NCBI GenBank assembly: GCA_963663275.1
Contig: OY760183.1
Span: 960,001 to 1,024,000, forward strand
Reading direction: 5' to 3'
From: Chloroflexota bacterium
GTDB lineage: Bacteria > Chloroflexota > UBA11872 > VXOZ01
Length of the DNA stretch: 64,000 bases
Part shown: positions 1 to 64,000 of the stretch, piece after piece
How positions within the stretch are numbered: position 1 is the stretch's first letter
Layout of the letters: every line of letters starts with the position of its first letter
Notes under the pieces: model-generated
The model's input: only the letters and a program-made list of their open reading frames with translations
What the model was told of the DNA's origin: nothing
Databases searched by the model: none
Made by a program: the position numbers and the translations under genes

Positions 1-276
1 TTCCGCGGCAATGAATGGAGACGGCCGGCAGTCTCGGATTATGCGGCGTGGATGAGGCGGTCGTATCGCGGTGATGGAGCGCCGGCCGCGGGTAGAGTGT
101 TCGCGCCGTTGGAGAGTGTAGGCAGGGCGTGCGGGGTGGCGCGCCCGCCCCTCATCGATAACTTGCGCGGCAAGCCTGACCGAGAGTTGCCGAAATCGTA
201 GCGCGCGCAGGGGCAAATCGTCATCTTCTACCAACCGGAAGAAAAGTGTCCGCCGCAGCGATCGATCCCCGCGGCA

Positions 277-1932
277 TTGCAGATATTCGTCATCAACTCG
301 ATAAGCGTCATCTTGCTTATGACGATTGTCGTGCGCGCCTCCGCGCAATCCGACGGGTATTTGGATTGGGTGATCTTCTCCGGACTGGCCCTCACCGGGC
401 TCAGCATCATACTGCACGCGTTCCAGTCCCGCTACTTTGGGTCCGGCCGCCTGATCGTTACGAACTTCAACGTGCCGTTTTTGGCGGCCTCCGCGTTGGC
501 GCTGGCCACGGGCGGGCCGGGGTTGCTGGCAAGCCTGGTCATCTGTTCAACGCTGATGCAATTCGTGCTGACCCTGCGCCTGGCCTCATTTCGCCAGGTA
601 TTTACGCCGGCGGTTACGGGCACCGTGATCATGCTGGTGGCGCTCTCCGCCGTGCCGTTCATCGTGGAACGCACGATCGTGGCGCCGGAGGGCGTGCCGA
701 TGCACATCTATCTGGCGCCCGGCGCGCTGGCGTTGGCGGTTGGCGCCGGCATCTATCTGCGCGGTTCGCAGGCCTTTCGCCTCTGGATATTGCCGATCAC
801 GGTCGTTTCCGGCTTGGCGCTCGCCGTGCCCATGGGCATGTACGACATGGATCATGTGTTGGCGGCCCCCTGGTTCAGCCTGCCGGAGTTTACCTGGCAG
901 GGCTTCAACTTTACCTTTGGCAGAGATTTCTGGCTGCTGCTGCCGGTCTTTCTCTGCGTGAACCTGACGGCCTACCTGAAGACGCTGGGAGACCTCTCGC
1001 TGGTCTATCAGGGGTCGTACCGCAATCCGACGGCGGTCGATCTTCGCACGGTGCAGAGCGGTCTCAACCTCTATGGCGTGAGCACGTTGGTGACCGGCGT
1101 GCTGGGAACGCTGCCGGTGACCGCGCCCTGGGCGGTCACGGTGGTGTACGTCAGCTTTACCGGTGTCGCGGCCAAGATCGTGGGGATATACTTGGGCCTC
1201 TTTACCATAGCGCTCGCGCCGCTATCCAAGCTGATCGCCCTCTTGGTTGCCATTCCCAGCCCGGTGGTGAGCGCGGTGTACGTGGTCATCTTCGGCATGC
1301 TCTTCGCCGAGGGCGCGAAAACCGCCTTCGGCGGCAAACCCGACCCCATACAGTTCGGGATTGCGGGTGTCTCGCTGGTTATGGGAATGACGGCCGGGAG
1401 CTTTGCCAGACTCCTGGCAGGCGTCGGCGAGGAACTGATAAGCAACGCGGTCGTCGTCGGCGGGGCGGTGGCCCTGGGCATGACGGTGTTCGCGCAGGTG
1501 ACGCGCCAGCGGCCCAAGCAGTTGCAGGTGGACCTGGAACCGGCCTCTTTGCCGGAAATCGACGGCTTTCTCGATGAATTCGCCTCAAGCCAAGGCTGGA
1601 CGGATGAGTCGGCCCAGCGGCTGCGCCTGGTAGGCGAAGAAGTGGCTTTGACATTCCTGGAAGAAGGCAATGATGAGGAAGCGGAACTAGTGAAGCGTAC
1701 GGTGGTTGCTACCGTGCAGCCGGAAGAAGAGTCCGCCGAGCTTGAATTCGTCGTCTTTACGGACGACACGGTCACGGGAAACATCGAAGACCAGATGGCC
1801 TACCTCAACGAGGACACCGCGGTCGAGGAAGCCCAGGAGTTCTCGATGCGCATCCTGCAGCACTACGCGGCCTCGGTGCGCCACCGCAAGTACCATGGGA
1901 TCGACGTCGTTGCCGTCCGAGTCGACAGCTAG
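277..1932 (+). CDS. NCS2 (xanthine/uracil permease) family transporter with a C-terminal soluble RsbW/HATPase-like domain
   Basis: About 400 hydrophobic residues with NCS2-like segments (FTPAVTGTVIMLVAL, LVAIPSPVVSAVYVVIFGML), then an acidic ~140-aa tail (EIDGFLDEFA...RLRLVGEEVAL). The true start may lie slightly upstream. Confidence 0.8.
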   Translation: MQIFVINSISVILLMTIVVRASAQSDGYLDWVIFSGLALTGLSIILHAFQSRYFGSGRLIVTNFNVPFLAASALALATGGPGLLASLVICSTLMQFVLTLRLASFRQVFTPAVTGTVIMLVALSAVPFIVERTIVAPEGVPMHIYLAPGALALAVGAGIYLRGSQAFRLWILPITVVSGLALAVPMGMYDMDHVLAAPWFSLPEFTWQGFNFTFGRDFWLLLPVFLCVNLTAYLKTLGDLSLVYQGSYRNPTAVDLRTVQSGLNLYGVSTLVTGVLGTLPVTAPWAVTVVYVSFTGVAAKIVGIYLGLFTIALAPLSKLIALLVAIPSPVVSAVYVVIFGMLFAEGAKTAFGGKPDPIQFGIAGVSLVMGMTAGSFARLLAGVGEELISNAVVVGGAVALGMTVFAQVTRQRPKQLQVDLEPASLPEIDGFLDEFASSQGWTDESAQRLRLVGEEVALTFLEEGNDEEAELVKRTVVATVQPEEESAELEFVVFTDDTVTGNIEDQMAYLNEDTAVEEAQEFSMRILQHYAASVRHRKYHGIDVVAVRVDS

Positions 1933-1953
1933 CGCGCGCGGCCGCCGGACGCG

Positions 1954-3024
1954 CTAGCGTGCTTGCAAAGCGCGCACCACGGCGGCGGTGACCTCTTGCG
2001 TGGTGGCCGCCCCGCCCAGGTCCGGCGTGCGCGCGGCGCCGCTTGCCGTTACCGCTTCCATGGCGTCCATCACCAGTTCCCCCGCCTCGCGCTCGCCAAG
2101 AAACTCCAGCATCATCGCCCCGGCCCAGATGGCGGCCAGCGGATTGGCGATGCCTTGGCCGTGGATGTCCGGCGCGGAGCCGTGCACCGGCTCGAACATG
2201 GCCGGATGGCGGCGGGTGGGGTCGATGTTGGCGCTGGGCGGCAACCCCAAACTCCCTTGCAATGCCCCGCCCAGGTCGGTCAGGATGTCGGCAAAGAGGT
2301 TTGAGGCCACCACCACGTCGAATGACTCCGGATGGGTCACGAAGCGCGCCGCCGCGGCGTCCACGTGGTACTTACTGGTTTGAATGTCCGGATATTCTTG
2401 TGCCACGGACGAAAAAACTTCGTCCCAGAAGACCATGTTGTACTGCATGGCGTTGGACTTGGTGATGCTGGTGACGCCGGCGCGCCCGTGTGACCGGGCG
2501 TAGTCGAAGGCGTAGCGGATGATGCGCTCCACCGCCGTGCGGGTGAAGACGATATTCTGCAACGCCACCTCGTGGTCCGTGCCCACGTGCACGCGCCCGC
2601 CCACGCCGGAATACTCGCCTTCGGTGTTTTCCCGCACGCAGACGAAGTCGATCTCCTCAGGCCCTTTGCCGCGCAGCGGGCCGTCTATGCCCCGCAGCAG
2701 CTTGATGGGACGCAGGTTGACGTACTGCCGAAATGCCTTGCGAATCGGCAGCAGCAAGCCCCAGAGCGAGACGTGATCGGGCACCGTGGGGTAGCCTACC
2801 GCGCCCAGATAGATTGCCTGGAATTGCTCCAAAGTCTGGAGCGCGTCCGCCGGCATCATGCGGCCGTGTTCCAGATAGTACGCGCAGCCCCAAGGCAGGT
2901 CGGTGTATTTCAGCCGAAAGCCGCCGGTCACGGCGCCGGCGGCGTCGAGCGCCTGCTTCCCGGATTCGATTACGTCCGGTCCGATGCCGTCCCCGCCGAT
3001 AACGGCGATTTCATAGGTCCGCAT
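1954..3024 (-). CDS. Tartrate/D-malate dehydrogenase (beta-decarboxylating dehydrogenase family)
   Basis: IAVIGGDGIGP, VPDHVSLWGLLLPIR, VRENTEGEYSG, TKSNA, SNLFADILTDL, FEPVHGSAPDI. Confidence 0.9.
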   Translation of the reverse strand: MRTYEIAVIGGDGIGPDVIESGKQALDAAGAVTGGFRLKYTDLPWGCAYYLEHGRMMPADALQTLEQFQAIYLGAVGYPTVPDHVSLWGLLLPIRKAFRQYVNLRPIKLLRGIDGPLRGKGPEEIDFVCVRENTEGEYSGVGGRVHVGTDHEVALQNIVFTRTAVERIIRYAFDYARSHGRAGVTSITKSNAMQYNMVFWDEVFSSVAQEYPDIQTSKYHVDAAAARFVTHPESFDVVVASNLFADILTDLGGALQGSLGLPPSANIDPTRRHPAMFEPVHGSAPDIHGQGIANPLAAIWAGAMMLEFLGEREAGELVMDAMEAVTASGAARTPDLGGAATTQEVTAAVVRALQAR

Positions 3025-3149
3025 TTGGGCTAGTCCTCCTCATTTCGTGGTCGTGGGGTGTTCCAAGTCTGAATGTTCATGTGAATGGCGCCAATGCGCA
3101 TGGCGCGGGCCGCGCGGGTTTCGCCGCGCTCATCCGCATTCGGCCTCAG

Positions 3150-3348
3150 CGTAGCGCGGGGGCTTGTCCCCAATACTGTCGCATTAACGTAGCGCGGGGG
3201 CTTGTCCCCCGCCGGAACAAGAAAAATGAGAACGGAATGGATTGACCTTACGGAAGACGCAGGTTACAAACCTGCGCTACCGGAGAAACGAGCGTTGTTT
3301 TCACTCTCATTGTGTTTAATGCGACAGCATTGGGGCTTGTCCCCCGCC
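3150..3348 (+). mobile_element. MITE-A copy 1 (162 bp, 3171-3332) inserted in a GTAG-REP
   Basis: Inverted ends CAATACTGTCGCATTAA and TTAATGCGACAGCATTG (16/17 match). GGGCTTGTCCC is duplicated at 3160-3170 and 3333-3343. Identical to 50046-50207. Confidence 0.85.
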
Positions 3349-3486
3349 GCCGCGCGGCAGACCCACACGCGCTTGGGCGCAAGCCGCCCACTGCCTCCGT
3401 ACGGCGCCCCGCGTCCATGCTATTCTATACGGAACAGCGAGCGCCAACGCGGTGATTGCGCTCTCTCCACGCGAAACCTAACGGCC

Positions 3487-4164
3487 ATGGATAAGCACAC
3501 ACCCTATTATGAACTGTTGGAGGCAATTCGCCAGTCCGGCTGCCCGGTCTGCCGGCTGGCGATCCGCAGCGGCGACCGCTTTCTGGAAACCTACTCCTAC
3601 GAGCACGTCAACGACATCGAGATCCGCGAACTGGTGCGCGCGGCCAAGGGCTTCTGCCACCATCACACCTGGCGGCTCTTCCACAAGCACAGCCCGCTGG
3701 GCACGGCCCTGACCTACTTCGACATACTCGGCGAGGCGTCCCAGCAAATCGCCGCGGCCAGGGAGCGGCAGGGTCTTCTGAGCAGCCTGGCCGGGCGCGT
3801 GCGCAAAGGGCTGACGCCCCAGGGAACCTGCCTGGGCTGCGACGCGCAGGGCAATGCCGAGCAGCGCCACCTGGGGTTGCTGGTGGAAACCTTGCGCGGT
3901 GATCGTGAGGGCCAGGAGACGTACGCACGTTCCGACGGCCTCTGCCTGCTCCACCTGCGTACCGCGCTGCGCTCCCGCCCCGGGCGCGAGGCGACGGATA
4001 TCCTGCTGCGCGTGCAGGAGAAGCGCATCGCCGCCGTGCGCGAACAGATGAGCGAGATCGTGCGCAAAGCCGACTACCGGGTGAAAGACCGGGTGACGGC
4101 GGACGACATCGCCAGCCTGCCCGCGGCCCTCGCGCAGGTGGTGGGACAGGAAGCGTTGGACTGA
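3487..4164 (+). CDS. DUF6062-like Cys/His-motif protein
   Basis: Two repeats of CxxC...CxxH (GCPVC...GFCHHH; CLGC...GLCLLH). ATG at 3487; the upstream ORF extension is MITE sequence. Confidence 0.7.
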   Translation: MDKHTPYYELLEAIRQSGCPVCRLAIRSGDRFLETYSYEHVNDIEIRELVRAAKGFCHHHTWRLFHKHSPLGTALTYFDILGEASQQIAAARERQGLLSSLAGRVRKGLTPQGTCLGCDAQGNAEQRHLGLLVETLRGDREGQETYARSDGLCLLHLRTALRSRPGREATDILLRVQEKRIAAVREQMSEIVRKADYRVKDRVTADDIASLPAALAQVVGQEALD

Positions 4165-4207
4165 TTCCGTCGCGGATGCGGAGTGTAGTTGGGGGAGAAG
4201 AAGAGAT

Positions 4208-4903
4208 ATGCGATACGAGCGTATGCTGCCCGCCGAGATCGAGGAGCAATTGCGGTCGCGGCCCATCGCCATTCTGCCCTGGGGCGCGTTCGAGTGGCAC
4301 GGCTACCACATGGCAATCGGACAGGACGCGCTGAAAGCCCAGGGCATCGCCGACCGTTGCGCGGAAGCGGCCGGCGCGCTCTCCCTGCCGGTGGTGTGGT
4401 GCGGCTTCCAGACTATGAAGCCCCACGCCGGTTTCAAGCACACGCTGGAGTTTCGCGACGAGACCGTGCGCACGCTGGCGCGCGAGTTCATCGAGCAACT
4501 GGACGACGAGGGTTTCAAGGTGATCGTCATCATCACCGGGCACTACGGCTCGCTGCACGTGCGCGGCCTCAAAGAGGTGGCCGAGTGGTACGAACGCAAT
4601 CATCCCGGCGTGCGGGTCTGGGCGTTCCCGGAATACGAGGTGGTGAAAGATCTCGGCTACACCGGCGACCACGCCGGCAAGTGGGAAACCTCCATCTTCA
4701 TGCACCTGCACCCGGAACTCACCGACATGAGCCGCTACCGCACGGACCTGACCATGAAAGAACAGGGCTGCGGCGGCGAAGACCCCTCTGTGCACGCTTC
4801 AGCGGAGCTTGGCGAGATGATCGTCAATGCCATCGTGGAGCGGGTGGCGGCGCGCTGCGGCGAACTGCTGGCTGAGGTGGAAGAATCCAACACCGGCGCA
4901 TAG
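4208..4903 (+). CDS. Creatininase family protein
   Basis: PWGAFEWHGYHMAIGQD, ITGHYG, DHAGKWETS. Confidence 0.9.
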   Translation: MRYERMLPAEIEEQLRSRPIAILPWGAFEWHGYHMAIGQDALKAQGIADRCAEAAGALSLPVVWCGFQTMKPHAGFKHTLEFRDETVRTLAREFIEQLDDEGFKVIVIITGHYGSLHVRGLKEVAEWYERNHPGVRVWAFPEYEVVKDLGYTGDHAGKWETSIFMHLHPELTDMSRYRTDLTMKEQGCGGEDPSVHASAELGEMIVNAIVERVAARCGELLAEVEESNTGA

Positions 4904-4922
4904 CGCGCAACCGGAGCGCCGC

Positions 4923-5474
4923 TTACAGCCGTCCGTCGCACGTGTCGGCGGCCCACAGTCCCCGGCCGGCGGCGCGCGCCTCCGCTTCCGCCGCCTGGAA
5001 CGCGCTCTGGTACCGGTATGGCGCGCTGTAGGTGAATTCACGCGCGTAGCCCTGGCGCACCAGCCACTCGTTCACGTGCGTGTCGCCGACCCAGACGTAG
5101 GCCAGCAGCCGGTCGTAGCGGTCGCGCCGGCCCTGGGAGGCGTCGAACTCCAGGCGCACGGTCTGCCCGGCCAGCAGCGCCTCGGCCTGCGCGCCGGCCT
5201 GGGAACCGAAGCACTGCGCCGGCCGCCCCGGCGCGTTCGTTTCCGGCGCGTCGATGCCGATGAGGCGCACGCTCTCGACCTTGCCGTTCATGCGCACGTT
5301 CACGGTATCGCCGTCTACGACAGAGACAACCCGATAGCTGCCGTCCGCGCCGCCGCAGGTTCTGTGCGCGAACACGGCAATGAGCAGCGCCGCAGCCAAC
5401 AGCGCGAAACCGCGTCCGCTCACGAGACGCCCCGCCGCTCTTCGCGCTATGCGCCGCCGCCGCGCTCGCCGCAC
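4923..5474 (-). CDS. Thermonuclease (SNase family), secreted or membrane-anchored
   Basis: VVDGDT, VRLIGIDAPE, DRYDRLLAYV, GRGLW; N-terminal hydrophobic segment. Confidence 0.92.
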   Translation of the reverse strand: MRRARRRRIARRAAGRLVSGRGFALLAAALLIAVFAHRTCGGADGSYRVVSVVDGDTVNVRMNGKVESVRLIGIDAPETNAPGRPAQCFGSQAGAQAEALLAGQTVRLEFDASQGRRDRYDRLLAYVWVGDTHVNEWLVRQGYAREFTYSAPYRYQSAFQAAEAEARAAGRGLWAADTCDGRL

Positions 5475-5621
5475 GTGCTCTACCTTTCACGAGGTTGGAT
5501 CACGTGCCAATACTAGCAGCAATGGGTGAACGCGGTGAGCCAGCAGGCGCGGCCAGCACACTGGTCGTTGGCTGCGGCCTGTGGCTGTACGCCGTCGGAA
5601 ACCGCAAGTGATGTCCTAGGC

Positions 5622-6626
5622 TCAGGCCATCCGGTCGTACGTTTCCAGCGTAATCGAGTAGCGCAGCGGCTCGTCGCGCAGGAAGCGTTCTAATTCGTCC
5701 ACCATGGCCGCGCCCTGGCGCATGCGCGTATCGTCGGCCTGGCCCGCCATGTGGGGCGTCAGGAAGACGTTTTCCATGCCGCGCAGCGGGCTATCCGGGG
5801 GCAGCGGCTCTGGGTTGAACACGTCCAGCACCGCGCGAATGCGGCCGGTAGCCAGTTCGGCAATCATGGCGTCCTGGTCTACGGCCCGCGCCCGGGCGTT
5901 GTTGACGAACACCGCGCCGTCTGGCAGCGACTGGAAGTGCTCTGTCGTCACCATGCCGTCGGTTTCCGGGGTGGTGGGCGCGTGATTGGCGATGACGCTG
6001 CACGTACTGAAGAGTTCTTCCAGGGAAACCCGCGTGACGCCGAGTTCAGCCGCGCGTTCATCCGGCAGATACGGGTCGTAGACGCTGATCGGCATGCCAA
6101 AGCCCTGTAGCTTGGTTATCACGCGCCGCGCCACGTAGCCGCAGCCAATCAGGCCCACGCGCTGCGCTTCCAGCAGATGGCCGCCGGTGGCGCGGGTCTC
6201 CGACCAGGGCCTGCCCTCATGCATCCAGGCGTTCTGGCGGTGCGGCCAGCGCAGCCCCAGCAACATGCCGAACACCGTGAATTCCGCCACCGCTTCCGCA
6301 ATCAACGGCGCGGCGTGGGTGACGGCAATGCCTTGCGCCAGCGCCGCCTTGGGGATGAGACGCCGGACGCTGCCGGCGCTGTGGGCGATGATGCGCAAGT
6401 CGCGCGCGGCTTCCAAGACTGCGGGCGTGATATCCGGCGTGCCCCAGCCGGTGAGCAAGGCCGTGCAGCCGCCGATGCGTTCCGCCAGGTCCGCGCTCGT
6501 TAGCCTGTCGTCATGGTCGCCGCCGCGCACTTTGAAGGCCGCGGCCAGGCGCTCCTCGCTCTCCGGTGAGAAGAGGCTTTGGCGCAAGGTCTGGGTGATG
6601 GCGATGAATACTTCCGGTTTCGGCAC
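5622..6626 (-). CDS. D-2-hydroxyacid dehydrogenase (phosphoglycerate dehydrogenase-like)
   Basis: VGLIGCGYVA, FVNNARARAVD, AVLDVFNPEPL, FLTPHMAG. Confidence 0.9.
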   Translation of the reverse strand: MPKPEVFIAITQTLRQSLFSPESEERLAAAFKVRGGDHDDRLTSADLAERIGGCTALLTGWGTPDITPAVLEAARDLRIIAHSAGSVRRLIPKAALAQGIAVTHAAPLIAEAVAEFTVFGMLLGLRWPHRQNAWMHEGRPWSETRATGGHLLEAQRVGLIGCGYVARRVITKLQGFGMPISVYDPYLPDERAAELGVTRVSLEELFSTCSVIANHAPTTPETDGMVTTEHFQSLPDGAVFVNNARARAVDQDAMIAELATGRIRAVLDVFNPEPLPPDSPLRGMENVFLTPHMAGQADDTRMRQGAAMVDELERFLRDEPLRYSITLETYDRMA

Positions 6627-6712
6627 TGGATTACTCTCCCTGATGCGGCGACGGTGGAGTCAGGTTGTGTATCCCGTATGCTAACAGAAACGGCGGTTGG
6701 GGGATGCGCAGG

Positions 6713-6830
6713 CCGCCTGCGCGCCGCGCCTAACCGCCTGCGCGCCGTGCCGTAACCGCCTGCGCGCCGTGCCGTAACCGCCTGCGCGCCGTGCCGTAAC
6801 CGCCTGCGCGCCGTGCCGTACCGCCTGCCG
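6713..6830. repeat. 22-bp tandem repeat (TAACCGCCTGCGCGCCGTGCCG), about 5 copies
   Basis: Directly visible tandem units, degenerate at both ends. Confidence 0.9.
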
Positions 6831-6866
6831 CGCAAGGATGGCCCGGTGCGGTCGCATTGTAATCCG

Positions 6867-6900
6867 CCGGTAGGGGCACGACATGTCGTGCCCCTACCGG
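6867..6900. repeat. REP family B: perfect palindrome with core GTAGGGGCACGACATGTCGTGCCCCTAC
   Basis: Same core recurs at 12518-12559, 21112-21153 and 47210-47239. Confidence 0.9.
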
Positions 6901-6915
6901 TGCCGCGCGACGGCG

Positions 6916-7136
6916 CGCAACACCACCCACGCGATGCCCCGCGCGCAACGGCACGCAACGCGCCCCGCGCGGCGGCACGCAACACCATCTGCGCGGTGGC
7001 AAGCAACGCGCCCCTCACTGCGGCAGGCAACGCGCCCCGCACGGCGGCACCCAACACCACCTGCGCGGTGGCAGGCAGCACCACCGGCGCAACGGCACAC
7101 AACATCACCCCCCGCAACGGCGCGCAACGCGCCACC
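6916..7136. repeat. Degenerate 24-bp tandem repeat (NNCAAC...NNGGCA), about 7-8 copies
   Basis: Units such as CGCAACGCGCCCCGCGCGGCGGCA, CGCAACACCATCTGCGCGGTGGCA and CCCAACACCACCTGCGCGGTGGCA. Confidence 0.75.
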
Positions 7137-7267
7137 CCCGGTCGGCGCGGCCTTACCGCTCTATACCGGCGCACTCCATCGGCTCGCGATTTCCTTGACT
7201 ACGACCATATCCTCTTGTATGCTTACTTAGGTAGTTGAATCTGCATTAAATTGAGGAGGAGGACGCA

Positions 7268-8548
7268 ATGTCGCGTTACGTGCAAGCGTTGAAGCTATTG
7301 CTCGCGGCCAGCCTGCTTTTGCTGGCGGCGTGCGCCAGCGAGCCGGCCGCGGCGCCGGAAGCTACGGAAGAAGAAGCCCCGGCCGCCGCCCCGGTCAAGA
7401 TTGGCGTGCTGCTGCCCTTTACCGGTCCGCTGGGCGAATTTGGCGCGGCCTTCCAGAAGGCGGCGGCGCTGGCCGAAGAGCACCTGGCGCAGGGCGGCTA
7501 TCCGGTTGAAATCGTCTATGGCGATACCGAAACCAACCCCACAGCGGCTGTCGAGGCCGCCCGCAAGCTGGTGGACGTGGACCAGGTGCACGCGGTGATT
7601 GGCGCCGCGGCCAGCAGTTCCAGTCTGGCGGTGGCTGAGGCGGTGACCATCCCCAAGGGCGTGCCGCAGATTTCGTACGCCTCTACGTCCCCGCTGCTTA
7701 CCATCCTGCCCGCCGACGAGGGCCAGGACTTCCTCTTCCGCACGGTGCCCTCTGACGCGCTGCAAGGCGTGGTGCTGGCGGGCGTGGCGGTGGAGCAGGG
7801 CTACAGCAACGTGGCCATTCTCTACGTCAACAACCCCTACGGCCAGGGCTTGAAGGATAATTTCCAGGCCGCGTTCGAGGCGGCGGGCGGCACGGTGAGC
7901 GCCGCGGTGCCCCACGACGAAGCGGAAGCCACCACCTACGTGGCGGAACTGCGCAAGGCGATTGAGGGCGAGCCGGAAGTGCTGCTGGCGCTGAGCTACG
8001 CCGGCCACGCTACCATCTACCTGCGCGAAGCCATCGAGAACGACTTCATCACCAAGTTCCTCTTCGTGGACGGCACCAAGTCTCAGGAAATCATCGAGGC
8101 CGTGGGCGCGGAGAACTTGGAAGGTATGCTCGGCACGGCACCCGGCTCGGCCGACACCCCGTCGCTGGAACTCTTCACGGCGGACTATCAGGCCATGTAC
8201 GGTGAGTTGCCGCCGCTGCCGTTCATGACCAACGTCTACGATTCGATTGTCATCGCGGCGCTGGCGGCGCTGGCGGTGGAGGTTTCCGGCGCGGAGGTTA
8301 CGCCGGCCGCGGTGCGCGACATGCTGCGCACGGTCGCCAATCCTGACGGCGACGCGGCGGCGGCCGGCGCGGCCGGAGTGAAGGCGGCCATCGAGGCCGT
8401 CCGCGCCGGCAATAGCATCAACTACGAAGGCGCCGCGGGCGCGCACGACTTCGACGCCAACGGCGACGTGGCTACGCCGATCGAGGTTTGGAAGTACGCC
8501 GGCGGCAGCATCGAAAGCGTCCGCATGGAAGAGGTCACGGTAGAGTAG
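7268..8548 (+). CDS. Branched-chain amino-acid ABC substrate-binding lipoprotein (LivJ/K-like), orphan
   Basis: RBS GAGGAGG, lipobox LAAC, VKIGVLLPFTG, QISYASTSP, FRTVPSD, FDANGD. Confidence 0.9.
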   Translation: MSRYVQALKLLLAASLLLLAACASEPAAAPEATEEEAPAAAPVKIGVLLPFTGPLGEFGAAFQKAAALAEEHLAQGGYPVEIVYGDTETNPTAAVEAARKLVDVDQVHAVIGAAASSSSLAVAEAVTIPKGVPQISYASTSPLLTILPADEGQDFLFRTVPSDALQGVVLAGVAVEQGYSNVAILYVNNPYGQGLKDNFQAAFEAAGGTVSAAVPHDEAEATTYVAELRKAIEGEPEVLLALSYAGHATIYLREAIENDFITKFLFVDGTKSQEIIEAVGAENLEGMLGTAPGSADTPSLELFTADYQAMYGELPPLPFMTNVYDSIVIAALAALAVEVSGAEVTPAAVRDMLRTVANPDGDAAAAGAAGVKAAIEAVRAGNSINYEGAAGAHDFDANGDVATPIEVWKYAGGSIESVRMEEVTVE

Positions 8549-8580
8549 CCGGTCCTTGGAACAGTTTGGGCGAATTCGAT

Positions 8581-8615
8581 GGAGGGCTGGCATACCGCCA
8601 GCCCTCCGTGATTTC
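8581..8615 (+). terminator. Putative terminator hairpin
   Basis: GGAGGGCTGGC-ATACC-GCCAGCCCTCC after the binding-protein gene; weak U tract. Confidence 0.45.
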
Positions 8616-8668
8616 CTGGCAGTCGTAACCCTTTAGGCCGTTATCCCTGGTCGATTACTGCCAAAGAG

Positions 8669-8925
8669 CGTTCATGCTTCGACAAGCTCAGCACGAACGG
8701 TTATGTGCGTTCTGACCCCCCTGAATTCAAGCGCAACAGAGTTGTAGCGGGGGCTTGTCGCAAATGCTGTCGCGTTACCGTAGCGCGAGGGCCTATCGCA
8801 ATTGCTGTCGCATTACCGTAGCGCGGGGGCTTGTCCCCCGCTCCGGGTTCGAGAGCGAGATAGCCCAGGAGCGCGGTGGCTAATCGCAAATACTGTCGCG
8901 TTCCCGTAGCGCGAGGGCTTGTCCC
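8669..8925. repeat. Mosaic repeat cluster: a TTCGACAAGCTCAGCACGAACGG arm plus several 'MITE left end + GTAG-REP' units
   Basis: Repeated AAT(A/G)CTGTCGC..CCGTAGCGCG..GGGCTTGTC units. Confidence 0.7.
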
Positions 8926-9103
8926 TAATGCTGTCGCATTAGACGCGATGAACATGAAAAATACGCTCGTCTCTCCAGTAGCGCAGGTTCGCACGGGAGG
9001 TGCGCATAACCTGCGTATTCCGTAAGGTCAGTCCATTCCGTTCTCACTTTGCTTGTTCCGGCGGGGGACAAGCCCCCCGCGCTACGTATACGAGGCAGTA
9101 TTT
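8926..9103 (-). mobile_element. MITE-A copy 2 (178 bp, reversed, more degenerate)
   Basis: Ends TAATGCTGTCGCATTAG and TATACGAGGCAGTATTT; GGGCTTGTCCC at 8915-8925 and 9104-9114. Confidence 0.8.
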
Positions 9104-9247
9104 GGGCTTGTCCCCCGCTCCGGGTTCGAGTGCGAGACAAGCCGCGAGGTGCCACGCCAACGCTCCGCAAAGTCTATAATCAAGGGAGAAGTACGTGCCC
9201 TGAACCACTTCACCAAGAGCAGCAGCGATTAGAGGAGATACCACCGC

Positions 9248-10075
9248 ATGACGACCAAATACCTCTACGGCAAGATGACGTGGCCGGAAATCAAGGAAGC
9301 GGCGGCGCAACGGCGGGTGGCTCTGCTGCCTACCGGCTGCATCGAGGACCACGGCCCGCACCTGCCGCTGGACGTGGACGTGCTGCTGCCCACCACTATC
9401 TGCGAACGGGCGGCGGCACTCGTGCCCGACCAGAGCGTGGTGGTGCCGGCGGTGGCCCACGGCTACGACCCGCACCACCTGGACTTTCCCGGCGTGATCC
9501 ACGTGGACGGGGACGTGTTCGTGCGCTACCTGGTGGACATCTGCAAGTCGCTAATCCACCATGGCTTCACGCGCATCATCATGCTGAACGGCCACGGTAG
9601 CAATACCGCCTTTACCGAGGTTGCCGCCCGCTTGGCCGTAATCGAAACGGAAGGCGAGGGACTGGTTTATGCGATGAACCACTGGGGAATCGCCGAGGTG
9701 CGCAAGGTGGTGGCCGAACTGCGCGATTCGCCTCACGGCGGTATGTCCCACGGCGGCGAACTGGAAACGAGCCTCTACCTGGCTATCGACCCGGATAACG
9801 TCTACATGGATAAGGCGGCGGCGGAGATTCCGCCGGATCTGCCCATGAGCCTGGGCGGGTGGAACGACCTGGTGGCCGGCCGCGCCGAGGAAGCCAACCA
9901 CGCGGTGGCGATGCCCTACTGGAGCACGTTCTCCAAGACCGGCGTGCGCGGCGACCCGACGGTCGCCACCGCCGAAAAGGGCCGCAAGTTCCTGGATGCC
10001 GCCGCGCGCGGCCTGGCCCAGATGGTGCGCGACCTGCGAGAGCTTGAGGTAAACCCGCGCGTGGACCGCCATTAG
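9248..10075 (+). CDS. Creatininase family protein
   Basis: PTGCIEDHGPHLPLDVD, LNGHGSN, SHGGELETS, GVRGDPTVATAEKG. Confidence 0.92.
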   Translation: MTTKYLYGKMTWPEIKEAAAQRRVALLPTGCIEDHGPHLPLDVDVLLPTTICERAAALVPDQSVVVPAVAHGYDPHHLDFPGVIHVDGDVFVRYLVDICKSLIHHGFTRIIMLNGHGSNTAFTEVAARLAVIETEGEGLVYAMNHWGIAEVRKVVAELRDSPHGGMSHGGELETSLYLAIDPDNVYMDKAAAEIPPDLPMSLGGWNDLVAGRAEEANHAVAMPYWSTFSKTGVRGDPTVATAEKGRKFLDAAARGLAQMVRDLRELEVNPRVDRH

Positions 10076-10191
10076 CGCCGCCCGCTTATCTTGGCAATCA
10101 AGCGGCGTGGTCGATAGTCTCTTGCCCCGTGTACTTGCGCCCGCGCCCTATCGTCGTGGCGCGGAGGCTTTTCCCAAATACTGTCGCGTAA

Positions 10192-10432
10192 CGTAGCGCG
10201 GGGGCTTGTCCCCCGCCGGAGGGTGAAGCATCAGCGTAGCGCGGGGGCTTGTCCCCCGCCGGAGGGTGAAGCATCAGCGTAGCGCGGGGGCTTGTCCCCC
10301 GCCGGAGGGTGAAGCATCAGCGTAGCGCGGGGGCTTGTCCCCCGCCGGAGGGTGAAGCATCAGCGTAGCGCGGGGGCTTGTCCCCCGCCGGAGGGTGAAG
10401 CATTAGCGTAGCGCGGGGGCTTGTCCCCCGCC
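10192..10432 (+). repeat. Tandem array of 6 GTAG-REP (family A) units, 43-bp period
   Basis: CGTAGCGCGGGGGCTTGTCCCCCGC at 10192, 10235, 10278, 10321, 10364 and 10407, joined by the linker CGGAGGGTGAAGCATCAG (last linker has one mismatch). Confidence 0.95.
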
Positions 10433-10775
10433 ATAGGAGCAAGCGCGTAGCGTGTCTCTAGGTGATTTCGCATGAAGTGAAGGCACGTACGCATCGACCC
10501 AACAGCAGACGCAGGTTATGCGCACGTCCCGCTCGAACCTGCGCTACCGGAGCTATGACCCACCGAGACCGCCATGCACCTTGCCACGAGAGTTAACGCG
10601 ACTGCATTGGGGTTTGTCCTCAACACTGTCGCACTACCGTAGTGCGGGGGCTTGTCCCCCGCTTCCCCGTGTCGGAGCACGGGGCAGGCTTGGCGCGAAA
10701 CGTACACGCCATCGCAGGCAAGGCGCTTCCCGGTCGGGCACCGGCGCACTGCATCGTTACAAGGAGTATTGCCAC

Positions 10776-12425
10776 TTGAAGACTTCCGCCTCCACTGAAA
10801 CCTCGGCAGGCTCGCTGTCCCGTCATGCCGGCGCGGAGTCCTCCCTCCGTCATTCCGGCGAAAGCCGGAATCCATCCGCGCCCGCCGCCAAGACCCGCCA
10901 ATGTGTCGTCGTGCTCGACTTCGGCTCCCAGTACAGCCCGCTCATCGTGCGCCGCATCCGCGAGTGCGGCGCCTACGCCGAACTCATGCCCTACGACGCG
11001 GACGAAGCGGCCGTGCGCGCGCTCAATCCCCGGGCCGTGGTGCTTTCCGGCGGGCCGGCCAGCGCCTACGCGCCGGGCGCGCCGCATCCGCCGCCGTACG
11101 TCTGGCGGGGCGATCTGCCGGTACTGGGCATCTGCTACGGCATGCAGCTTATGGCGCAGGCGTTGGGCGGCAGCGTGGAACCGGCCGCGCGGCGCGAGTA
11201 CGGCCACGCCGTAATCCGCGCTGCGGAAGCCACCGGCGTCTTTGCCGACCTCGCGCCCGAGCAGGAAGTCTGGATGAGCCACGGCGACCACATCACCGCG
11301 CTGCCGCCGGGTTTTGCGGCGCTGGCGTCGTCGGCCAATTCGCCGATTGCCGCCATGGGCAACGCGGAGGGCATGATCGGTTTCCAGTTTCACCCGGAGG
11401 TAGCGCACACGCCCCAGGGCACGGCCATCCTGCGCAACTTCCTCTTCCAGGTTTGCGGTTTGCGCGCCGACTGGACGCCGGCCGCCTTCATCGACGAGGC
11501 CGTGGCGGACATTCAAGCGCAGGTGGGCGAACAGCGGGTGATACTCGCGCTATCCGGCGGCGTCGATTCCACTGTGGCGGCGGCGCTGCTGCACCGCGCC
11601 ATTGGCGAGCGCCTCATCAACGTGTTCGTGGACAACGGCCTCTTGCGGCTCAACGAACCGGAGCAGGTGGAGGCAAGCCTGACGGAGCTCGGCATCCCGG
11701 TGCGGCGCGTGGACGCCCGCGCCCGTTTTTTAGATGCGTTAGCCGACGCGACCGACCCTGAACGAAAGCGCCGCATCATCGGCGAGACGTTCATTCACGT
11801 CTTCGAGGAAGAGGCCGCCCGCCACGCGCCGGTGGACTTCCTGGCCCAGGGCACGATCTACTCCGACGTGATCGAGAGCCGCGCGCCGGATTCCAAAGCC
11901 GCCGCGCGCATCAAGAGCCACCACAACGTGGGCGGCCTGCCGGAAACCATGCGCCTCACGCTGGTCGAGCCGCTGCGCAAACTCTTCAAGGACGAGGTGC
12001 GCACCGTGGGCGAGGAACTGGGACTGCCCCGCGAACTGGTCTGGCGGCATCCGTTCCCGGGGCCGGGTCTGGCCGTGCGCGTGCTGGGCGCGGTGACCGA
12101 GGCGAAACTGCGCATCGCGCGCCTGGCGGACGCGATTCTCACCGAGGAACTGCGCGCCGCCTCGCTTTACGAGAAATACTGGCAGGTGCTCGCCGTGGTG
12201 CCCGACGTGCAGAGCGTCGGCGTGATGGGCGATGAGCGCACCTATGACCACCTGGTCGCCCTGCGCGCCATCGAAAGCCAGGACGCCATGACCGCCAACT
12301 GGGCGCGCATCCCCCACGACGTGCTCGCCCGCATCTCCAGCCGCATCGTCAACGAAGTCCCCCACGTCAACCGCGTGGTCTACGACATCACCAACAAACC
12401 GCCGGCCACCATCGAATGGGAATGA
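10776..12425 (+). CDS. guaA: GMP synthase (glutamine-hydrolysing)
   Basis: [53 protein letters not shown]. Start placed at TTG 10776 behind AAGGAG. Confidence 0.96.
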
Positions 12426-12517
12426 AGGCGGCTTAGCCTACCACCGCTAGAGCGCGAGACCGGACTACATCGCTGAGACGGGCCTTAACCATCGATGCTG
12501 CAAATCCAGTAACGACA

Positions 12518-12559
12518 TAGAGGGGTAGGGGCACGACACGTCGTGCCCCTACCCCTCTA
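12518..12559. repeat. REP family B palindrome
   Basis: TAGAGGGGTAGGGGCACGACACGTCGTGCCCCTACCCCTCTA. Confidence 0.85.
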
Positions 12560-12744
12560 CAACCGTGAAAGCGGCGCTTGCAACCCTCACCCCGGCCCCC
12601 TCCCAGTCTTGGGAGAGGGAGTTTGCTATCCGCTTACGCCCTCCGTAAGTCTCTCGCAACGCGAGATGCCGTCTTTCGGCGTTGTGGATGTTGTGAATAA
12701 GGAACCCACGACCAATCAAGCATTGTGCGGCGTCTCGTGGAGCA

Positions 12745-14130
12745 TCAATCTGTCTGCTGAGGCGGGTTCGCTGGCGCCAGGTTGCCGTCGGCGTCCAAAG
12801 TTATCAGGTCGCGCCGGTCGGTGCCGTCGGGGGCTACTGTAAAGAGTTGAGCCGGTAGAATGTACTCTGGGTAGATTGGAACACCGGGCGTATAGATCGC
12901 GATCCGCGAGCCGTCCGGCGACCACGCGGCAACGTGCGGCGAATCAGAGAGCTCTTCCTTCTTTACCAACCCAATCACCTGACCTTTCTCCACATCCACT
13001 ACACATGCCCCAAAGTCACACGAGTACAGGATTTGTGTCCCGTCCGGCGACCACGACACCGTTTGAATCAAGAGTTGGTAAGGACCAGCATACCAATTAT
13101 CGAAACCGCTTCTGTTAGTAATCACAGCGATCAGCTTTTCGTCAGTACCGTCTCCCGCCATGGTGAATAGCCCGACGTCATCGGCGGCATACTTCGCCAC
13201 TGCGATCCGCTGCCCGTCGGGCGACCACGCCGCCGCACTTACCACAGTCTCTGCTGCTCTGTTCAATCCCAACCCATCTAAACGAACGGTGTAGAGGGTC
13301 CTCACATACGGGTACAATGGCACTTCATTTACCACAAACGCCAACTCTTGCCCATCCGGTGACCAAGCCAACGGCGCTGCAGATATCGGTAATTTGCGTG
13401 TTATTCCAACTTCCTGTATCTCCGATCCATCCGGCGTCATCAATAGGATTGCCCTATCCGGGTCACCAGTGTCAAAGCTGTCATTCAGGAAAGCAATATA
13501 AGCAATACGGGCGCCATCGGGCGACCACGCCGGATAGTGATCCAGAAACCGATTCTCCGTAAGACGCCGTGGTGCGCCTCCGTCTGTGCTGACTATGGCG
13601 ATATCGTATTCGTCAGGCGAATACACTGGTAGTGATAGCAGGGCATTACTACCCTTAGCGGCAAGGCTCTCTGCCGCCCAAGGATATAGGCATGCAGAAA
13701 AGACGACTTGAGCCCCGTCAGGAGACAAATCCGCATGGAACCCATAGAAGAAGCCGTCTCTTGGGTTGGCATTGGCATCTACAAGCATGCGCAATTCGTT
13801 GCCGGCCGTGCTAGCGATCATGATGGCTGTGCGATGAGAAAACATGATATGGGAGCCATCTGGCATCCACTCGATGAATTGGTCACTGAATGCGGAAAAG
13901 GTGCGAACCAACTCCAGTTCTATTGGAGGCGGACCGCACGGAGACACGGTTGTGTAATCACCATCTTGTTTTGGCGTTGGCGTCAACAATACACTTTTCT
14001 GCTGGGTTGGAGTTGGAGTCGGCTGCACAATCTCGGCGGAGGGTTCGCCCATCGCTTGCGAACATCCAGTCATCCCGAGACAAATCTGAATGGCTAATGC
14101 CCCCAGTGCGGTTTTCTTGATCCACTCCAT
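12745..14130 (-). CDS. TolB-like PD40 beta-propeller lipoprotein (copy 3 of tandem array)
   Basis: Lipobox MTGC, many WSPDG repeats. Confidence 0.85.
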   Translation of the reverse strand: MEWIKKTALGALAIQICLGMTGCSQAMGEPSAEIVQPTPTPTQQKSVLLTPTPKQDGDYTTVSPCGPPPIELELVRTFSAFSDQFIEWMPDGSHIMFSHRTAIMIASTAGNELRMLVDANANPRDGFFYGFHADLSPDGAQVVFSACLYPWAAESLAAKGSNALLSLPVYSPDEYDIAIVSTDGGAPRRLTENRFLDHYPAWSPDGARIAYIAFLNDSFDTGDPDRAILLMTPDGSEIQEVGITRKLPISAAPLAWSPDGQELAFVVNEVPLYPYVRTLYTVRLDGLGLNRAAETVVSAAAWSPDGQRIAVAKYAADDVGLFTMAGDGTDEKLIAVITNRSGFDNWYAGPYQLLIQTVSWSPDGTQILYSCDFGACVVDVEKGQVIGLVKKEELSDSPHVAAWSPDGSRIAIYTPGVPIYPEYILPAQLFTVAPDGTDRRDLITLDADGNLAPANPPQQTD

Positions 14131-14242
14131 CAGGAGAGTCCTTAACGATTACTTTGTCTGATAAATGGCGTAGATGGCCATAATGTCGAATGGATGCGGC
14201 GAACAGCCGGGACCATCCGCATCATGCCTGTTTCATAGCTCG

Positions 14243-15604
14243 TCACTCATCTTGACGCGGTGAGTTCGCTGGCGCCAAGTTGCCGTCGGCGTCCAAAGTT
14301 ATCAGGTCGCGCCGGTCGGTGCCGTCACGGGCAACGGTGTAGAGTTGCGGAATATCTGGATAGTGTATTGCAATGCGCGCGCTATCCGGCGACCACGCCG
14401 CGACAAGCCCAGTGGTGTTGGCAGGTACAATATCTAGGTCTAGCTTGCGCAGGCTGCTGCTATTCAATTGGACTAAGAAAAGCCCCTGGTCGGAGACAAC
14501 GAGCAACTCCGACCCATCGGGTGACCACAATGCGTGAGAGACACTCCACCCTGGCGCCTGTGGTTCCATTACAAGCTGTAGTTCTGTGCCGTCGGGGCGA
14601 ACCGTGTAGACTGCCCCGGATGTTCCTTCCTCACCTGCCATTACAAAGACGAGATAGTTGCCGTCTGGCGACCAAGAGAATCTTGCTGGCATGGGATCTT
14701 CCCACCACCGAACCGAAGGTTCTTTGGTCTTTGCTATTTGCACTAGGTTGGTACCATCGGTCCGCACGGTATTCAAGTAGGCACGATACGTATGGGAGTC
14801 CTTTTCAGTTGCCAAGAATGCCAAATGCTGCCGGTCCGGCGACCACACCGGCGGCGCGAGAACCACAGTGGCATTGACCGGAAGGCTGACTTCTCGCGCA
14901 TCCGATCCATTTGCAGCCATAATGAAGAGTTTCTTGCTCGAAAGAGGGCTGACCATATCTACTATGAAGACTATGCGGGAACCGTCCGTTGACCATGCGG
15001 GGTAGTGATCCAGGTTTCTGTTTCTTGTGAGTCGCTGCGGTTCGCCACCGCCAATGCCAATAACGGCAATCTCATAGCGTTCCGGCGCCCATAACGGTGG
15101 CGAGAGCACAGCGTCTTTGCGTTTGAGGACAGTACTCTCCAGGTCCAAAGGGTACAGACACGTGGAGTAGACAATTCGCGTGCCGTCGGGCGACACATCA
15201 GCATGGAAGCCATACACGAAGCCCTCTCCAGGGTTAGCGTCTACAAGCATATGCAGTTGAGTGCCGTCAGCCGCCACCACCCATATGGCTGTTCTGTTGT
15301 AAGCCTCTGTGGGCGCTTCGCCTACCGGTGTTTGATTGAACATGACTTGGGATCCGTCCGGCGTCCACTCAAGAAAGTGGTCGCTGATCACTAGCGATGA
15401 TTCCCAAGGAGGTGGTCCACACGAGAGGTTATTCTCGTCCGTAGGCACGGATTCGTCAGTAGTAAGTTGAGGATGAGATTGCTCGTTTTGGTCTGAAGAC
15501 AGGAGCTCTCTAGGGCTACTCATCGTCTCTTGCTGACAACCAGACAAACCGATGCAAAGCACGAGCGCTATTACTGTCAACAAGAGACATTTACACAGTT
15601 CCAT
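14243..15604 (-). CDS. TolB-like PD40 beta-propeller lipoprotein (copy 2)
   Basis: Lipobox LSGC, WSPDG/WTPDG repeats. Confidence 0.85.
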   Translation of the reverse strand: MELCKCLLLTVIALVLCIGLSGCQQETMSSPRELLSSDQNEQSHPQLTTDESVPTDENNLSCGPPPWESSLVISDHFLEWTPDGSQVMFNQTPVGEAPTEAYNRTAIWVVAADGTQLHMLVDANPGEGFVYGFHADVSPDGTRIVYSTCLYPLDLESTVLKRKDAVLSPPLWAPERYEIAVIGIGGGEPQRLTRNRNLDHYPAWSTDGSRIVFIVDMVSPLSSKKLFIMAANGSDAREVSLPVNATVVLAPPVWSPDRQHLAFLATEKDSHTYRAYLNTVRTDGTNLVQIAKTKEPSVRWWEDPMPARFSWSPDGNYLVFVMAGEEGTSGAVYTVRPDGTELQLVMEPQAPGWSVSHALWSPDGSELLVVSDQGLFLVQLNSSSLRKLDLDIVPANTTGLVAAWSPDSARIAIHYPDIPQLYTVARDGTDRRDLITLDADGNLAPANSPRQDE

Positions 15605-15759
15605 TGCAGGGAATTCCCGCTATTCAACGTGTTTGATAGATTGCGTAGATCACCATGATGTCGAATAGATGCGGGGAGCAGTCAGGGTCATTTGGCAACC
15701 GAACGAGCGCACCCCGTTTCTTCACGTTTTGCCTTTCTTAGCCCATCCCATATAACGCA

Positions 15760-17181
15760 TCACTGGGTCCCATCGGGAGGGTTCGCCGGCGCCAGGTTGC
15801 CGTCGGCGTCCAGGCGAATCAGGTCGCGGCGGTCTGTTCCGTCTGGAGCAACTGTGTAGAGTTGTGGGCGCATATCACCTGGCGTATAGATGGCGACACG
15901 CGCGCCGTCGGGCGACCATGCCGCGGCGTACGGGGCGAAATAGACTGACTGCCCATATTCTGCTAGCCCAATTACCTCTCCGCTCTCCAAGTCGATGATG
16001 CATGCCCCATCCCAGCAGGAGTAAAGAAGCTGACTCCCGTCCGGCGACCACGACACGACGGGTATCGTGCCTCCGAACGAATGCCACCAGTTCAGCAACT
16101 CCCGACTAAGTATGGTTGTGATGAGTTGCAGGTCGGAGCCGTCCGCCGCCAGGATGAAGAGCCCTACGTCATCACCGGCAGTCTTCGCCACCGCCAGCCG
16201 TTGCCCGTCCGGCGACCATGCTGGGACACTGACCACATCCTCTGAGAGCAGCATAATCTCCGATCCGTCCGCTCTCACCGTGTACAAGCTCCTCATGAAG
16301 TAATCGAAGCGGTCGGCATTCGCCAGGAAAGCAATGCGTTCCCCATCCGGAGACCACTCCGGCGGTTCAAGGGTCAATCCATAGAACGGTAAGCGCTCCC
16401 CCTCGGGCCACCAGACCGGCGGCGCCTGGGTTTGTCCATATAGGCCGACCGGTGCCACCTGCTGCACCTCCGAACCATCCGCCGCCATAGTGAAGAGCAT
16501 CAACCCCTCAGGTTCAGAGTACAGGCTCCCGAATCCGGGAGCCGCAAGATAAGCGATGCGGCTGCCGTCCGGCGACCAGACGGGATAATGGTCGAGGTGC
16601 GAATTCTTTGTGAGTTGCCGCTGCCCCGTGCCGTCTATACGGATGACGGCTACCTCGTAGTTGAAATCTTTCCGTTCTGGGTTCTGCTTGTTGAATGGGA
16701 AAGGAATCTCACAGCTTGCATAGACAAGCTTGGCGCCGTCGGGCGATATGTCGGCATGGTGACCAAACGTCATCTCGTGCCCTGGATTAGCGTCAACGAG
16801 CATCTGCAACCGGCTGCCCGCTGCGTCCACCAGCCAGATAGCGGTGGTATTGAATGGATAAATCAACAAACTCGCGTCTTCTACTGGCAGGTAATTGAAC
16901 ACCAATTCCGTGCCATTCGGTGTCCAGGCGAGAAACACTCTGTTTTCGCGAAGGATACCTAACCGCATATCCAATGGCCCACAGGCATAGCTTATGCCGT
17001 CGAGGGCAATTTTTTCTCCTGGCGTGGGCGAGGGCGCTACCGTTGGCGTGCTTTGCACTGCGAGCGGCTGCTGCTGACAACTTACGAGAACCAGTGCCAG
17101 CGACACCAGGAACCCTAAGCGTGTCAGCCAGATTTGATACAAGGACACGGTCAATTCCTTGAGGCGTAGGCGCATTCGCAC
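15760..17181 (-). CDS. TolB-like PD40 beta-propeller lipoprotein (copy 1)
   Basis: Lipobox LVSC, WSPDG repeats; start uncertain. Confidence 0.83.
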   Translation of the reverse strand: MRMRLRLKELTVSLYQIWLTRLGFLVSLALVLVSCQQQPLAVQSTPTVAPSPTPGEKIALDGISYACGPLDMRLGILRENRVFLAWTPNGTELVFNYLPVEDASLLIYPFNTTAIWLVDAAGSRLQMLVDANPGHEMTFGHHADISPDGAKLVYASCEIPFPFNKQNPERKDFNYEVAVIRIDGTGQRQLTKNSHLDHYPVWSPDGSRIAYLAAPGFGSLYSEPEGLMLFTMAADGSEVQQVAPVGLYGQTQAPPVWWPEGERLPFYGLTLEPPEWSPDGERIAFLANADRFDYFMRSLYTVRADGSEIMLLSEDVVSVPAWSPDGQRLAVAKTAGDDVGLFILAADGSDLQLITTILSRELLNWWHSFGGTIPVVSWSPDGSQLLYSCWDGACIIDLESGEVIGLAEYGQSVYFAPYAAAWSPDGARVAIYTPGDMRPQLYTVAPDGTDRRDLIRLDADGNLAPANPPDGTQ

Positions 17182-17206
17182 CTATATCAACGTAGTATCG
17201 AACAGT

Positions 17207-18274
17207 CTACGTAGCCGCCAGTGTGGCCTCCATGCGCCTGCCCAGGGCGTAGACGCCGAAGAGGAACACGGCGCAGATGGTGAAGCCGATGGTGAGTTCG
17301 GCCCACACGTCGGCGAGGCCCGCGCCGCGGATGGCGATGTCGAAGAGGGGAGAGAGGAAGTAGTAGGTGGGGAAGAGTTTGCCGATCCACTGGGGCAGGT
17401 TGGGCCAGATGAAGAAGATGACGGGGGCGAGCAGGACGATGGCGCCGGATTTCCAGATGGTGTAGAGCGCCTTGGTGTCTTTGGCGAAGGAGCCGAGCAT
17501 CAGGCCGACCTCCGCCGCCATGAGGGTGGCCAGCACCAGCACCAGCAGCAGCGCGGCGGGGTTCGCGCCCAGCGCGCCGTTCAGCGCCAGGGTGACCGTG
17601 CCGGTGGCCATGGCCAGGATGAAGCCCAACGCGCCTTTGCCGAGCAGCACGTCGGCGAGCCGGGTCGGGGTGACCAGCAGGGCCGTGAGCGTGCGCTTCT
17701 CTTTTTCTTCCACCAGGCTCGTGGCCGGGGTGAGCGCGCCGGCGATGAGCACCGCCATGAGCACGATGAGCGGCAGCAGGCGCGAGACGAGCGGCACGGC
17801 CTCGCCCTCGCCCACGGTGACGGTTTCCACGTCGATCGGCGCCGGCGCGCCCGCCACTTCGCGGATGAGATCGACCATCGTCACCCCCAGCACCACGCGG
17901 TTGGAGGCCAGGCTCTGGCCGCCAAAGAAGAATTGCGCGTTGGGCATCCCGCCGGCCTGAAGCGCGCCGTCGAAGCCCGCGGGCAGCACGAGGCCGGCGT
18001 CCAGGTCGTTGTTCTCCACCATCCGCTTCAAGACGGCGGCGGACTCCGGATATTGTATCTCGACGCCCTCTACGTCGGCGGCGTTCTGGACGATCCGCGA
18101 GTCGCCTTCGTCAACGATGCCGAGCCGGGGCGCGGGATCGAAGAGGCTGCCGAATACGACCCGAATGAGGAGCGTGAGAATGACCGGCAGGACGATGGCG
18201 TAGAGAAATATCGGCGAGCGCGGCCCGACGCCCAAGTCCTTACGCAAGACGTGCCATGCGTGTACGCCAACCAT
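17207..18274 (-). CDS. ABC-2 type exporter permease
   Basis: SLVEEKEKRTLTALLVTP motif, about 6 transmembrane segments. Confidence 0.9.
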   Translation of the reverse strand: MVGVHAWHVLRKDLGVGPRSPIFLYAIVLPVILTLLIRVVFGSLFDPAPRLGIVDEGDSRIVQNAADVEGVEIQYPESAAVLKRMVENNDLDAGLVLPAGFDGALQAGGMPNAQFFFGGQSLASNRVVLGVTMVDLIREVAGAPAPIDVETVTVGEGEAVPLVSRLLPLIVLMAVLIAGALTPATSLVEEKEKRTLTALLVTPTRLADVLLGKGALGFILAMATGTVTLALNGALGANPAALLLVLVLATLMAAEVGLMLGSFAKDTKALYTIWKSGAIVLLAPVIFFIWPNLPQWIGKLFPTYYFLSPLFDIAIRGAGLADVWAELTIGFTICAVFLFGVYALGRRMEATLAAT

Positions 18275-18433
18275 GATGTTTCTCGCCTTTTCTTGTCTAT
18301 TGCCTTGGCTCTGCGCAGGTTACAAACCTGCGCTACCGGTCCGTAGCGCGGGGGCTTGTCCCCCGCTCTTGGCTACATAAAACCTCTACACTTTTCTGTG
18401 GCTCTAGCGGCGTGTTGCGCGTGTGCTTGTCCC

Positions 18434-18610
18434 CAATGCTGTCGCATTAAACACAATGAGAGTGAAAACAACGCTCGTTTCTCCGGTAGCGCAGGTTCGC
18501 ACGGGAGGTGCGCATAACCTGCGTCTTCCGTAGGGTCAATCCATTTCGTTCTCACTTTGCTTGCTCCGGCGGGGGACAAGCCCCCGCGCTACGTTTACGC
18601 GACAGCATTG
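18434..18610 (-). mobile_element. MITE-A copy 3 (177 bp, reversed) inside a ~700-bp repeat cluster
   Basis: Ends CAATGCTGTCGCATTAA and TTTACGCGACAGCATTG; flanks GTGCTTGTCCC and GGGCTTGTCCC. Confidence 0.8.
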
Positions 18611-18810
18611 GGGCTTGTCCCCCGCCGTTTCTCACTATCGACCAACCGCAATCGCCGGGCTTGCCATTGCCTTGTCTCTGCGCAGGTTACAAACCTGCGC
18701 TACCTGAGGATATAAACCTGCGTTACCGGCCTGTAGCGCGGGGGCTTGTCCCCCGCATCTGCCTCACTTGAGCAGTTTTGCTCTACTCTTTCCGTTCTTG
18801 TCCGTTCTCT

Positions 18811-18903
18811 CCGTTCGTGCTGAGCTTGTCGAAGCATGGACGGAGAGAACGGGGCGTGGCGCCCGCGCAACCGTTCACCCTTCGACAGGCTCAGGGCGAA
18901 CGG
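18811..18903. repeat. Inverted-pair repeat family D (CCGTTCGTGCTGAGCTTGTCGAAG...CTTCGACAGGCTCAGGGCGAACGG)
   Basis: Related copies at 8669-8700 and 50385-50478. Confidence 0.8.
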
Positions 18904-18992
18904 TTGCGCTCCACTATGCCCTCCACGCCCCCCTTTGCCCATCCACGCGCGCCCTTAGCCATCCATTTGGGGCTTGTCCCCCGCATCGTGCC

Positions 18993-20105
18993 TCACAGCG
19001 TCTCCACTTTTCGCTTCAAGATGAACAGCCCCGCCGCGAACGCGGCTACGCACCACGCCAGCAACATGCCCAGGTACGGCAGCACCTCCGACCACCCGGC
19101 GTTGTAGGCGCTGGACTGCACCACGGCTTGCACCAAGCCGTATGACGGCAAGACCGTCACCCAAGCCGCGGCCGTGCCGGGAAAGAGCGCCGCGATTGCC
19201 GGAATCATCAGCGGGATCATGAAGGCCATGCCGTAGAAGAGCGTTTCGATGAAGTCTTTGCCCGCGCTGCCGGCGATCAGCCCAAAGCCGGTGACCAGCA
19301 CCGCGCCCAGCAAGAGCGCGCAGAGTAGGATGAGTGGCTGCTGCCGGAACGAGCCGATGATGAGCAGCAGCAGTACCGCTTGCGCGAACGCCATGCCCGT
19401 GCCCAGGATGCCCTTGGCCGCCAGAAAGTCCGAAACCCGCGTGGGCGAGACCAGCACGGCGGTTACCGTGCGGGCCTGAATCTCGGTGGCTACCAGCGAA
19501 CTGAGGGCAAAGGTCTCGATGATGAGCGCCAGGAAGGCGAAGAGGGGGCGAATCTTCTCACGGAACGGCACCTGATCGCCGACGCGGTCTTCGCCCAGCA
19601 CGATTATCTCCCGGTCCGGTTCCGCCACCGGCAGGGGATTGCCCGACAGCGCGTAGGCGATTTCGCGCACGAAGCCGGCCATGGCGCGGCGGATCTCCGG
19701 CGGCACGTTGGCGTCCACGTAGACCCGCACGGTGGTCTGCTGGCCGGCGGCGACGCTTTGCAGGAAGCCGTCCGGGAAAGCCAAGCCGATCGCCAGCGGT
19801 TCTTCCGGCTCCGCGCCGCCCACGCCCAGGGCCGCCTCCAGCGCCTCGATGGTCTCGAACTGCACGATCTCAAGCCCCGCGCTCTGGTCGCCCATCACCG
19901 CGGCGAAAACCTCGTCCATGCCGGTCTGGCGAATGCCCACGGCAAACGACTCGTCCACGTTGCTGGGCATCAGCCAGAAGGCGAGGGCGTAGAAGGCGAT
20001 GCCAACCACGGTAATCACCACGAAGAACCGCTCGCGGCTGTATTCCAGCAGGTCCTTGCGTATGATCGCCCAGAGAATGGCGGCGCGCGAGGCTCCGGCG
20101 CTCAT
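18993..20105 (-). CDS. ABC-2 type exporter permease
   Basis: LVATEIQARTVTAVLVSP, multiple transmembrane segments. Confidence 0.9.
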   Translation of the reverse strand: MSAGASRAAILWAIIRKDLLEYSRERFFVVITVVGIAFYALAFWLMPSNVDESFAVGIRQTGMDEVFAAVMGDQSAGLEIVQFETIEALEAALGVGGAEPEEPLAIGLAFPDGFLQSVAAGQQTTVRVYVDANVPPEIRRAMAGFVREIAYALSGNPLPVAEPDREIIVLGEDRVGDQVPFREKIRPLFAFLALIIETFALSSLVATEIQARTVTAVLVSPTRVSDFLAAKGILGTGMAFAQAVLLLLIIGSFRQQPLILLCALLLGAVLVTGFGLIAGSAGKDFIETLFYGMAFMIPLMIPAIAALFPGTAAAWVTVLPSYGLVQAVVQSSAYNAGWSEVLPYLGMLLAWCVAAFAAGLFILKRKVETL

Positions 20106-20147
20106 GCGTGAAATCCTCTATCCGCTAATCGTGTGGTCGCTATCCCG

Positions 20148-21011
20148 CTATTCCTGCAAGCCGCGGCCCGTGAGCGTGATGAAGACGGCCTCCAGGGTCG
20201 CCTCTTCCGTGTGGATGGTCAGCAGGCCTTCCGCGCCCACCACCGCTTTCAGTTGGTCGCCGGTGTCGCTGTCGTCCAGCGGCACCACCTGCTCGCGCAC
20301 GTCGCCGTTCTCGCGGATGCGCACCCGCACCGAACGCTGGCCGTGGGCGAGTTTGAGGTTCTCCGGCGTGTCCAGCGCGGCGATCGTGCCGTCGTTGATG
20401 AAGGCTACGCGGTCTGAGAGTTTGTCCGCCTCGTCCATGTCGTGGGTGGTGAGCAGAATGGCCGCGCCGCGCGCCGCTTCTTCTTCGATGACCCGGCGAA
20501 TGGCCTGCGAGGAAACGGGATCAAGCCCGTCGGTCGGCTCGTCGAGGAAGAGGATGTCCGGCGTGTTGATGAGGCAGCGCGCCACCATCAGCCGCTGCTG
20601 CATGCCTTTGGAATAACCCTTCACGCGGTCGTCGGCGCGGTCGGCCAGACCCACCCGCTGCAAGAGCGGCGTGGGATCGAAGTCGCGGATGCCGAAGAGC
20701 CTGGCGAAGAAGCGCAGATTCTCCTTGGCGGAGAGGTTGAGGTAGAGGTTCTTCTCCTCGAAGCAGACGCCGATGCGGCCCTGGATTGTGTCGCGCTCTT
20801 TGGCGACGTCCATGCCCAGAATGGCAATGTCGCCGCTCTGGGGGCGCATCTGGCCGGTGAGCAGTTTGATGGTGGTGGACTTGCCCGCGCCGTTCGGCCC
20901 CAGGAAGCCCAAGACCTCGCCCTGGGCGACGCTGAAGCTGACGTCGTCCACGGCCTTGACGTCGCCGTAGGCGTAGCTGACGCCCTGAACGCGAATGGCT
21001 GCCTCGCTCAT
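20148..21011 (-). CDS. ABC transporter ATP-binding protein
   Basis: GPNGAGKST, YSKGMQQRL, LFLDEPTDGLDP, TTHDM. Confidence 0.95.
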   Translation of the reverse strand: MSEAAIRVQGVSYAYGDVKAVDDVSFSVAQGEVLGFLGPNGAGKSTTIKLLTGQMRPQSGDIAILGMDVAKERDTIQGRIGVCFEEKNLYLNLSAKENLRFFARLFGIRDFDPTPLLQRVGLADRADDRVKGYSKGMQQRLMVARCLINTPDILFLDEPTDGLDPVSSQAIRRVIEEEAARGAAILLTTHDMDEADKLSDRVAFINDGTIAALDTPENLKLAHGQRSVRVRIRENGDVREQVVPLDDSDTGDQLKAVVGAEGLLTIHTEEATLEAVFITLTGRGLQE

Positions 21012-21111
21012 GGGTTGCGTCTCCTTTGTCCACGGTGGGCCGGAGCATCTTTGCCCGCGAAGGGGTCTTGAACCGATCCGTCATTCCCGCGCGTAGGGAT
21101 ACATCTCTTTC

Positions 21112-21153
21112 CGCCGGTGTAGGGGCACGACATGTCGTGCCCCTACACCGGCG
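21112..21153. repeat. REP family B palindrome
   Basis: CGCCGGTGTAGGGGCACGACATGTCGTGCCCCTACACCGGCG. Confidence 0.88.
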
Positions 21154-21225
21154 CGCGGCGCGTTGCAAGATGCGGGAGACAAGCCCCCGCGCTACGTGGC
21201 TTGGGCTTTCGATGGGTAGACTCTA

Positions 21226-21876
21226 TCACGAAACGCCCAATTGGGGGCCGATAATGTGCCAAATTGCGGCGGCCGCGTCGTCAACGCCCAGCGTCGCGTC
21301 AACCGCGCGCCAACGGTCGGGTTCCGCGCGCGCAAGGGCGTGGTAACCGGCGGCAACCTTTTCGTGGAAGGCCAGGTCGAGGCGGTCCATGCGGTTGGGC
21401 ACCGCGGCGCCGTCTGCCGGGCCGAAGCGCCGTTCCAGACCGGCCGCGGCGGGCAGGTCGAGCAGGAGCGTTAGATGGGGAACCAGGCCGCCGGTGGCGA
21501 AATGATTGAGCGTCCGCAGCGTGGCAAGATCCTGGCCGCGGGCGTAGCCCTGATAGGCAAAGGTCGAATCGCTGTAGCGGTCGCAGATGACCACGCGGCC
21601 TTCGGCCAGGGCCGGCCGGATCAGTTCATTGACCAGTTGCGCCCGGGCGGCGCACATGAGCAGCGCCTCGGTGTGGGGATGGATCTCCACGTTCGCCTGG
21701 TCGAGCACCACCGCGCGGATGCGGTCGCTGATGGGCGTGCCGCCCGGCTCGCGGGTCGTCACAACCGCGCGCCCGGCCCGCCGCAGCCGATCGGCCAGCC
21801 GCTCCACCTGCGTGGTCTTGCCGGAACCCTCCACGCCCTCGAACGTAATGAAGAAGTCCTGTGGTGCGTCTGCCAT
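21226..21876 (-). CDS. tmk: Thymidylate kinase
   Basis: FITFEGVEGSGKTTQ, TREPGGT, ICDRYSDSTFAYQG. Confidence 0.96.
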   Translation of the reverse strand: MADAPQDFFITFEGVEGSGKTTQVERLADRLRRAGRAVVTTREPGGTPISDRIRAVVLDQANVEIHPHTEALLMCAARAQLVNELIRPALAEGRVVICDRYSDSTFAYQGYARGQDLATLRTLNHFATGGLVPHLTLLLDLPAAAGLERRFGPADGAAVPNRMDRLDLAFHEKVAAGYHALARAEPDRWRAVDATLGVDDAAAAIWHIIGPQLGVS

Positions 21877-21937
21877 GCGCTCTCCAACCAGACGTTCTCC
21901 AACCCACGCGCCTTATCAACGGTCATTCCGATCTATC

Positions 21938-22007
21938 TGTCATTCCGAGCGCAGCGAGGAATCTACAGTGCCGGCATCCTAGATTCCTCGCTCCGCTCGG
22001 AATGACA
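21938..22007. repeat. Repeat family C: TGTCATTCCGAGCGCAGCGAGGAATCT...AGATTCCTCGCTCCGCTCGGAATGACA inverted pair
   Basis: Also at 55444-55537, 58000-58091 and 58852-58930. Confidence 0.88.
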
Positions 22008-22127
22008 TGTAGGCCGCGTTCGGAACAACGTGAAAGCGATGATCGGAAAGACTATGCGTAAACGAATCACCCACCGCGTATTGGAAAACATGGACCTGCC
22101 GCCGACGCCTCACGCTCCTGAAAACTC

Positions 22128-23561
22128 TCACACTCCCGCCAGGGCGCGGGCGGCCTGGATGAGGGCCCGCACCTGGTCGGGGCTGCCGGCCTCGGCGTAG
22201 ACGCGCATGATCGGTTCCGTGCCGGAGAAGCGCACGCAGACCCACGCGCCGTCTTGCAGGGTGTAGTGGAAGCCGTCCTCAGTGCGGCTCTGCACGACGT
22301 CGCTATTCGCCAGTTTCGTTGGCGCGTGCGCGTGCAGGCGCGCGGTGATGTTTGCGCGTTCCTCCTGGGGAAAATCCAGGTCCAGCCGGTCGTAGTGGTG
22401 CGGCCCTACCAGGCTGAAGAGGCGTTCCACCAGTTCGGACGGCGTGCGCTCGGTGCGCACCACGTAGTCCAGCAGGAAGAGTCCCGCCAGGATGCCGTCG
22501 CGTTCGGGCACGTGGCCGCGGAAGGCGTAGCCGCCGCTCTCCTCGCCGCCCAGCAGCGCGCCGGTTTCCAGCATCTTGGGCGCGACGTACTTGAAGCCCA
22601 CCGGCGTCTCATGCACCGGCACGTCGAAGTGTTCGCCCAAGCGGTCGAGCATGGCGCTGGAGGTGAACGTCTTGACAATCGGCCCGCGCTGGCCGCGCGC
22701 TTCCAGCAGATAGAGCGCCAGCAGCGCGATGACGGTGAGTTGATTGAGGAAAGCGCCCTGTTCGTCGCACGCGCCCAGGCGGTCGGCGTCGCCGTCGGTC
22801 GCCAGGCCTAACTGCGCCCCCATCTGGCGCACGATGCTGACGAGGTCCTGCAAATTGCCGGGAATGGGCTCCGGGTTGTGCAGGCCGGGGAACATCGGGT
22901 TGCGCTCGTTGTGAAGGTCGTAGACCCGCAGCGAGCCGCCCTGCAGAATGCGGCTGAACCAGTTGATGCCGGCGCCATACATGGCGTCCACCACCAGGGT
23001 GCCGTCCCAGGCGCGCAAACCGCCCAGGTCGACCAGCCCGCCAATGTGTCGCAGATAGGCGGGCGCGGGATCGAACCGCGCGCACAGCCCCTGCGCTTCC
23101 GCCTGGGCGAGGGCAAGGGAGCGCACGTCGCGGGGATGCAGCCCGTCTACAATCTCTTCGATCTTTGCCAGTTCCTCAGGCGGCGTGGCGCCGCCGTAGG
23201 CGGAGCGCACCTTGTACCCCTGGTAGTCGAACGGGTTATGGCTGGCCGTGAGCGTGATGCCGCCGCCGGCCTGCCGGTTGATGATGGCGTGGGCAAAGAC
23301 CGGCGTGGGCGTGGGGGACTCGGCAAGCGCCGCCGGTATGCCGTTAGCGGCCAGCACCTCGGCGGCCGCCTCCGCGAACATCTCGGCGTTGAAGCGGGTG
23401 TCGTAGGCCACCACGAAACCTCGCGCGGCCTCATCCGGATGCGCTTCCTGCCAGTATTGCGCTACGGCCTGCGTGAGCAGGCGCACGTTGTCGACCGTAT
23501 AGTCGGCGCCGATGACGGCGCGCCAGCCGTCCGTGCCAAATCTCGGCGGTGAAGACTCCAT
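22128..23561 (-). CDS. Phosphoglucomutase/phosphomannomutase
   Basis: FGTDGWR, TASHNP, TDGDADR, GGEESGG, RFSGTEP; ATG 23561 behind AAGGAG. Confidence 0.95.
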   Translation of the reverse strand: MESSPPRFGTDGWRAVIGADYTVDNVRLLTQAVAQYWQEAHPDEAARGFVVAYDTRFNAEMFAEAAAEVLAANGIPAALAESPTPTPVFAHAIINRQAGGGITLTASHNPFDYQGYKVRSAYGGATPPEELAKIEEIVDGLHPRDVRSLALAQAEAQGLCARFDPAPAYLRHIGGLVDLGGLRAWDGTLVVDAMYGAGINWFSRILQGGSLRVYDLHNERNPMFPGLHNPEPIPGNLQDLVSIVRQMGAQLGLATDGDADRLGACDEQGAFLNQLTVIALLALYLLEARGQRGPIVKTFTSSAMLDRLGEHFDVPVHETPVGFKYVAPKMLETGALLGGEESGGYAFRGHVPERDGILAGLFLLDYVVRTERTPSELVERLFSLVGPHHYDRLDLDFPQEERANITARLHAHAPTKLANSDVVQSRTEDGFHYTLQDGAWVCVRFSGTEPIMRVYAEAGSPDQVRALIQAARALAGV

Positions 23562-23874
23562 CGCGGTCTGATTGCTCCTTCCCAGAGCGGCAGAGCATGT
23601 CTTGCGGGGCCGCGGTCGCTTAGGCCCCCGCAAGACCGCGTTCGCGTAATGCCCCCACAATGCCTAAGGGACTGAGACAAGCAAGCTGCAGAGGACTGAG
23701 TGTCTCACGCAAACACAATCTCATGTGCGCCGCAAATCGCCGACAATCACTCCGTCCCAGCTAAATCCGCCCTGACTTTGGCGGCAATCTCATTCATACG
23801 CCCTTCACCCACACGCTCTTCCTGGGAGACACCCAAGTACGCGAAAACTTGCACGCTGCGCCGGTTGGCTCGCT

Positions 23875-25302
23875 CTACCAGCCGCCCACAAGCTCCTGCC
23901 ACTTGGCGATGATGTTGTTCCACTCCTGCTCGACGTTTACCAGGCCCTCTTGGATTGTGATGTTGCCTGCCATGACGTCGGGCAAGAACTGTGACAGGGC
24001 CGTGCGCATCTCATCGGCGCCGGGAATCGGCAGCGAGTGGGAAGCGCGGAACGGGATCTGGTAGCTCTGGTGCTCGAGGAACGGATCGCCTTCGGTGAAC
24101 TCCTCCGAATTGGCCACCGAAAGCCGGATGGGCACGCGGTCCCACGCCTTTGCCCAACGCAGATTGTTCTCGGGCCGGGACACGAACTCAATCCAGGCAA
24201 ATGCCTCTTCCGGTACGGTCGTCCACGACGACATGATCCAGATGTGGTGCCCGCTCCAACTCGCCTGGCGCACCGCATTGGGCGGTTTCGGATGCTCGAT
24301 GATGCTGAATTCGAAAGTCTCATCGATTGGGTAGATTTCCGCCTTACGCGTAGAGTACGTCGCGTACATCGTGGCGGTAAAGTCGTTGACGAGCGCGGCG
24401 CCCCGCGGCGAACCGGAGGGTCGCGCGGTCTTGTAAAGCGTGGCAAGCGCGTCCCAGCCGCCTTGGAGGTCGTTCACCTTCTTGACCCACGTCAGCGCCT
24501 CGACCCCTTCCGGGCTATTGAGCGCCGCTTTGCTCAGGTCATCGCTAATCCGCTTTCCGCCAAGTTGCAGGAACGGCGTAATCCACTGGTACCTGCCGCC
24601 GCTGCCCCATTCGGGCGGGAACCCGGCAACCACCAAATTGCCGGCCGCGTCCTTGCGCATGGTCTTCTGCACAACCGCTTCCAGGTCGTCCCAAGATTCG
24701 GGGCCGTTATTCGGGTCCAGGCCGTTCTCCAAGAAGATATCGTCGTGCATGTAGAGCACACGCAGGTCGGGGCCATAGGGGAAGCCGTAGAGCTGACCGT
24801 CCTTGTTCCAAATCATGTTCTCGGTCAGGCTGGTCCAGATGTCCTCCATGTCGATGTTGGAGCTTTTGACAACGTCGTTGAGGCCCCGGGCCTGGCCGAG
24901 CGCGCCGAGTTCGATGGCGTGCCACTCACCCCAGGAACTGATGTCGTGCGGCGAGTTGGCGGCAAACGCCGTGCGAAACGCTTCGTAGCGTTCGCTCGAT
25001 CTCGTCGACGGGGGATTGACGTCAAAATCGATGTCGGGATACTCTGCGCGGAACTCGGCGACCAGTTCGGCGGAAAGGCCCTCTTCTTCCTGGAACTTGA
25101 AGTAGGGATGCGTGGCAAACAGGACGTACGCGGCCTCTTTCTCAGGAGGCGCGGCTTCTGCTTGCGGCGCTTCCGCTTGCTCTTCCTCAACCATGGTTGC
25201 CGCGGGCACAGCGCCGCAGGCAGCCAACCCGAGAATGGCAAGCGATCCTCCTGCGCCTGCCAAGACATGGCGGCGTGAAAACCGCTTTGCGTGTAGATCC
25301 AT
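23875..25302 (-). CDS. Extracellular solute-binding lipoprotein (carbohydrate ABC type) with Tat-like signal, orphan
   Basis: KRFSRRHVL twin-Arg, LAAC lipobox, LYGFP, PESWDDL. Confidence 0.85.
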   Translation of the reverse strand: MDLHAKRFSRRHVLAGAGGSLAILGLAACGAVPAATMVEEEQAEAPQAEAAPPEKEAAYVLFATHPYFKFQEEEGLSAELVAEFRAEYPDIDFDVNPPSTRSSERYEAFRTAFAANSPHDISSWGEWHAIELGALGQARGLNDVVKSSNIDMEDIWTSLTENMIWNKDGQLYGFPYGPDLRVLYMHDDIFLENGLDPNNGPESWDDLEAVVQKTMRKDAAGNLVVAGFPPEWGSGGRYQWITPFLQLGGKRISDDLSKAALNSPEGVEALTWVKKVNDLQGGWDALATLYKTARPSGSPRGAALVNDFTATMYATYSTRKAEIYPIDETFEFSIIEHPKPPNAVRQASWSGHHIWIMSSWTTVPEEAFAWIEFVSRPENNLRWAKAWDRVPIRLSVANSEEFTEGDPFLEHQSYQIPFRASHSLPIPGADEMRTALSQFLPDVMAGNITIQEGLVNVEQEWNNIIAKWQELVGGW

Positions 25303-25592
25303 TAGATCGCCTTTCTCACACGTTACGACTGAACCACACGGGCGCCAGTGGCGCGTGTCCTGAAGAACGGTCGCTATACCCGTGCCGCGGTGAAACTCCA
25401 GTGATCAGTCTTGAAAAGCCGTACCTCCTTTCCCCTCCGGCTCAGGAGTCCGTTTCCAACGGAGCAACGCGCTTACTGGCGTTGGGCTATTGGCACAAAC
25501 TATCTCTTGACTGCTTTCACTTGTCTGTGTGAGACCTGCAAGCAAGTTCGGGTACGGATCGCTGGGGCCGCGCCCCATGCACAGGACCGTGG

Positions 25593-26369
<777 letters not shown>

Positions 26370-26446
26370 GATTACCTCCCTGGAACTGCGGTGTCCTGCC
26401 GCGATGAAGTCAGCCAGGCGCAAACCGGCGGCGCGTCACGCCGCGC

Positions 26447-27685
26447 TTAGCGCCGGCCGACGCCCAGACGCCGTTCTATCCGGCGGCTGGCGTATGACAT
26501 TGTGTACGTAAACAACCAAAAGACCACTGCCACGAAGAGTAAGAGTTCCCGTCCGTTGTCGGTAAACTGGACGTTGCCCTGCACAATCGAGCGTCCCATC
26601 TCCAGGATGTCCAACATGCCGACGATGTAGACCAGGCTGGTGTCCTTGAAGAGCGCGATGAACTGTCCCACAATGGCGGGAATCACGTTGCGGATTGCCT
26701 GGGGCAGGAGAATCAGCGTGGTCACGCGCCAGCCGGGCAGGCCGAGCGCGCGGGCGGCCTCGGCTTGGCCCGGGTGCAGGCCCTGCAAGCCGCCGCGAAT
26801 GTTCTCGGCGGTGTAGGCCGCTGAAAAGAGCGTTATCGTAATGGCCGCCCGTGTGACCGAGTCGACCGGGAAGTTCGCCGGCAAGGCCAGCGGCACGAGC
26901 ACTTGGGACATGAAGAGCAGCGTAATCAGCGGCACGCCGCGAAAGACCTCGATGAAGACCACGCAGAGCACTTTGACCACCGGCAGGGCGCTCCGCCGCC
27001 CCAACGCCAGCAACACGCCAATCGGAAAGGCGAAGAAGATGCCGGAAACCGCCAGAATGAGGTTGAGCATCAAGCCGCCCCATTGCCGCGGCGGCACCTC
27101 CTCCATGCCGGGCACGCCGGGCAGACCGTTCAGCAGAACGAGCAAGGCCAGGTAGACCACGATGCTGCCCACGATGAAGTTGCGCGGACTCGCGATGCGC
27201 GGAAGGGAACCCAGGCCGAAACCGAGGGCGAGGGTCAGGAGATTGGCCAGGATGCAGGCGCGCACCCAGCCGGGCATTACCACGCCCTCGTGGAAGAGGC
27301 CGTAGGGCAATACGCCAATCACGACGTCGACGACGGCGAAGCCAATGGCGATGCGCAGCGCCGAGCCGTGCCACATGGCGGCGGCCATGCCGAACGGAAT
27401 GGAAACCAACAACCAGCCTACCAGCGGCCGCCAGGCGTACTCGGTGGGATAGAGGCCGATGAGGTATTGCTGCGGCCGGCTGGTGACCAGCGTCCAATCG
27501 GCGTCGCCAATGACCCAGCGCAGAATGCTCCAGACCACCCACAGGATCAGAGGGACGGTGACGACGGTGACGATGCCGCTGAGCCGGCTGCCAAAGAGGT
27601 TATTTCGCGCCCAGCCGATCCAGCCGGTTTCCGTGCGCGGCGGCGGCAGCGACGGCGCCGGTTCCCAAACGTCCGCGGTAGCCAT
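26447..27685 (-). CDS. aapM: Amino-acid ABC permease (AapM/BztC)
   Basis: WGGLMLNL, FIEVFRGVPLITLLFM, FIALFKDTSL. Confidence 0.88.
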   Translation of the reverse strand: MATADVWEPAPSLPPPRTETGWIGWARNNLFGSRLSGIVTVVTVPLILWVVWSILRWVIGDADWTLVTSRPQQYLIGLYPTEYAWRPLVGWLLVSIPFGMAAAMWHGSALRIAIGFAVVDVVIGVLPYGLFHEGVVMPGWVRACILANLLTLALGFGLGSLPRIASPRNFIVGSIVVYLALLVLLNGLPGVPGMEEVPPRQWGGLMLNLILAVSGIFFAFPIGVLLALGRRSALPVVKVLCVVFIEVFRGVPLITLLFMSQVLVPLALPANFPVDSVTRAAITITLFSAAYTAENIRGGLQGLHPGQAEAARALGLPGWRVTTLILLPQAIRNVIPAIVGQFIALFKDTSLVYIVGMLDILEMGRSIVQGNVQFTDNGRELLLFVAVVFWLFTYTMSYASRRIERRLGVGRR

Positions 27686-27720
27686 AGACTAACTCGTGCC
27701 TTTTCAACTCGATGCTGCGG

Positions 27721-27912
27721 TGCTGTTTCGCCCTCACCCTAACCCTCTCCCTCGGGGAGAGGGGACAGGAATGGAGGCTTTCAGTTCTGCTGTTTTGCCC
27801 TCACCCTAGCCCTCTCCCTCAGGGAGAGGGGACAGGAATGGAGGCTCTCAGTTCTGCTGTTTTGCCCTTACACCTTGGCCCTCTACCCGAGGGAGAGGGG
27901 GCAGGATTGGAG
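27721..27912 (+). repeat. Tandem array of about 3 x 67 bp of repeat family E (CCCTCACCCTAACCCTCTCCC..GGGAGAGGGG)
   Basis: TCAGTTCTGC recurs at 27781 and 27848. Single family-E copies lie near 12584, 40520, 51885, 55300 and 55395. Confidence 0.85.
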
Positions 27913-27989
27913 CCCTGATAGTGGAGCCTTGTCGTTGGCGCTGTGTTACGCGCCGCGCTTATCGGGAATCAATCTCGCTGGAATCGGCG

Positions 27990-29180
27990 CTAGCCTCCGG
28001 TGAACTGGATGTGGCGGTTATAGAGATTGCCGATGAGGGAATACGCGAGACTGAACAGCAAATAGACGCCCATTATGATGAGGAAGATGGAAACCGCCGG
28101 GGCGGTCTGTGTCATGGTCTTGGCCACGCTGGTCAGGTCGGCGTAGCCGATGGCCAGCGCCAGGCTGCTGTTCTTCGTCAGGTTGAGGTACTGGCTGATC
28201 ATCGGCGGCACGATGACGCGCAGCGCCTGGGGAAAAGTCACGAAGCGCAGGGTCTGCATGGTGCCCAGTCCCAGGGAGCGGGACGCCTCGGTCTGCCCGC
28301 GCGAGACGGACTGCAAGCCGCCGCGCACAATCTCGGCAATGAAGGCCGCCGTATAGATGATGAGAGCCACCAGCAAGGCCGTCAATTCGATGGAAATCGT
28401 GTACCCGCCCGCCGGATGGCCGAAGCGGCCCTCCGGTTCCGGCACGCTCATCACGAAGGGCGCGTCGCCAATGGCGACCCACACCAGCCACGCCACGAGC
28501 GCTCCCGCGGCTACCACGCCAATGCTCCCCAACCAGGGATACGACGGTTTGCCGGTGCGCGTCTCGCGCCGGTCCAGGTAGAGCCGGGTCGCGTGCCCCA
28601 GCGCAATCGCCAGCACAACGCAGAGCAGCCACAGCCCCGGGCGCTGCTGGCCTTCCGGCCAGGGGAACGAGAGGCCGGCGTTGTTGTTGAGGTAGATGGC
28701 GTTGAACCAGATGATGCCCTCGCGCACCGGCGGCAGGCCCAAGAGCAAGATGTACCAGAAGATGAGTTGCACCAGGAGCGGCACGTTGCGGAAGATCTCC
28801 ACAAAGACGGCGGCGACCTTGCTGATCACCCAGTTGCCGGACAACTGCACCGCGCCCACGACGATGCCGAGGAGCGTAGCGAGAGTCACGCCGATCACCG
28901 AGACCATCAACGTGTTGGTGGCGGCCACCAGAAATGCGTAGCCGAACGTGTCGCTCTCGTGATAGGGCAGCAGGTGCTCGCTGATTGGCGTGGAGTATTC
29001 GCGGTTCAGGAACGACCAGCCGAAGGGGATGTCGCGCTGGTCCATGGCGGTCGCGACGTTGGAGATGAAGAACGCCACCGCCGCCACCACCAGGATGCCC
29101 GAGACGATCTGCCCGGTCCAGCTCAGCACGCGGGAGTGCCGCCAGATCGGTATGCCCTGATACGTTAGCGAGAGTCGCAT
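27990..29180 (-). CDS. aapQ: Amino-acid ABC permease (AapQ/BztB)
   Basis: VEIFRNVPLLVQL, AEIVRGG, SQYLNLTKNSSLALAIGYADL. Confidence 0.88.
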   Translation of the reverse strand: MRLSLTYQGIPIWRHSRVLSWTGQIVSGILVVAAVAFFISNVATAMDQRDIPFGWSFLNREYSTPISEHLLPYHESDTFGYAFLVAATNTLMVSVIGVTLATLLGIVVGAVQLSGNWVISKVAAVFVEIFRNVPLLVQLIFWYILLLGLPPVREGIIWFNAIYLNNNAGLSFPWPEGQQRPGLWLLCVVLAIALGHATRLYLDRRETRTGKPSYPWLGSIGVVAAGALVAWLVWVAIGDAPFVMSVPEPEGRFGHPAGGYTISIELTALLVALIIYTAAFIAEIVRGGLQSVSRGQTEASRSLGLGTMQTLRFVTFPQALRVIVPPMISQYLNLTKNSSLALAIGYADLTSVAKTMTQTAPAVSIFLIIMGVYLLFSLAYSLIGNLYNRHIQFTGG

Positions 29181-29256
29181 CGTCCTCGATTCCTAGCTAC
29201 CGAGCCACGTGTTGCCGCAACGAGCAACCGTGTTCGCCGGTTCCATCACGTTACCG

Positions 29257-30393
29257 CTAGCGCAGCGGCGCGGCATAGATTTGCCCGCCTTTCGGGCAAT
29301 CGGTGCAGGGCGCGTTCGACCACAGGGCATTGCGCGACCCTTCGCGCGGCAGATTGATGTCGGTATCCGGGCCCAGGTTGCGGTTGTAGATCTCGCCGTA
29401 GTTGCCCAGCGCCTTGATTACGGTTTGCGCCACCGTCTGCTCCAGGCCCAGTTCCTCCTGGCCGAACGACCCCTCGGTACCCAGCAGGCGCTTGGCCTTC
29501 ACGTTTTCGCCGGCGGCGGCCTCGTCCACGTTCGTCGAGTTGACGCCGTAGGCTTCGGCGTAGATCAGGATGCCCATCACGGTCTTCACGATGTCGAACC
29601 ACTGCTCATCGCCGTGGGGCACCAGCGGCCCCAGCGGTTCCTCGGAAATCGTCTCCGGCAGGATGACGTGGTTCTCCGGATCGGGCAGCGTGCTGCGGAG
29701 CGCGGTCAGCGCCGAGCGGTCGGACGTAAAGACCTCGCAGCCGCCGCTCTTGTAGGCCTCGAACGCCACCTGCGACTCTTCGAATATCTTGGGACTGTAC
29801 TCCATGCCGTTCTGGCGGAAGAAGTCGGCCATATTGAGTTCGGTGGTGGTGCCGGTATTCACGCACACCGCCGCTCCGGCCAACTCATACGCGCTCGTCA
29901 CGCCCAAACTCTTGGGCACCATGAAGCCCTGGCCGTCGTAGAACATGGTCTGGGCAAAGTTGCCCCAGGCGGCGTCGCGGGAGGTAGTCCAGGTCGTGAC
30001 GTACACCAGCAGGTCCACCTCGCCCGATTGCATGGTGGGCCCGCGCTCGGCGGCCGAAATCACGCGAATCTCGACGGCATCAGGGTCGCCCAGCACGGCC
30101 GCGGCCACGGCGCGGCAGAGGTCGATGTCGAAGCCGACGTTGTTGCCGGCTTCATCCAGAGAGCCGAAGCCCGGCGTGTCGGTCAGGCTGGCGCAGACCA
30201 GGCGGCCGCGGGCGCGCACCGCCTCCAGGCGCGAACCTTCAGCCGGCGCGGCCACGGCCTCAGTCTCGGCTTGCTCCGCGGTCGTTTCCGCCGCCGGCTC
30301 GGCGGCGTCGGCGCAGGCTATGCTCAGCGCGAGCAGCAGCGCCACACCCAGAGCGGCAGCGTACTTTGCCGTTCGTCTCGCTATCGCAGGCAC
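29257..30393 (-). CDS. aapJ: Amino-acid ABC substrate-binding lipoprotein (AapJ/BztA paralogue 2)
   Basis: GFDIDLCRAVAAAVLGD, FYDGQGFMV, ISEEPLGP, GNYGEIY; GTG start behind GGAGG. Confidence 0.88.
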   Translation of the reverse strand: MPAIARRTAKYAAALGVALLLALSIACADAAEPAAETTAEQAETEAVAAPAEGSRLEAVRARGRLVCASLTDTPGFGSLDEAGNNVGFDIDLCRAVAAAVLGDPDAVEIRVISAAERGPTMQSGEVDLLVYVTTWTTSRDAAWGNFAQTMFYDGQGFMVPKSLGVTSAYELAGAAVCVNTGTTTELNMADFFRQNGMEYSPKIFEESQVAFEAYKSGGCEVFTSDRSALTALRSTLPDPENHVILPETISEEPLGPLVPHGDEQWFDIVKTVMGILIYAEAYGVNSTNVDEAAAGENVKAKRLLGTEGSFGQEELGLEQTVAQTVIKALGNYGEIYNRNLGPDTDINLPREGSRNALWSNAPCTDCPKGGQIYAAPLR

Positions 30394-30654
30394 GATCCTC
30401 CGCTCCTCTCCACTTCCGGCGCGGCAACGCCGCCTGTTTTCAAGTGTTTGCGCCAACCCGCGCCGGCCCACCGGGCGCGGCCTTCCGCGCGGCTATTTCA
30501 TATCAGTCTCACCGGCGCGGCGGTCTCAAGCGGACGACTTGCGGCGCCGGCGCATGGGACGCGCGGCTCAGCGGGCAGCGGCGCACTATAGTAAAAGCCG
30601 CGCCGGCCCGGACGTTCTCCAGGCCGACGCGACGATATTCAGCGACTGTACGCG

Positions 30655-31782
30655 CTAGCGCAGCGGCGCGGCATAGATCTGGCCGCCCTTCGGGCAGTCA
30701 GTGCAGGGCGCGTTCGACCACAAGGCATTGCGCGAGCCTGCGCGCGGCAGTTGGACGCCCTCGGGGTTGTCCAGGTTGCGCGCGTAGATCTCACCGTAGT
30801 TGCCAACCGACTTGATGACGGTCTGGCCCACGAGTTGATCAAGGCCCAGTTCCTCTTGGCCGAAGGAACCCTCGGTGCCCAGCAGGCGCTTCGCTTTCAC
30901 GTTCTCGCCAACGGCGATTGCATCGACGTTCGTCGAGTTGATGCCGTACGCCTCGGCGTAGATGAGGATGCTCATCACGGTCTTCACAATGTCGAACCAT
31001 TGCTCGTCACCGTGCGGCACCACCGGTCCCAGCGGTTCCTCGGAAATCGTCTCCGGCAGGATCACGTGATCGTCCGGATTAGGCAGAGCCGTCCGCAGCG
31101 CGGCAAGCTGGGAGCGGTCGTTCGTGAAGACTTCGCAGGCGCCGCTCTTGTACGACTCCAGCACCACGTCGGTGTCTTCATAGACCTTCGGGTTGTACTC
31201 CAAGCCGTTCTGGCGGAAGAAGTCGGCCATGTTCAGCTCGGTGGTGGTACCGCTGGTCACGCAGACCGCGGCGCCGCCCAACTCGTACGCGCTCGTCACG
31301 CCCAGGCTCTTGGGAACCATGAAGCCCTGGCCGTCGTAGAACATGGTCTGCGCGTAGTTGCCCCACGCGGCATCGCGCGAGGTCGTCCAGGTCACGGTGC
31401 GCACCAGCACGTCCACTTCACCCGACTGGACGGTCGGCCCGCGTTCGGCGGCCGTAATCAGCCGGATTTCGATGGCGTCCGGATCGCCCAGCACGGCCGC
31501 GGCGATGGCGCGGCAGAGATCAATGTCGAAGCCCACGTTGTTGCCGGCTTCATCCACGGAACCATAGCCGGGCACGTCGTTGCGGCTGGCGCAAATCAGA
31601 TGCCCCCGCTCGCGCACGGCGTCCAGGCGCGAAGCCGCGGCCGGCGCCTCCATGGTCTCGGCGGCGGCTTGGGTTTCCGCCTCCGCCTCGGCCGGCGCCG
31701 CATCTTCTTGCGCGCACGCCGCGCTGAACAGCAGCGCCAGCATTACGCCTAAGACGATAAGATACTTACCCAACACTCTCAT
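30655..31782 (-). CDS. aapJ: Amino-acid ABC substrate-binding lipoprotein (AapJ/BztA paralogue 1)
   Basis: Same motifs as paralogue 2; lipobox SAAC. Confidence 0.88.
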   Translation of the reverse strand: MRVLGKYLIVLGVMLALLFSAACAQEDAAPAEAEAETQAAAETMEAPAAASRLDAVRERGHLICASRNDVPGYGSVDEAGNNVGFDIDLCRAIAAAVLGDPDAIEIRLITAAERGPTVQSGEVDVLVRTVTWTTSRDAAWGNYAQTMFYDGQGFMVPKSLGVTSAYELGGAAVCVTSGTTTELNMADFFRQNGLEYNPKVYEDTDVVLESYKSGACEVFTNDRSQLAALRTALPNPDDHVILPETISEEPLGPVVPHGDEQWFDIVKTVMSILIYAEAYGINSTNVDAIAVGENVKAKRLLGTEGSFGQEELGLDQLVGQTVIKSVGNYGEIYARNLDNPEGVQLPRAGSRNALWSNAPCTDCPKGGQIYAAPLR

Positions 31783-32014
31783 GGCAGTGCCTCCTAAGAC
31801 TGCAAAATGCCCCGTCGCAATTGTTGTCCTCTATTATATTGAGTGCGCTAGCCACTTGCAACCAGACCGGCGGCTCCGGCGGAAGCGGTTGATACGGCAC
31901 TCAAGCCCGTAGTCAAGCGCCGAAGCCGCGCGCGGACGCTTCAGGCCGTTCGCTTTGCCCCTTCTTGGTCTCTCTGAGGCCAGTCCGCCGCCGGAAACAC
32001 GCTCAGCCGGTTGC

Positions 32015-32950
32015 TCAACCCGCCGCCACGGTCTGCCGCGCCAGCACCGCCTCCGCTTCACGGGTGGAGCGGTCGTGGTATTCCTCCCAATTCTCCAGGC
32101 CGTACTCGCGCTTCATGCGCGCGATGGGCCAGGCGTCGTCGTTGGATTCCACCATGAACACGCCGTCGTCGCGGGTGCCGATGATGGTCACTCTACTGCC
32201 GAAGTCCGACTGTATTTGGCGAATCTGCTCGTATTGCTGGTCGTAGTGGAAGACCTCGGCTTCCAGATCCACCGTGCTGTGCGCCACGTGCACGCCCAGG
32301 CCGCTGGCGGCAATCTCGTCGCCCAGCTTGTTGATGATGCGGGAGCGGCCGCCGCTGACCGACGAGACGACGAGGTAGTTGTTCAGCCAGGCGTACGCCC
32401 GCAGCCGCAGGCCGCCGTCGCACATGCTGGGAAAGACCACCAGTTCAGCCCCAGACTCGCCTATGCGCGCCCACTCGTCAGGGTAGTCCACGTCGAAGCA
32501 GATGAGCATGCCCACGGCGCCGAAGTCGGTCTGGAATACCGGCACGTCCGTGTACACGCCGGGCACGGTGCCCGCCTCGAGTTCGCCCAGCGTCGGGTGA
32601 ATCTTGTCGTACTGGCCGGTGATTTCGCCCTGGCGGTCGAAGAGCACGCCGGTGTTCACGCGGATGTTGCCGCGCACTTCGCACATCCCCGCCGCCACGT
32701 ACATGCCGTGCTGGCGGGCTTTCGCGGCGAAGAGGTCCGACGTGGGCCCGGGAATGGCTTCCCAGGCTGCTTCACGCTCCGCTTGCGGCACGCCCAAGAG
32801 GGTGAACTCTTCCGGCAGGCAGGCAAGATCGGCGCCCAGAGCGCCCATCCGGTCCAGCAGTTCAACGGCCAGGTCGTGGTTTGCGGCTACTGACGGGCGG
32901 CCCGTCATGTGGGCGACGCAGGCGGTCGCCACCAACGCTTTGCGCGGCAT
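32015..32950 (-). CDS. Carbon-nitrogen hydrolase (nitrilase superfamily)
   Basis: Glu-Lys-Cys triad: CLPEE, YDKIHP, LICFD. Confidence 0.9.
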   Translation of the reverse strand: MPRKALVATACVAHMTGRPSVAANHDLAVELLDRMGALGADLACLPEEFTLLGVPQAEREAAWEAIPGPTSDLFAAKARQHGMYVAAGMCEVRGNIRVNTGVLFDRQGEITGQYDKIHPTLGELEAGTVPGVYTDVPVFQTDFGAVGMLICFDVDYPDEWARIGESGAELVVFPSMCDGGLRLRAYAWLNNYLVVSSVSGGRSRIINKLGDEIAASGLGVHVAHSTVDLEAEVFHYDQQYEQIRQIQSDFGSRVTIIGTRDDGVFMVESNDDAWPIARMKREYGLENWEEYHDRSTREAEAVLARQTVAAG

Positions 32951-33054
32951 AGTCTACGCTCCTGTGTGTAAGAAGAACGCAAGGCCCAGGGCAGTGCACG
33001 TACTTGAGTATACTCCATCCCTCAACCCGGCGATGCGGGCTGCAAACCGGGGTC

Positions 33055-33205
33055 GACCCGCGGAACGGCAACCCAGCAGCACACGGGCGCCACGCTCCGC
33101 CAGGACTTTCGGCGCCGCGAATCCCACTCCGGTATTTGCCCCGGTAATGAGAAAAGTCTTACCTCGTTGATCGGGCACGTCGGCAGCGGTGAAATCACTC
33201 GTCAT
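33055..33205 (-). pseudogene. 5' fragment of a short-chain dehydrogenase/reductase
   Basis: VPDQRGKTFLITGANTGVGF...ARVLLGCRS; similarity ends after about 50 aa. Confidence 0.75.
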
Positions 33206-33580
33206 GATTAAGCCCGATTATCAGAATTTCCCGCTCCACTGATAGCCTCGAACGGATTCATTGTACCCGTAGTGTGTGGGGGCCTGTTTCGCGTGGATAG
33301 CTGAGGGTGGCAGGCGATTGGAAACACGGTCTCTTGCGCGCTGGCATCTCTCATGCGCGTGAGCCGGATGCTTGAGGCCGTCTCTCTAACGGTCAAGGTC
33401 GGACCCAATGCCCCGTGTATGGCCGGTGTAGCCGGGAGCGGCCCGCCGGAATGGTGAGGGCGCATTGTGGAACATGCCGGTAGTCTTGTATTGTAGGAAT
33501 CAGAGAGCAAGAACACGGTCGGTCGGGCGCGTGCGCTGTTGCGCAGCCCGGGCGACATAGCGGCACAGTGGAAGCAACAC

Positions 33581-35047
33581 GTGGGCTTCACGATACTACA
33601 CACCAACGACCTGCACGGTTTCGTCCGCGCCACACCCCGCCTGGCGCGTCATGTGCAAGACCAGCGCGCGCAAGGCGGTACCGTGCTCTTCGCGGACGTG
33701 GGCGACTACTTCCGGCTCAAGCGCCACCGGCGGCCGCAAGACGACGATCGCGTGACCGCCTGGACGCTGCGCACGCTTGGCTACGACGTCTTTACCCCGG
33801 GCAACGCGGAACTTTCGCGCTTCGATCCATGGCATCTGGATTTCCTGATTGCGCAGAACTGCGGCGCCATGCTCTGCACCAGCGGCTTCAACGCGCGGCT
33901 GCCCGCCTCCTGCCGGCCTTACCGGCTGTTCACGCTGGACGGCCATCGCGTGCTCTTCATCGGCGTCTGCACGGAAGACAACCACTGGGACATGGCGTCG
34001 CCGGCCAACAATTTCTATCCTTCCGCCCGCCGTTCGGCGGCGAAGACCGCCACCCTGGTGAACGCCTACCGCGACCGGGTGGACATGGTGGTGGTGCTCT
34101 CCCACTCCGGCATGGCGCAGGACATCCTGCTCGCCGAGCAGGTGCCGGAGATAGACCTCATTCTCAGCGGCCATTGCCACCATCCCACGCTGCGGCCGAT
34201 TTGCGTCGGCGATACCAAGATCGTCCAGGCCGGCCTGAACGGCATGTTTCTGGGCCAGGTGGACATAACGTTCGGCAACGGCAAACCCCTGATCGAGTCC
34301 AGCTTGCACACCATAGACGCGGATTCCCCCGAGGATCCGGTGATGGAGCGCCTGCTCCGCTTGCAGGGCCGGCGCAACGACCCCGACATGCTGCGCATCA
34401 TCGGCGAGGCCGGCGAGAACGTGGGGCACGGCTATCTGGCGAGCAACGGCCTGGGCAACGCGGTCACCGACATTTGGCGCGAAGCGACCGGCGCGGACAT
34501 CGCGTGGACGAAAGCCACCTTCATCACGCCGCTCTTCGCCCCCGGCCACGCGCTCACGGCCTGGGACATCCAACTCTGCGTCCGGGGGTTTCCGCTCTCG
34601 AAAGTGCTGACGCTCACGGGCGTGCAGGTGCGGCAGGCGCTGGAACACAGCGTGGCCGATCAGTCCCACGCTTTCCTGCCGCCGGACAGGCGCGACGAAC
34701 TGGTGAAGCAACTCGAGGACGCCTCCGCCCTGCCGGGCTGCAACTTCCTCCACCAGTCCGGTATGCAGGTGCACGTGGACTTGACGAAACCCACGGGCGA
34801 GCGCGTGCAGGACGTCCGCGTGGACGACAAGCCCCTGCGTCCCGAGGCTACCTACCGCGTGGCGATGGACGCTTTTCACGCCAGAGGCGGCTCGGCGTTT
34901 ACGATGCTGGCCGAAGCCCAAAGCCGCGAGGATCTGGACCTGGATAACCCGGTGGAGGCGCACGTGCGCGCCACGGGCACGCTGGAAGGCACGCTGGACG
35001 AGCGGTACCACCTCGCCGGGGCCTCGGCCCTGGCCGCGCTCGCCTGA
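33581..35047 (+). CDS. Bifunctional metallophosphatase/5'-nucleotidase family protein without signal peptide
   Basis: ILHTNDLHG, DVGD, PGNAE, LSHSG, LSGHCH, plus a C-terminal 5'-nucleotidase domain (LEHSV, QSGMQV, ATYRVA). Confidence 0.85.
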   Translation: MGFTILHTNDLHGFVRATPRLARHVQDQRAQGGTVLFADVGDYFRLKRHRRPQDDDRVTAWTLRTLGYDVFTPGNAELSRFDPWHLDFLIAQNCGAMLCTSGFNARLPASCRPYRLFTLDGHRVLFIGVCTEDNHWDMASPANNFYPSARRSAAKTATLVNAYRDRVDMVVVLSHSGMAQDILLAEQVPEIDLILSGHCHHPTLRPICVGDTKIVQAGLNGMFLGQVDITFGNGKPLIESSLHTIDADSPEDPVMERLLRLQGRRNDPDMLRIIGEAGENVGHGYLASNGLGNAVTDIWREATGADIAWTKATFITPLFAPGHALTAWDIQLCVRGFPLSKVLTLTGVQVRQALEHSVADQSHAFLPPDRRDELVKQLEDASALPGCNFLHQSGMQVHVDLTKPTGERVQDVRVDDKPLRPEATYRVAMDAFHARGGSAFTMLAEAQSREDLDLDNPVEAHVRATGTLEGTLDERYHLAGASALAALA

Positions 35048-35071
35048 GCGCGGCGTGAACGTCCGGCGCAC

Positions 35072-35974
35072 GTGACTCGCACGCTGCTTTCCCTTACCGC
35101 AATCGGGGCCCTGGCCGTGGGCGCGTACGGCGTCCTGGTGGAACCCTACCGGCTGCGCGTGCGGCGCTTCCGCCTGCCAATCGCGCCCTTCCAAGACCCG
35201 GATACCGTGGTGCGCATACTCCACGTTACGGATATGCACCTGCGCGGCGGGGACGCGCGGCGCGTGCGCATGATCCAGCGCCTGGCCGGTCTGGAGCCGG
35301 ACCTGCTCCTGCTCACCGGCGATCTCATTCGCGGCGGCCGCGACCCGGAGGCTGAATTGGCAACCGTGCTGGCGGCGCTGGCGCCAATCCGCGCCCGCTG
35401 CGGCGCGTACGCCGTGCTGGGCAACCACGACCACGTGCGCCGCCACCGCGTCGGGGGTTGGCTGGGGCAACCGCTGCGCTTCCACGATACCGGCAATCTG
35501 GTGCGCGCGCTGGAATCCCACGGCATCCGCGTGCTGACCAACGCCCACGCGACCGTGACCGTGCGCGGCCAACCGCTAACCCTGGTGGGCGTGGACGACC
35601 CGTTCTACTGGCTGGACGACGTGCGCCGCGCTACGGCCGGCGCGCCCCGGGATACGCCGCGCCTGCTGCTGGCGCATACGCCCGACGTGGTGCGCGCGCT
35701 GGGCGACGAACGCTTCGACCTGATCCTCTGCGGACACACCCACGGCGGCCAGATCCGCCTGGCGGAGGGCATCGTCTGGCACACGAACACTCGCGAGAAA
35801 CTGCCGCGCAACGCCGGCTTGATGCGCCTGGGGCCTCATTTGGTCTACTGCTCCGCCGGGGTTGGCGTCTCGGTGCTGCCTATCCGGCTCAACTGCCCGC
35901 CGGAGGTCGGCTGGATCGAACTCGCCGCCGCGCCGCGCGCCCAAGCACCCGCATTGGCGGAGCCGGGTCGTTGA
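35072..35974 (+). CDS. Metallophosphoesterase (YkuE/YaeI-like)
   Basis: HVTDMH, LTGDL, VLGNHD, LAHTPD, CGHTHGGQI, RLNCPPE. Confidence 0.9.
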   Translation: MTRTLLSLTAIGALAVGAYGVLVEPYRLRVRRFRLPIAPFQDPDTVVRILHVTDMHLRGGDARRVRMIQRLAGLEPDLLLLTGDLIRGGRDPEAELATVLAALAPIRARCGAYAVLGNHDHVRRHRVGGWLGQPLRFHDTGNLVRALESHGIRVLTNAHATVTVRGQPLTLVGVDDPFYWLDDVRRATAGAPRDTPRLLLAHTPDVVRALGDERFDLILCGHTHGGQIRLAEGIVWHTNTREKLPRNAGLMRLGPHLVYCSAGVGVSVLPIRLNCPPEVGWIELAAAPRAQAPALAEPGR

Positions 35975-36024
35975 TGGTATCTTCCTGATAGGCATTGTGG
36001 CAGCAATTCTCACGCGAGGAAGCA

Positions 36025-37242
36025 ATGAGCACAGCAGAGGTAGCAACGCGCGTCCGCGAACTGGAACCGGATCTGGTGGCCATCCGGCGGCAGATCCACC
36101 AGCACCCGGAGGTCGCCTTCGAACTGGATCGCACCACCCGCATCGTCGCCGACCGCCTGGCGGCCGCCGGCTGGGAGGTGGAAACCGACGTGGGCGGGCA
36201 GGGCGTGGTCGGTATCCTGCACGGCAGCCGTCCCGGCAAGGTGCTCGCCATTCGTCCCGACATGGACGCCCTGCCGTTTCCCGATTGGAAGCAGGTACCC
36301 TACGCCTCGCAAGTACCCGACGTGATGCACGCTTGCGGCCACGACGCCCACACGGCTATCGGCATCGGCATTGCCGAGATTCTGGCCGGGATGCGCGATC
36401 AGATTTCAGGGACGGTAAAGCTGCTCTTCGATCCGGCGGAGGAGACCGGCGGCGGGTCCGAGGCGCTGGGCGGCCCGCCCTGCGGCCCCAAGGCCTTGCG
36501 CGCCGCCGGTGTGCTGGAAAACCCCAAAGTCGATGCTTTGATGGGCTTCCACAACCTGCCGGAAATACCGGTGGGGCAGGTGTGGGTGCGTCCCGGCGTT
36601 ATCTTTACGGGATACGATATGTTTTCCCTGGAGGTCACCGGCAAAGAAACCCACGCCGCCCGCAGACACCAGGGCAAAGACGCCATTCTGGCGGCAAGCC
36701 ACGTCATCCAAACGCTCTACGGCGCCGGTTCGCGCATGGCGCCGTCCAACCAGGTGTTCTCGCTGAACGTCGGCCTCATCGAAGGCGGCAAGGACCACAA
36801 TCTCATTCCATCGACGGCCACAATGCGGGGCACCGTGCGCTGCGGCGATCTGCCCACCCGCGCTGACCTTGGCGCGCGCCTGGAAGCCCTGGCAAAGTCC
36901 GCCGCGGAGAGCGCGGATTGCACCGCGGACTTCACGTTCACGCCCGGGAATCCGCCGGTGGTCAACGACCCCGCCTTGACAACGCTCGTGCACGAGACCG
37001 CGGCCGGTGCGCTGGGCGCGGATAACGCGGTGATCATGGACGCGCCGCTCCTCATCGGCGATACGTTCTGCTTCCTGGCCGAAGGCGTGCCCAGCGTCTA
37101 CTGGCTCTTCGGCTCCGGCAACGCCGACCGCGGCATCACCTACCCGCTCCACCACAGCCTCTACGACCTGGACGAAGCCTCCATCGGCCACGCCCTGCAA
37201 GTGGCGGTAGAAGCATCGCTGGGGTATCTCAACGGCGGCTAA
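36025..37242 (+). CDS. M20D amidohydrolase
   Basis: IHQHPE, RPDMDALP, MHACGHDAH, PAEE, LHHS. Confidence 0.92.
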   Translation: MSTAEVATRVRELEPDLVAIRRQIHQHPEVAFELDRTTRIVADRLAAAGWEVETDVGGQGVVGILHGSRPGKVLAIRPDMDALPFPDWKQVPYASQVPDVMHACGHDAHTAIGIGIAEILAGMRDQISGTVKLLFDPAEETGGGSEALGGPPCGPKALRAAGVLENPKVDALMGFHNLPEIPVGQVWVRPGVIFTGYDMFSLEVTGKETHAARRHQGKDAILAASHVIQTLYGAGSRMAPSNQVFSLNVGLIEGGKDHNLIPSTATMRGTVRCGDLPTRADLGARLEALAKSAAESADCTADFTFTPGNPPVVNDPALTTLVHETAAGALGADNAVIMDAPLLIGDTFCFLAEGVPSVYWLFGSGNADRGITYPLHHSLYDLDEASIGHALQVAVEASLGYLNGG

Positions 37243-37422
37243 GCGCCAGGGCACGGTCGGACCTCGCTTGCCAGCGCACGGTTGGTCCCCGCCCGCACGT
37301 CGTAGCGCGGGGGCTTGTCCCCCGCTTCTTGGCGCGCACTTTGCCCACCATCTCGGGCAAGATGCTTCGCTTGGTTGCCAATAGTACTGTCGAGAACTGT
37401 TGAAACGTGAGGTGAGAGTTCG

Positions 37423-38001
37423 ATGAAACAGCAGATTCCAAGACACAAGGTATTCATCAGCTACTTTCACGAGGACGATCAGGAATATAAAGACCGGCTC
37501 GTCCGGGCGTTGGAGAGCAAGGCTGTCGATAAGTCCGTGAGCCAGGGAGACATTCACGACGAGGGCCTTCATCTGGACGAAATCCGCCGCAGGATACGGG
37601 ACGACCACATCGCAGATGCCACCGTGACCATCGTTCTGATCGGCCGATGCACCTGGCAGCGCAAACACGTGGACTGGGAAATCTCAGCCAGCATCATCGA
37701 TAGGAAAAACAACCGGAGATGCGGCCTGTTGGGTCTCTTGTTGCCGAGTCATCCCGATTACCAAAAGGGGCAGAGCGCTAGAAATCCCCGGCTCATCCCG
37801 CCAAGGTTGGCTGCCAATATATCAGGTCCCGACCCCTTCGCAGTCATCTATGACTGGCCTAGGTCAAAGCTGTCCAAGAAAATCCTGCCGAAGATCCATG
37901 ACGCATTCCAAAGAAGAAGCAAGAAACCATGGCCGGATGACAGTCTGGCCCTGTTTCGAGATAACCGGAAAGGTAATTGCTTGAAGGGTTGGCAAAACTA
38001 G
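37423..38001 (+). CDS. TIR-like domain protein (MTH538/DUF1863, ThsB-like)
   Basis: KVFISY, TVTIVLIG, TWQRKHVDWEI with the conserved Glu. Confidence 0.85.
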   Translation: MKQQIPRHKVFISYFHEDDQEYKDRLVRALESKAVDKSVSQGDIHDEGLHLDEIRRRIRDDHIADATVTIVLIGRCTWQRKHVDWEISASIIDRKNNRRCGLLGLLLPSHPDYQKGQSARNPRLIPPRLAANISGPDPFAVIYDWPRSKLSKKILPKIHDAFQRRSKKPWPDDSLALFRDNRKGNCLKGWQN

Positions 38002-38264
38002 AGGGTTGAACGCCGGTTTGCGGCTGGCGCGCGGAGTGTGGTACGTTGGAAACGCGCCAGTCAAGGCGTTGCCCGTTTCTTCTATGATTCCTCTGTTGCT
38101 TCAATCACAGCCGTGATTCCGTGACTCGCCGTGCACGGAGCGGTCGCGCACTCCCGTCGCACCGATTATCCCCCGCTCTGCCTTAACGCGCTGTCTGCAC
38201 GCAGCATCTCAAACCCGCGCCTATCCTCAGCTCGTCGCGCTCAAAAACGTTAAAGGGTACGCTT

Positions 38265-39869
38265 GTGAAGCGCTTCTTTCTTATGCTTGTACTCGGAGTG
38301 GGCCTAGCCGCTTGCGGCTCATCGGAAGAGGCAGCCGCGCCGCCGACACCGGAAGCGATACCAACCGTCATTAGAGTGACGCAGCCCACGCCGCGACCGA
38401 AACCGACGGCCCGCCCCATGCCGACGCGCGCGCCAAGACTGACGCCGACCCCCGTCCGTGAAATCATCTACGTGGTGCAAGCCGGCGACACCCTCTACTC
38501 CCTCGCCCAACGCTTTGGCGTTGACCTGCAAGCGTTCGCCGCGCACAACCAACTGGCGGATCCACGCAAGATCTACGTTGGTCAACGACTGCGCATCCCG
38601 CCTGCCGCGAGCATAGCGGCAACGCCGCCGGCAAGCCCCACGGCAGTGCGCGCGCACGGTATCGACTGCGCATTTCGTCTCGGCTTCTTGGAGATGTACG
38701 ACCTTATGCCGGCTATTGTGGGCCGGTGCTTGGAAGACGAGCGGTCTACCGCCAGCGGCGATAGCCTGCAAGAGACTACCGGCGGTCTCTTGGTGTGGCG
38801 CAAGGCCGGCAATCAGACTTCCTTCACTGACGGTCACTGGACCTGGATACACGGGCCTGACGGCCTCCAGCGGCGGCGCAACAGCGAACGCTTTGCTTGG
38901 GACCCACCGGACCCCGTGCTGGCCCAGGCGCTGGAGACGCTGCGCGTTACGCCCACCGGAGAGAGGGTCTACGAGCAGTTCATGCGGACGGGCGCCACGG
39001 CGCGCTTCGAACCGCTGGAAAGCATATCTCGCTATTCTTCTTTCCGTAACCTCATCATGGTAAACGAACAGTATCGCAACGAGAGTCCGGAAATCCTTGC
39101 CCACACGCTCATATGGCCGGCGATCGGCTTGTTCAATGCGGCTGAACGGACTCAGACCTGGAGCGTCTGCATGGAGAGTGTAATCGACCGAGAGGTTGCG
39201 CAAGCCCAGTGGTGGCACGAACTGTTCGGCGAACACGGCAAAGGCGACCCTACCGGCTTGGAGCAATGGGCAAACTACGAGGTGACCTTGTTGGTCAATG
39301 AGAGCCTGCGCTATTGGCTGCAACTAAGTCCGCACTATCGAGAACAGTGCGCGCGCTACGGCGCGCCGCCTCAGCGCATCGATCCGGAACTTGCCAAGGC
39401 GTACCGGCGAGCCCTGGTTAACGGTTCTTCCGATTTGGGCAAGGCGGCGGTGGCCATGGTCATTGCCGCTGAAACGGACGTGGAGTTTGCAGAGTCGGAC
39501 GGCTGGAACGGGCGGTATTCAGTCGCCCGCAACCGCATTCAGGTGAGTGCAGAACTCCGGGGCGGGAGCGTCGACGTGCTGGCGGCCGTGCTCATACACG
39601 AGACCATGCACGTGGCGCAGTATCAGATGCGGAGCGGCCGGCGTCTGCCGGCCGAGTGCGTCGAAGATGAGATAGAAGCGTTCGCCGCCGAAGCCCAGTG
39701 GTGGGCGGAGCGGCACGGCGAGGACGGTAAACGCAACCCCAATGAGGCCGAGCATCGAATGAACGGTCTCATGCGCGCCTGGCAATCTGAACTGCTGGAG
39801 GTGTTTGTACTGCTCAGCGACAACTATCAGGAACAATGCTTGGGCGGCGTTGTCGATCCCAGACCGTGA
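38265..39869 (+). CDS. LysM-domain lipoprotein with tandem zincin-like domains
   Basis: Lipobox LAAC, Pro/Thr linker, LysM (YVVQAGDTLYSLA...IYVGQRLRIP), HETMH...EIEAF. Confidence 0.8.
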   Translation: MKRFFLMLVLGVGLAACGSSEEAAAPPTPEAIPTVIRVTQPTPRPKPTARPMPTRAPRLTPTPVREIIYVVQAGDTLYSLAQRFGVDLQAFAAHNQLADPRKIYVGQRLRIPPAASIAATPPASPTAVRAHGIDCAFRLGFLEMYDLMPAIVGRCLEDERSTASGDSLQETTGGLLVWRKAGNQTSFTDGHWTWIHGPDGLQRRRNSERFAWDPPDPVLAQALETLRVTPTGERVYEQFMRTGATARFEPLESISRYSSFRNLIMVNEQYRNESPEILAHTLIWPAIGLFNAAERTQTWSVCMESVIDREVAQAQWWHELFGEHGKGDPTGLEQWANYEVTLLVNESLRYWLQLSPHYREQCARYGAPPQRIDPELAKAYRRALVNGSSDLGKAAVAMVIAAETDVEFAESDGWNGRYSVARNRIQVSAELRGGSVDVLAAVLIHETMHVAQYQMRSGRRLPAECVEDEIEAFAAEAQWWAERHGEDGKRNPNEAEHRMNGLMRAWQSELLEVFVLLSDNYQEQCLGGVVDPRP

Positions 39870-40009
39870 GAATGACGCGTAGCGCGGGGGCTTGTCCCCC
39901 GCCTGAGTGTGAGAAACGGTTCCGCAATGCGCAGGTTGCAAACCTGCGCTACCGGAGAGGTGAGGCGCCGCTTTTAGCGCCACTGTGTATGCGCGACGGC
40001 GCTTATTGG

Positions 40010-40444
40010 CTAATCGAGCGGCAGGTAGGCGAGCAACTCCGGTTCGATGTCTTCCAGCGGCAGCGGCTCGTGGCAGATGGTGACGTCGGGTGACGATTCA
40101 GTGGGGAGCCAGACGGCGCGGGCTACCACCAGGTTGTCCGCCACGAAGAAGACCAGGACGCGGGCGCGGGGGTAGCGGGCGCGGAGGAACGCGGCAAAGG
40201 GCAGGATGCGCGCGGTGCGTTGGGCATCGTCGAGCCCGTGCCAATACGCGATTGACGGTTCGTCCAGCGGCATGGCGATCAGATTGGCGACGCGCACCGC
40301 GCGCCGGTATGCCGCGTCGTCCGCGTCCTCAGCCAGCGCTTCAGGAGCCAGCGAGAGGAAGGCGTCGCAGTTCCAGTGTTCGCGCTTCTGTTCGCGGGAG
40401 ATTTCGTCCGCGGCGTCGCGGGCTTCTCGATTATTGCCTGCCAT
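40010..40444 (-). CDS. Hypothetical protein
   Basis: ORF with plausible composition from ATG 40444; the upstream extension is REP sequence. Confidence 0.55.
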   Translation of the reverse strand: MAGNNREARDAADEISREQKREHWNCDAFLSLAPEALAEDADDAAYRRAVRVANLIAMPLDEPSIAYWHGLDDAQRTARILPFAAFLRARYPRARVLVFFVADNLVVARAVWLPTESSPDVTICHEPLPLEDIEPELLAYLPLD

Positions 40445-40626
40445 GTGCCTTGCCTGCCTGTGCCAAGTGTGTAGACGCCGGTCGCCAGCGGGGGACAAGC
40501 CCCCGCGCTACGTGCTTTCCCCTCACCCCGGCCCTCTCCCCAGGGAGAGGGAGTCTAATCGCCTGTCGGCCTGACTACAATGATCCAACCCGTATGGGTT
40601 ATCCAACCCTCATGCTCACGTTGTGC

Positions 40627-42330
40627 TCACGTCCGGCCGAATTCTCGCGCCAATTGCGCGTGGGAGAGCCGCACCATCGTCGGCCGGCCGTGGGGGCAGG
40701 TGCGGGCCAGGTCGCAGCGTTCCAGCGCGCTCAACAGGGCCGCAATTTGCTCGTGGGAGAGCGTATCGCCCGCCTTCACCGCGCCGTGGCAGGCGATCAC
40801 CCAGCGCAGCCGTTCCAGCGGATCGCCGCGATAGTCAGGGTTGTCCTTCTGCTCGATCACCGTGGTCACGAACTGCCCCCAGTCGTGCCCCTTCTCCACG
40901 AGAAATACCGGCACGGCGCGCAATAGCCACGCGCCGCCGAACGGCTCCAGCGCGAAACCCATGCGTCGCAGTTCCTCCGCGTGCGCCTCCAACCATTGCA
41001 GGTGGGTCGGCCCCAGCGACAGCGGTTGCGGCTGGAGCAGCGGTTGGCTTTCGGCCTCCGGCAGGCGCTTCAGCACGGCCTCGTAGAGAATGCGCTCGTG
41101 CGCCGAATGCTGGTCGATCAGGTACATGCCGTCCGCGCCCTCGGCAATCACGTACATGGCGCTGAGTTGTCCCAGCACGCGCAGTTCCGGCGCTGTGGCG
41201 GCAGCGGCGGCCGCGCCGTTGACGGCAGCCGGCGCGTCCGCCTCCACCGGACGGAAGAGGTCTACCGCCCGCGCCGCCTGGCCTGAACCCGGCCGGTTTT
41301 CCACGCCGCGCCAGGTGTCAAGCGGTTGGAAGCGTTGGCGCATGGGCTGCACCGCCACGTGTTCCGCCAGCGCCGCCCGCAGCACGCGGCGCAATTGCCC
41401 CACCACGCGGCCGGTATCCCGCAGCCGGATTTCCGCCTTCTGCGGATGCACGTTCACGTCCACGTCTTCCCACGGCAGCAGGACATCCAGCGCCGCCAGC
41501 GGGTAGCGCCCGTCCGGCATGAGTTCCGCGTACACGTCGGTCACGGCGTAGACCAGCGCCCGCTGCTGCACCCAGCGGCCGTTCACGAAGAGCGAGACGC
41601 CGGTGCGGTTGCCCCGGTGGACGGCCGGCTGGACGAGTACGCCGCGCGCCAGCGGATCGTCCACCGGTATCAGTTGCTCGGCAAGTTCGTGGCCGTGCAT
41701 GGCGATGAAAACGTCCGCCACGCTCCCGCCGCCGCTGCTCGCAAAGACCTCTCGTCCATTGACGCTGAGGGTAAAGCGCACCGCCGGCCGGCTCAGCGCC
41801 AAGTGCTGCACGCACTGTACGACGCGCTGCGCCTCTGCCCGGGGGCTCTTGCAGAAGGCCAGCCGCGCCGGCACGTTGAAGAAGAGATGGCGCACGTCGA
41901 TTGCCGTGCCCACCGGTCCGGCGGCGGGTTCCAGCGCCGTTTGCTCGCCGCCCACGGCCTTTAGCAGGCGCGCGGCGCGGTCTTGCGCCGTGCGCGAACG
42001 CGCGTCCAGGTGCGAGACCGCCGCGATGGACGCCAGCGCCTCGCCGCGGAATCCCAACGTGCGAATGGCCGCCAGGTCCTCCACGCTGCTGAGCTTGCTG
42101 GTGGCGTAGCGGCGCAGCGTGAGCGGCAGATCGTCCGCGCCGATGCCGGCGCCGTCGTCTTCCACCGCGATGCGGCGCAAACCGCCCTGCTCGATTGCAA
42201 TCGTGATTGCGGCGGCCTCCGCGTCCAGCGCGTTCTCGCACAACTCCTTCACCACCGACGCGGGGCGCTCCACCACCTCGCCCGCGGCGATCTTGGCGGC
42301 GAGGGCGGCGGGCAATACGTGAACGGCCAT
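40627..42330 (-). CDS. mutL: DNA mismatch repair endonuclease MutL
   Basis: IAAGEVVERPASVVKEL, GFRGEALASI, DVNVHPQK, DQHSAHERILYE, ACHGAVK, CPHGRP. Confidence 0.97.
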   Translation of the reverse strand: MAVHVLPAALAAKIAAGEVVERPASVVKELCENALDAEAAAITIAIEQGGLRRIAVEDDGAGIGADDLPLTLRRYATSKLSSVEDLAAIRTLGFRGEALASIAAVSHLDARSRTAQDRAARLLKAVGGEQTALEPAAGPVGTAIDVRHLFFNVPARLAFCKSPRAEAQRVVQCVQHLALSRPAVRFTLSVNGREVFASSGGGSVADVFIAMHGHELAEQLIPVDDPLARGVLVQPAVHRGNRTGVSLFVNGRWVQQRALVYAVTDVYAELMPDGRYPLAALDVLLPWEDVDVNVHPQKAEIRLRDTGRVVGQLRRVLRAALAEHVAVQPMRQRFQPLDTWRGVENRPGSGQAARAVDLFRPVEADAPAAVNGAAAAAATAPELRVLGQLSAMYVIAEGADGMYLIDQHSAHERILYEAVLKRLPEAESQPLLQPQPLSLGPTHLQWLEAHAEELRRMGFALEPFGGAWLLRAVPVFLVEKGHDWGQFVTTVIEQKDNPDYRGDPLERLRWVIACHGAVKAGDTLSHEQIAALLSALERCDLARTCPHGRPTMVRLSHAQLAREFGRT

Positions 42331-42508
42331 GCTCTGCATCCTCTCTGTGCCTACGTAGCAGGATAGCAATCGCGGCGGCGCAGGGTCAAAAGGCAGTGTG
42401 GGAGCGGCGGGCGTGGGTTCCCCCACCGCTATTGTGGCGCAACTCCACACGCTCGCGGATATGTGCTTGCTAGAGAAAGAGATTATCTAAAAGAAATTAC
42501 TAAAGATA

Positions 42509-42538
42509 CTTGACACAGAGAGACGCATGTTTTAGAAT
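42509..42538 (+). promoter_or_regulatory. Sigma70-type promoter of the Hsp20 gene
   Basis: TTGACA (42510-42515), 17 bp, TAGAAT (42533-42538), with an AT-rich upstream tract. Confidence 0.8.
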
Positions 42539-42589
42539 GAGAGTCAGAAAGCGCAGTTCATTACTCAGCACACATCAGGAGGTACCACG

Positions 42590-43042
42590 ATGGCTGAACT
42601 CAAGCGCTACGAACCCCACACCTTCGCCTCGGCGCAGGACGTTTTCGACCGCCTGTTCGACCGGACGCTCTTCGGCCCCGGCCTCTTCAGCAACGGCACG
42701 GCGCCGCAGGCCAACCGCGGCTTCCCCTCCAACCTCTGGGAAACCGACGACGCCTACCTGCTGGAGTTGGCAATTCCGGGCGCGAACCCGGACGACGTCG
42801 AGATTACCCTGAGCAAGGGCAGCCTGATCGTCAAGGGCCGCTACGCCCGCCCCGCGGCCGAGACGGCAACCCGCATCTGGCGCAACCTGCCCGACGGCGA
42901 CTTCGAGATCGCCTACACGCTGCCCAGCGCGGTCTACGCCGACGAAGCCGAGGTCTCCTGGGCAAACGGCATCTTCACGGTGCGCCTGCCCAAGGAGGAG
43001 AAGGCCAAATCCAAGCGGCTCAAGGTCCGCGTAGGCAAGTAG
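42590..43042 (+). CDS. Hsp20/alpha-crystallin small heat-shock protein
   Basis: NLWETDDAY, AIPG, NGIFTVRLPK; RBS AGGAGG. Confidence 0.92.
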   Translation: MAELKRYEPHTFASAQDVFDRLFDRTLFGPGLFSNGTAPQANRGFPSNLWETDDAYLLELAIPGANPDDVEITLSKGSLIVKGRYARPAAETATRIWRNLPDGDFEIAYTLPSAVYADEAEVSWANGIFTVRLPKEEKAKSKRLKVRVGK

Positions 43043-43074
43043 CGAGCGCCCGCAGGCGCGCTACCGATCGACAA

Positions 43075-43111
43075 ACGCCCACGGGCGCGTCAACGACGCG
43101 CCCGTGGGCGT
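43075..43111. terminator. Perfect 17-bp stem hairpin between convergent genes
   Basis: ACGCCCACGGGCGCGTC-AAC-GACGCGCCCGTGGGCGT. Confidence 0.65.
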
Positions 43112-43194
43112 CTTGCGTGTGCGGAGTGCGCGCGCCGTTGTCTCGGACGCCGCCGGTGCGGCCGGTGAGCGTGGTTCTACTGCTTGCGCGCGGG

Positions 43195-46100
43195 TCAGGC
43201 CCACCGCAGGCGGCGCAGCAGCGTGGGGATGAACCAGCAGAAGACCAAGACCGGCGCGCCCGCCAGGAAGATGACGATGCCCAGGCGGAACGCCGCCGGC
43301 CGGTAGCGGAAGACGATCTCGTGCTCACCGGCCGGTACCCACACCGCCTGGTAGTAGGCGTTGGCGCGCCAGATGTCTATGGGCGCGCCGTTAAGGGTCG
43401 CTTCCCAGCCGGGGATGAACGTCTCGCCAAAGACGAGCACGCGCGGCGCCGGCGTTTCCAGCCGCACGCTCAGGTACTCCGGCCGGGGGCGCGTGGTTTC
43501 CGGCACGACCGGGCCGGCAGCGTCCGCCAGGGCGTACCGCGCCAGGTTCAGGCCGCCGGATGGCGCGCTCTCGCCAAAGCGCGCCTCCGCCTCAGGGGGC
43601 GCCACGCCGAACGGCGGCCCGCCGCCCCACACGTCCATGCCCTGGAGCCAGTGCTTCAGGGGACGGGCGAAGCCGGTCAGCGCATTTCGCGGCGGCAGTT
43701 CGCGGAACGGCGTCTCGCGCTCCAGGATAACGTCTTCGCCCACGCGGAAGGCCGGATTGGTCAGGGCGGCGCGCGCTTCGTCGGTGCTTTCCGCCACGTA
43801 GACCGTGCCCGCCGTATAGACCGTGCCCAGCGGCCGGTCGCGCCGGTAGAGCTTGAGGTCGCCGCTGAACAGGAGCGTGATTGGTTCGGCGGCCAGGATG
43901 ATGGGCGCGTGGGCCTCGGGGCCGATGGCGCTCATCGCAACCACGCGCAGCGCGCCCGCGGCGGCTCGATATTCCAGGGCCACTTCCTTTATGGCGACAG
44001 TCTCGCCCAATTCGAGCACGGCGTGGTAGCGGCGGCCCTGGGGGTTATCCGGCCACCCGCCCACGTCGCGGGCCGCCTGGTGGGCCGGGGTCGCTTTTTC
44101 GTACTCGCCCTCGGCGGTGTGGATGCCGGCCTGGAGCGGCCGCTCGATAACGCGGCCTGCGGTGGTGGTGACCCGCGCCACGGCCACCAGTTGCCCCTGC
44201 GGCAGCGCCGCCGCGCCGGTGAGATACGAGATGACGCCGATGCGGTCGGCGGCGATTTCCGGCGCGTTGGGAACGGCGGCGGTCGGATTGTCGGCATCGA
44301 CGGCCAGGGCGAACGTGGTGTCGTAGAAGACGTCGTCCACCCAGGGATCGTGGATCTTGTCATCCAGCAGGTAGGCCACGCCGAAGAGGTCCAGGATTCG
44401 CGGCGGCGGCACGGCCCGGAGTTGGTCGCGCAGGATCGCGTCCGGCTGCGCCGACGCGCCGGCTTGCAGTACCTCCTTCATGCCCGCGTAGCCGCCCATG
44501 GGCAGCACCCCGCCGTCGTAGCCGTCCACGGTGGGGATGCGCAATCCCAGCGGCGTGTTCGGCGTCATCACCTCGAAGTACTTCTGGGTGACCAGCAGAT
44601 TGTAGGTGCTGCCGGTTCCCAGGTGGGCGAACCGCTCCCGCAGTTCCGGCTCCACGCCGGGCGCGTAGGCGGTGCCGGCCAGGCTGAGGACGCGGCCCCC
44701 TTCACCGGCGGCCCGGCCGGCGTACGCATCGCGCAGGATGGCGGTCACGGGACCCGGATCGGTGTAGGCCATGGCCGGCGGCGCTTGGTTGTACTCCAGA
44801 TGGCGCGAGGCCCAGAAGAGTTCCAGCGCGACGACCAGCGGCAGGAGCCACACAACGCCCGGCGCGCGCGCCGCCAGCAGGATCAGCGCCGCGCTGCCAA
44901 CGGCGAGAACGACCCAGATGAAGGCAAACTCCGCCGCAAGTGTGTGCTGGAGCGGCGCCAGGCCGGCCGCGGCCAGCGCCAGGAGAGACGCGCCGGCGCC
45001 AAAGCGCAGCAGCGGGCCGCGCAGCGGCAGGCCGCCGCGCGCCGCGCGCGCGAGCCAGTCCAGGCCGATGCCGGCGAGCACGCTGGCGGCGAACGTGTAG
45101 AGCAGCAGCCAGCGGGCGGGCACGCGAAAGAGGTCCAGCCCGGGCAACACCTCGAAGAGCGCCGGATAGAGCGGATTGGCCGCGCCCAGCACCAGCAGCA
45201 GCGAGAACGCGGCGAGGCCGGCGAAACCCCATGCGGCCGGGCGGCGGTAGGCGCACACCACGCCCAGCAGCGCCAGGGACATGGCCAGGATTCCGATGAA
45301 GCCGAAGTATTCGGCGCTGCTCACGGAACCGTCCGGCGTGGGCAGCATACCGGCCAGGAACTCGCGGGGCGAGAGCGAGAACGCCGTGGCCTCGCCATAG
45401 CTCAAGCCCCCCTGGCGGATGGAGTGATGGGTGAGTTGGAGCATGGGCACCGCCTGGGGCGCGGCGAGCGCCGCCGTGCCCGCGAACGCGCCGCCCAGCA
45501 AGGCCAGCGCCACCACCGGACGCCACAGCAATTGCGTGTACCAGTCTCTGAGGGAAGCAAACCAGGCGGGCGCGGCCGGGGGGCCTGCCTTGGGCGGGTG
45601 TGAAGCGCGCTCCGGCGCGGACGGGCCGCCCGCTTCGAGAAAAGCGGGCCGGAGCGCGGCGACGCCGAGCCAGTCCCATGCGGCGCGTCCCAGCCAGCAG
45701 AGCATCACGGCGGCCAGCGTCATGTACGAGGGTTGCGCGTGTCCGGCGAGGAATTGCAGCGCCAGGATGACGCTCAGCGCCACCGCCCACCGCACGCTGC
45801 GTCCGTCATAGAGGCGGTGCGCGGCCAGCAGCGCCCACGGCAGCCAGACGGCGGCGTTAACCTGGTTGACGTGCCCGACCTGCGCCCCCAGAAAACCGCT
45901 GAGGCCGAACGTGGCGGCCGCGCCCACTGCCGCGAGCCAGGCCAGCCCCGTCGCCCGCCGGGTGTAGGCGTACACGCCCAGCGCGCCCCAGACCAGGTGG
46001 ATGGCGATCGAGAGCGCCAGGCCGGTCTCGGTGGCTACGAGCAGGTAGAGCAGGTTGGGCGGATAGAGCACGGCGGTCTGCTGGTTGGCGAGAAACGGCG

Positions 46101-46341
46101 CGCCCTGGAAGAGATAGGGGTTCCACAACGGCAGGTCGGCCTGCCGCAGCGCCGCCGCGGCGTACTGGCGGTAGGGGTAGAAGTAGGTGGAAAGGTCGTA
46201 GCCGGCCAGCACCCGGTCGGTGAGCAACGCTTTCCAGAAGAACGCGGTGACACCCGCCGCCAGCGCCAGCGCGGCGCCCAGCCACGGCCCGTGACGTTGG
46301 ATGAACGGATTGGTAGAGAGTGGGTGAGTCAATGCGGCCAC
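43195..46341 (-). CDS. YfhO-family membrane protein (GT-C fold glycosyltransferase-like)
   Basis: PLWNPYLFQGAPFLAN, AGHAQ, FRVPARW, and C-terminal ETFIPGWEA...PAGEHEIVFRYRP. Confidence 0.85.
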   Translation of the reverse strand: MAALTHPLSTNPFIQRHGPWLGAALALAAGVTAFFWKALLTDRVLAGYDLSTYFYPYRQYAAAALRQADLPLWNPYLFQGAPFLANQQTAVLYPPNLLYLLVATETGLALSIAIHLVWGALGVYAYTRRATGLAWLAAVGAAATFGLSGFLGAQVGHVNQVNAAVWLPWALLAAHRLYDGRSVRWAVALSVILALQFLAGHAQPSYMTLAAVMLCWLGRAAWDWLGVAALRPAFLEAGGPSAPERASHPPKAGPPAAPAWFASLRDWYTQLLWRPVVALALLGGAFAGTAALAAPQAVPMLQLTHHSIRQGGLSYGEATAFSLSPREFLAGMLPTPDGSVSSAEYFGFIGILAMSLALLGVVCAYRRPAAWGFAGLAAFSLLLVLGAANPLYPALFEVLPGLDLFRVPARWLLLYTFAASVLAGIGLDWLARAARGGLPLRGPLLRFGAGASLLALAAAGLAPLQHTLAAEFAFIWVVLAVGSAALILLAARAPGVVWLLPLVVALELFWASRHLEYNQAPPAMAYTDPGPVTAILRDAYAGRAAGEGGRVLSLAGTAYAPGVEPELRERFAHLGTGSTYNLLVTQKYFEVMTPNTPLGLRIPTVDGYDGGVLPMGGYAGMKEVLQAGASAQPDAILRDQLRAVPPPRILDLFGVAYLLDDKIHDPWVDDVFYDTTFALAVDADNPTAAVPNAPEIAADRIGVISYLTGAAALPQGQLVAVARVTTTAGRVIERPLQAGIHTAEGEYEKATPAHQAARDVGGWPDNPQGRRYHAVLELGETVAIKEVALEYRAAAGALRVVAMSAIGPEAHAPIILAAEPITLLFSGDLKLYRRDRPLGTVYTAGTVYVAESTDEARAALTNPAFRVGEDVILERETPFRELPPRNALTGFARPLKHWLQGMDVWGGGPPFGVAPPEAEARFGESAPSGGLNLARYALADAAGPVVPETTRPRPEYLSVRLETPAPRVLVFGETFIPGWEATLNGAPIDIWRANAYYQAVWVPAGEHEIVFRYRPAAFRLGIVIFLAGAPVLVFCWFIPTLLRRLRWA

Positions 46342-46394
46342 GCGCGGCGATTGCGCCTGAATGGCTCCTGGATTCCTTGCACGATCTGGCGCGG

Positions 46395-47015
46395 TCAGGT
46401 GATTTCGTGCGCCAGGATGATGGCTTCGGCGATCTCTTTCATCGGCTTGCGGCGGTCCATGGCCAGCTTTTGAATGCGCCGGAAGGCCGCGCTTTCCGAT
46501 AGGCCCTGCCGGTCCATCAGCAGCCCCTTGGCGCGTTCCACCAAGCGCCGCGTTTCCAGGGTTTCCTTGAGATCGACGTTCTCCTGCTCGATTGCCCGCA
46601 ACTCGGCAAAGCGGGCGATGGCGACCTCCAGCGTGGGCACCAGGTCGGCTTCGCGGAAGGGTTTGGAGATGTAGCCGAGCACCCCGGCCTCGCGGGCGTC
46701 TTCGACCAGATCGCGATCGCTGTAGGCCGTGAGCAGCACCACCGGCGCGATCCGTTCTTGCAGCATGATGCGCGCCGCGCTGATGCCATCCATCTTTGGC
46801 ATCTTGATGTCCATCAACACCAGGTCCGGCCGCAAGCGCCGCGCCAGGGTCACGGCCACGTGGCCGTCCGCGGCCTCCCCGACCACGGTGTAGCCCAGGT
46901 CGCTCAGCCGCTCGCGCAGGTCCAGGCGGATGATCGACTCATCGTCCACGATGAGAATCTGCGCCTGCGGCGTTGGCTGCTCCGGCGATGACGTGTGGGT
47001 GTATTCTGTGCTCAT
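46395..47015 (-). CDS. REC-ANTAR response regulator (PdtaR/EutV-like)
   Basis: IVDDE, MDIKMP, LTAY, SKP, then LETRRLVERAKGLLM...AFRRIQKLAMDRR. Confidence 0.93.
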   Translation of the reverse strand: MSTEYTHTSSPEQPTPQAQILIVDDESIIRLDLRERLSDLGYTVVGEAADGHVAVTLARRLRPDLVLMDIKMPKMDGISAARIMLQERIAPVVLLTAYSDRDLVEDAREAGVLGYISKPFREADLVPTLEVAIARFAELRAIEQENVDLKETLETRRLVERAKGLLMDRQGLSESAAFRRIQKLAMDRRKPMKEIAEAIILAHEIT

Positions 47016-47209
47016 GGTCTTGTCGTGGATGATTGCTGGCGGTGACCGCAAAGCCTTTCGCGCGGCAGGCGCGCCCGCGACCGCCTGGCCGCATGGCGCG
47101 GAACGGCTTTGCCATCCATGATACACTACCTGCCGGTAGAGAGAAGGATTCTGGTCATTCCAGAGGCGTTTGCAGCCGGTCAACGTCCTCTCCCGCGCGT
47201 CCGCCCGCC

Positions 47210-47560
47210 GGTAGGGGCACGACATGTCGTGCCCCTACCCGCGCGGCCCACAGGCCGTAACGCGGGGTCTCGTCCCCCGCTTAGACAAACGGGGTGTTGC
47301 CGATCGCCGGATGCCGTAGCGCGGGGGCTTGTCCCCCGCCGGAGCGGGAGAGGCGGACGTGCAGAGGATTGACCTTACGGGGACGCAGGTTATGCGCACC
47401 TTCCGTGCGAACCTGCGCTACCGGAGGCGCCTGCGCAACCGGAGATGTGAGTCGCGGTTCCACAGGCCGTAGCGCGGGGGCTTGTCCCCCGCCTGGACAA
47501 ATGAGGATGTTGCCGATTGCCGGATGCCGTAGCGCGGGGGCTTGTCCCCCGCCGGAGCGG
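47210..47560. repeat. REP cluster: a family B palindrome, three family A REPs and the MITE-A interior without its inverted ends
   Basis: About 50-bp direct duplication at 47297 and 47510; GGATTGACCTTACGG..CGCAGGTT..AACCTGCGCTACCGGAG. Confidence 0.8.
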
Positions 47561-47700
47561 AAATGAAATCGCTGAAACCGGCGTCCGCCTGAACCCCTGT
47601 AGCGGCGAGGGAATAGCCGCCCGCGGTGTCGTATCCCAACTATGGGCGCAGGCACGCCTGTAGCGGCGATGCGGACAGCCGCCTGCCAAGAACGGAATCT

Positions 47701-48801
47701 ATGCCAATCACGCCGGATGACGATCGCGCGTACTACGTGGCGCTGAGCCTGGCGCCGGAGATGGGGCCGGGGCGGATGCACCGGCTGCTGCGGCGCTTTG
47801 GCACGCTGGCGGCGGCTTGGCGCGCCTCGCCCGCCGCCTGGCGCGACGCCGGGCTGGAACCGGCCGTAGCCGCCGGGCTGGAACGCGCGCGCCGCGAAAT
47901 CGACCCGGCGCGGGAGTTGGCCCGTCTTGCCCAGTTGGACGTTACCGCGCTCACGTGGGCGGACGACGCCTTTCCCCCGCTCCTGCGCCAGATTCCCAGC
48001 CCGCCGGTGCTCCTCTACGTGCGCGGCGCAATAGAAGCGCGCGACGAATTGGCGGTGGCGGTGGTGGGCACGCGCAACGCCACCGCCTACGGGCGCAGCG
48101 TCACCCGCCGCTTGGCCGCCGATCTGGCCGCCAGCGGCGTGACCGTGGTGAGCGGCCTGGCGCGCGGCATCGACGCCGCGGCCCACCGCGCCGCGCTGGA
48201 CGCGGGCGGGCGCACCCTGGCCGTCTTCGGCTGCGGGCTGGACGTCATCTATCCGCCCGAGCACCGGCGGCTGGCGGAAGAGGTCGCCGCCCAGGGCGCG
48301 CTCATCTCGGAGTATCCCCTGGGACGGCAGCCCGCGGCCGAGCAGTTTCCGGTGCGCAACCGGCTGATTAGCGGTCTTTCGCTGGGCGTTGTCATCACCG
48401 AATCCCGGGAGCGGAGCGGCGCGTTGATCACGGCCGAGTTCGCCGGCGTGCAGGGGCGCGACGTGTTCGCCGTGCCCGGCAGCATTCTGAACCAATCCAG
48501 CGCCGGCCCGCACCGCCTGATCCAGGACGGCGCCAAGCTGGTGATGCGGGTGGAGGACATTCTGCAAGACCTGAACATCCACCTGACCGGACGCCAGGCC
48601 GCGCTCACCGCCGCCGCGCCCTTGAGCGTGGAGGAACAGCAGATCTTCGACCTCCTGGAGGGCGATCCGCTGCACGTGGACGAAATCAGCGTCCAGACTC
48701 AGATTCCGGTGCAGCAGGTGAGCAGCGTGCTCACGCTGATGGAGGTGCGGGGCATTGTGCACGCGGTGGGGGCGCTGACGTACGCGCGCGGCAGAGCGTG
48801 A
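47701..48801 (+). CDS. dprA: DNA-processing protein DprA
   Basis: VAVVGTRNATAYG, VSGLARGID, FPVRNRLISGLS, SGALITA, C-terminal winged helix. Confidence 0.96.
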   Translation: MPITPDDDRAYYVALSLAPEMGPGRMHRLLRRFGTLAAAWRASPAAWRDAGLEPAVAAGLERARREIDPARELARLAQLDVTALTWADDAFPPLLRQIPSPPVLLYVRGAIEARDELAVAVVGTRNATAYGRSVTRRLAADLAASGVTVVSGLARGIDAAAHRAALDAGGRTLAVFGCGLDVIYPPEHRRLAEEVAAQGALISEYPLGRQPAAEQFPVRNRLISGLSLGVVITESRERSGALITAEFAGVQGRDVFAVPGSILNQSSAGPHRLIQDGAKLVMRVEDILQDLNIHLTGRQAALTAAAPLSVEEQQIFDLLEGDPLHVDEISVQTQIPVQQVSSVLTLMEVRGIVHAVGALTYARGRA

Positions 48802-49136
48802 GGCGGCGGATGAGCGCAAACCCCCACGCCCTGTATGAACTTCTGGCGCAGGCCAACGCGGCCGAGCAGGAATTGCTGCTGCGCTTCCTGCTGGGCAAAC
48901 GCACCGCCGCCCTGGGGCGCGCCAACCCCCGGCTCGACCTCTTCCTGGCGGAACTGCAAGTGGCGCTGCCCGGCGCCAGCGACGCGCTGGGCGATCTGCG
49001 CTTCCGGTTGGGAGACGAGTTGCACGGCGAAATCGCCCGCTGGGCGCAAGGCGGGACTGCAACGCCGGCCGCGCGGGAGACGGCGCGCCTCTACCGGCGC
49101 GTGCTGGCGCGGTATGAGGCGCTTTTTCTGAAATGA
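48798..49136 (+). CDS. Hypothetical protein, translationally coupled to dprA and lipB
   Basis: GTGA overlap with the dprA stop and ATGA overlap with the lipB start. Confidence 0.6.
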   Translation: MRRRMSANPHALYELLAQANAAEQELLLRFLLGKRTAALGRANPRLDLFLAELQVALPGASDALGDLRFRLGDELHGEIARWAQGGTATPAARETARLYRRVLARYEALFLK

Positions 49137-50029
49137 CGGGAACCGATCGCTTCATGCTAGACGAACGACCGGGAGTTGTGCGCCCGGCCCGCGCTTCGAC
49201 GGGCGCAGCGCGAACGGACACTGGTTCGCTCTGGGTGGCGGCGCTCGGTTGCGTTGACTATGCGCAGGCGCTGGCCTTGCAGCGGCGTCTGTGGCAAGCG
49301 CGGCGCGAGGACGCCATTCCCGATACGCTGCTGCTGCTCAGCCATCCGCCGACGATTACGCTGGGCCGCCGCGCGGATCCGGCGCATCTGCTGGCGGAAC
49401 CCGCCGTCCTGCGCGCGGCCGGCATCGAGGTGGTCAAGAGCGAGCGCGGCGGCGCGGCCACGTATCACGGACCGGGACAACTCGTCGGCTACTGCATCGT
49501 CAAGCTGGCCGAGCGCGGACCCAGGGACTTCGTCCACCGCCTGGAGGAGGTCTTGATCAGGGTAGCGCGGGCGTACGGCGTTCCGGCGGAGCGGCTGCCT
49601 GGGGACACCGGCGTGTGGGTCAAGGGGCGCAAACTGGCCGCCTTGGGCCTCACGCTGCAACGGCGGGTGACCCGCCACGGCTTTGCCCTGAACGTCGCGC
49701 CCAATCTGGCGCACTTTCAATACATCGTGCCCTGCGGCCCGCCGCCGGCCGCCAAGCGGGCGGCCTGCGCTTCCGAGCGGACGGCTTCCGCTGCCGAGTG
49801 GGCGTCTTCCGCTTCCCAGCGGGCGTCTTCCGCTTCCCAGCGGGCGTCTTCCGCTGCCGAGCGGCCAGCTTTCGGGGCGGCAACCTCGCTGGCGCGGGAG
49901 CGCGGGGACGCGCCCGGCGAAGCGGCAGTGCGGGAGGCCGTTTGCAATGAGATGGCGGCCGTGTTCGGCATGGCCGTCGCACACGTATCGTATGCCGACC
50001 TCAGCCGGAGATTGAAATCTGAACCGTAG
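49133..50029 (+). CDS. lipB: Octanoyltransferase LipB
   Basis: LSHPPTITLG, RGGAATYHGPGQLVGY, RKLAALG, HGFALNV, IVPCG. Confidence 0.93.
   Translation: MTGTDRFMLDERPGVVRPARASTGAARTDTGSLWVAALGCVDYAQALALQRRLWQARREDAIPDTLLLLSHPPTITLGRRADPAHLLAEPAVLRAAGIEVVKSERGGAATYHGPGQLVGYCIVKLAERGPRDFVHRLEEVLIRVARAYGVPAERLPGDTGVWVKGRKLAALGLTLQRRVTRHGFALNVAPNLAHFQYIVPCGPPPAAKRAACASERTASAAEWASSASQRASSASQRASSAAERPAFGAATSLARERGDAPGEAAVREAVCNEMAAVFGMAVAHVSYADLSRRLKSEP
49754..49864 (+). repeat. In-frame 21-bp tandem repeat (about 5 copies) inside lipB
   Basis: (C/G)AGCGGGCGTCTTCCGCT(T/G)CC units. Confidence 0.88.
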
Positions 50030-50223
50030 CGCGGGGGCTTGTCCCCAATACTGTCGCATTAACGTAGCGCGGGGGCTTGTCCCCCGCCGGAACAAGAAAA
50101 ATGAGAACGGAATGGATTGACCTTACGGAAGACGCAGGTTACAAACCTGCGCTACCGGAGAAACGAGCGTTGTTTTCACTCTCATTGTGTTTAATGCGAC
50201 AGCATTGGGGCTTGTCCCCCGCC
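50025..50223 (+). mobile_element. MITE-A copy 4 (162 bp, 50046-50207) inserted in a GTAG-REP
   Basis: Identical to 3171-3332; GGGCTTGTCCC duplicated on both sides. Confidence 0.85.
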
Positions 50224-50384
50224 CGCGTAAGGATGAGCGCGCCGACCACGCTGCCGACGCTTGCCCGCCGCCTGCGGAGACACCGAACCGTAGCGCGAAG
50301 GCTTGTCCCCAGCGGTGTGGCGTTAGAGTGCAATACTTGCCACTGTCTTGCCCACACTAGAGAGATTGATGAACATGCGCGCAG

Positions 50385-50478
50385 CCGTTCGCCTTGAGCC
50401 TGTCGAAAGGTGAACGGCGAGTTGGTTGTGGCGCACTGTACTACCCGTTCATACTTCGACGGGCTCAGCACGAACGGG
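50385..50478. repeat. Repeat family D inverted pair
   Basis: CCGTTCGCCTTGAGCCTGTCGAAAGG...CTTCGACGGGCTCAGCACGAACGG. Confidence 0.8.
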
Positions 50479-50691
50479 TAGTACAGTGCTCATCAGTCTA
50501 GCGTGAAACCATTGCGGCTTGTCCCCCGCCCGCGTAAGGAAATGGCGGGGGACTAACGGCGGCATGGCGGCGCATCGTTGCGGCCTGGGCCCGCGCCGTC
50601 CCGGGAGCGTCCGCGCGGAACGCCGCCGCAGTTGCGCACCGCCGCGCGCCGTGCCATAATGGGCTCGAATGAACACGACGTGAGGAGACCG

Positions 50692-50940
50692 ATGCCACGA
50701 CTAGACCTCTTCTTCCAGGTGGGCCCTTTCATCAAGTGGGGGCATGACGCCGCTGAGTCCCTCGGCCTGCTGGCGCTGGCCACGAACTATGGGATCTTCG
50801 CCGCCGTGATGTTGGCCACGCTCGCCATCTTCCTGGCGGCGCTGGACTTCCTGGTCTTCCAATTCCGCCGCAAGAAGCTGTGGATCGATTGGGACAAGCC
50901 GGAAGAGCCTTTCGAACCGCAGCCCTACGACGGCCCCTGA
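50692..50940 (+). CDS. Small hypothetical membrane protein (82 aa)
   Basis: RBS GAGGAG, a transmembrane segment followed by RRKK. Confidence 0.65.
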   Translation: MPRLDLFFQVGPFIKWGHDAAESLGLLALATNYGIFAAVMLATLAIFLAALDFLVFQFRRKKLWIDWDKPEEPFEPQPYDGP

Positions 50941-51037
50941 CCCTCTCGGCGCCGGCGCGGCCTACAGTGTCCCAGGGGATCGCTCTGATGTAGCCGCGGC
51001 GAAATCATCGAGCGGCGCCGCCAGGCGGAAGCGCACC

Positions 51038-51679
51038 ATGCACCTACGTTTGCTTATCGCCCTCGCGGCTTTCTTGATGGTGATCGCCTGCGGGTCCCCG
51101 GATGAAACCGGGCCGGCGGCTACGGCTGTGGCTGAGACGCCGGCCACGCCGGAGACTGCGGCCACGCCGGAGACCCCGGCCAAGCCGGAGCCTACCGCCG
51201 CGAAGCCCACGCCCGCGGCCGCGGTTCCCACGCCCTCCGCCGAGACCCTCATCATGCTGCGAGACCCGCTGGACGAGCCGGAGTACTACTGTGTGGACGT
51301 GGCCGGCTTTGGCAGCAATCTCAACCTGGATCGCCCGTTGCAAGCGCACACCTGCAAACCCGGCGCCGACGACGAACTCTTCATCTTCAACTATCCCGCG
51401 CCGGGCCAGTTCTACATGGAACCCTACGACGTGTGCCTGGAGGCGGGCGACGGGGCGCTCTACGTCCGCGCCTGTTCGGACGCGCCCAACCAGCGGTTTG
51501 CGCTGAGCGCGGACGGCGCAATCCAGGCGCAGGGCACCGACCTCTGCCTGGCCGTGCCGGCCGGCGACGGCGAGCCGGCGGGCGGCAGATCTCACTTGCG
51601 GCGCGACCTGCTGCTGCAACCCTGCGCCGACGCCGCGCCGAACCTCTCCCGCTGGCTGCTGCCCGGCCCCAGTCCCTGA
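51038..51679 (+). CDS. Ricin-B (beta-trefoil) lectin-like lipoprotein
   Basis: Lipobox VIAC, Pro/Ala/Thr linker, YCVDV, CLEA, NQRF, LCLAV. Confidence 0.7.
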   Translation: MHLRLLIALAAFLMVIACGSPDETGPAATAVAETPATPETAATPETPAKPEPTAAKPTPAAAVPTPSAETLIMLRDPLDEPEYYCVDVAGFGSNLNLDRPLQAHTCKPGADDELFIFNYPAPGQFYMEPYDVCLEAGDGALYVRACSDAPNQRFALSADGAIQAQGTDLCLAVPAGDGEPAGGRSHLRRDLLLQPCADAAPNLSRWLLPGPSP

Positions 51680-51980
51680 GGGGACCTTTGCATAACTCTG
51701 TCATTCCGGCGAAAGCCGGAATCCAGACCGCATTTACAACTAAGAATAGCCAGTTTTCAAGCCTTTACACCCCCATCCCAACCTTCCCCCTCAATGGGGA
51801 AGGGGTTATGCAGAGGTCTCCTAAGGGGGCCTTTGCGTTACGCTGCCGAACAGCGCGAACCGGGCGCGGTCGGCGTCGATTTCCCCCCTCACCCCGGCCC
51901 TCTCCCGCAGGGAGAGGGAGTTTCTCTCTTGCAGCCCCCATGCCAGGGAGAGGGGGTTTTCTTGAGCCTGCCGCCTCCGT

Positions 51981-52010
51981 TTGACAGGCCGCCGCCGTCC
52001 CTGCTACTAT
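51981..52010 (+). promoter_or_regulatory. Sigma70-type promoter of the aroF operon
   Basis: TTGACA, 18 bp, TACTAT, with an extended -10 TG. Confidence 0.8.
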
Positions 52011-52066
52011 GCATTCGGTTTCAGGCGCGCCTGTTGGGCGCGCAGCGTGGAAAAAGGAAATTGCGG

Positions 52067-52126
52067 GTGTTACGCAGCGTCTTCGCGTACTATTATCTGT
52101 TTATTGAGCCGGAGGGACCGGCTTGA
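52067..52126 (+). CDS. Putative attenuator leader peptide MLRSVFAYYYLFIEPEGPA
   Basis: RBS AAAGGA, GTG start (alternative TTG at 52061), TTC-GCG-TAC-TAT-TAT-CTG-TTT cluster upstream of DAHP synthase. Confidence 0.75.
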   Translation: MLRSVFAYYYLFIEPEGPA

Positions 52127-52182
52127 GCAGATGCGCCTAGTCCCCAGGGACAACGCGAACGCAGAACACACCCTCCGGCGAT

Positions 52183-52218
52183 AGCAGAAAGTGACAAACG
52201 CTTTCTGCTTTTTCTTTT
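52183..52218 (+). terminator. Intrinsic terminator (attenuator) in the aroF leader
   Basis: AGCAGAAAGTG-ACAAA-CGCTTTCTGCT followed by TTTTCTTTT. Confidence 0.85.
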
Positions 52219-52349
52219 GCAGTCTGAGGAGGCATTGCACCGACAAGACCGCGAAATGGGAGTTTGGGAAATAGACTCCACCGTACAGACAAGAGCGCAG
52301 CAGGAAGCGCCGCAAAGCAACCAATGGAGAGGAAACCAGGAGCAGGGAC

Positions 52350-53399
52350 ATGATAGTCATAATGCGCACCGACGCCACCCCGGAGCAGATTGCCGCCGTC
52401 CGGCAGCGGATCGAGGACGGCGGCGTAGAGTCAACCGTCAGCCAGGGCGTCCACAAGACTGTGATCGGCCTTATCGGCAAGCGGCCGCCCGGTATACTGG
52501 AACAGGTCCAAGGCATGTCGGGTGTTGAAATGGTGGTGCCCGTGGACAAGCCGTACAAGTTCGCCGCCCGCACCGAGGGCGGCGCCGACACCCACATCCG
52601 GGTGGGGAACGCGACCATCGGCAGCAACGAGATTGCCGTCATCGGCGGCCCGTGCAGCGTGGAGAGCGAGGAGCAAATCATCGCTACCGCCGAAGCCGTG
52701 AAGCAGGCCGGCGGGCACATCCTGCGCGGCGGCGCGTACAAGCCGCGCACCTCTCCCTACAGTTTCCAGGGCATGGGCGTGCAGGGGTTGGAATTGCTCC
52801 GCGCCGCCTCCGACGCCACGGGCCTGCCGCTCATCACCGAGGTGATGGACCCCCGCCGGGTCTCGCTGGTGGCCGAGTACGTGGACATCCTGCAGATCGG
52901 CGCCCGCAACATGCAGAACTTCACGCTGCTGCAAGAGGTGGGCGCCACGGACAAGCCGGTGCTGCTCAAGCGGGGCATGGCGGCGTCGATCGAAGACCTG
53001 CTCATGTCCGCCGAGTACATCATGGCCGCGGGCAACATGCGCGTGATTCTGTGCGAGCGCGGCATTCGCACCTTCGAGACCGCCACCCGCAACACGCTGG
53101 ACCTCAGCGCCATACCCGTGATCAAGGAACAGTCGCATCTGCCCGTGGTCATCGATCCCAGCCACGCCACCGGCAGGTGGGAATTGGTGAAACCGATGGC
53201 GCTGGCCGCGGTGGCCGCCGGGGCCGACGGCCTGATGATCGAGGTGCACCCGAATCCGGAGCAAGCCCTCTCGGACGGCGCGCAGAGCGTTACGCCCAAG
53301 CGCTTCTTCGACATCATGGACGCCATTCGCAAGGTGGCGGACGCCGTGGGGCGGGAACTCCCGGCCGCCACGGCGGAGATGGAAGCCGCCGCCACGTAA
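52350..53399 (+). CDS. aroF: DAHP synthase class I-beta with an N-terminal regulatory domain
   Basis: [51 protein letters not shown]. Confidence 0.95.
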
Positions 53400-53429
53400 G
53401 CGCCCGGCCGTTGCCGGAGAGGTCTATCC

Positions 53430-53978
53430 GTGAACGCCTGGGTGCGCATCATCGGCGAGGATGAAGCGGAAGGCGCGCTGCGCGCCGCCTACCAACAGCT
53501 TCTCGGCGAACGGCCGCGCGGCCGGGCGCCGGACTTCCTGCGCCTGCACAGTCTCGTGCCGCGCGCCATCGTGCCGCTGGCGCAACTGCACAAGGCCATT
53601 GCCTACGGTCCCGGCGAGTTGACCCGGGTGCGGCGCGAACTCATCGCCACGGTCGTTTCCGCCACCAACGGCTGCGCGCTCTGCCAGGAACTGCACGGGC
53701 GCCTGCTCCTGCGGCGCATGCGGGACGAGGCGCTGGTGGCGCAGGTGCAGCGCGACTTTCGCGCCGCGCCGCTGGCCGCGGCGGACCGCGCCATGCTGGA
53801 GTACGCCGTGAAACTCACCACCGCGCCGGCGTCCGCCACCAGCGCGGACGTGGCGCGGCTGCGCCGGCTGGGCTTTAGCGACGCCGCCGTGGTGGAAATC
53901 GCGACGCAGACGGCGCTCTTCAACTATCTCAACCGCGTCATCCAGGGTCTCGGCCTGGGAGAACCCGCCGCGCCATGA
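53430..53978 (+). CDS. AhpD/carboxymuconolactone decarboxylase-like peroxidase-related protein
   Basis: RELIATVVSATNGCALCQELH, FNYLNR. Confidence 0.88.
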   Translation: MNAWVRIIGEDEAEGALRAAYQQLLGERPRGRAPDFLRLHSLVPRAIVPLAQLHKAIAYGPGELTRVRRELIATVVSATNGCALCQELHGRLLLRRMRDEALVAQVQRDFRAAPLAAADRAMLEYAVKLTTAPASATSADVARLRRLGFSDAAVVEIATQTALFNYLNRVIQGLGLGEPAAP

Positions 53979-55267
53979 AACGCATCCAGCCGCTCGCCCA
54001 TCCCGTAAACGCCGCCGTCACGCTGCCCGGCTCCAAGAGTTACACCAACCGGGCGCTCATCATCGCCGCGCTCGCCGACGGCGTTTCAACACTGCGCCAG
54101 GCGCTCTTCAGCGACGATACGGTCTACATGTGCCAGGCGCTGCGCGCGCTGGGCATTCCGGTAGCGGCGGATGAGGCCGCCAGCACGTTTACGGTGGACG
54201 GCCAAGGCGGCGCCGTTCCCGCCGGCCGGGCCGACCTCTTCGTCGGCAACTCCGGCACCAGCGCGCGCTTCCTGACGGCGTTGGCCGCGCTCGGCCGCGG
54301 CCGCTATTGCGTGGACGGCATCCCGCGTATGCGCGAGCGCCCCATGGCGCCGCTGCTCGCCAGCCTGCGCCAACTGGGCGGCAACGTCCGTTCGCGCTTC
54401 GAAAACGGCTGCCCGCCGATTGAGATTGCGGCAGACGGGCTGCCCGGCGGCGCCGCGCACATGGCCGGCGACCGGAGCAGCCAGTACTTCAGCGCGCTTC
54501 TCATGGCCGCTCCCTACATGCGGGAAGGGCTGGACCTCACCGTGCAGGGACGGCTGGTCCACGGGCAGTACGTCGAGATGACCATCAAGAGCATGGCGGA
54601 CTTCGGCGTGGCGGCGACTGCCGAAGAAGGCCGCCGCTTTTGCGTTGCGCCGGGCCAACGCTACCGCGCCCGCGCCTACGACGTGGAGCCGGACGCTTCC
54701 GCCGCTTCCTACTTCTTCGGCGCGGCGGCCCTCACCGGCGGCACGATCCGCGTGGAGAATCTCGGCGCCGGGTCGGCGCAGGGAGACCTGGCGTTCGTGG
54801 ACGTGCTGGCGGCAATGGGCTGCGCGGTGGAGAAACGCGCCGGCTACGTGCGCGTGACGGGACCCGCCGCGCTGCGGGGCGTAGACGTTGACATGGGCGC
54901 GCTCTCCGATACGTTCATGACCCTGGCCGCGCTGGCGCCGTTCGCGGAAGGGCCCACCGTCATTCGCGGCATCGCCCACACCCGCCTGCAGGAGACCGAT
55001 CGGGTGAGCGCCACCGCCCGGGAATTGCGCAAGCTGGGCGTCGCCGTGACGGAGCGCGACGACAGCCTGCGCATCGAGCCGGGCGTGAAGCATGGCGCTA
55101 CCATCGACCCGCACGACGACCACCGCATCGCCATGAGCTTTGCGCTCATCGGCTTGCGGCTGCCCGGCGTGGTCATCGCCAATCCGGAATGCGTCGCCAA
55201 GACGTTCCCCGATTTCTTCGAACGCCTGGCGGCAGCCACCGCTCCCGCCCACCCCACACCGGCCTAG
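53975..55267 (+). CDS. aroA: EPSP synthase
   Basis: LPGSKSYTNR, GNSGTSARF, SSQYFS, RLQETDR, DDHRIAMSF, KTFPDF. Confidence 0.96.
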   Translation: MKRIQPLAHPVNAAVTLPGSKSYTNRALIIAALADGVSTLRQALFSDDTVYMCQALRALGIPVAADEAASTFTVDGQGGAVPAGRADLFVGNSGTSARFLTALAALGRGRYCVDGIPRMRERPMAPLLASLRQLGGNVRSRFENGCPPIEIAADGLPGGAAHMAGDRSSQYFSALLMAAPYMREGLDLTVQGRLVHGQYVEMTIKSMADFGVAATAEEGRRFCVAPGQRYRARAYDVEPDASAASYFFGAAALTGGTIRVENLGAGSAQGDLAFVDVLAAMGCAVEKRAGYVRVTGPAALRGVDVDMGALSDTFMTLAALAPFAEGPTVIRGIAHTRLQETDRVSATARELRKLGVAVTERDDSLRIEPGVKHGATIDPHDDHRIAMSFALIGLRLPGVVIANPECVAKTFPDFFERLAAATAPAHPTPA

Positions 55268-55424
55268 GCTGAATCCTGTAGCCCCGGTAGGCGAAGAGTC
55301 TCCCTCTCCCTGGGAAGAGGGCCGGGGTGAGGGGGAGTCCTCGCCGGTTTCGCCCCACCTTGCAGGAATTGGGCATGAACCGCTGCACAATCTCCCCTCA
55401 CCCTAACCCTCTCCCCAGGCAGAG

Positions 55425-55573
55425 GCTGACAGGGGTATGTAAATGTCATTCCGAGTGGAGCGAGGAATCTAGAAGTGGTGATCTTGCAGGGCTGCGCTTT
55501 AGATTCCTCACTTCGCTCCGCTCCGTTCGGAATGACAAGTGATGTCGATCTTGGAGTACATACCCCTGTCAGC
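55425..55573 (+). mobile_element. MITE-B copy 1 (149 bp) inserted in a family E repeat
   Basis: Inverted ends GCTGACAGGGGTATGTA and TACATACCCCTGTCAGC; flanks CAGGCAGAG and CAGGGAGAG; interior is a family C pair. Confidence 0.75.
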
Positions 55574-55655
55574 CAGGGAGAGGGGATAAGTGGCGCGCAA
55601 TGCAGGAGCGCGCGGCGGTTGCTATCGCGCCGTACGCCCTGCTACTATCGCTACT

Positions 55656-57932
55656 ATGAAGCGCTTTCATACCACCCATGCGGCGCCGCTCACTGGTTTG
55701 CACCCCTCCCTGGAAGACGCGCCGGAGCACGCGCGCCGCCTGCCTGGTGTCCTCTTCCTCTTCTTTCTGCTTCTGTACGCCCTGACCGCCGGGGGGCATT
55801 CCTACAGCCCTCAGGGGCGCGCCGCCTACGACACGGCCCGCAGCCTTATGCAGGACCCGCGCCAGGCCTTGGCGGGCGAACGGTACCGGGAACTGGAGGG
55901 GTGGGAGATCGGCTTGCCGCTGCTCATGCAGCCCGCCATGTTGCTGGGCGCCGCCATCGAGCCGCTGCTGCCTCGCAAGGACACGTTCCGGCACGAGGGG
56001 CGCACGTATCAAATCGCCGAGTATCCCGTGCTGGCGCCGCGCGGCGCGCCCGGCGCCCGCAACTCGGTCTTCATCCCGCTGGACGACGTGCGCGCCTCGG
56101 GCTTGGTCGTCTTCTCCTTCCTAAGCGACGCCCGCGAGATCGAGGACGGCGCGCGGGTCGCCGCCATTACCCTGAATACGCTCCCCACCGGCAGGTTCTT
56201 CGGCCAGATGCTGGCCGGACGCGATACCGCGGAGTGGTCGTACGACCGGCCTGAGGTTGGCGGCGCCGTGGCGCACGAGCGGGCCAACGCCGCGGCCGGC
56301 CGCATCGGCATTCCCAATTCCCGGGTCTACGTCTCGCAGCTTAACTTTCCGCAGACGTTGACCGTGAAGAGCGCCACGATCCAGTACCTGGCCGACGCGG
56401 GCAATCTGCACGTAGCCTCCCTGAATCTCATCGACGCCGCGGCCAACGCGCCGCTCCTCATCGGCGCGAGCGGGAGCGTGTGGTCCGCGCGGGAGAACAG
56501 CGATTTCTTCATCCGCTTGTTCGCGCTCTTCACCGCCGCCTGGGTATCGGCCCTCAACGCGATGCTGGTCTTCCTGATTACGCGCCGCCTGGGGTACCAC
56601 AGCCACGTGGCCCTGGTCGTGACGATGCTCTTCGGCCTGGCTACGCTGGCTTGGCCCTACGCCACGTACGACTTTGCGGAACCGGGCATCACGCTGGCGC
56701 TGCTGGGAACGGTCTACTTCCTCCAGCGCGGTCTCCAGGGGCAACAGCCCGCCTGGTTGCCGGTTGCCGGCTGCATGCTCTTTGGCGGCATTGTGGTGGA
56801 ATACGCGACGGCGCTGAACCTGGTCGTCCTGGCGTTCGTTCCGGCGCTGGTCAGCCTGCAAAGCGCCCAGCACGTCGCCCGCCGCCTGGCCTGGGCCGGC
56901 ATGGGCACGATTGCGTTCCTGGCCCCGCTCGGGATACTCTGCGCGGCGGCGCTGGCCGTCCTGGCGGCGGGATACGACGCGCAACCGCCAGCGGCCGCGG
57001 ACCTGACGGAGCGCGTGCGCGCCTGGCTGGAGCTCCCGCTCTGGATCGGACTGTTCGGCAATCTCCTGAGTCCGGGCAAGAGCGTCTTCCTCTATGCGCC
57101 GCCGCTCATCCTGGCGCTCTTTGGCAGCCTGTCGTTCGGCGGACGGCACAAGTGGTGGGCGCTGCCGTTCATGGGCATCCCGCTGCTCTACCTCCTGGTG
57201 TACAGCAGCGTGGGCGATTGGTACGGCGGCAGCGGCTGGGGGCCGCGGTACCTGGCGCCGGCCGTGCCCTTGTGCCTGATCATGGCCGCGCCGATCGTGG
57301 AGAAGGCGCTCTTCGACAACGGCGTGCGGGAATTGCGCGCGGTGATCGCGCTGGGGGCGGCCGGCACTGGCGTGCAGATTATCGCGCTGGCGAAGGACTT
57401 CCAGGCCTACGTGGACTTGCTGCGGGGGCAGATACTACCGCAGATTCCGGAGAGCGGCGCGTTCCTGGCCGGGCGCGTGGGGCAGGCCTACTACGCCCTG
57501 CCTGGGCTGGACGCGGCGGATAAGGAGAACGTCCTCTCCCTCTTCGCGGCCCCGTTTTCGCCCCTCTTTGCCCACGTCTGGATGTTGGCGGCGGACATGG
57601 GCCAAATCTTCCTGCCGTCGCGGACGGACGCCGCCCTTGCCGTGCTCGGCCATCCGCCCTGGACGCTGCTGGGCGTGGCAATCTGGCCGCAAGCGCCCGA
57701 ATTGCTGCTGGGGCTCGACTTCTGGACGATGGCGCTGTGGCGAGAGTACAACAACCACGTCATCTTCCTGGCGGTCGTCCTGCTGCTCATCCTGGCGCTG
57801 CAAGGGATGGTGCTCTACTGCTGGGCGTGGCTCTGCCGGCACTTCGAGTTGCGGCTGCGGCTCTACTGGGGCGGCATCATCGCGCTGGCCGCGTTCTTCA
57901 TCCTCTTCGACGTTGCCCACGTCCTGCAATGA
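55656..57932 (+). CDS. Polytopic GT-C/PMT-like glycosyltransferase-related membrane protein
   Basis: Many transmembrane segments, LAWPYATYDFAEP, LLSPGKSVFLYAP, WYGGSGWGPRYL. Confidence 0.7.
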   Translation: MKRFHTTHAAPLTGLHPSLEDAPEHARRLPGVLFLFFLLLYALTAGGHSYSPQGRAAYDTARSLMQDPRQALAGERYRELEGWEIGLPLLMQPAMLLGAAIEPLLPRKDTFRHEGRTYQIAEYPVLAPRGAPGARNSVFIPLDDVRASGLVVFSFLSDAREIEDGARVAAITLNTLPTGRFFGQMLAGRDTAEWSYDRPEVGGAVAHERANAAAGRIGIPNSRVYVSQLNFPQTLTVKSATIQYLADAGNLHVASLNLIDAAANAPLLIGASGSVWSARENSDFFIRLFALFTAAWVSALNAMLVFLITRRLGYHSHVALVVTMLFGLATLAWPYATYDFAEPGITLALLGTVYFLQRGLQGQQPAWLPVAGCMLFGGIVVEYATALNLVVLAFVPALVSLQSAQHVARRLAWAGMGTIAFLAPLGILCAAALAVLAAGYDAQPPAAADLTERVRAWLELPLWIGLFGNLLSPGKSVFLYAPPLILALFGSLSFGGRHKWWALPFMGIPLLYLLVYSSVGDWYGGSGWGPRYLAPAVPLCLIMAAPIVEKALFDNGVRELRAVIALGAAGTGVQIIALAKDFQAYVDLLRGQILPQIPESGAFLAGRVGQAYYALPGLDAADKENVLSLFAAPFSPLFAHVWMLAADMGQIFLPSRTDAALAVLGHPPWTLLGVAIWPQAPELLLGLDFWTMALWREYNNHVIFLAVVLLLILALQGMVLYCWAWLCRHFELRLRLYWGGIIALAAFFILFDVAHVLQ

Positions 57933-57963
57933 GCCGCTCCGGTTCGTAATTCTCTTCTCCCTG

Positions 57964-58111
57964 GCTGACAGGGGTATGTACATTGTAATCGACTTCACGT
58001 GTCATTCCGAACGGAGCGCAGCGGAGTGAGGAATCTAGAACGCAACCCTGCAAACCAGCATTCTTAGATTCCTCGCTGCGCTCGGAATGACATTTGCATA
58101 CCCCTGTCAGC
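57964..58111 (-). mobile_element. MITE-B copy 2 (148 bp, inverted relative to copy 1)
   Basis: GCTGACAGGGGTATG...CATACCCCTGTCAGC enclosing a family C pair; no clear target duplication. Confidence 0.7.
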
Positions 58112-58291
58112 GGGGCGAGGGGGGAAAGTGCGGCGCTTACCGCTGGATAGGTAACGCTACGCTCAACATGCGTAGGCTCCGGGCAGCGCAGGCGTTCAAA
58201 CCCGCATGTGCCCGGCGCGGTAGGCGCGCCGCGAGCGCAAGCGGGACACAGCCGGATTATTGGCGCTAGCCGCGTTGGGGAAACGCGGGCT

Positions 58292-58696
58292 TCACGCGCC
58301 GCAGGGCACGACCTGCACCGCCACCGAGCGCCGGGGCCGGGGGCCGTCCAGTTCCACGAAGAAGACGCTCTGCCACGTGCCGAGCACCAGGCGGCCGCGA
58401 TGCACGGGGATTGTAATGCTGCATCCCACGATGCCGGCGGTGAGGTGCGAGCGGGCGTTATTGTCCACGCAGTCGTGCCGGTAGCGGGCTTGCGGCAGCA
58501 AGGTGCGCACCACGGACTCGAAGTCCTGCTTCAGCCCCGGCTCGTTTTCGTTGACAATCACACTGGAGGTCGTATGCAAGCAGAAGACGCTACACACGCC
58601 TTCCGCTATGCCGGATTCCGCCACGGCGTCGTGAAGGTCGCTGGTGATGTCTACCAGTTCGGTAGCGTGCGCGGTCGCAACGGTAATCGTCTTCAT
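58292..58696 (-). CDS. yjbQ: YjbQ/UPF0047 family protein
   Basis: HTTSSVIVNEN, NARSHL, LGTWQSVFFVELDGPRPR. Confidence 0.9.
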   Translation of the reverse strand: MKTITVATAHATELVDITSDLHDAVAESGIAEGVCSVFCLHTTSSVIVNENEPGLKQDFESVVRTLLPQARYRHDCVDNNARSHLTAGIVGCSITIPVHRGRLVLGTWQSVFFVELDGPRPRRSVAVQVVPCGA

Positions 58697-58912
58697 GGCT
58701 CTGATTCCACGATACCACACGACTCCGCACTGAGACAAAGAAGATGATACTGGGAAGAGAGATAGGGAACCGGCAGACTCAGATACGATGCCTTCATGGA
58801 AGCACGCATAGGTTGGATCGCGCATGTCGCCGCTTGTAGGTTGTGCGGGACTGTCATTCCGAGCGCAGCGAGGAATCTAGGATTCCCGCTAGTCTGGCTG
58901 CTTAGATTCCTC

Positions 58913-59131
58913 GCTGCGCTCGGAATGACACATGGCTGCGCTCGGAGTGACACGTGGCTGCGCTCGGAATGACACGTGGCTGCGCTCGGAGTGACACGTG
59001 GCTGCGCTCGGAATGACACATGGCTGCGCTCGGAATGACACATGGCTGCGCTCGGAGTGACACATGGCTGCGCTCGGAGTGACACATGGCTGCGCTCGGA
59101 GTGACACATGGCTGCGCTCGGAGTGACACGT
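58913..59131 (+). repeat. 10 x 22-bp tandem array GCTGCGCTCGGA(A/G)TGACAC(A/G)TG derived from the family C right arm
   Basis: Units at 58913+22n; the first unit is the right arm of the 58852-58930 inverted pair. Confidence 0.95.
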
Positions 59132-59148
59132 AGTCGGGCACAATTCGG

Positions 59149-62100
59149 TCAGCGGGCTTCCGTCTCAGGAGCGTCGGCGGGTCCGGCGGCGTCTGCGCTT
59201 TTGCCGCCGGCCGCGTATATCAGCCCGCAGAGCGCGGCCGTCAGCCAGAACCAACTTGCCAGGTCCGGCAGAAAGTAGTAGTTGTCCAACAGTCCGTGGG
59301 TAACCGCCGCAAGCTGGCTGCCGACCAGGCCGACCGCCAAGGCGCGGGCGCCAGGGCCGCCGTCGAAGACCGCGCGGCGCGCCAGCAGGAAGAAGCGCCC
59401 CAGGAACGCCGCGATGAAGAGCAGTCCCGCCAGGCCCAGGCGCAGCCAGAAGTCCAGGAAGAGGTTATGGGGGTGCGAGAGGTTCGGTTCGCTGGCGGCC
59501 GCCGGGTCGAGGTATTGGGCGTAGACGTAGAGATAGTTGTCCAGCCCGACGCCGGTAAGCGGGTAGTCCGCGGCCATCCGCAGCGAGGACTGGCCTTGCA
59601 GCAGGCGCATGTGCGTGGTGGTGCCCGGCTCCAGGCTGAGCAGCGAGCGCACGCGCTCCGGGCCAAACGTCACACCCCCCGCCAGCAGCAGCGCGGCGGC
59701 CAAGACCACGCCGCCTGCCAGCCGCAGCCGCTGGCGGCGCTCCGGCCAGAGCGTCCAGATGAGGAAGAGCAGCAGGACGAAACCGGCCAGCCAACCGGCG
59801 CGGGAGAAACTGCCCACCAGCGTCAGCGCCAGCGCGGCGGCCAGCGGCCACGCCACGCGCCGCGGCCAGAGCCGGAACGCGCCCGCGGCCACCACGAACG
59901 GCAGCGCGCGCTCCACGATCATCGCCAGGTGGTTGGGCGAGGGATAGAACCCCGTGAGCCGCCGCACGCCTTCCGCCTCGATGGTGAAGCGCAGCCCGCT
60001 TTCCGCTCCCAGCGCGGCCGCGACCGGCGGCCCGGCCAGCGCCACGCCGGCCGCAACCGCGGTCCCGGCGGCGAACGCCTGTATCAACCGCCAGGCCTCT
60101 TGTCGATTCTCCAGCAGCCAACACGCGACTATGAACAGGAACACCGGCGCGACGATCGTCTGCCGCAGTTCGCGCAGGCTGAAGACCCCGTAGTGGGCAA
60201 AGAGCAGCGAGACCGCGCCAATCGCCAGCAAGCCCATCGCCCACCAGAAGAAGACGCGGCGCGGCGCCGGCCAGCGGCCTTGCAGGTAGGCGTGGGCAAT
60301 CAGGGAGCCGGTGAGCAGCAGGGTCAGCATCTCGCTCACCGGCAGCGCCAGGCCGCCGGTGTCCGGTACCAGCGCCGCGAACGGTAAGACCGCCGCCACG
60401 ACGTAGAGCAGCGCCCGGGGCCAGGCCAGCGCCGCGAGCGCCAGCAGCGCCAGCAGCAGGTATTGCGCCGCCGCGCCCGGCGCGAGCCAGAGCAGCGCCG
60501 CCAGCGGCAGGAGCAACGCGAACCGCGCTCCGTCGTGCCGCAGGATGCCGCCGTTCGACCAGACTGCGGCCTTTTGTACGAGCCGGCGCGGCCAATGCCG
60601 CCGCCGCAGCCAACCGGCCGCGGCCCAGCCCAGCGCGGCGACGAAGCCTGCGGAGAGGACGCCCACGATGACGTAGGGCCACAAGGGGCGCTCGCGCACG
60701 ACGACGATGGCGTCGATGTCAATGCCGCTGGCGCTGGACTGCGGGTGGCGCCGGCCCGTGATCTCGATTTCAACGACGTGTTCCCGGTCAGGCAGCCGGT
60801 CCGCCAGCAGCACCTCTTCCTGCCAGCGGTGCTCGGGCGCGTAGAGGTCCAGCGTCGCCTGGCCGCCGGCGTCCTTTGCCAGGCGGTGGGCCAGCGACTG
60901 GGAGCCGTTTATGCGCACCAGCGCGATGCCGGTATCCGGCCCCCGGCGCACCACCAGCGAGACCGCCGTGCCCCGGAACCGGAAGCGGAGTTTCGCGCCC
61001 GGCAGCGGCGTGCCCCGCGCCCCGCCCAGCACGTAGCGCGCGTCGTCGATGTGGAGCCACTCGCCTTCCCATTCCAGCGCCGGGTGCGACTCCTGGTGAT
61101 AGCCGACGCCCAGGGCGGGCGGGGCGCGCATCAGTTCCCGCATGGCCGTGAGCACCGGCCGCGGCGCGAAGTCCGCTTCCACCACGGCGAAGTGCTGCGT
61201 CGGATCGTCGGGGTTCGCCTGAGGCCAGTAGAAGTGCCAGAGGTTGATCAGCGGCAGCCAGGGCCACTCGCGTCGGGCGCGTTCCATCCCCGCTACCGTA
61301 TACCGCGCCTGGGTCTCCTCCGAGACGTTGCCCCACACCGACGGGTTCCCTTGCCAGTCCGGCGGCAGCGCGACCCAGCCGTACTCGCCGGCCCACACCG
61401 GCGTGGCCGCGTCGCCGTTGCGCACCATCACCTCCCGCACCAGCGCCGCCCGCGCGAAATTGGTGCGGCGCCGCGCAATGTAGCGGTCGTCCGGGCCGTA
61501 CCACAAGCCGTAGGAGGCGGTGCTGACCACGTCGAAGTACGGCGCGCCGCCGTGTTGGTACATGCCCTCCAGGAAGAGCAGTTCGCTGAGGTTCTGCGGC
61601 CCGGTCTCGGTGGTCGGCGCGAGCACGGCGGCCACGATGATCGCCTCCGGGTTCGCCTGCCGGATGCGTTGGGAGACCACCCGCAGCATGGCCGCGTAGG
61701 CCGCCGGATCCGGGTGGTGCGGCCACCATTCGCCGTGGAGATTAGGCTCGTTCCAGATTTGGAAGATGTTGAGGTCGCCGCGATACCGCTGCGCCAGGGC
61801 GTAGGCAAAGTCGCCGAAGTCCTCCAGCCGCGCCGGCGGCCCCTGGTGACGGCCGTCCGGCGGCGCGCCGTCGGCGTAGGCCCAGGGCGGCGGGCGTTCC
61901 AGGCGCGCGATGAGGGTCAGGTTGTGTTGCTTGGCGAGCGCCACCAGGCGGTCGTACTTCAGCCACGTGCTCGCCTGGGCCAGGTCGTTCCAGTACCTGC
62001 CCTTCCAGGGACGCTCGATGTCTTCCCAGGGAAAGACCTGGCGGATGTAGCGGAAGCCCGCCTCTTCCAGCAGGGCCATGCCGCGCTCGACCTTCTGCCA

Positions 62101-62334
62101 ATCCGGCTCCTGGTCGAAGCGCGTGTTGATGCCGTAGGGACGCACGTCGGCGTGGCGGATGGGATAGACCGACTCGCGTCCGTAGGCCACGCCGGTCTCG
62201 AACCAGAAGCGGTAGCCGACCAAGGCCAGGCTGGCCGCGCCGAGCACGAGCAGGAAGCCAACGAAGAAGAGGATTCGAGCCACGATGGGAGATTCTGCTC
62301 CTGGGGAACCGGTGTCTCCGCGCGCGGAGGCCAC
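59149..62334 (-). CDS. Fusion of a clan GH-A glycoside hydrolase, a beta-sandwich domain and an O-antigen ligase (Wzy_C)-like membrane domain
   Basis: FQIWNEPN and VWAGEYGW; RRLTGFYPSPNHLA, SFSRAGW, TGVGLDNY, SHPHNLFLDFWLRLG, HGLLDN. Confidence 0.85.
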   Translation of the reverse strand: MASARGDTGSPGAESPIVARILFFVGFLLVLGAASLALVGYRFWFETGVAYGRESVYPIRHADVRPYGINTRFDQEPDWQKVERGMALLEEAGFRYIRQVFPWEDIERPWKGRYWNDLAQASTWLKYDRLVALAKQHNLTLIARLERPPPWAYADGAPPDGRHQGPPARLEDFGDFAYALAQRYRGDLNIFQIWNEPNLHGEWWPHHPDPAAYAAMLRVVSQRIRQANPEAIIVAAVLAPTTETGPQNLSELLFLEGMYQHGGAPYFDVVSTASYGLWYGPDDRYIARRRTNFARAALVREVMVRNGDAATPVWAGEYGWVALPPDWQGNPSVWGNVSEETQARYTVAGMERARREWPWLPLINLWHFYWPQANPDDPTQHFAVVEADFAPRPVLTAMRELMRAPPALGVGYHQESHPALEWEGEWLHIDDARYVLGGARGTPLPGAKLRFRFRGTAVSLVVRRGPDTGIALVRINGSQSLAHRLAKDAGGQATLDLYAPEHRWQEEVLLADRLPDREHVVEIEITGRRHPQSSASGIDIDAIVVVRERPLWPYVIVGVLSAGFVAALGWAAAGWLRRRHWPRRLVQKAAVWSNGGILRHDGARFALLLPLAALLWLAPGAAAQYLLLALLALAALAWPRALLYVVAAVLPFAALVPDTGGLALPVSEMLTLLLTGSLIAHAYLQGRWPAPRRVFFWWAMGLLAIGAVSLLFAHYGVFSLRELRQTIVAPVFLFIVACWLLENRQEAWRLIQAFAAGTAVAAGVALAGPPVAAALGAESGLRFTIEAEGVRRLTGFYPSPNHLAMIVERALPFVVAAGAFRLWPRRVAWPLAAALALTLVGSFSRAGWLAGFVLLLFLIWTLWPERRQRLRLAGGVVLAAALLLAGGVTFGPERVRSLLSLEPGTTTHMRLLQGQSSLRMAADYPLTGVGLDNYLYVYAQYLDPAAASEPNLSHPHNLFLDFWLRLGLAGLLFIAAFLGRFFLLARRAVFDGGPGARALAVGLVGSQLAAVTHGLLDNYYFLPDLASWFWLTAALCGLIYAAGGKSADAAGPADAPETEAR

Positions 62335-62444
62335 GCGCTTGCGGACAGGCCGGCCAGTGGACTAACGCCGGCGGGCGCACACGGGCGCGGGAGGCGCAGC
62401 GGCCATGCTGCCAAACGCGCGCGGCGAGCGGCTTGCGCCGCGGT

Positions 62445-63587
62445 TCAGACCGCCGCCGCCAGCGCTTCCCGCGCCGGGGTCAGCGCGCGGTCGATGCGGC
62501 CGCCGCCGATTACCTCGTCGTCCCGGTAGAAGACCGCCGCCTGGCCGGGCGCCACCGCGCGGATCGGCTGGTCGAACGTCACGCGCGCTTCGCCGTCCCC
62601 GTCCGGCTCCACGGTGGCCGCCGCTGCCTCCATGCGGTAGCGGGTGCGCACGCTGACGCGCGCCGGCGCCGCGGGCGGCGCGTCAGCCACCCAGTGCACG
62701 TCAATCGCTTGCAGGGCGTGCGCGTAGAGGTCCTCGCGTTCGCCCACGATTACCCGATTGCCCTCCGGGTCCAGCGCAATCACGTAGAGCGGCCGCGGCC
62801 ACGTGAGGCCCAGTCCCCGGCGCTGGCCGACGGTGTAATTGATAATGCCGTCGTGTTCGCCCAGCACGCGGCCGTCCTTATAGCAAATGGGGCCGGAGGC
62901 GCCGATGCCGGGCTGCCAGGACTCCAGGAACTCGCGGTAGTTGTCGCTGGTCACGAAGCAAATCTCGTAGCTATCCGGCTTATCGGCCACGTGGAGGCCG
63001 TAGCGCCGCGCCAACGCGCGGGTTTCAGTCTTCGTCTGCGACCCCATCGGGAACATGGTTCCCGCCAGTTGATCCTGGCCGAGCATATAGAGCACGTAGG
63101 ACTGGTCCTTCTGCGGATCCAGCGCGCGCAGCAGGCGGTAGCGGCCGGCGGCGGCATCGTGCTGGACGCGCGCGTAGTGGCCGGTGGCGAGGTAGTCGGC
63201 GTCGAGCGCCCGCGCCCGCTCCAGGAAGGCCGCGAACTTGACGTACTGGTTGCAGTCCACGCACGGGTTGGGCGTGCGGCCGGCGGCGTAGGACGCGACG
63301 AACCGCGCCATCACCTCCCGCGCGAAGAGGTCGCGGAAGTTCAGCGAGTAATGAGGAATGCCGATGCGGTCCGCCACCCGCTGGGCGTCGTGCGTGGCGC
63401 TGAGCGAGCAGCAGGCGTGGAGGCGTGTATCCACCATGCCCTTCTGCCAGACGTTGAGCGTGATGCCAATCACCTCGTGGCCCTGCTCGGCAAGCATGGC
63501 GGCCACCACGGAGGAATCGACGCCGCCGGACATCGCCACCACGATGCGCGACGGCTTGGCTGCCTGTGGGAGTGCGTGTGTGATCAT
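62445..63587 (-). CDS. mnmA: tRNA 2-thiouridylase
   Basis: AMSGGVDSS, TPNPCVDCN, ATGHYA, KDQSYVL, YTVGQRRG, APGQAAV. Confidence 0.97.
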   Translation of the reverse strand: MITHALPQAAKPSRIVVAMSGGVDSSVVAAMLAEQGHEVIGITLNVWQKGMVDTRLHACCSLSATHDAQRVADRIGIPHYSLNFRDLFAREVMARFVASYAAGRTPNPCVDCNQYVKFAAFLERARALDADYLATGHYARVQHDAAAGRYRLLRALDPQKDQSYVLYMLGQDQLAGTMFPMGSQTKTETRALARRYGLHVADKPDSYEICFVTSDNYREFLESWQPGIGASGPICYKDGRVLGEHDGIINYTVGQRRGLGLTWPRPLYVIALDPEGNRVIVGEREDLYAHALQAIDVHWVADAPPAAPARVSVRTRYRMEAAAATVEPDGDGEARVTFDQPIRAVAPGQAAVFYRDDEVIGGGRIDRALTPAREALAAAV

Positions 63588-63790
63588 AGCACCGTTAAGT
63601 GTAGCATATTTGCCCCGCCGGCCCGCGTGGGATGGGCCGGCTACCCCTGGCGGGGGACGAGCCCCCGCGCTACGGCCGGTGCCCCGCGTTGGGATGGGCG
63701 CCGGCGCTCATTGGTCGCGCGCGGCTCATGCGCTATACTGGGTGGCAGCAAGAGCCGGCCGTACGTCCGCCTATCGCAAAGCCGCAGCGC

Positions 63791-64000
63791 ATGACACTCG
63801 ACGTTCCGATTCGCGTCCGCTATGCCGAAACCGACGCCATGGGCGTGGCGTATCACGGCCATTACTTCACGTGGTTCGAAGTGGCCCGGGTGGAGTTGAT
63901 GCGCGCGTTGGGGCTGCGCTACCGGGACCTGGAGACGGAGGGCATCTTCCTGCCGGTGGTGGAGTGCCGCGCGCGCTTCCTGGCCGCAGCGCGCTACGAC
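63791..64000 (+). CDS. YbgC/FadM-family acyl-CoA thioesterase (runs off the window)
   Basis: MTLDVPIRVRYAETDAMGVAYHGHYFTWFEVAR. Confidence 0.9.
   Translation, partial: MTLDVPIRVRYAETDAMGVAYHGHYFTWFEVARVELMRALGLRYRDLETEGIFLPVVECRARFLAAARYD

Follow-up and report, generated by a model that had tools for sequence, protein, structure and literature searches.

The window analysed here, that is, the whole stretch of 64,000 nucleotides from a Chloroflexota bacterium, contains genes for a DAHP synthase (aroF), an AhpD-like protein and an EPSP synthase (aroA), preceded by a leader in which a promoter, a short open reading frame (uORF), RNA hairpins and an intrinsic terminator can be recognised. These features are as follows.

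51981..52010, forward strand: predicted sigma70-type promoter by consensus match, TTGACA-18-TACTAT with extended TG
52053..52058, forward strand: Shine-Dalgarno-like AAAGGA, 8 nt 5' of the GTG
52067..52126, forward strand: leader ORF, GTG to TGA, 19 aa, VLRSVFAYYYLFIEPEGPA*, a conserved open frame
52088..52102, forward strand: sensing codons Tyr-Tyr-Tyr-Leu-Phe, with the final Phe, TTT at 52100-52102, placed 8 nt before the helix
52094..52133, forward strand: protector hairpin, a predicted fold (52094-52102:52125-52133 and 52106-52112:52118-52124)
52097..52101, forward strand: genus-specific 5-bp extension in codons 11-12, able to pair with 52183-52187 of the terminator arm
52108..52116, forward strand: 5' strand of the conserved helix at the antiterminator position, GCCGGAGGG, identified by covariation
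52171..52179, forward strand: 3' strand of the conserved helix, CCCTCCGGC, 3 nt before the terminator stem
52183..52218, forward strand: predicted intrinsic terminator, an 11-bp stem (52183-52209) followed by a U tract, -14.8 kcal/mol
52350..53399, forward strand: aroF, DAHP synthase of the PRK08673 subfamily (E 2e-150, over the cut-off)
53430..53978, forward strand: peroxidase-related AhpD-like gene (TIGR01926)
53975..55267, forward strand: aroA, EPSP synthase (TIGR01356, over the cut-off)

A sequence-only reading of this locus had proposed the promoter, the ribosome-binding site AAAGGA, the 19-aa uORF and the terminator, and all of them were found where it had placed them; its gene order aroF-ahpD-aroA was likewise returned by the family scan as DAHP synthase, AhpD-like protein and aroA. 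The promoter agrees with the consensus at 10 of 12 positions and is the sole promoter-like site in 51000-53000 (shuffle mean 0.2). A TTGACA-17/18-TAnnnT match is present in all 17 leaders of the genus, each of which also has a similar purine run followed by a GTG 19 codons before the stop. The aroF ATG at 52350 lies 131 nt downstream of the end of the terminator's U tract (52218). The closest named relatives of the DAHP synthase, at 84-91% identity, belong to Chloroflexota metagenome-assembled genomes, and the AhpD-like gene is a genus-only insertion, found at 17/17 genus loci as against 0/19 loci of other class families (1.5-kb flank). No Rfam family matched at gathering scores in the window, and 11 relative leaders gave one chance-level match. 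As for the terminator, its GCAG..CTGC stem is almost invariant across the phylum, and only 7 of the 109 terminator arms of this genome contain GCAG. TTNTTT, a NusG pause motif, is present in 83/83 U tracts of the class leaders described below; because the terminator finder selected U-rich tails, we gave this motif no weight.

The search of the class covered 90 genomes, with a DAHP synthase gene matched in 86, and the comparison was made on 89 aroF upstream regions from 86 class genomes (G058, with its match at a contig end, was left out and G014 was added). The uORF, the helix and the terminator are all present in 83 of these 89 regions, and this conservation excludes a chance origin. The leader is kept in 84 of the 86 class genomes examined, L109 has the motif with a damaged terminator, and five of the 89 upstream regions, from two genomes (G028 and G087), are without a leader; the class genomes are related, so that leader counts are not independent trials. 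Alignment of the aroF upstream regions, which the sequence-only reading had itself proposed as a check, revealed conserved uORFs and aromatic codons together with a covarying helix at those 83 of 89 loci.

The aromatic frame, picked by its aromatic content and corrected by hand in one leader (L090), has a start and a stop in 83/83 class leaders, vs 11/83 and 25/83 for the other two frames. Within the genus the stop codon occupies one position, as TAA in 14 leaders, TAG in 2 and TGA in 1. Tyr, Phe and Trp interchange within the codon run of the class leaders, where synonymous changes occur too, and at least two aromatic codons stand among the last six up to the final Phe in every one of the 83; upstream of the run, the leader peptide varies freely in length and sequence. 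From the motif F-A-Y-Y-Y-L-F that had been noticed in this single leader, YYYLF is retained in 17/17 genus members, but the first Phe (codon 6) in just 2/17. The last Phe is TTT in 83/83 leaders, although in the long ORFs of this genome TTC occurs 17461 times and TTT 4915 times. A pattern Y-[YF]-x-F-x-x-P recurs, with Pro at +3 in 74/83 leaders; this Pro is encoded by the CCG that belongs to the helix, and in family f5 that triplet falls out of frame. Families f4 and f6 place an ATG, GTG or TTG directly before the stop in 43/49 leaders, in the top loop of the hairpin.

The 9-bp helix is supported by covariation: across 81 distinct leaders 683 of 729 cells are paired, compared with 254-376 when the partner is slid, and five of the nine pairs have changed on both sides in a 40-sequence alignment. 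Its geometry was measured by folding the free RNA with the helix end not fixed, leaving out L210, in which no terminator was found. The helix starts 6-9 nt past the last Phe codon (8 nt in 61/83 leaders) and stops 0-4 nt short of the G of the terminator's GCAG core in 83/83 leaders, a geometry seen in 42 of 830 shuffled intervals. From the stop codon to the terminator core there are at least 26 nt in all class leaders, and here the stop lies 59 nt before the terminator stem. Between the last Phe and the core lie 57-88 nt, of which 7-13 unpaired nt are left once the hairpin is looped out.

The sequence-only reading had described complementarity between 52096-52116 and 52171-52188, overlapping the terminator, and had concluded that the two folds exclude each other. 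The complementarity exists, but it splits into a 9-bp core that lies off the terminator and the 5-bp extension that overlaps it. Because the core (52108-52116:52171-52179) does not touch the terminator, mutual exclusion is limited to the extension; core helix and terminator coexist in one predicted fold, where they can stack. Inspected by eye, the loops of the class leaders share no conserved sequence that could pair with the terminator arm in a pseudoknot. An element absent from the earlier description is the protector hairpin 52094-52133, which is the predicted untranslated fold in this genome, the main helix winning the naked RNA in 4/17 genus leaders. Naked RNA is predicted to form the helix in most leaders of families f2-f6, and for this reason leakiness of these leaders without a ribosome is possible.

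Ribosome positions were modelled by masking, with the E. coli thr, phe, trp, his and leu leaders run in the same model as calibration. In these controls the predicted sequestration of the terminator's 5' arm was 0.42-0.88 over the sensing runs, before the 3' arm emerges, and 0.00-0.13 (12-nt mask) or 0.04-0.42 (9-nt mask) at the stop. For the present leader the masked folding that the sequence-only reading had suggested gives no overlap switch: with the 9-nt mask, arm sequestration is 0.84 at Phe6, 0.45 at Y8, 0.15 at Y9, 0.04 at Y10 and 0.02 at F12, vs 0.56 at the stop. The strand that would invade the terminator consists of codons 10-12 and is covered by a ribosome stalled on Tyr9 or Tyr10. 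Family means, too, have no stall-vs-stop switch in modelled arm sequestration. Exclusion of the terminator in the stalled state is partial in the model and confined, in this genus, to the first Tyr and Phe6. Equilibrium folding, which places the terminator in every state, was dropped as evidence against a switch; four of the five E. coli controls behaved alike.

The 9-bp helix was followed in the same way. With a 9-nt mask it is predicted to form at every aromatic stall in 82/83 leaders and two codons later in 0/83, a loss that is partly built into the model when the helix's own strand is masked; with a 12-nt mask, a last-Phe stall keeps the modelled helix in just 43/83 leaders. When the ribosome stands at the stop, the helix is predicted in 0/34 leaders of f1, f2, f3 and f5. 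It can re-form behind the ribosome in 40/49 models of f4 and f6, so that the "off" state of these two families needs an extra assumption, for instance one involving the start-stop element in the loop, where a lingering ribosome could hold the hairpin open. In the modelled class leaders no alternative antiterminator appears once the ribosome has passed. In E. coli, the thr, phe and his antiterminators start 9-11 nt past the last sensing codon and that of trp 17 nt past it (the mask sets a floor of 9); as the 8-nt start here is close to those 9-11 nt, the helix holds the position of an antiterminator without overlapping the terminator.

We consider it very probable that the leader attenuates transcription in response to aromatic amino acids, with the ribosome as sensor. 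Its antiterminator probably acts by abutting the terminator, without shared sequence, and the reading as a whole, a ribosome-sensed aromatic attenuator with an abutting, steric antiterminator, seems to us somewhat likelier to be right than wrong. The attenuator interpretation offered from the sequence alone is upheld as regards an aromatic leader in which stalling leads to read-through, given the conserved frames, the variation of the stop, the exchange of Y, F and W and the covarying helix, but not as regards exclusion by overlap.

In the mechanism that we propose, a ribosome would start on the uORF, as its conservation suggests. When charged Tyr- and Phe-tRNA are plentiful, it would cross the 5' strand of the helix and reach the stop; in the model the helix then cannot form and the terminator folds, and transcription would presumably end near 52215. 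In untranslated RNA the protector is predicted to fold, and in this genome termination would follow in that state too. A stall on any Tyr or Phe codon would cover the protector's lower strand and leave 52108-52116 just past the leading edge, where this segment would pair with 52171-52179 and loop out about 55 nt (the pairing being modelled, and the helix known by covariation). Hairpin and stalled ribosome together would then block the terminator sterically, and in the genus the 5-bp extension may strengthen this block when the stall is at the first Tyr. Both the response to tRNA charging and the terminator-blocking step are what we infer from these observations.

The joint action of hairpin and ribosome is proposed because two papers offer precedents and because the path is shortened to 7-13 unpaired nt. 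According to its main text, one of them (bioRxiv 10.64898/2026.06.17.733018) reports that structures directly upstream of terminators suppress termination, which is consistent with competition in the exit channel, that termination gradually returns as the spacer is lengthened from 0 to 4 nt, that natural ZTP riboswitches of this tug-of-war type have spacers of <5 nt, and that a plain hairpin weakened just the least stable terminator tested. Given this last result, in a steric reading the ribosome would have to supply the bulk. The excerpted text of the other paper (PMC4824070) describes repression of a terminator by a ribosome that halts within a few nt of it, and puts the free mRNA required at 10-15 nt. 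Among our leaders, spacer and terminator strength were not correlated over 15 genus means spanning a narrow range of strength (rho 0.18, p 0.52). The near-invariant GCAG..CTGC stem and the TTT codon are left unexplained by a sequence-independent steric model.

The leader extends beyond the class. A covariance model search of 150 phylum genomes (E <= 0.05, the best 25 candidates per genome scored) matched at least 49 of them, 16 of these in the class. Among the 39 matches listed besides the class aroF leaders, 31 lie before a DAHP synthase gene, including all 28 with E < 0.001 and four before genes of the AroFGH subfamily; the remainder comprises two before pheS, one before tyrS, one before a CmoA-like gene and four without a leader (downstream genes were named by family scan, tblastn or adjacency to search matches). 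The sequence of the helix differs among classes while the layout stays constant, with 26 of 29 other-class leaders ending 0-7 nt before the core and three overlapping it by 1-5 nt. Apart from the aroF leader, the pheS leader is the only copy in this genome; it is found in 11/11 genus genomes examined with an invariant Phe, and since it carries Trp codons in 10/11, amino acid and gene are not cleanly matched. The tyrS leader reads Trp-Tyr and has no Phe, and L302 is a Trp-only leader that does not precede a trp operon. Within the class, no terminator was found within 1 kb upstream of tyrS at 30/30 loci, eight of which are weak matches below the family cut-off. Judged by these sequence comparisons, the leader follows function, standing before two DAHP-synthase subfamilies, pheS and tyrS. 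That the leaders are phylum-wide Chloroflexota tug-of-war attenuators, in which a stalled ribosome licenses an abutting hairpin that blocks the terminator sterically and without base-pair competition, we regard as an even bet.

Other explanations were weighed against the same evidence. In a classical overlap mechanism, a stall on the first aromatic codon would leave enough of the codon strand free for a duplex with the terminator's 5' arm; stacked on the 9-bp helix, this duplex would block the terminator. The pairing 52097-52101:52183-52187 does form in the model with Tyr8 in the A site, and in the genus the codon:arm duplex surpasses synonymous-recoded controls by 3.1 kcal/mol and shuffled ones by 3.6 kcal/mol; some pairing would also fit the invariant TTT and the purine-rich GCAG arms, and in L149 a UGG codon occurs together with a terminator arm that has become GACCGG. 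Class-wide, however, the duplex beats synonymous recoding in 36/81 and shuffled arms in 25/81 leaders, 10% of unrelated terminator arms match or beat the L149 duplex, and arm sequestration is 0.02-0.45 over Y8-F12 and 0.56 at the stop, compared with 0.42-0.88 over the sensing runs and 0.00-0.13 at the stop (12-nt mask) in the five E. coli attenuators, so that we hold this mechanism to be unlikely. Codon:terminator pairing as the class-wide antiterminator was rejected by the recoding controls, the L149 compensation being a single case. Rather improbable, in our view, is an override beyond nearest-neighbour folding, whether by a triplex or pseudoknot of the U-rich codons, the helix and the GCAG/CTGC stem or by a stem-reading protein (NusG, NusA or an unknown factor). 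It would give meaning to a GCAG..CTGC stem that hardly varies in the phylum, yet with GCAG in just 7/109 genome terminator arms, and to a TTT that is present in 83/83 leaders despite a preference for TTC (17461 vs 4915). Against it, inspection by eye gave no conserved pseudoknot-capable loop sequence, the shared stem could have been inherited from one ancestral leader, and L149 keeps the layout with a different stem.

The logic of the leader could also be inverse, with the nascent peptide arresting the ribosome at high free Tyr or Phe, as in TnaC, and the helix then aiding the terminator; this we consider very improbable. While the recurrence of Y-[YF]-x-F-x-x-P (Pro at +3 in 74/83) and the ability of helix and terminator to coexist and stack would suit such an arrangement, neither the length nor the sequence of the peptide before the run is fixed, the Pro codon coincides with the helix CCG and falls out of frame in f5, and no alternative antiterminator appears after the ribosome has passed. 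There is just as little to recommend an untranslated uORF, the leader then acting through its RNA alone, as a T-box-like or protein-binding motif, or terminating constitutively: its frame, start and stop are conserved in 83/83 leaders with all three stop codons in use, and no Rfam family matches, even though the GTG start, the modest ribosome-binding site and the occurrence of T-box-like leaders at trpE in the class would be compatible with it. A T-box was rejected: this leader lacks the T-box antiterminator consensus, which can be seen before trpE in the same genomes, and no Rfam match was obtained. A tug-of-war riboswitch with a ligand-binding aptamer was rejected as well: what stands before the terminator is a variable hairpin, partly within the uORF and partly behind it, and neither the window nor the 11 relative leaders gave an Rfam match above chance level.

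A ribosome-sensed attenuator with an abutting, steric antiterminator would have several implications. The leader would provide an amino-acid sensor for the shikimate pathway in many Chloroflexota, filling a gap beside the T-box-like trpE leaders of the same genomes. In textbook leader-peptide attenuators the antiterminator has to share sequence with the terminator, and overlap-based prediction would miss or misread these leaders. If an abutting, ribosome-gated hairpin suffices, more than 100 natural variants are at hand for studying the competition between RNA structure, the ribosome and the exit channel of RNA polymerase. Furthermore, if the reading is true, the sensor would be modular, with codons and terminator swappable independently, and the module portable, a property suggested by its recurrence at two DAHP-synthase subfamilies, pheS and tyrS. 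Exit-channel competition would then have a second natural use and, within the literature searched, its first one coupled to translation.

The sequence-only reading had not recognised a Tyr-run attenuator on core shikimate genes in this lineage as described. Its kind is known, from aroF of C. glutamicum and aroF of Acholeplasma; for this Chloroflexota leader, no description turned up in the literature searched; the supplements of motif-discovery papers may hold the motif. Lopatovskaya et al. 2010 is said to predict attenuators in Chloroflexi and to list non-standard hairpin arrangements, and it may anticipate part of this finding. The leader-peptide attenuator of C. glutamicum aroR-aroF was reportedly described by Neshat et al. 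2014. In excerpted accounts, the Corynebacterium glutamicum leader is Phe-Tyr-Phe and responds to Phe, not Tyr, limitation (PMC4046766, PMC11802643, PMC7356990). Likened by description, it resembles our leader in being short, with adjacent Phe and Tyr codons before a DAHP-synthase gene and read-through on stalling, and it differs in that the run here is Tyr-Tyr-Tyr-Leu-Phe and the phylum is another. The uORFC-13-1 motif, reported solely for Acholeplasma and unassigned environmental sequences, a predicted Phe uORF with an adjacent terminator before aroF in the excerpted text of Brewer et al. 2021 (PMC8632094), is similar in combining an aromatic uORF and a terminator before aroF, again by description and with the Acholeplasma case a computational one. 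For Shewanella, a published table assigns aroF a Tyr-tRNA attenuator (PMC2659441, as excerpted), and the accessible portions of PMC4833913, PMC3766115, PMC11109978 and PMC11857589 have nothing on this leader.

Like the thrL, pheL, trpL, hisL and leuL leaders of E. coli, the present one combines a uORF of cognate codons, a protector, a terminator and a helix just past the sensing codons. Unlike in those attenuators, where the antiterminator takes most of the terminator's 5' arm, the helix here stops 0-4 nt short of the core in 83/83 leaders, and the literature searched contained no leader-peptide attenuator acting without overlap. With the tug-of-war riboswitches of Bushhouse, Fu and Lucks, as set out in their main text (bioRxiv 10.64898/2026.06.17.733018), our leaders share a signal-dependent structure <5 nt upstream of the terminator and the lack of overlap. 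The rule given there, that a stronger terminator goes with a shorter spacer, is not seen in the narrow range of strengths that these leaders span, and the same main text contains none of the terms "leader peptide", "attenuator" or "Chloroflex". The signal-dependent structure of those riboswitches is a ligand-bound aptamer, whereas the hairpin here would be gated by a stalled ribosome. Overall, the aromatic leader-peptide attenuator is already known as a kind, and the variant part, for which the tug-of-war riboswitches are an analogue established by experiment, is its non-overlapping antiterminator.

The leader scaffold, a uORF with Tyr/Phe codons, a conserved helix and an intrinsic terminator which that helix abuts, recurs before pheS in the genome of the window (G000) and, with a Trp run, in another genome of the comparison:

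G000 C1:1175934-1176059, minus strand: second copy of the leader scaffold, upstream of pheS (locus L190), with a near-identical terminator
L302:5380-5620, minus strand, genome G211: leader scaffold with a Trp run

A copy of the scaffold precedes pheS in all 11 genus genomes examined (L190, L213-L223), and Phe is kept in the leader in each of them; the G000 copy carries Phe only, while the leaders of the other 10 genomes hold Trp codons besides Phe. In L302, a Trp-Ala-Ser-Trp run adjoins the helix of the same scaffold, and the leader lies upstream of a DAHP synthase gene with no trp genes after it. Genome G107 (L205 / L303) has a Tyr/Phe version of the leader, placed before a gene for a CmoA-like methyltransferase and then citrate synthase.

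Two class families of aroF leaders, f4 and f6 (e.g., L028, L084, L123), comprise 49 leaders, and in 43 of these the uORF has ATG, GTG or TTG directly ahead of its stop codon; one further leader has ATT there, and in four the start-like codon is placed one codon earlier. This pre-stop codon falls within the hairpin's top loop and may be a start-stop element which parks a ribosome. An overlapping ATGA was seen by eye at the uORF end in L176, L177, L180, L182, L183 and L193; there, a second ORF of 6-7 codons, ending in the hairpin loop, could be restarted.

Within the window, the AhpD-like gene (53430-53978) between aroF and aroA is a mark of the genus, present in 17/17 genus loci versus 0/19 of the other class loci examined. 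The terminator-to-gene spacer (52219-52349), at ~140-155 nt in the genus, exceeds the length usual in the class; it opens with a conserved GGAG, after which many members have a start-like codon. Upstream of the promoter, at 51750-51960, are palindromic short repeats of the CCCTCTCCC..GGGAGAGGG type; similar repeated elements, which mimic terminators, occur at many places in G000.

Other leaders in the class look T-box-like when compared by eye with the T-box consensus: they stand upstream of trpE at 24 of the 30 class loci (L272-L301) and of pheS at 7 of 8 loci of genus g5 (L234-L241). Aromatic regulation in the class is therefore split between T-boxes and leader peptides. DAHP-synthase genes of gut Bacillota (L053, L061-L064 and L066; Oscillospiraceae, Clostridiales and Clostridia records) also have an aromatic-codon uORF and a terminator upstream, and in these leaders the antiterminator, as assessed by eye, overlaps the terminator in the classical manner.
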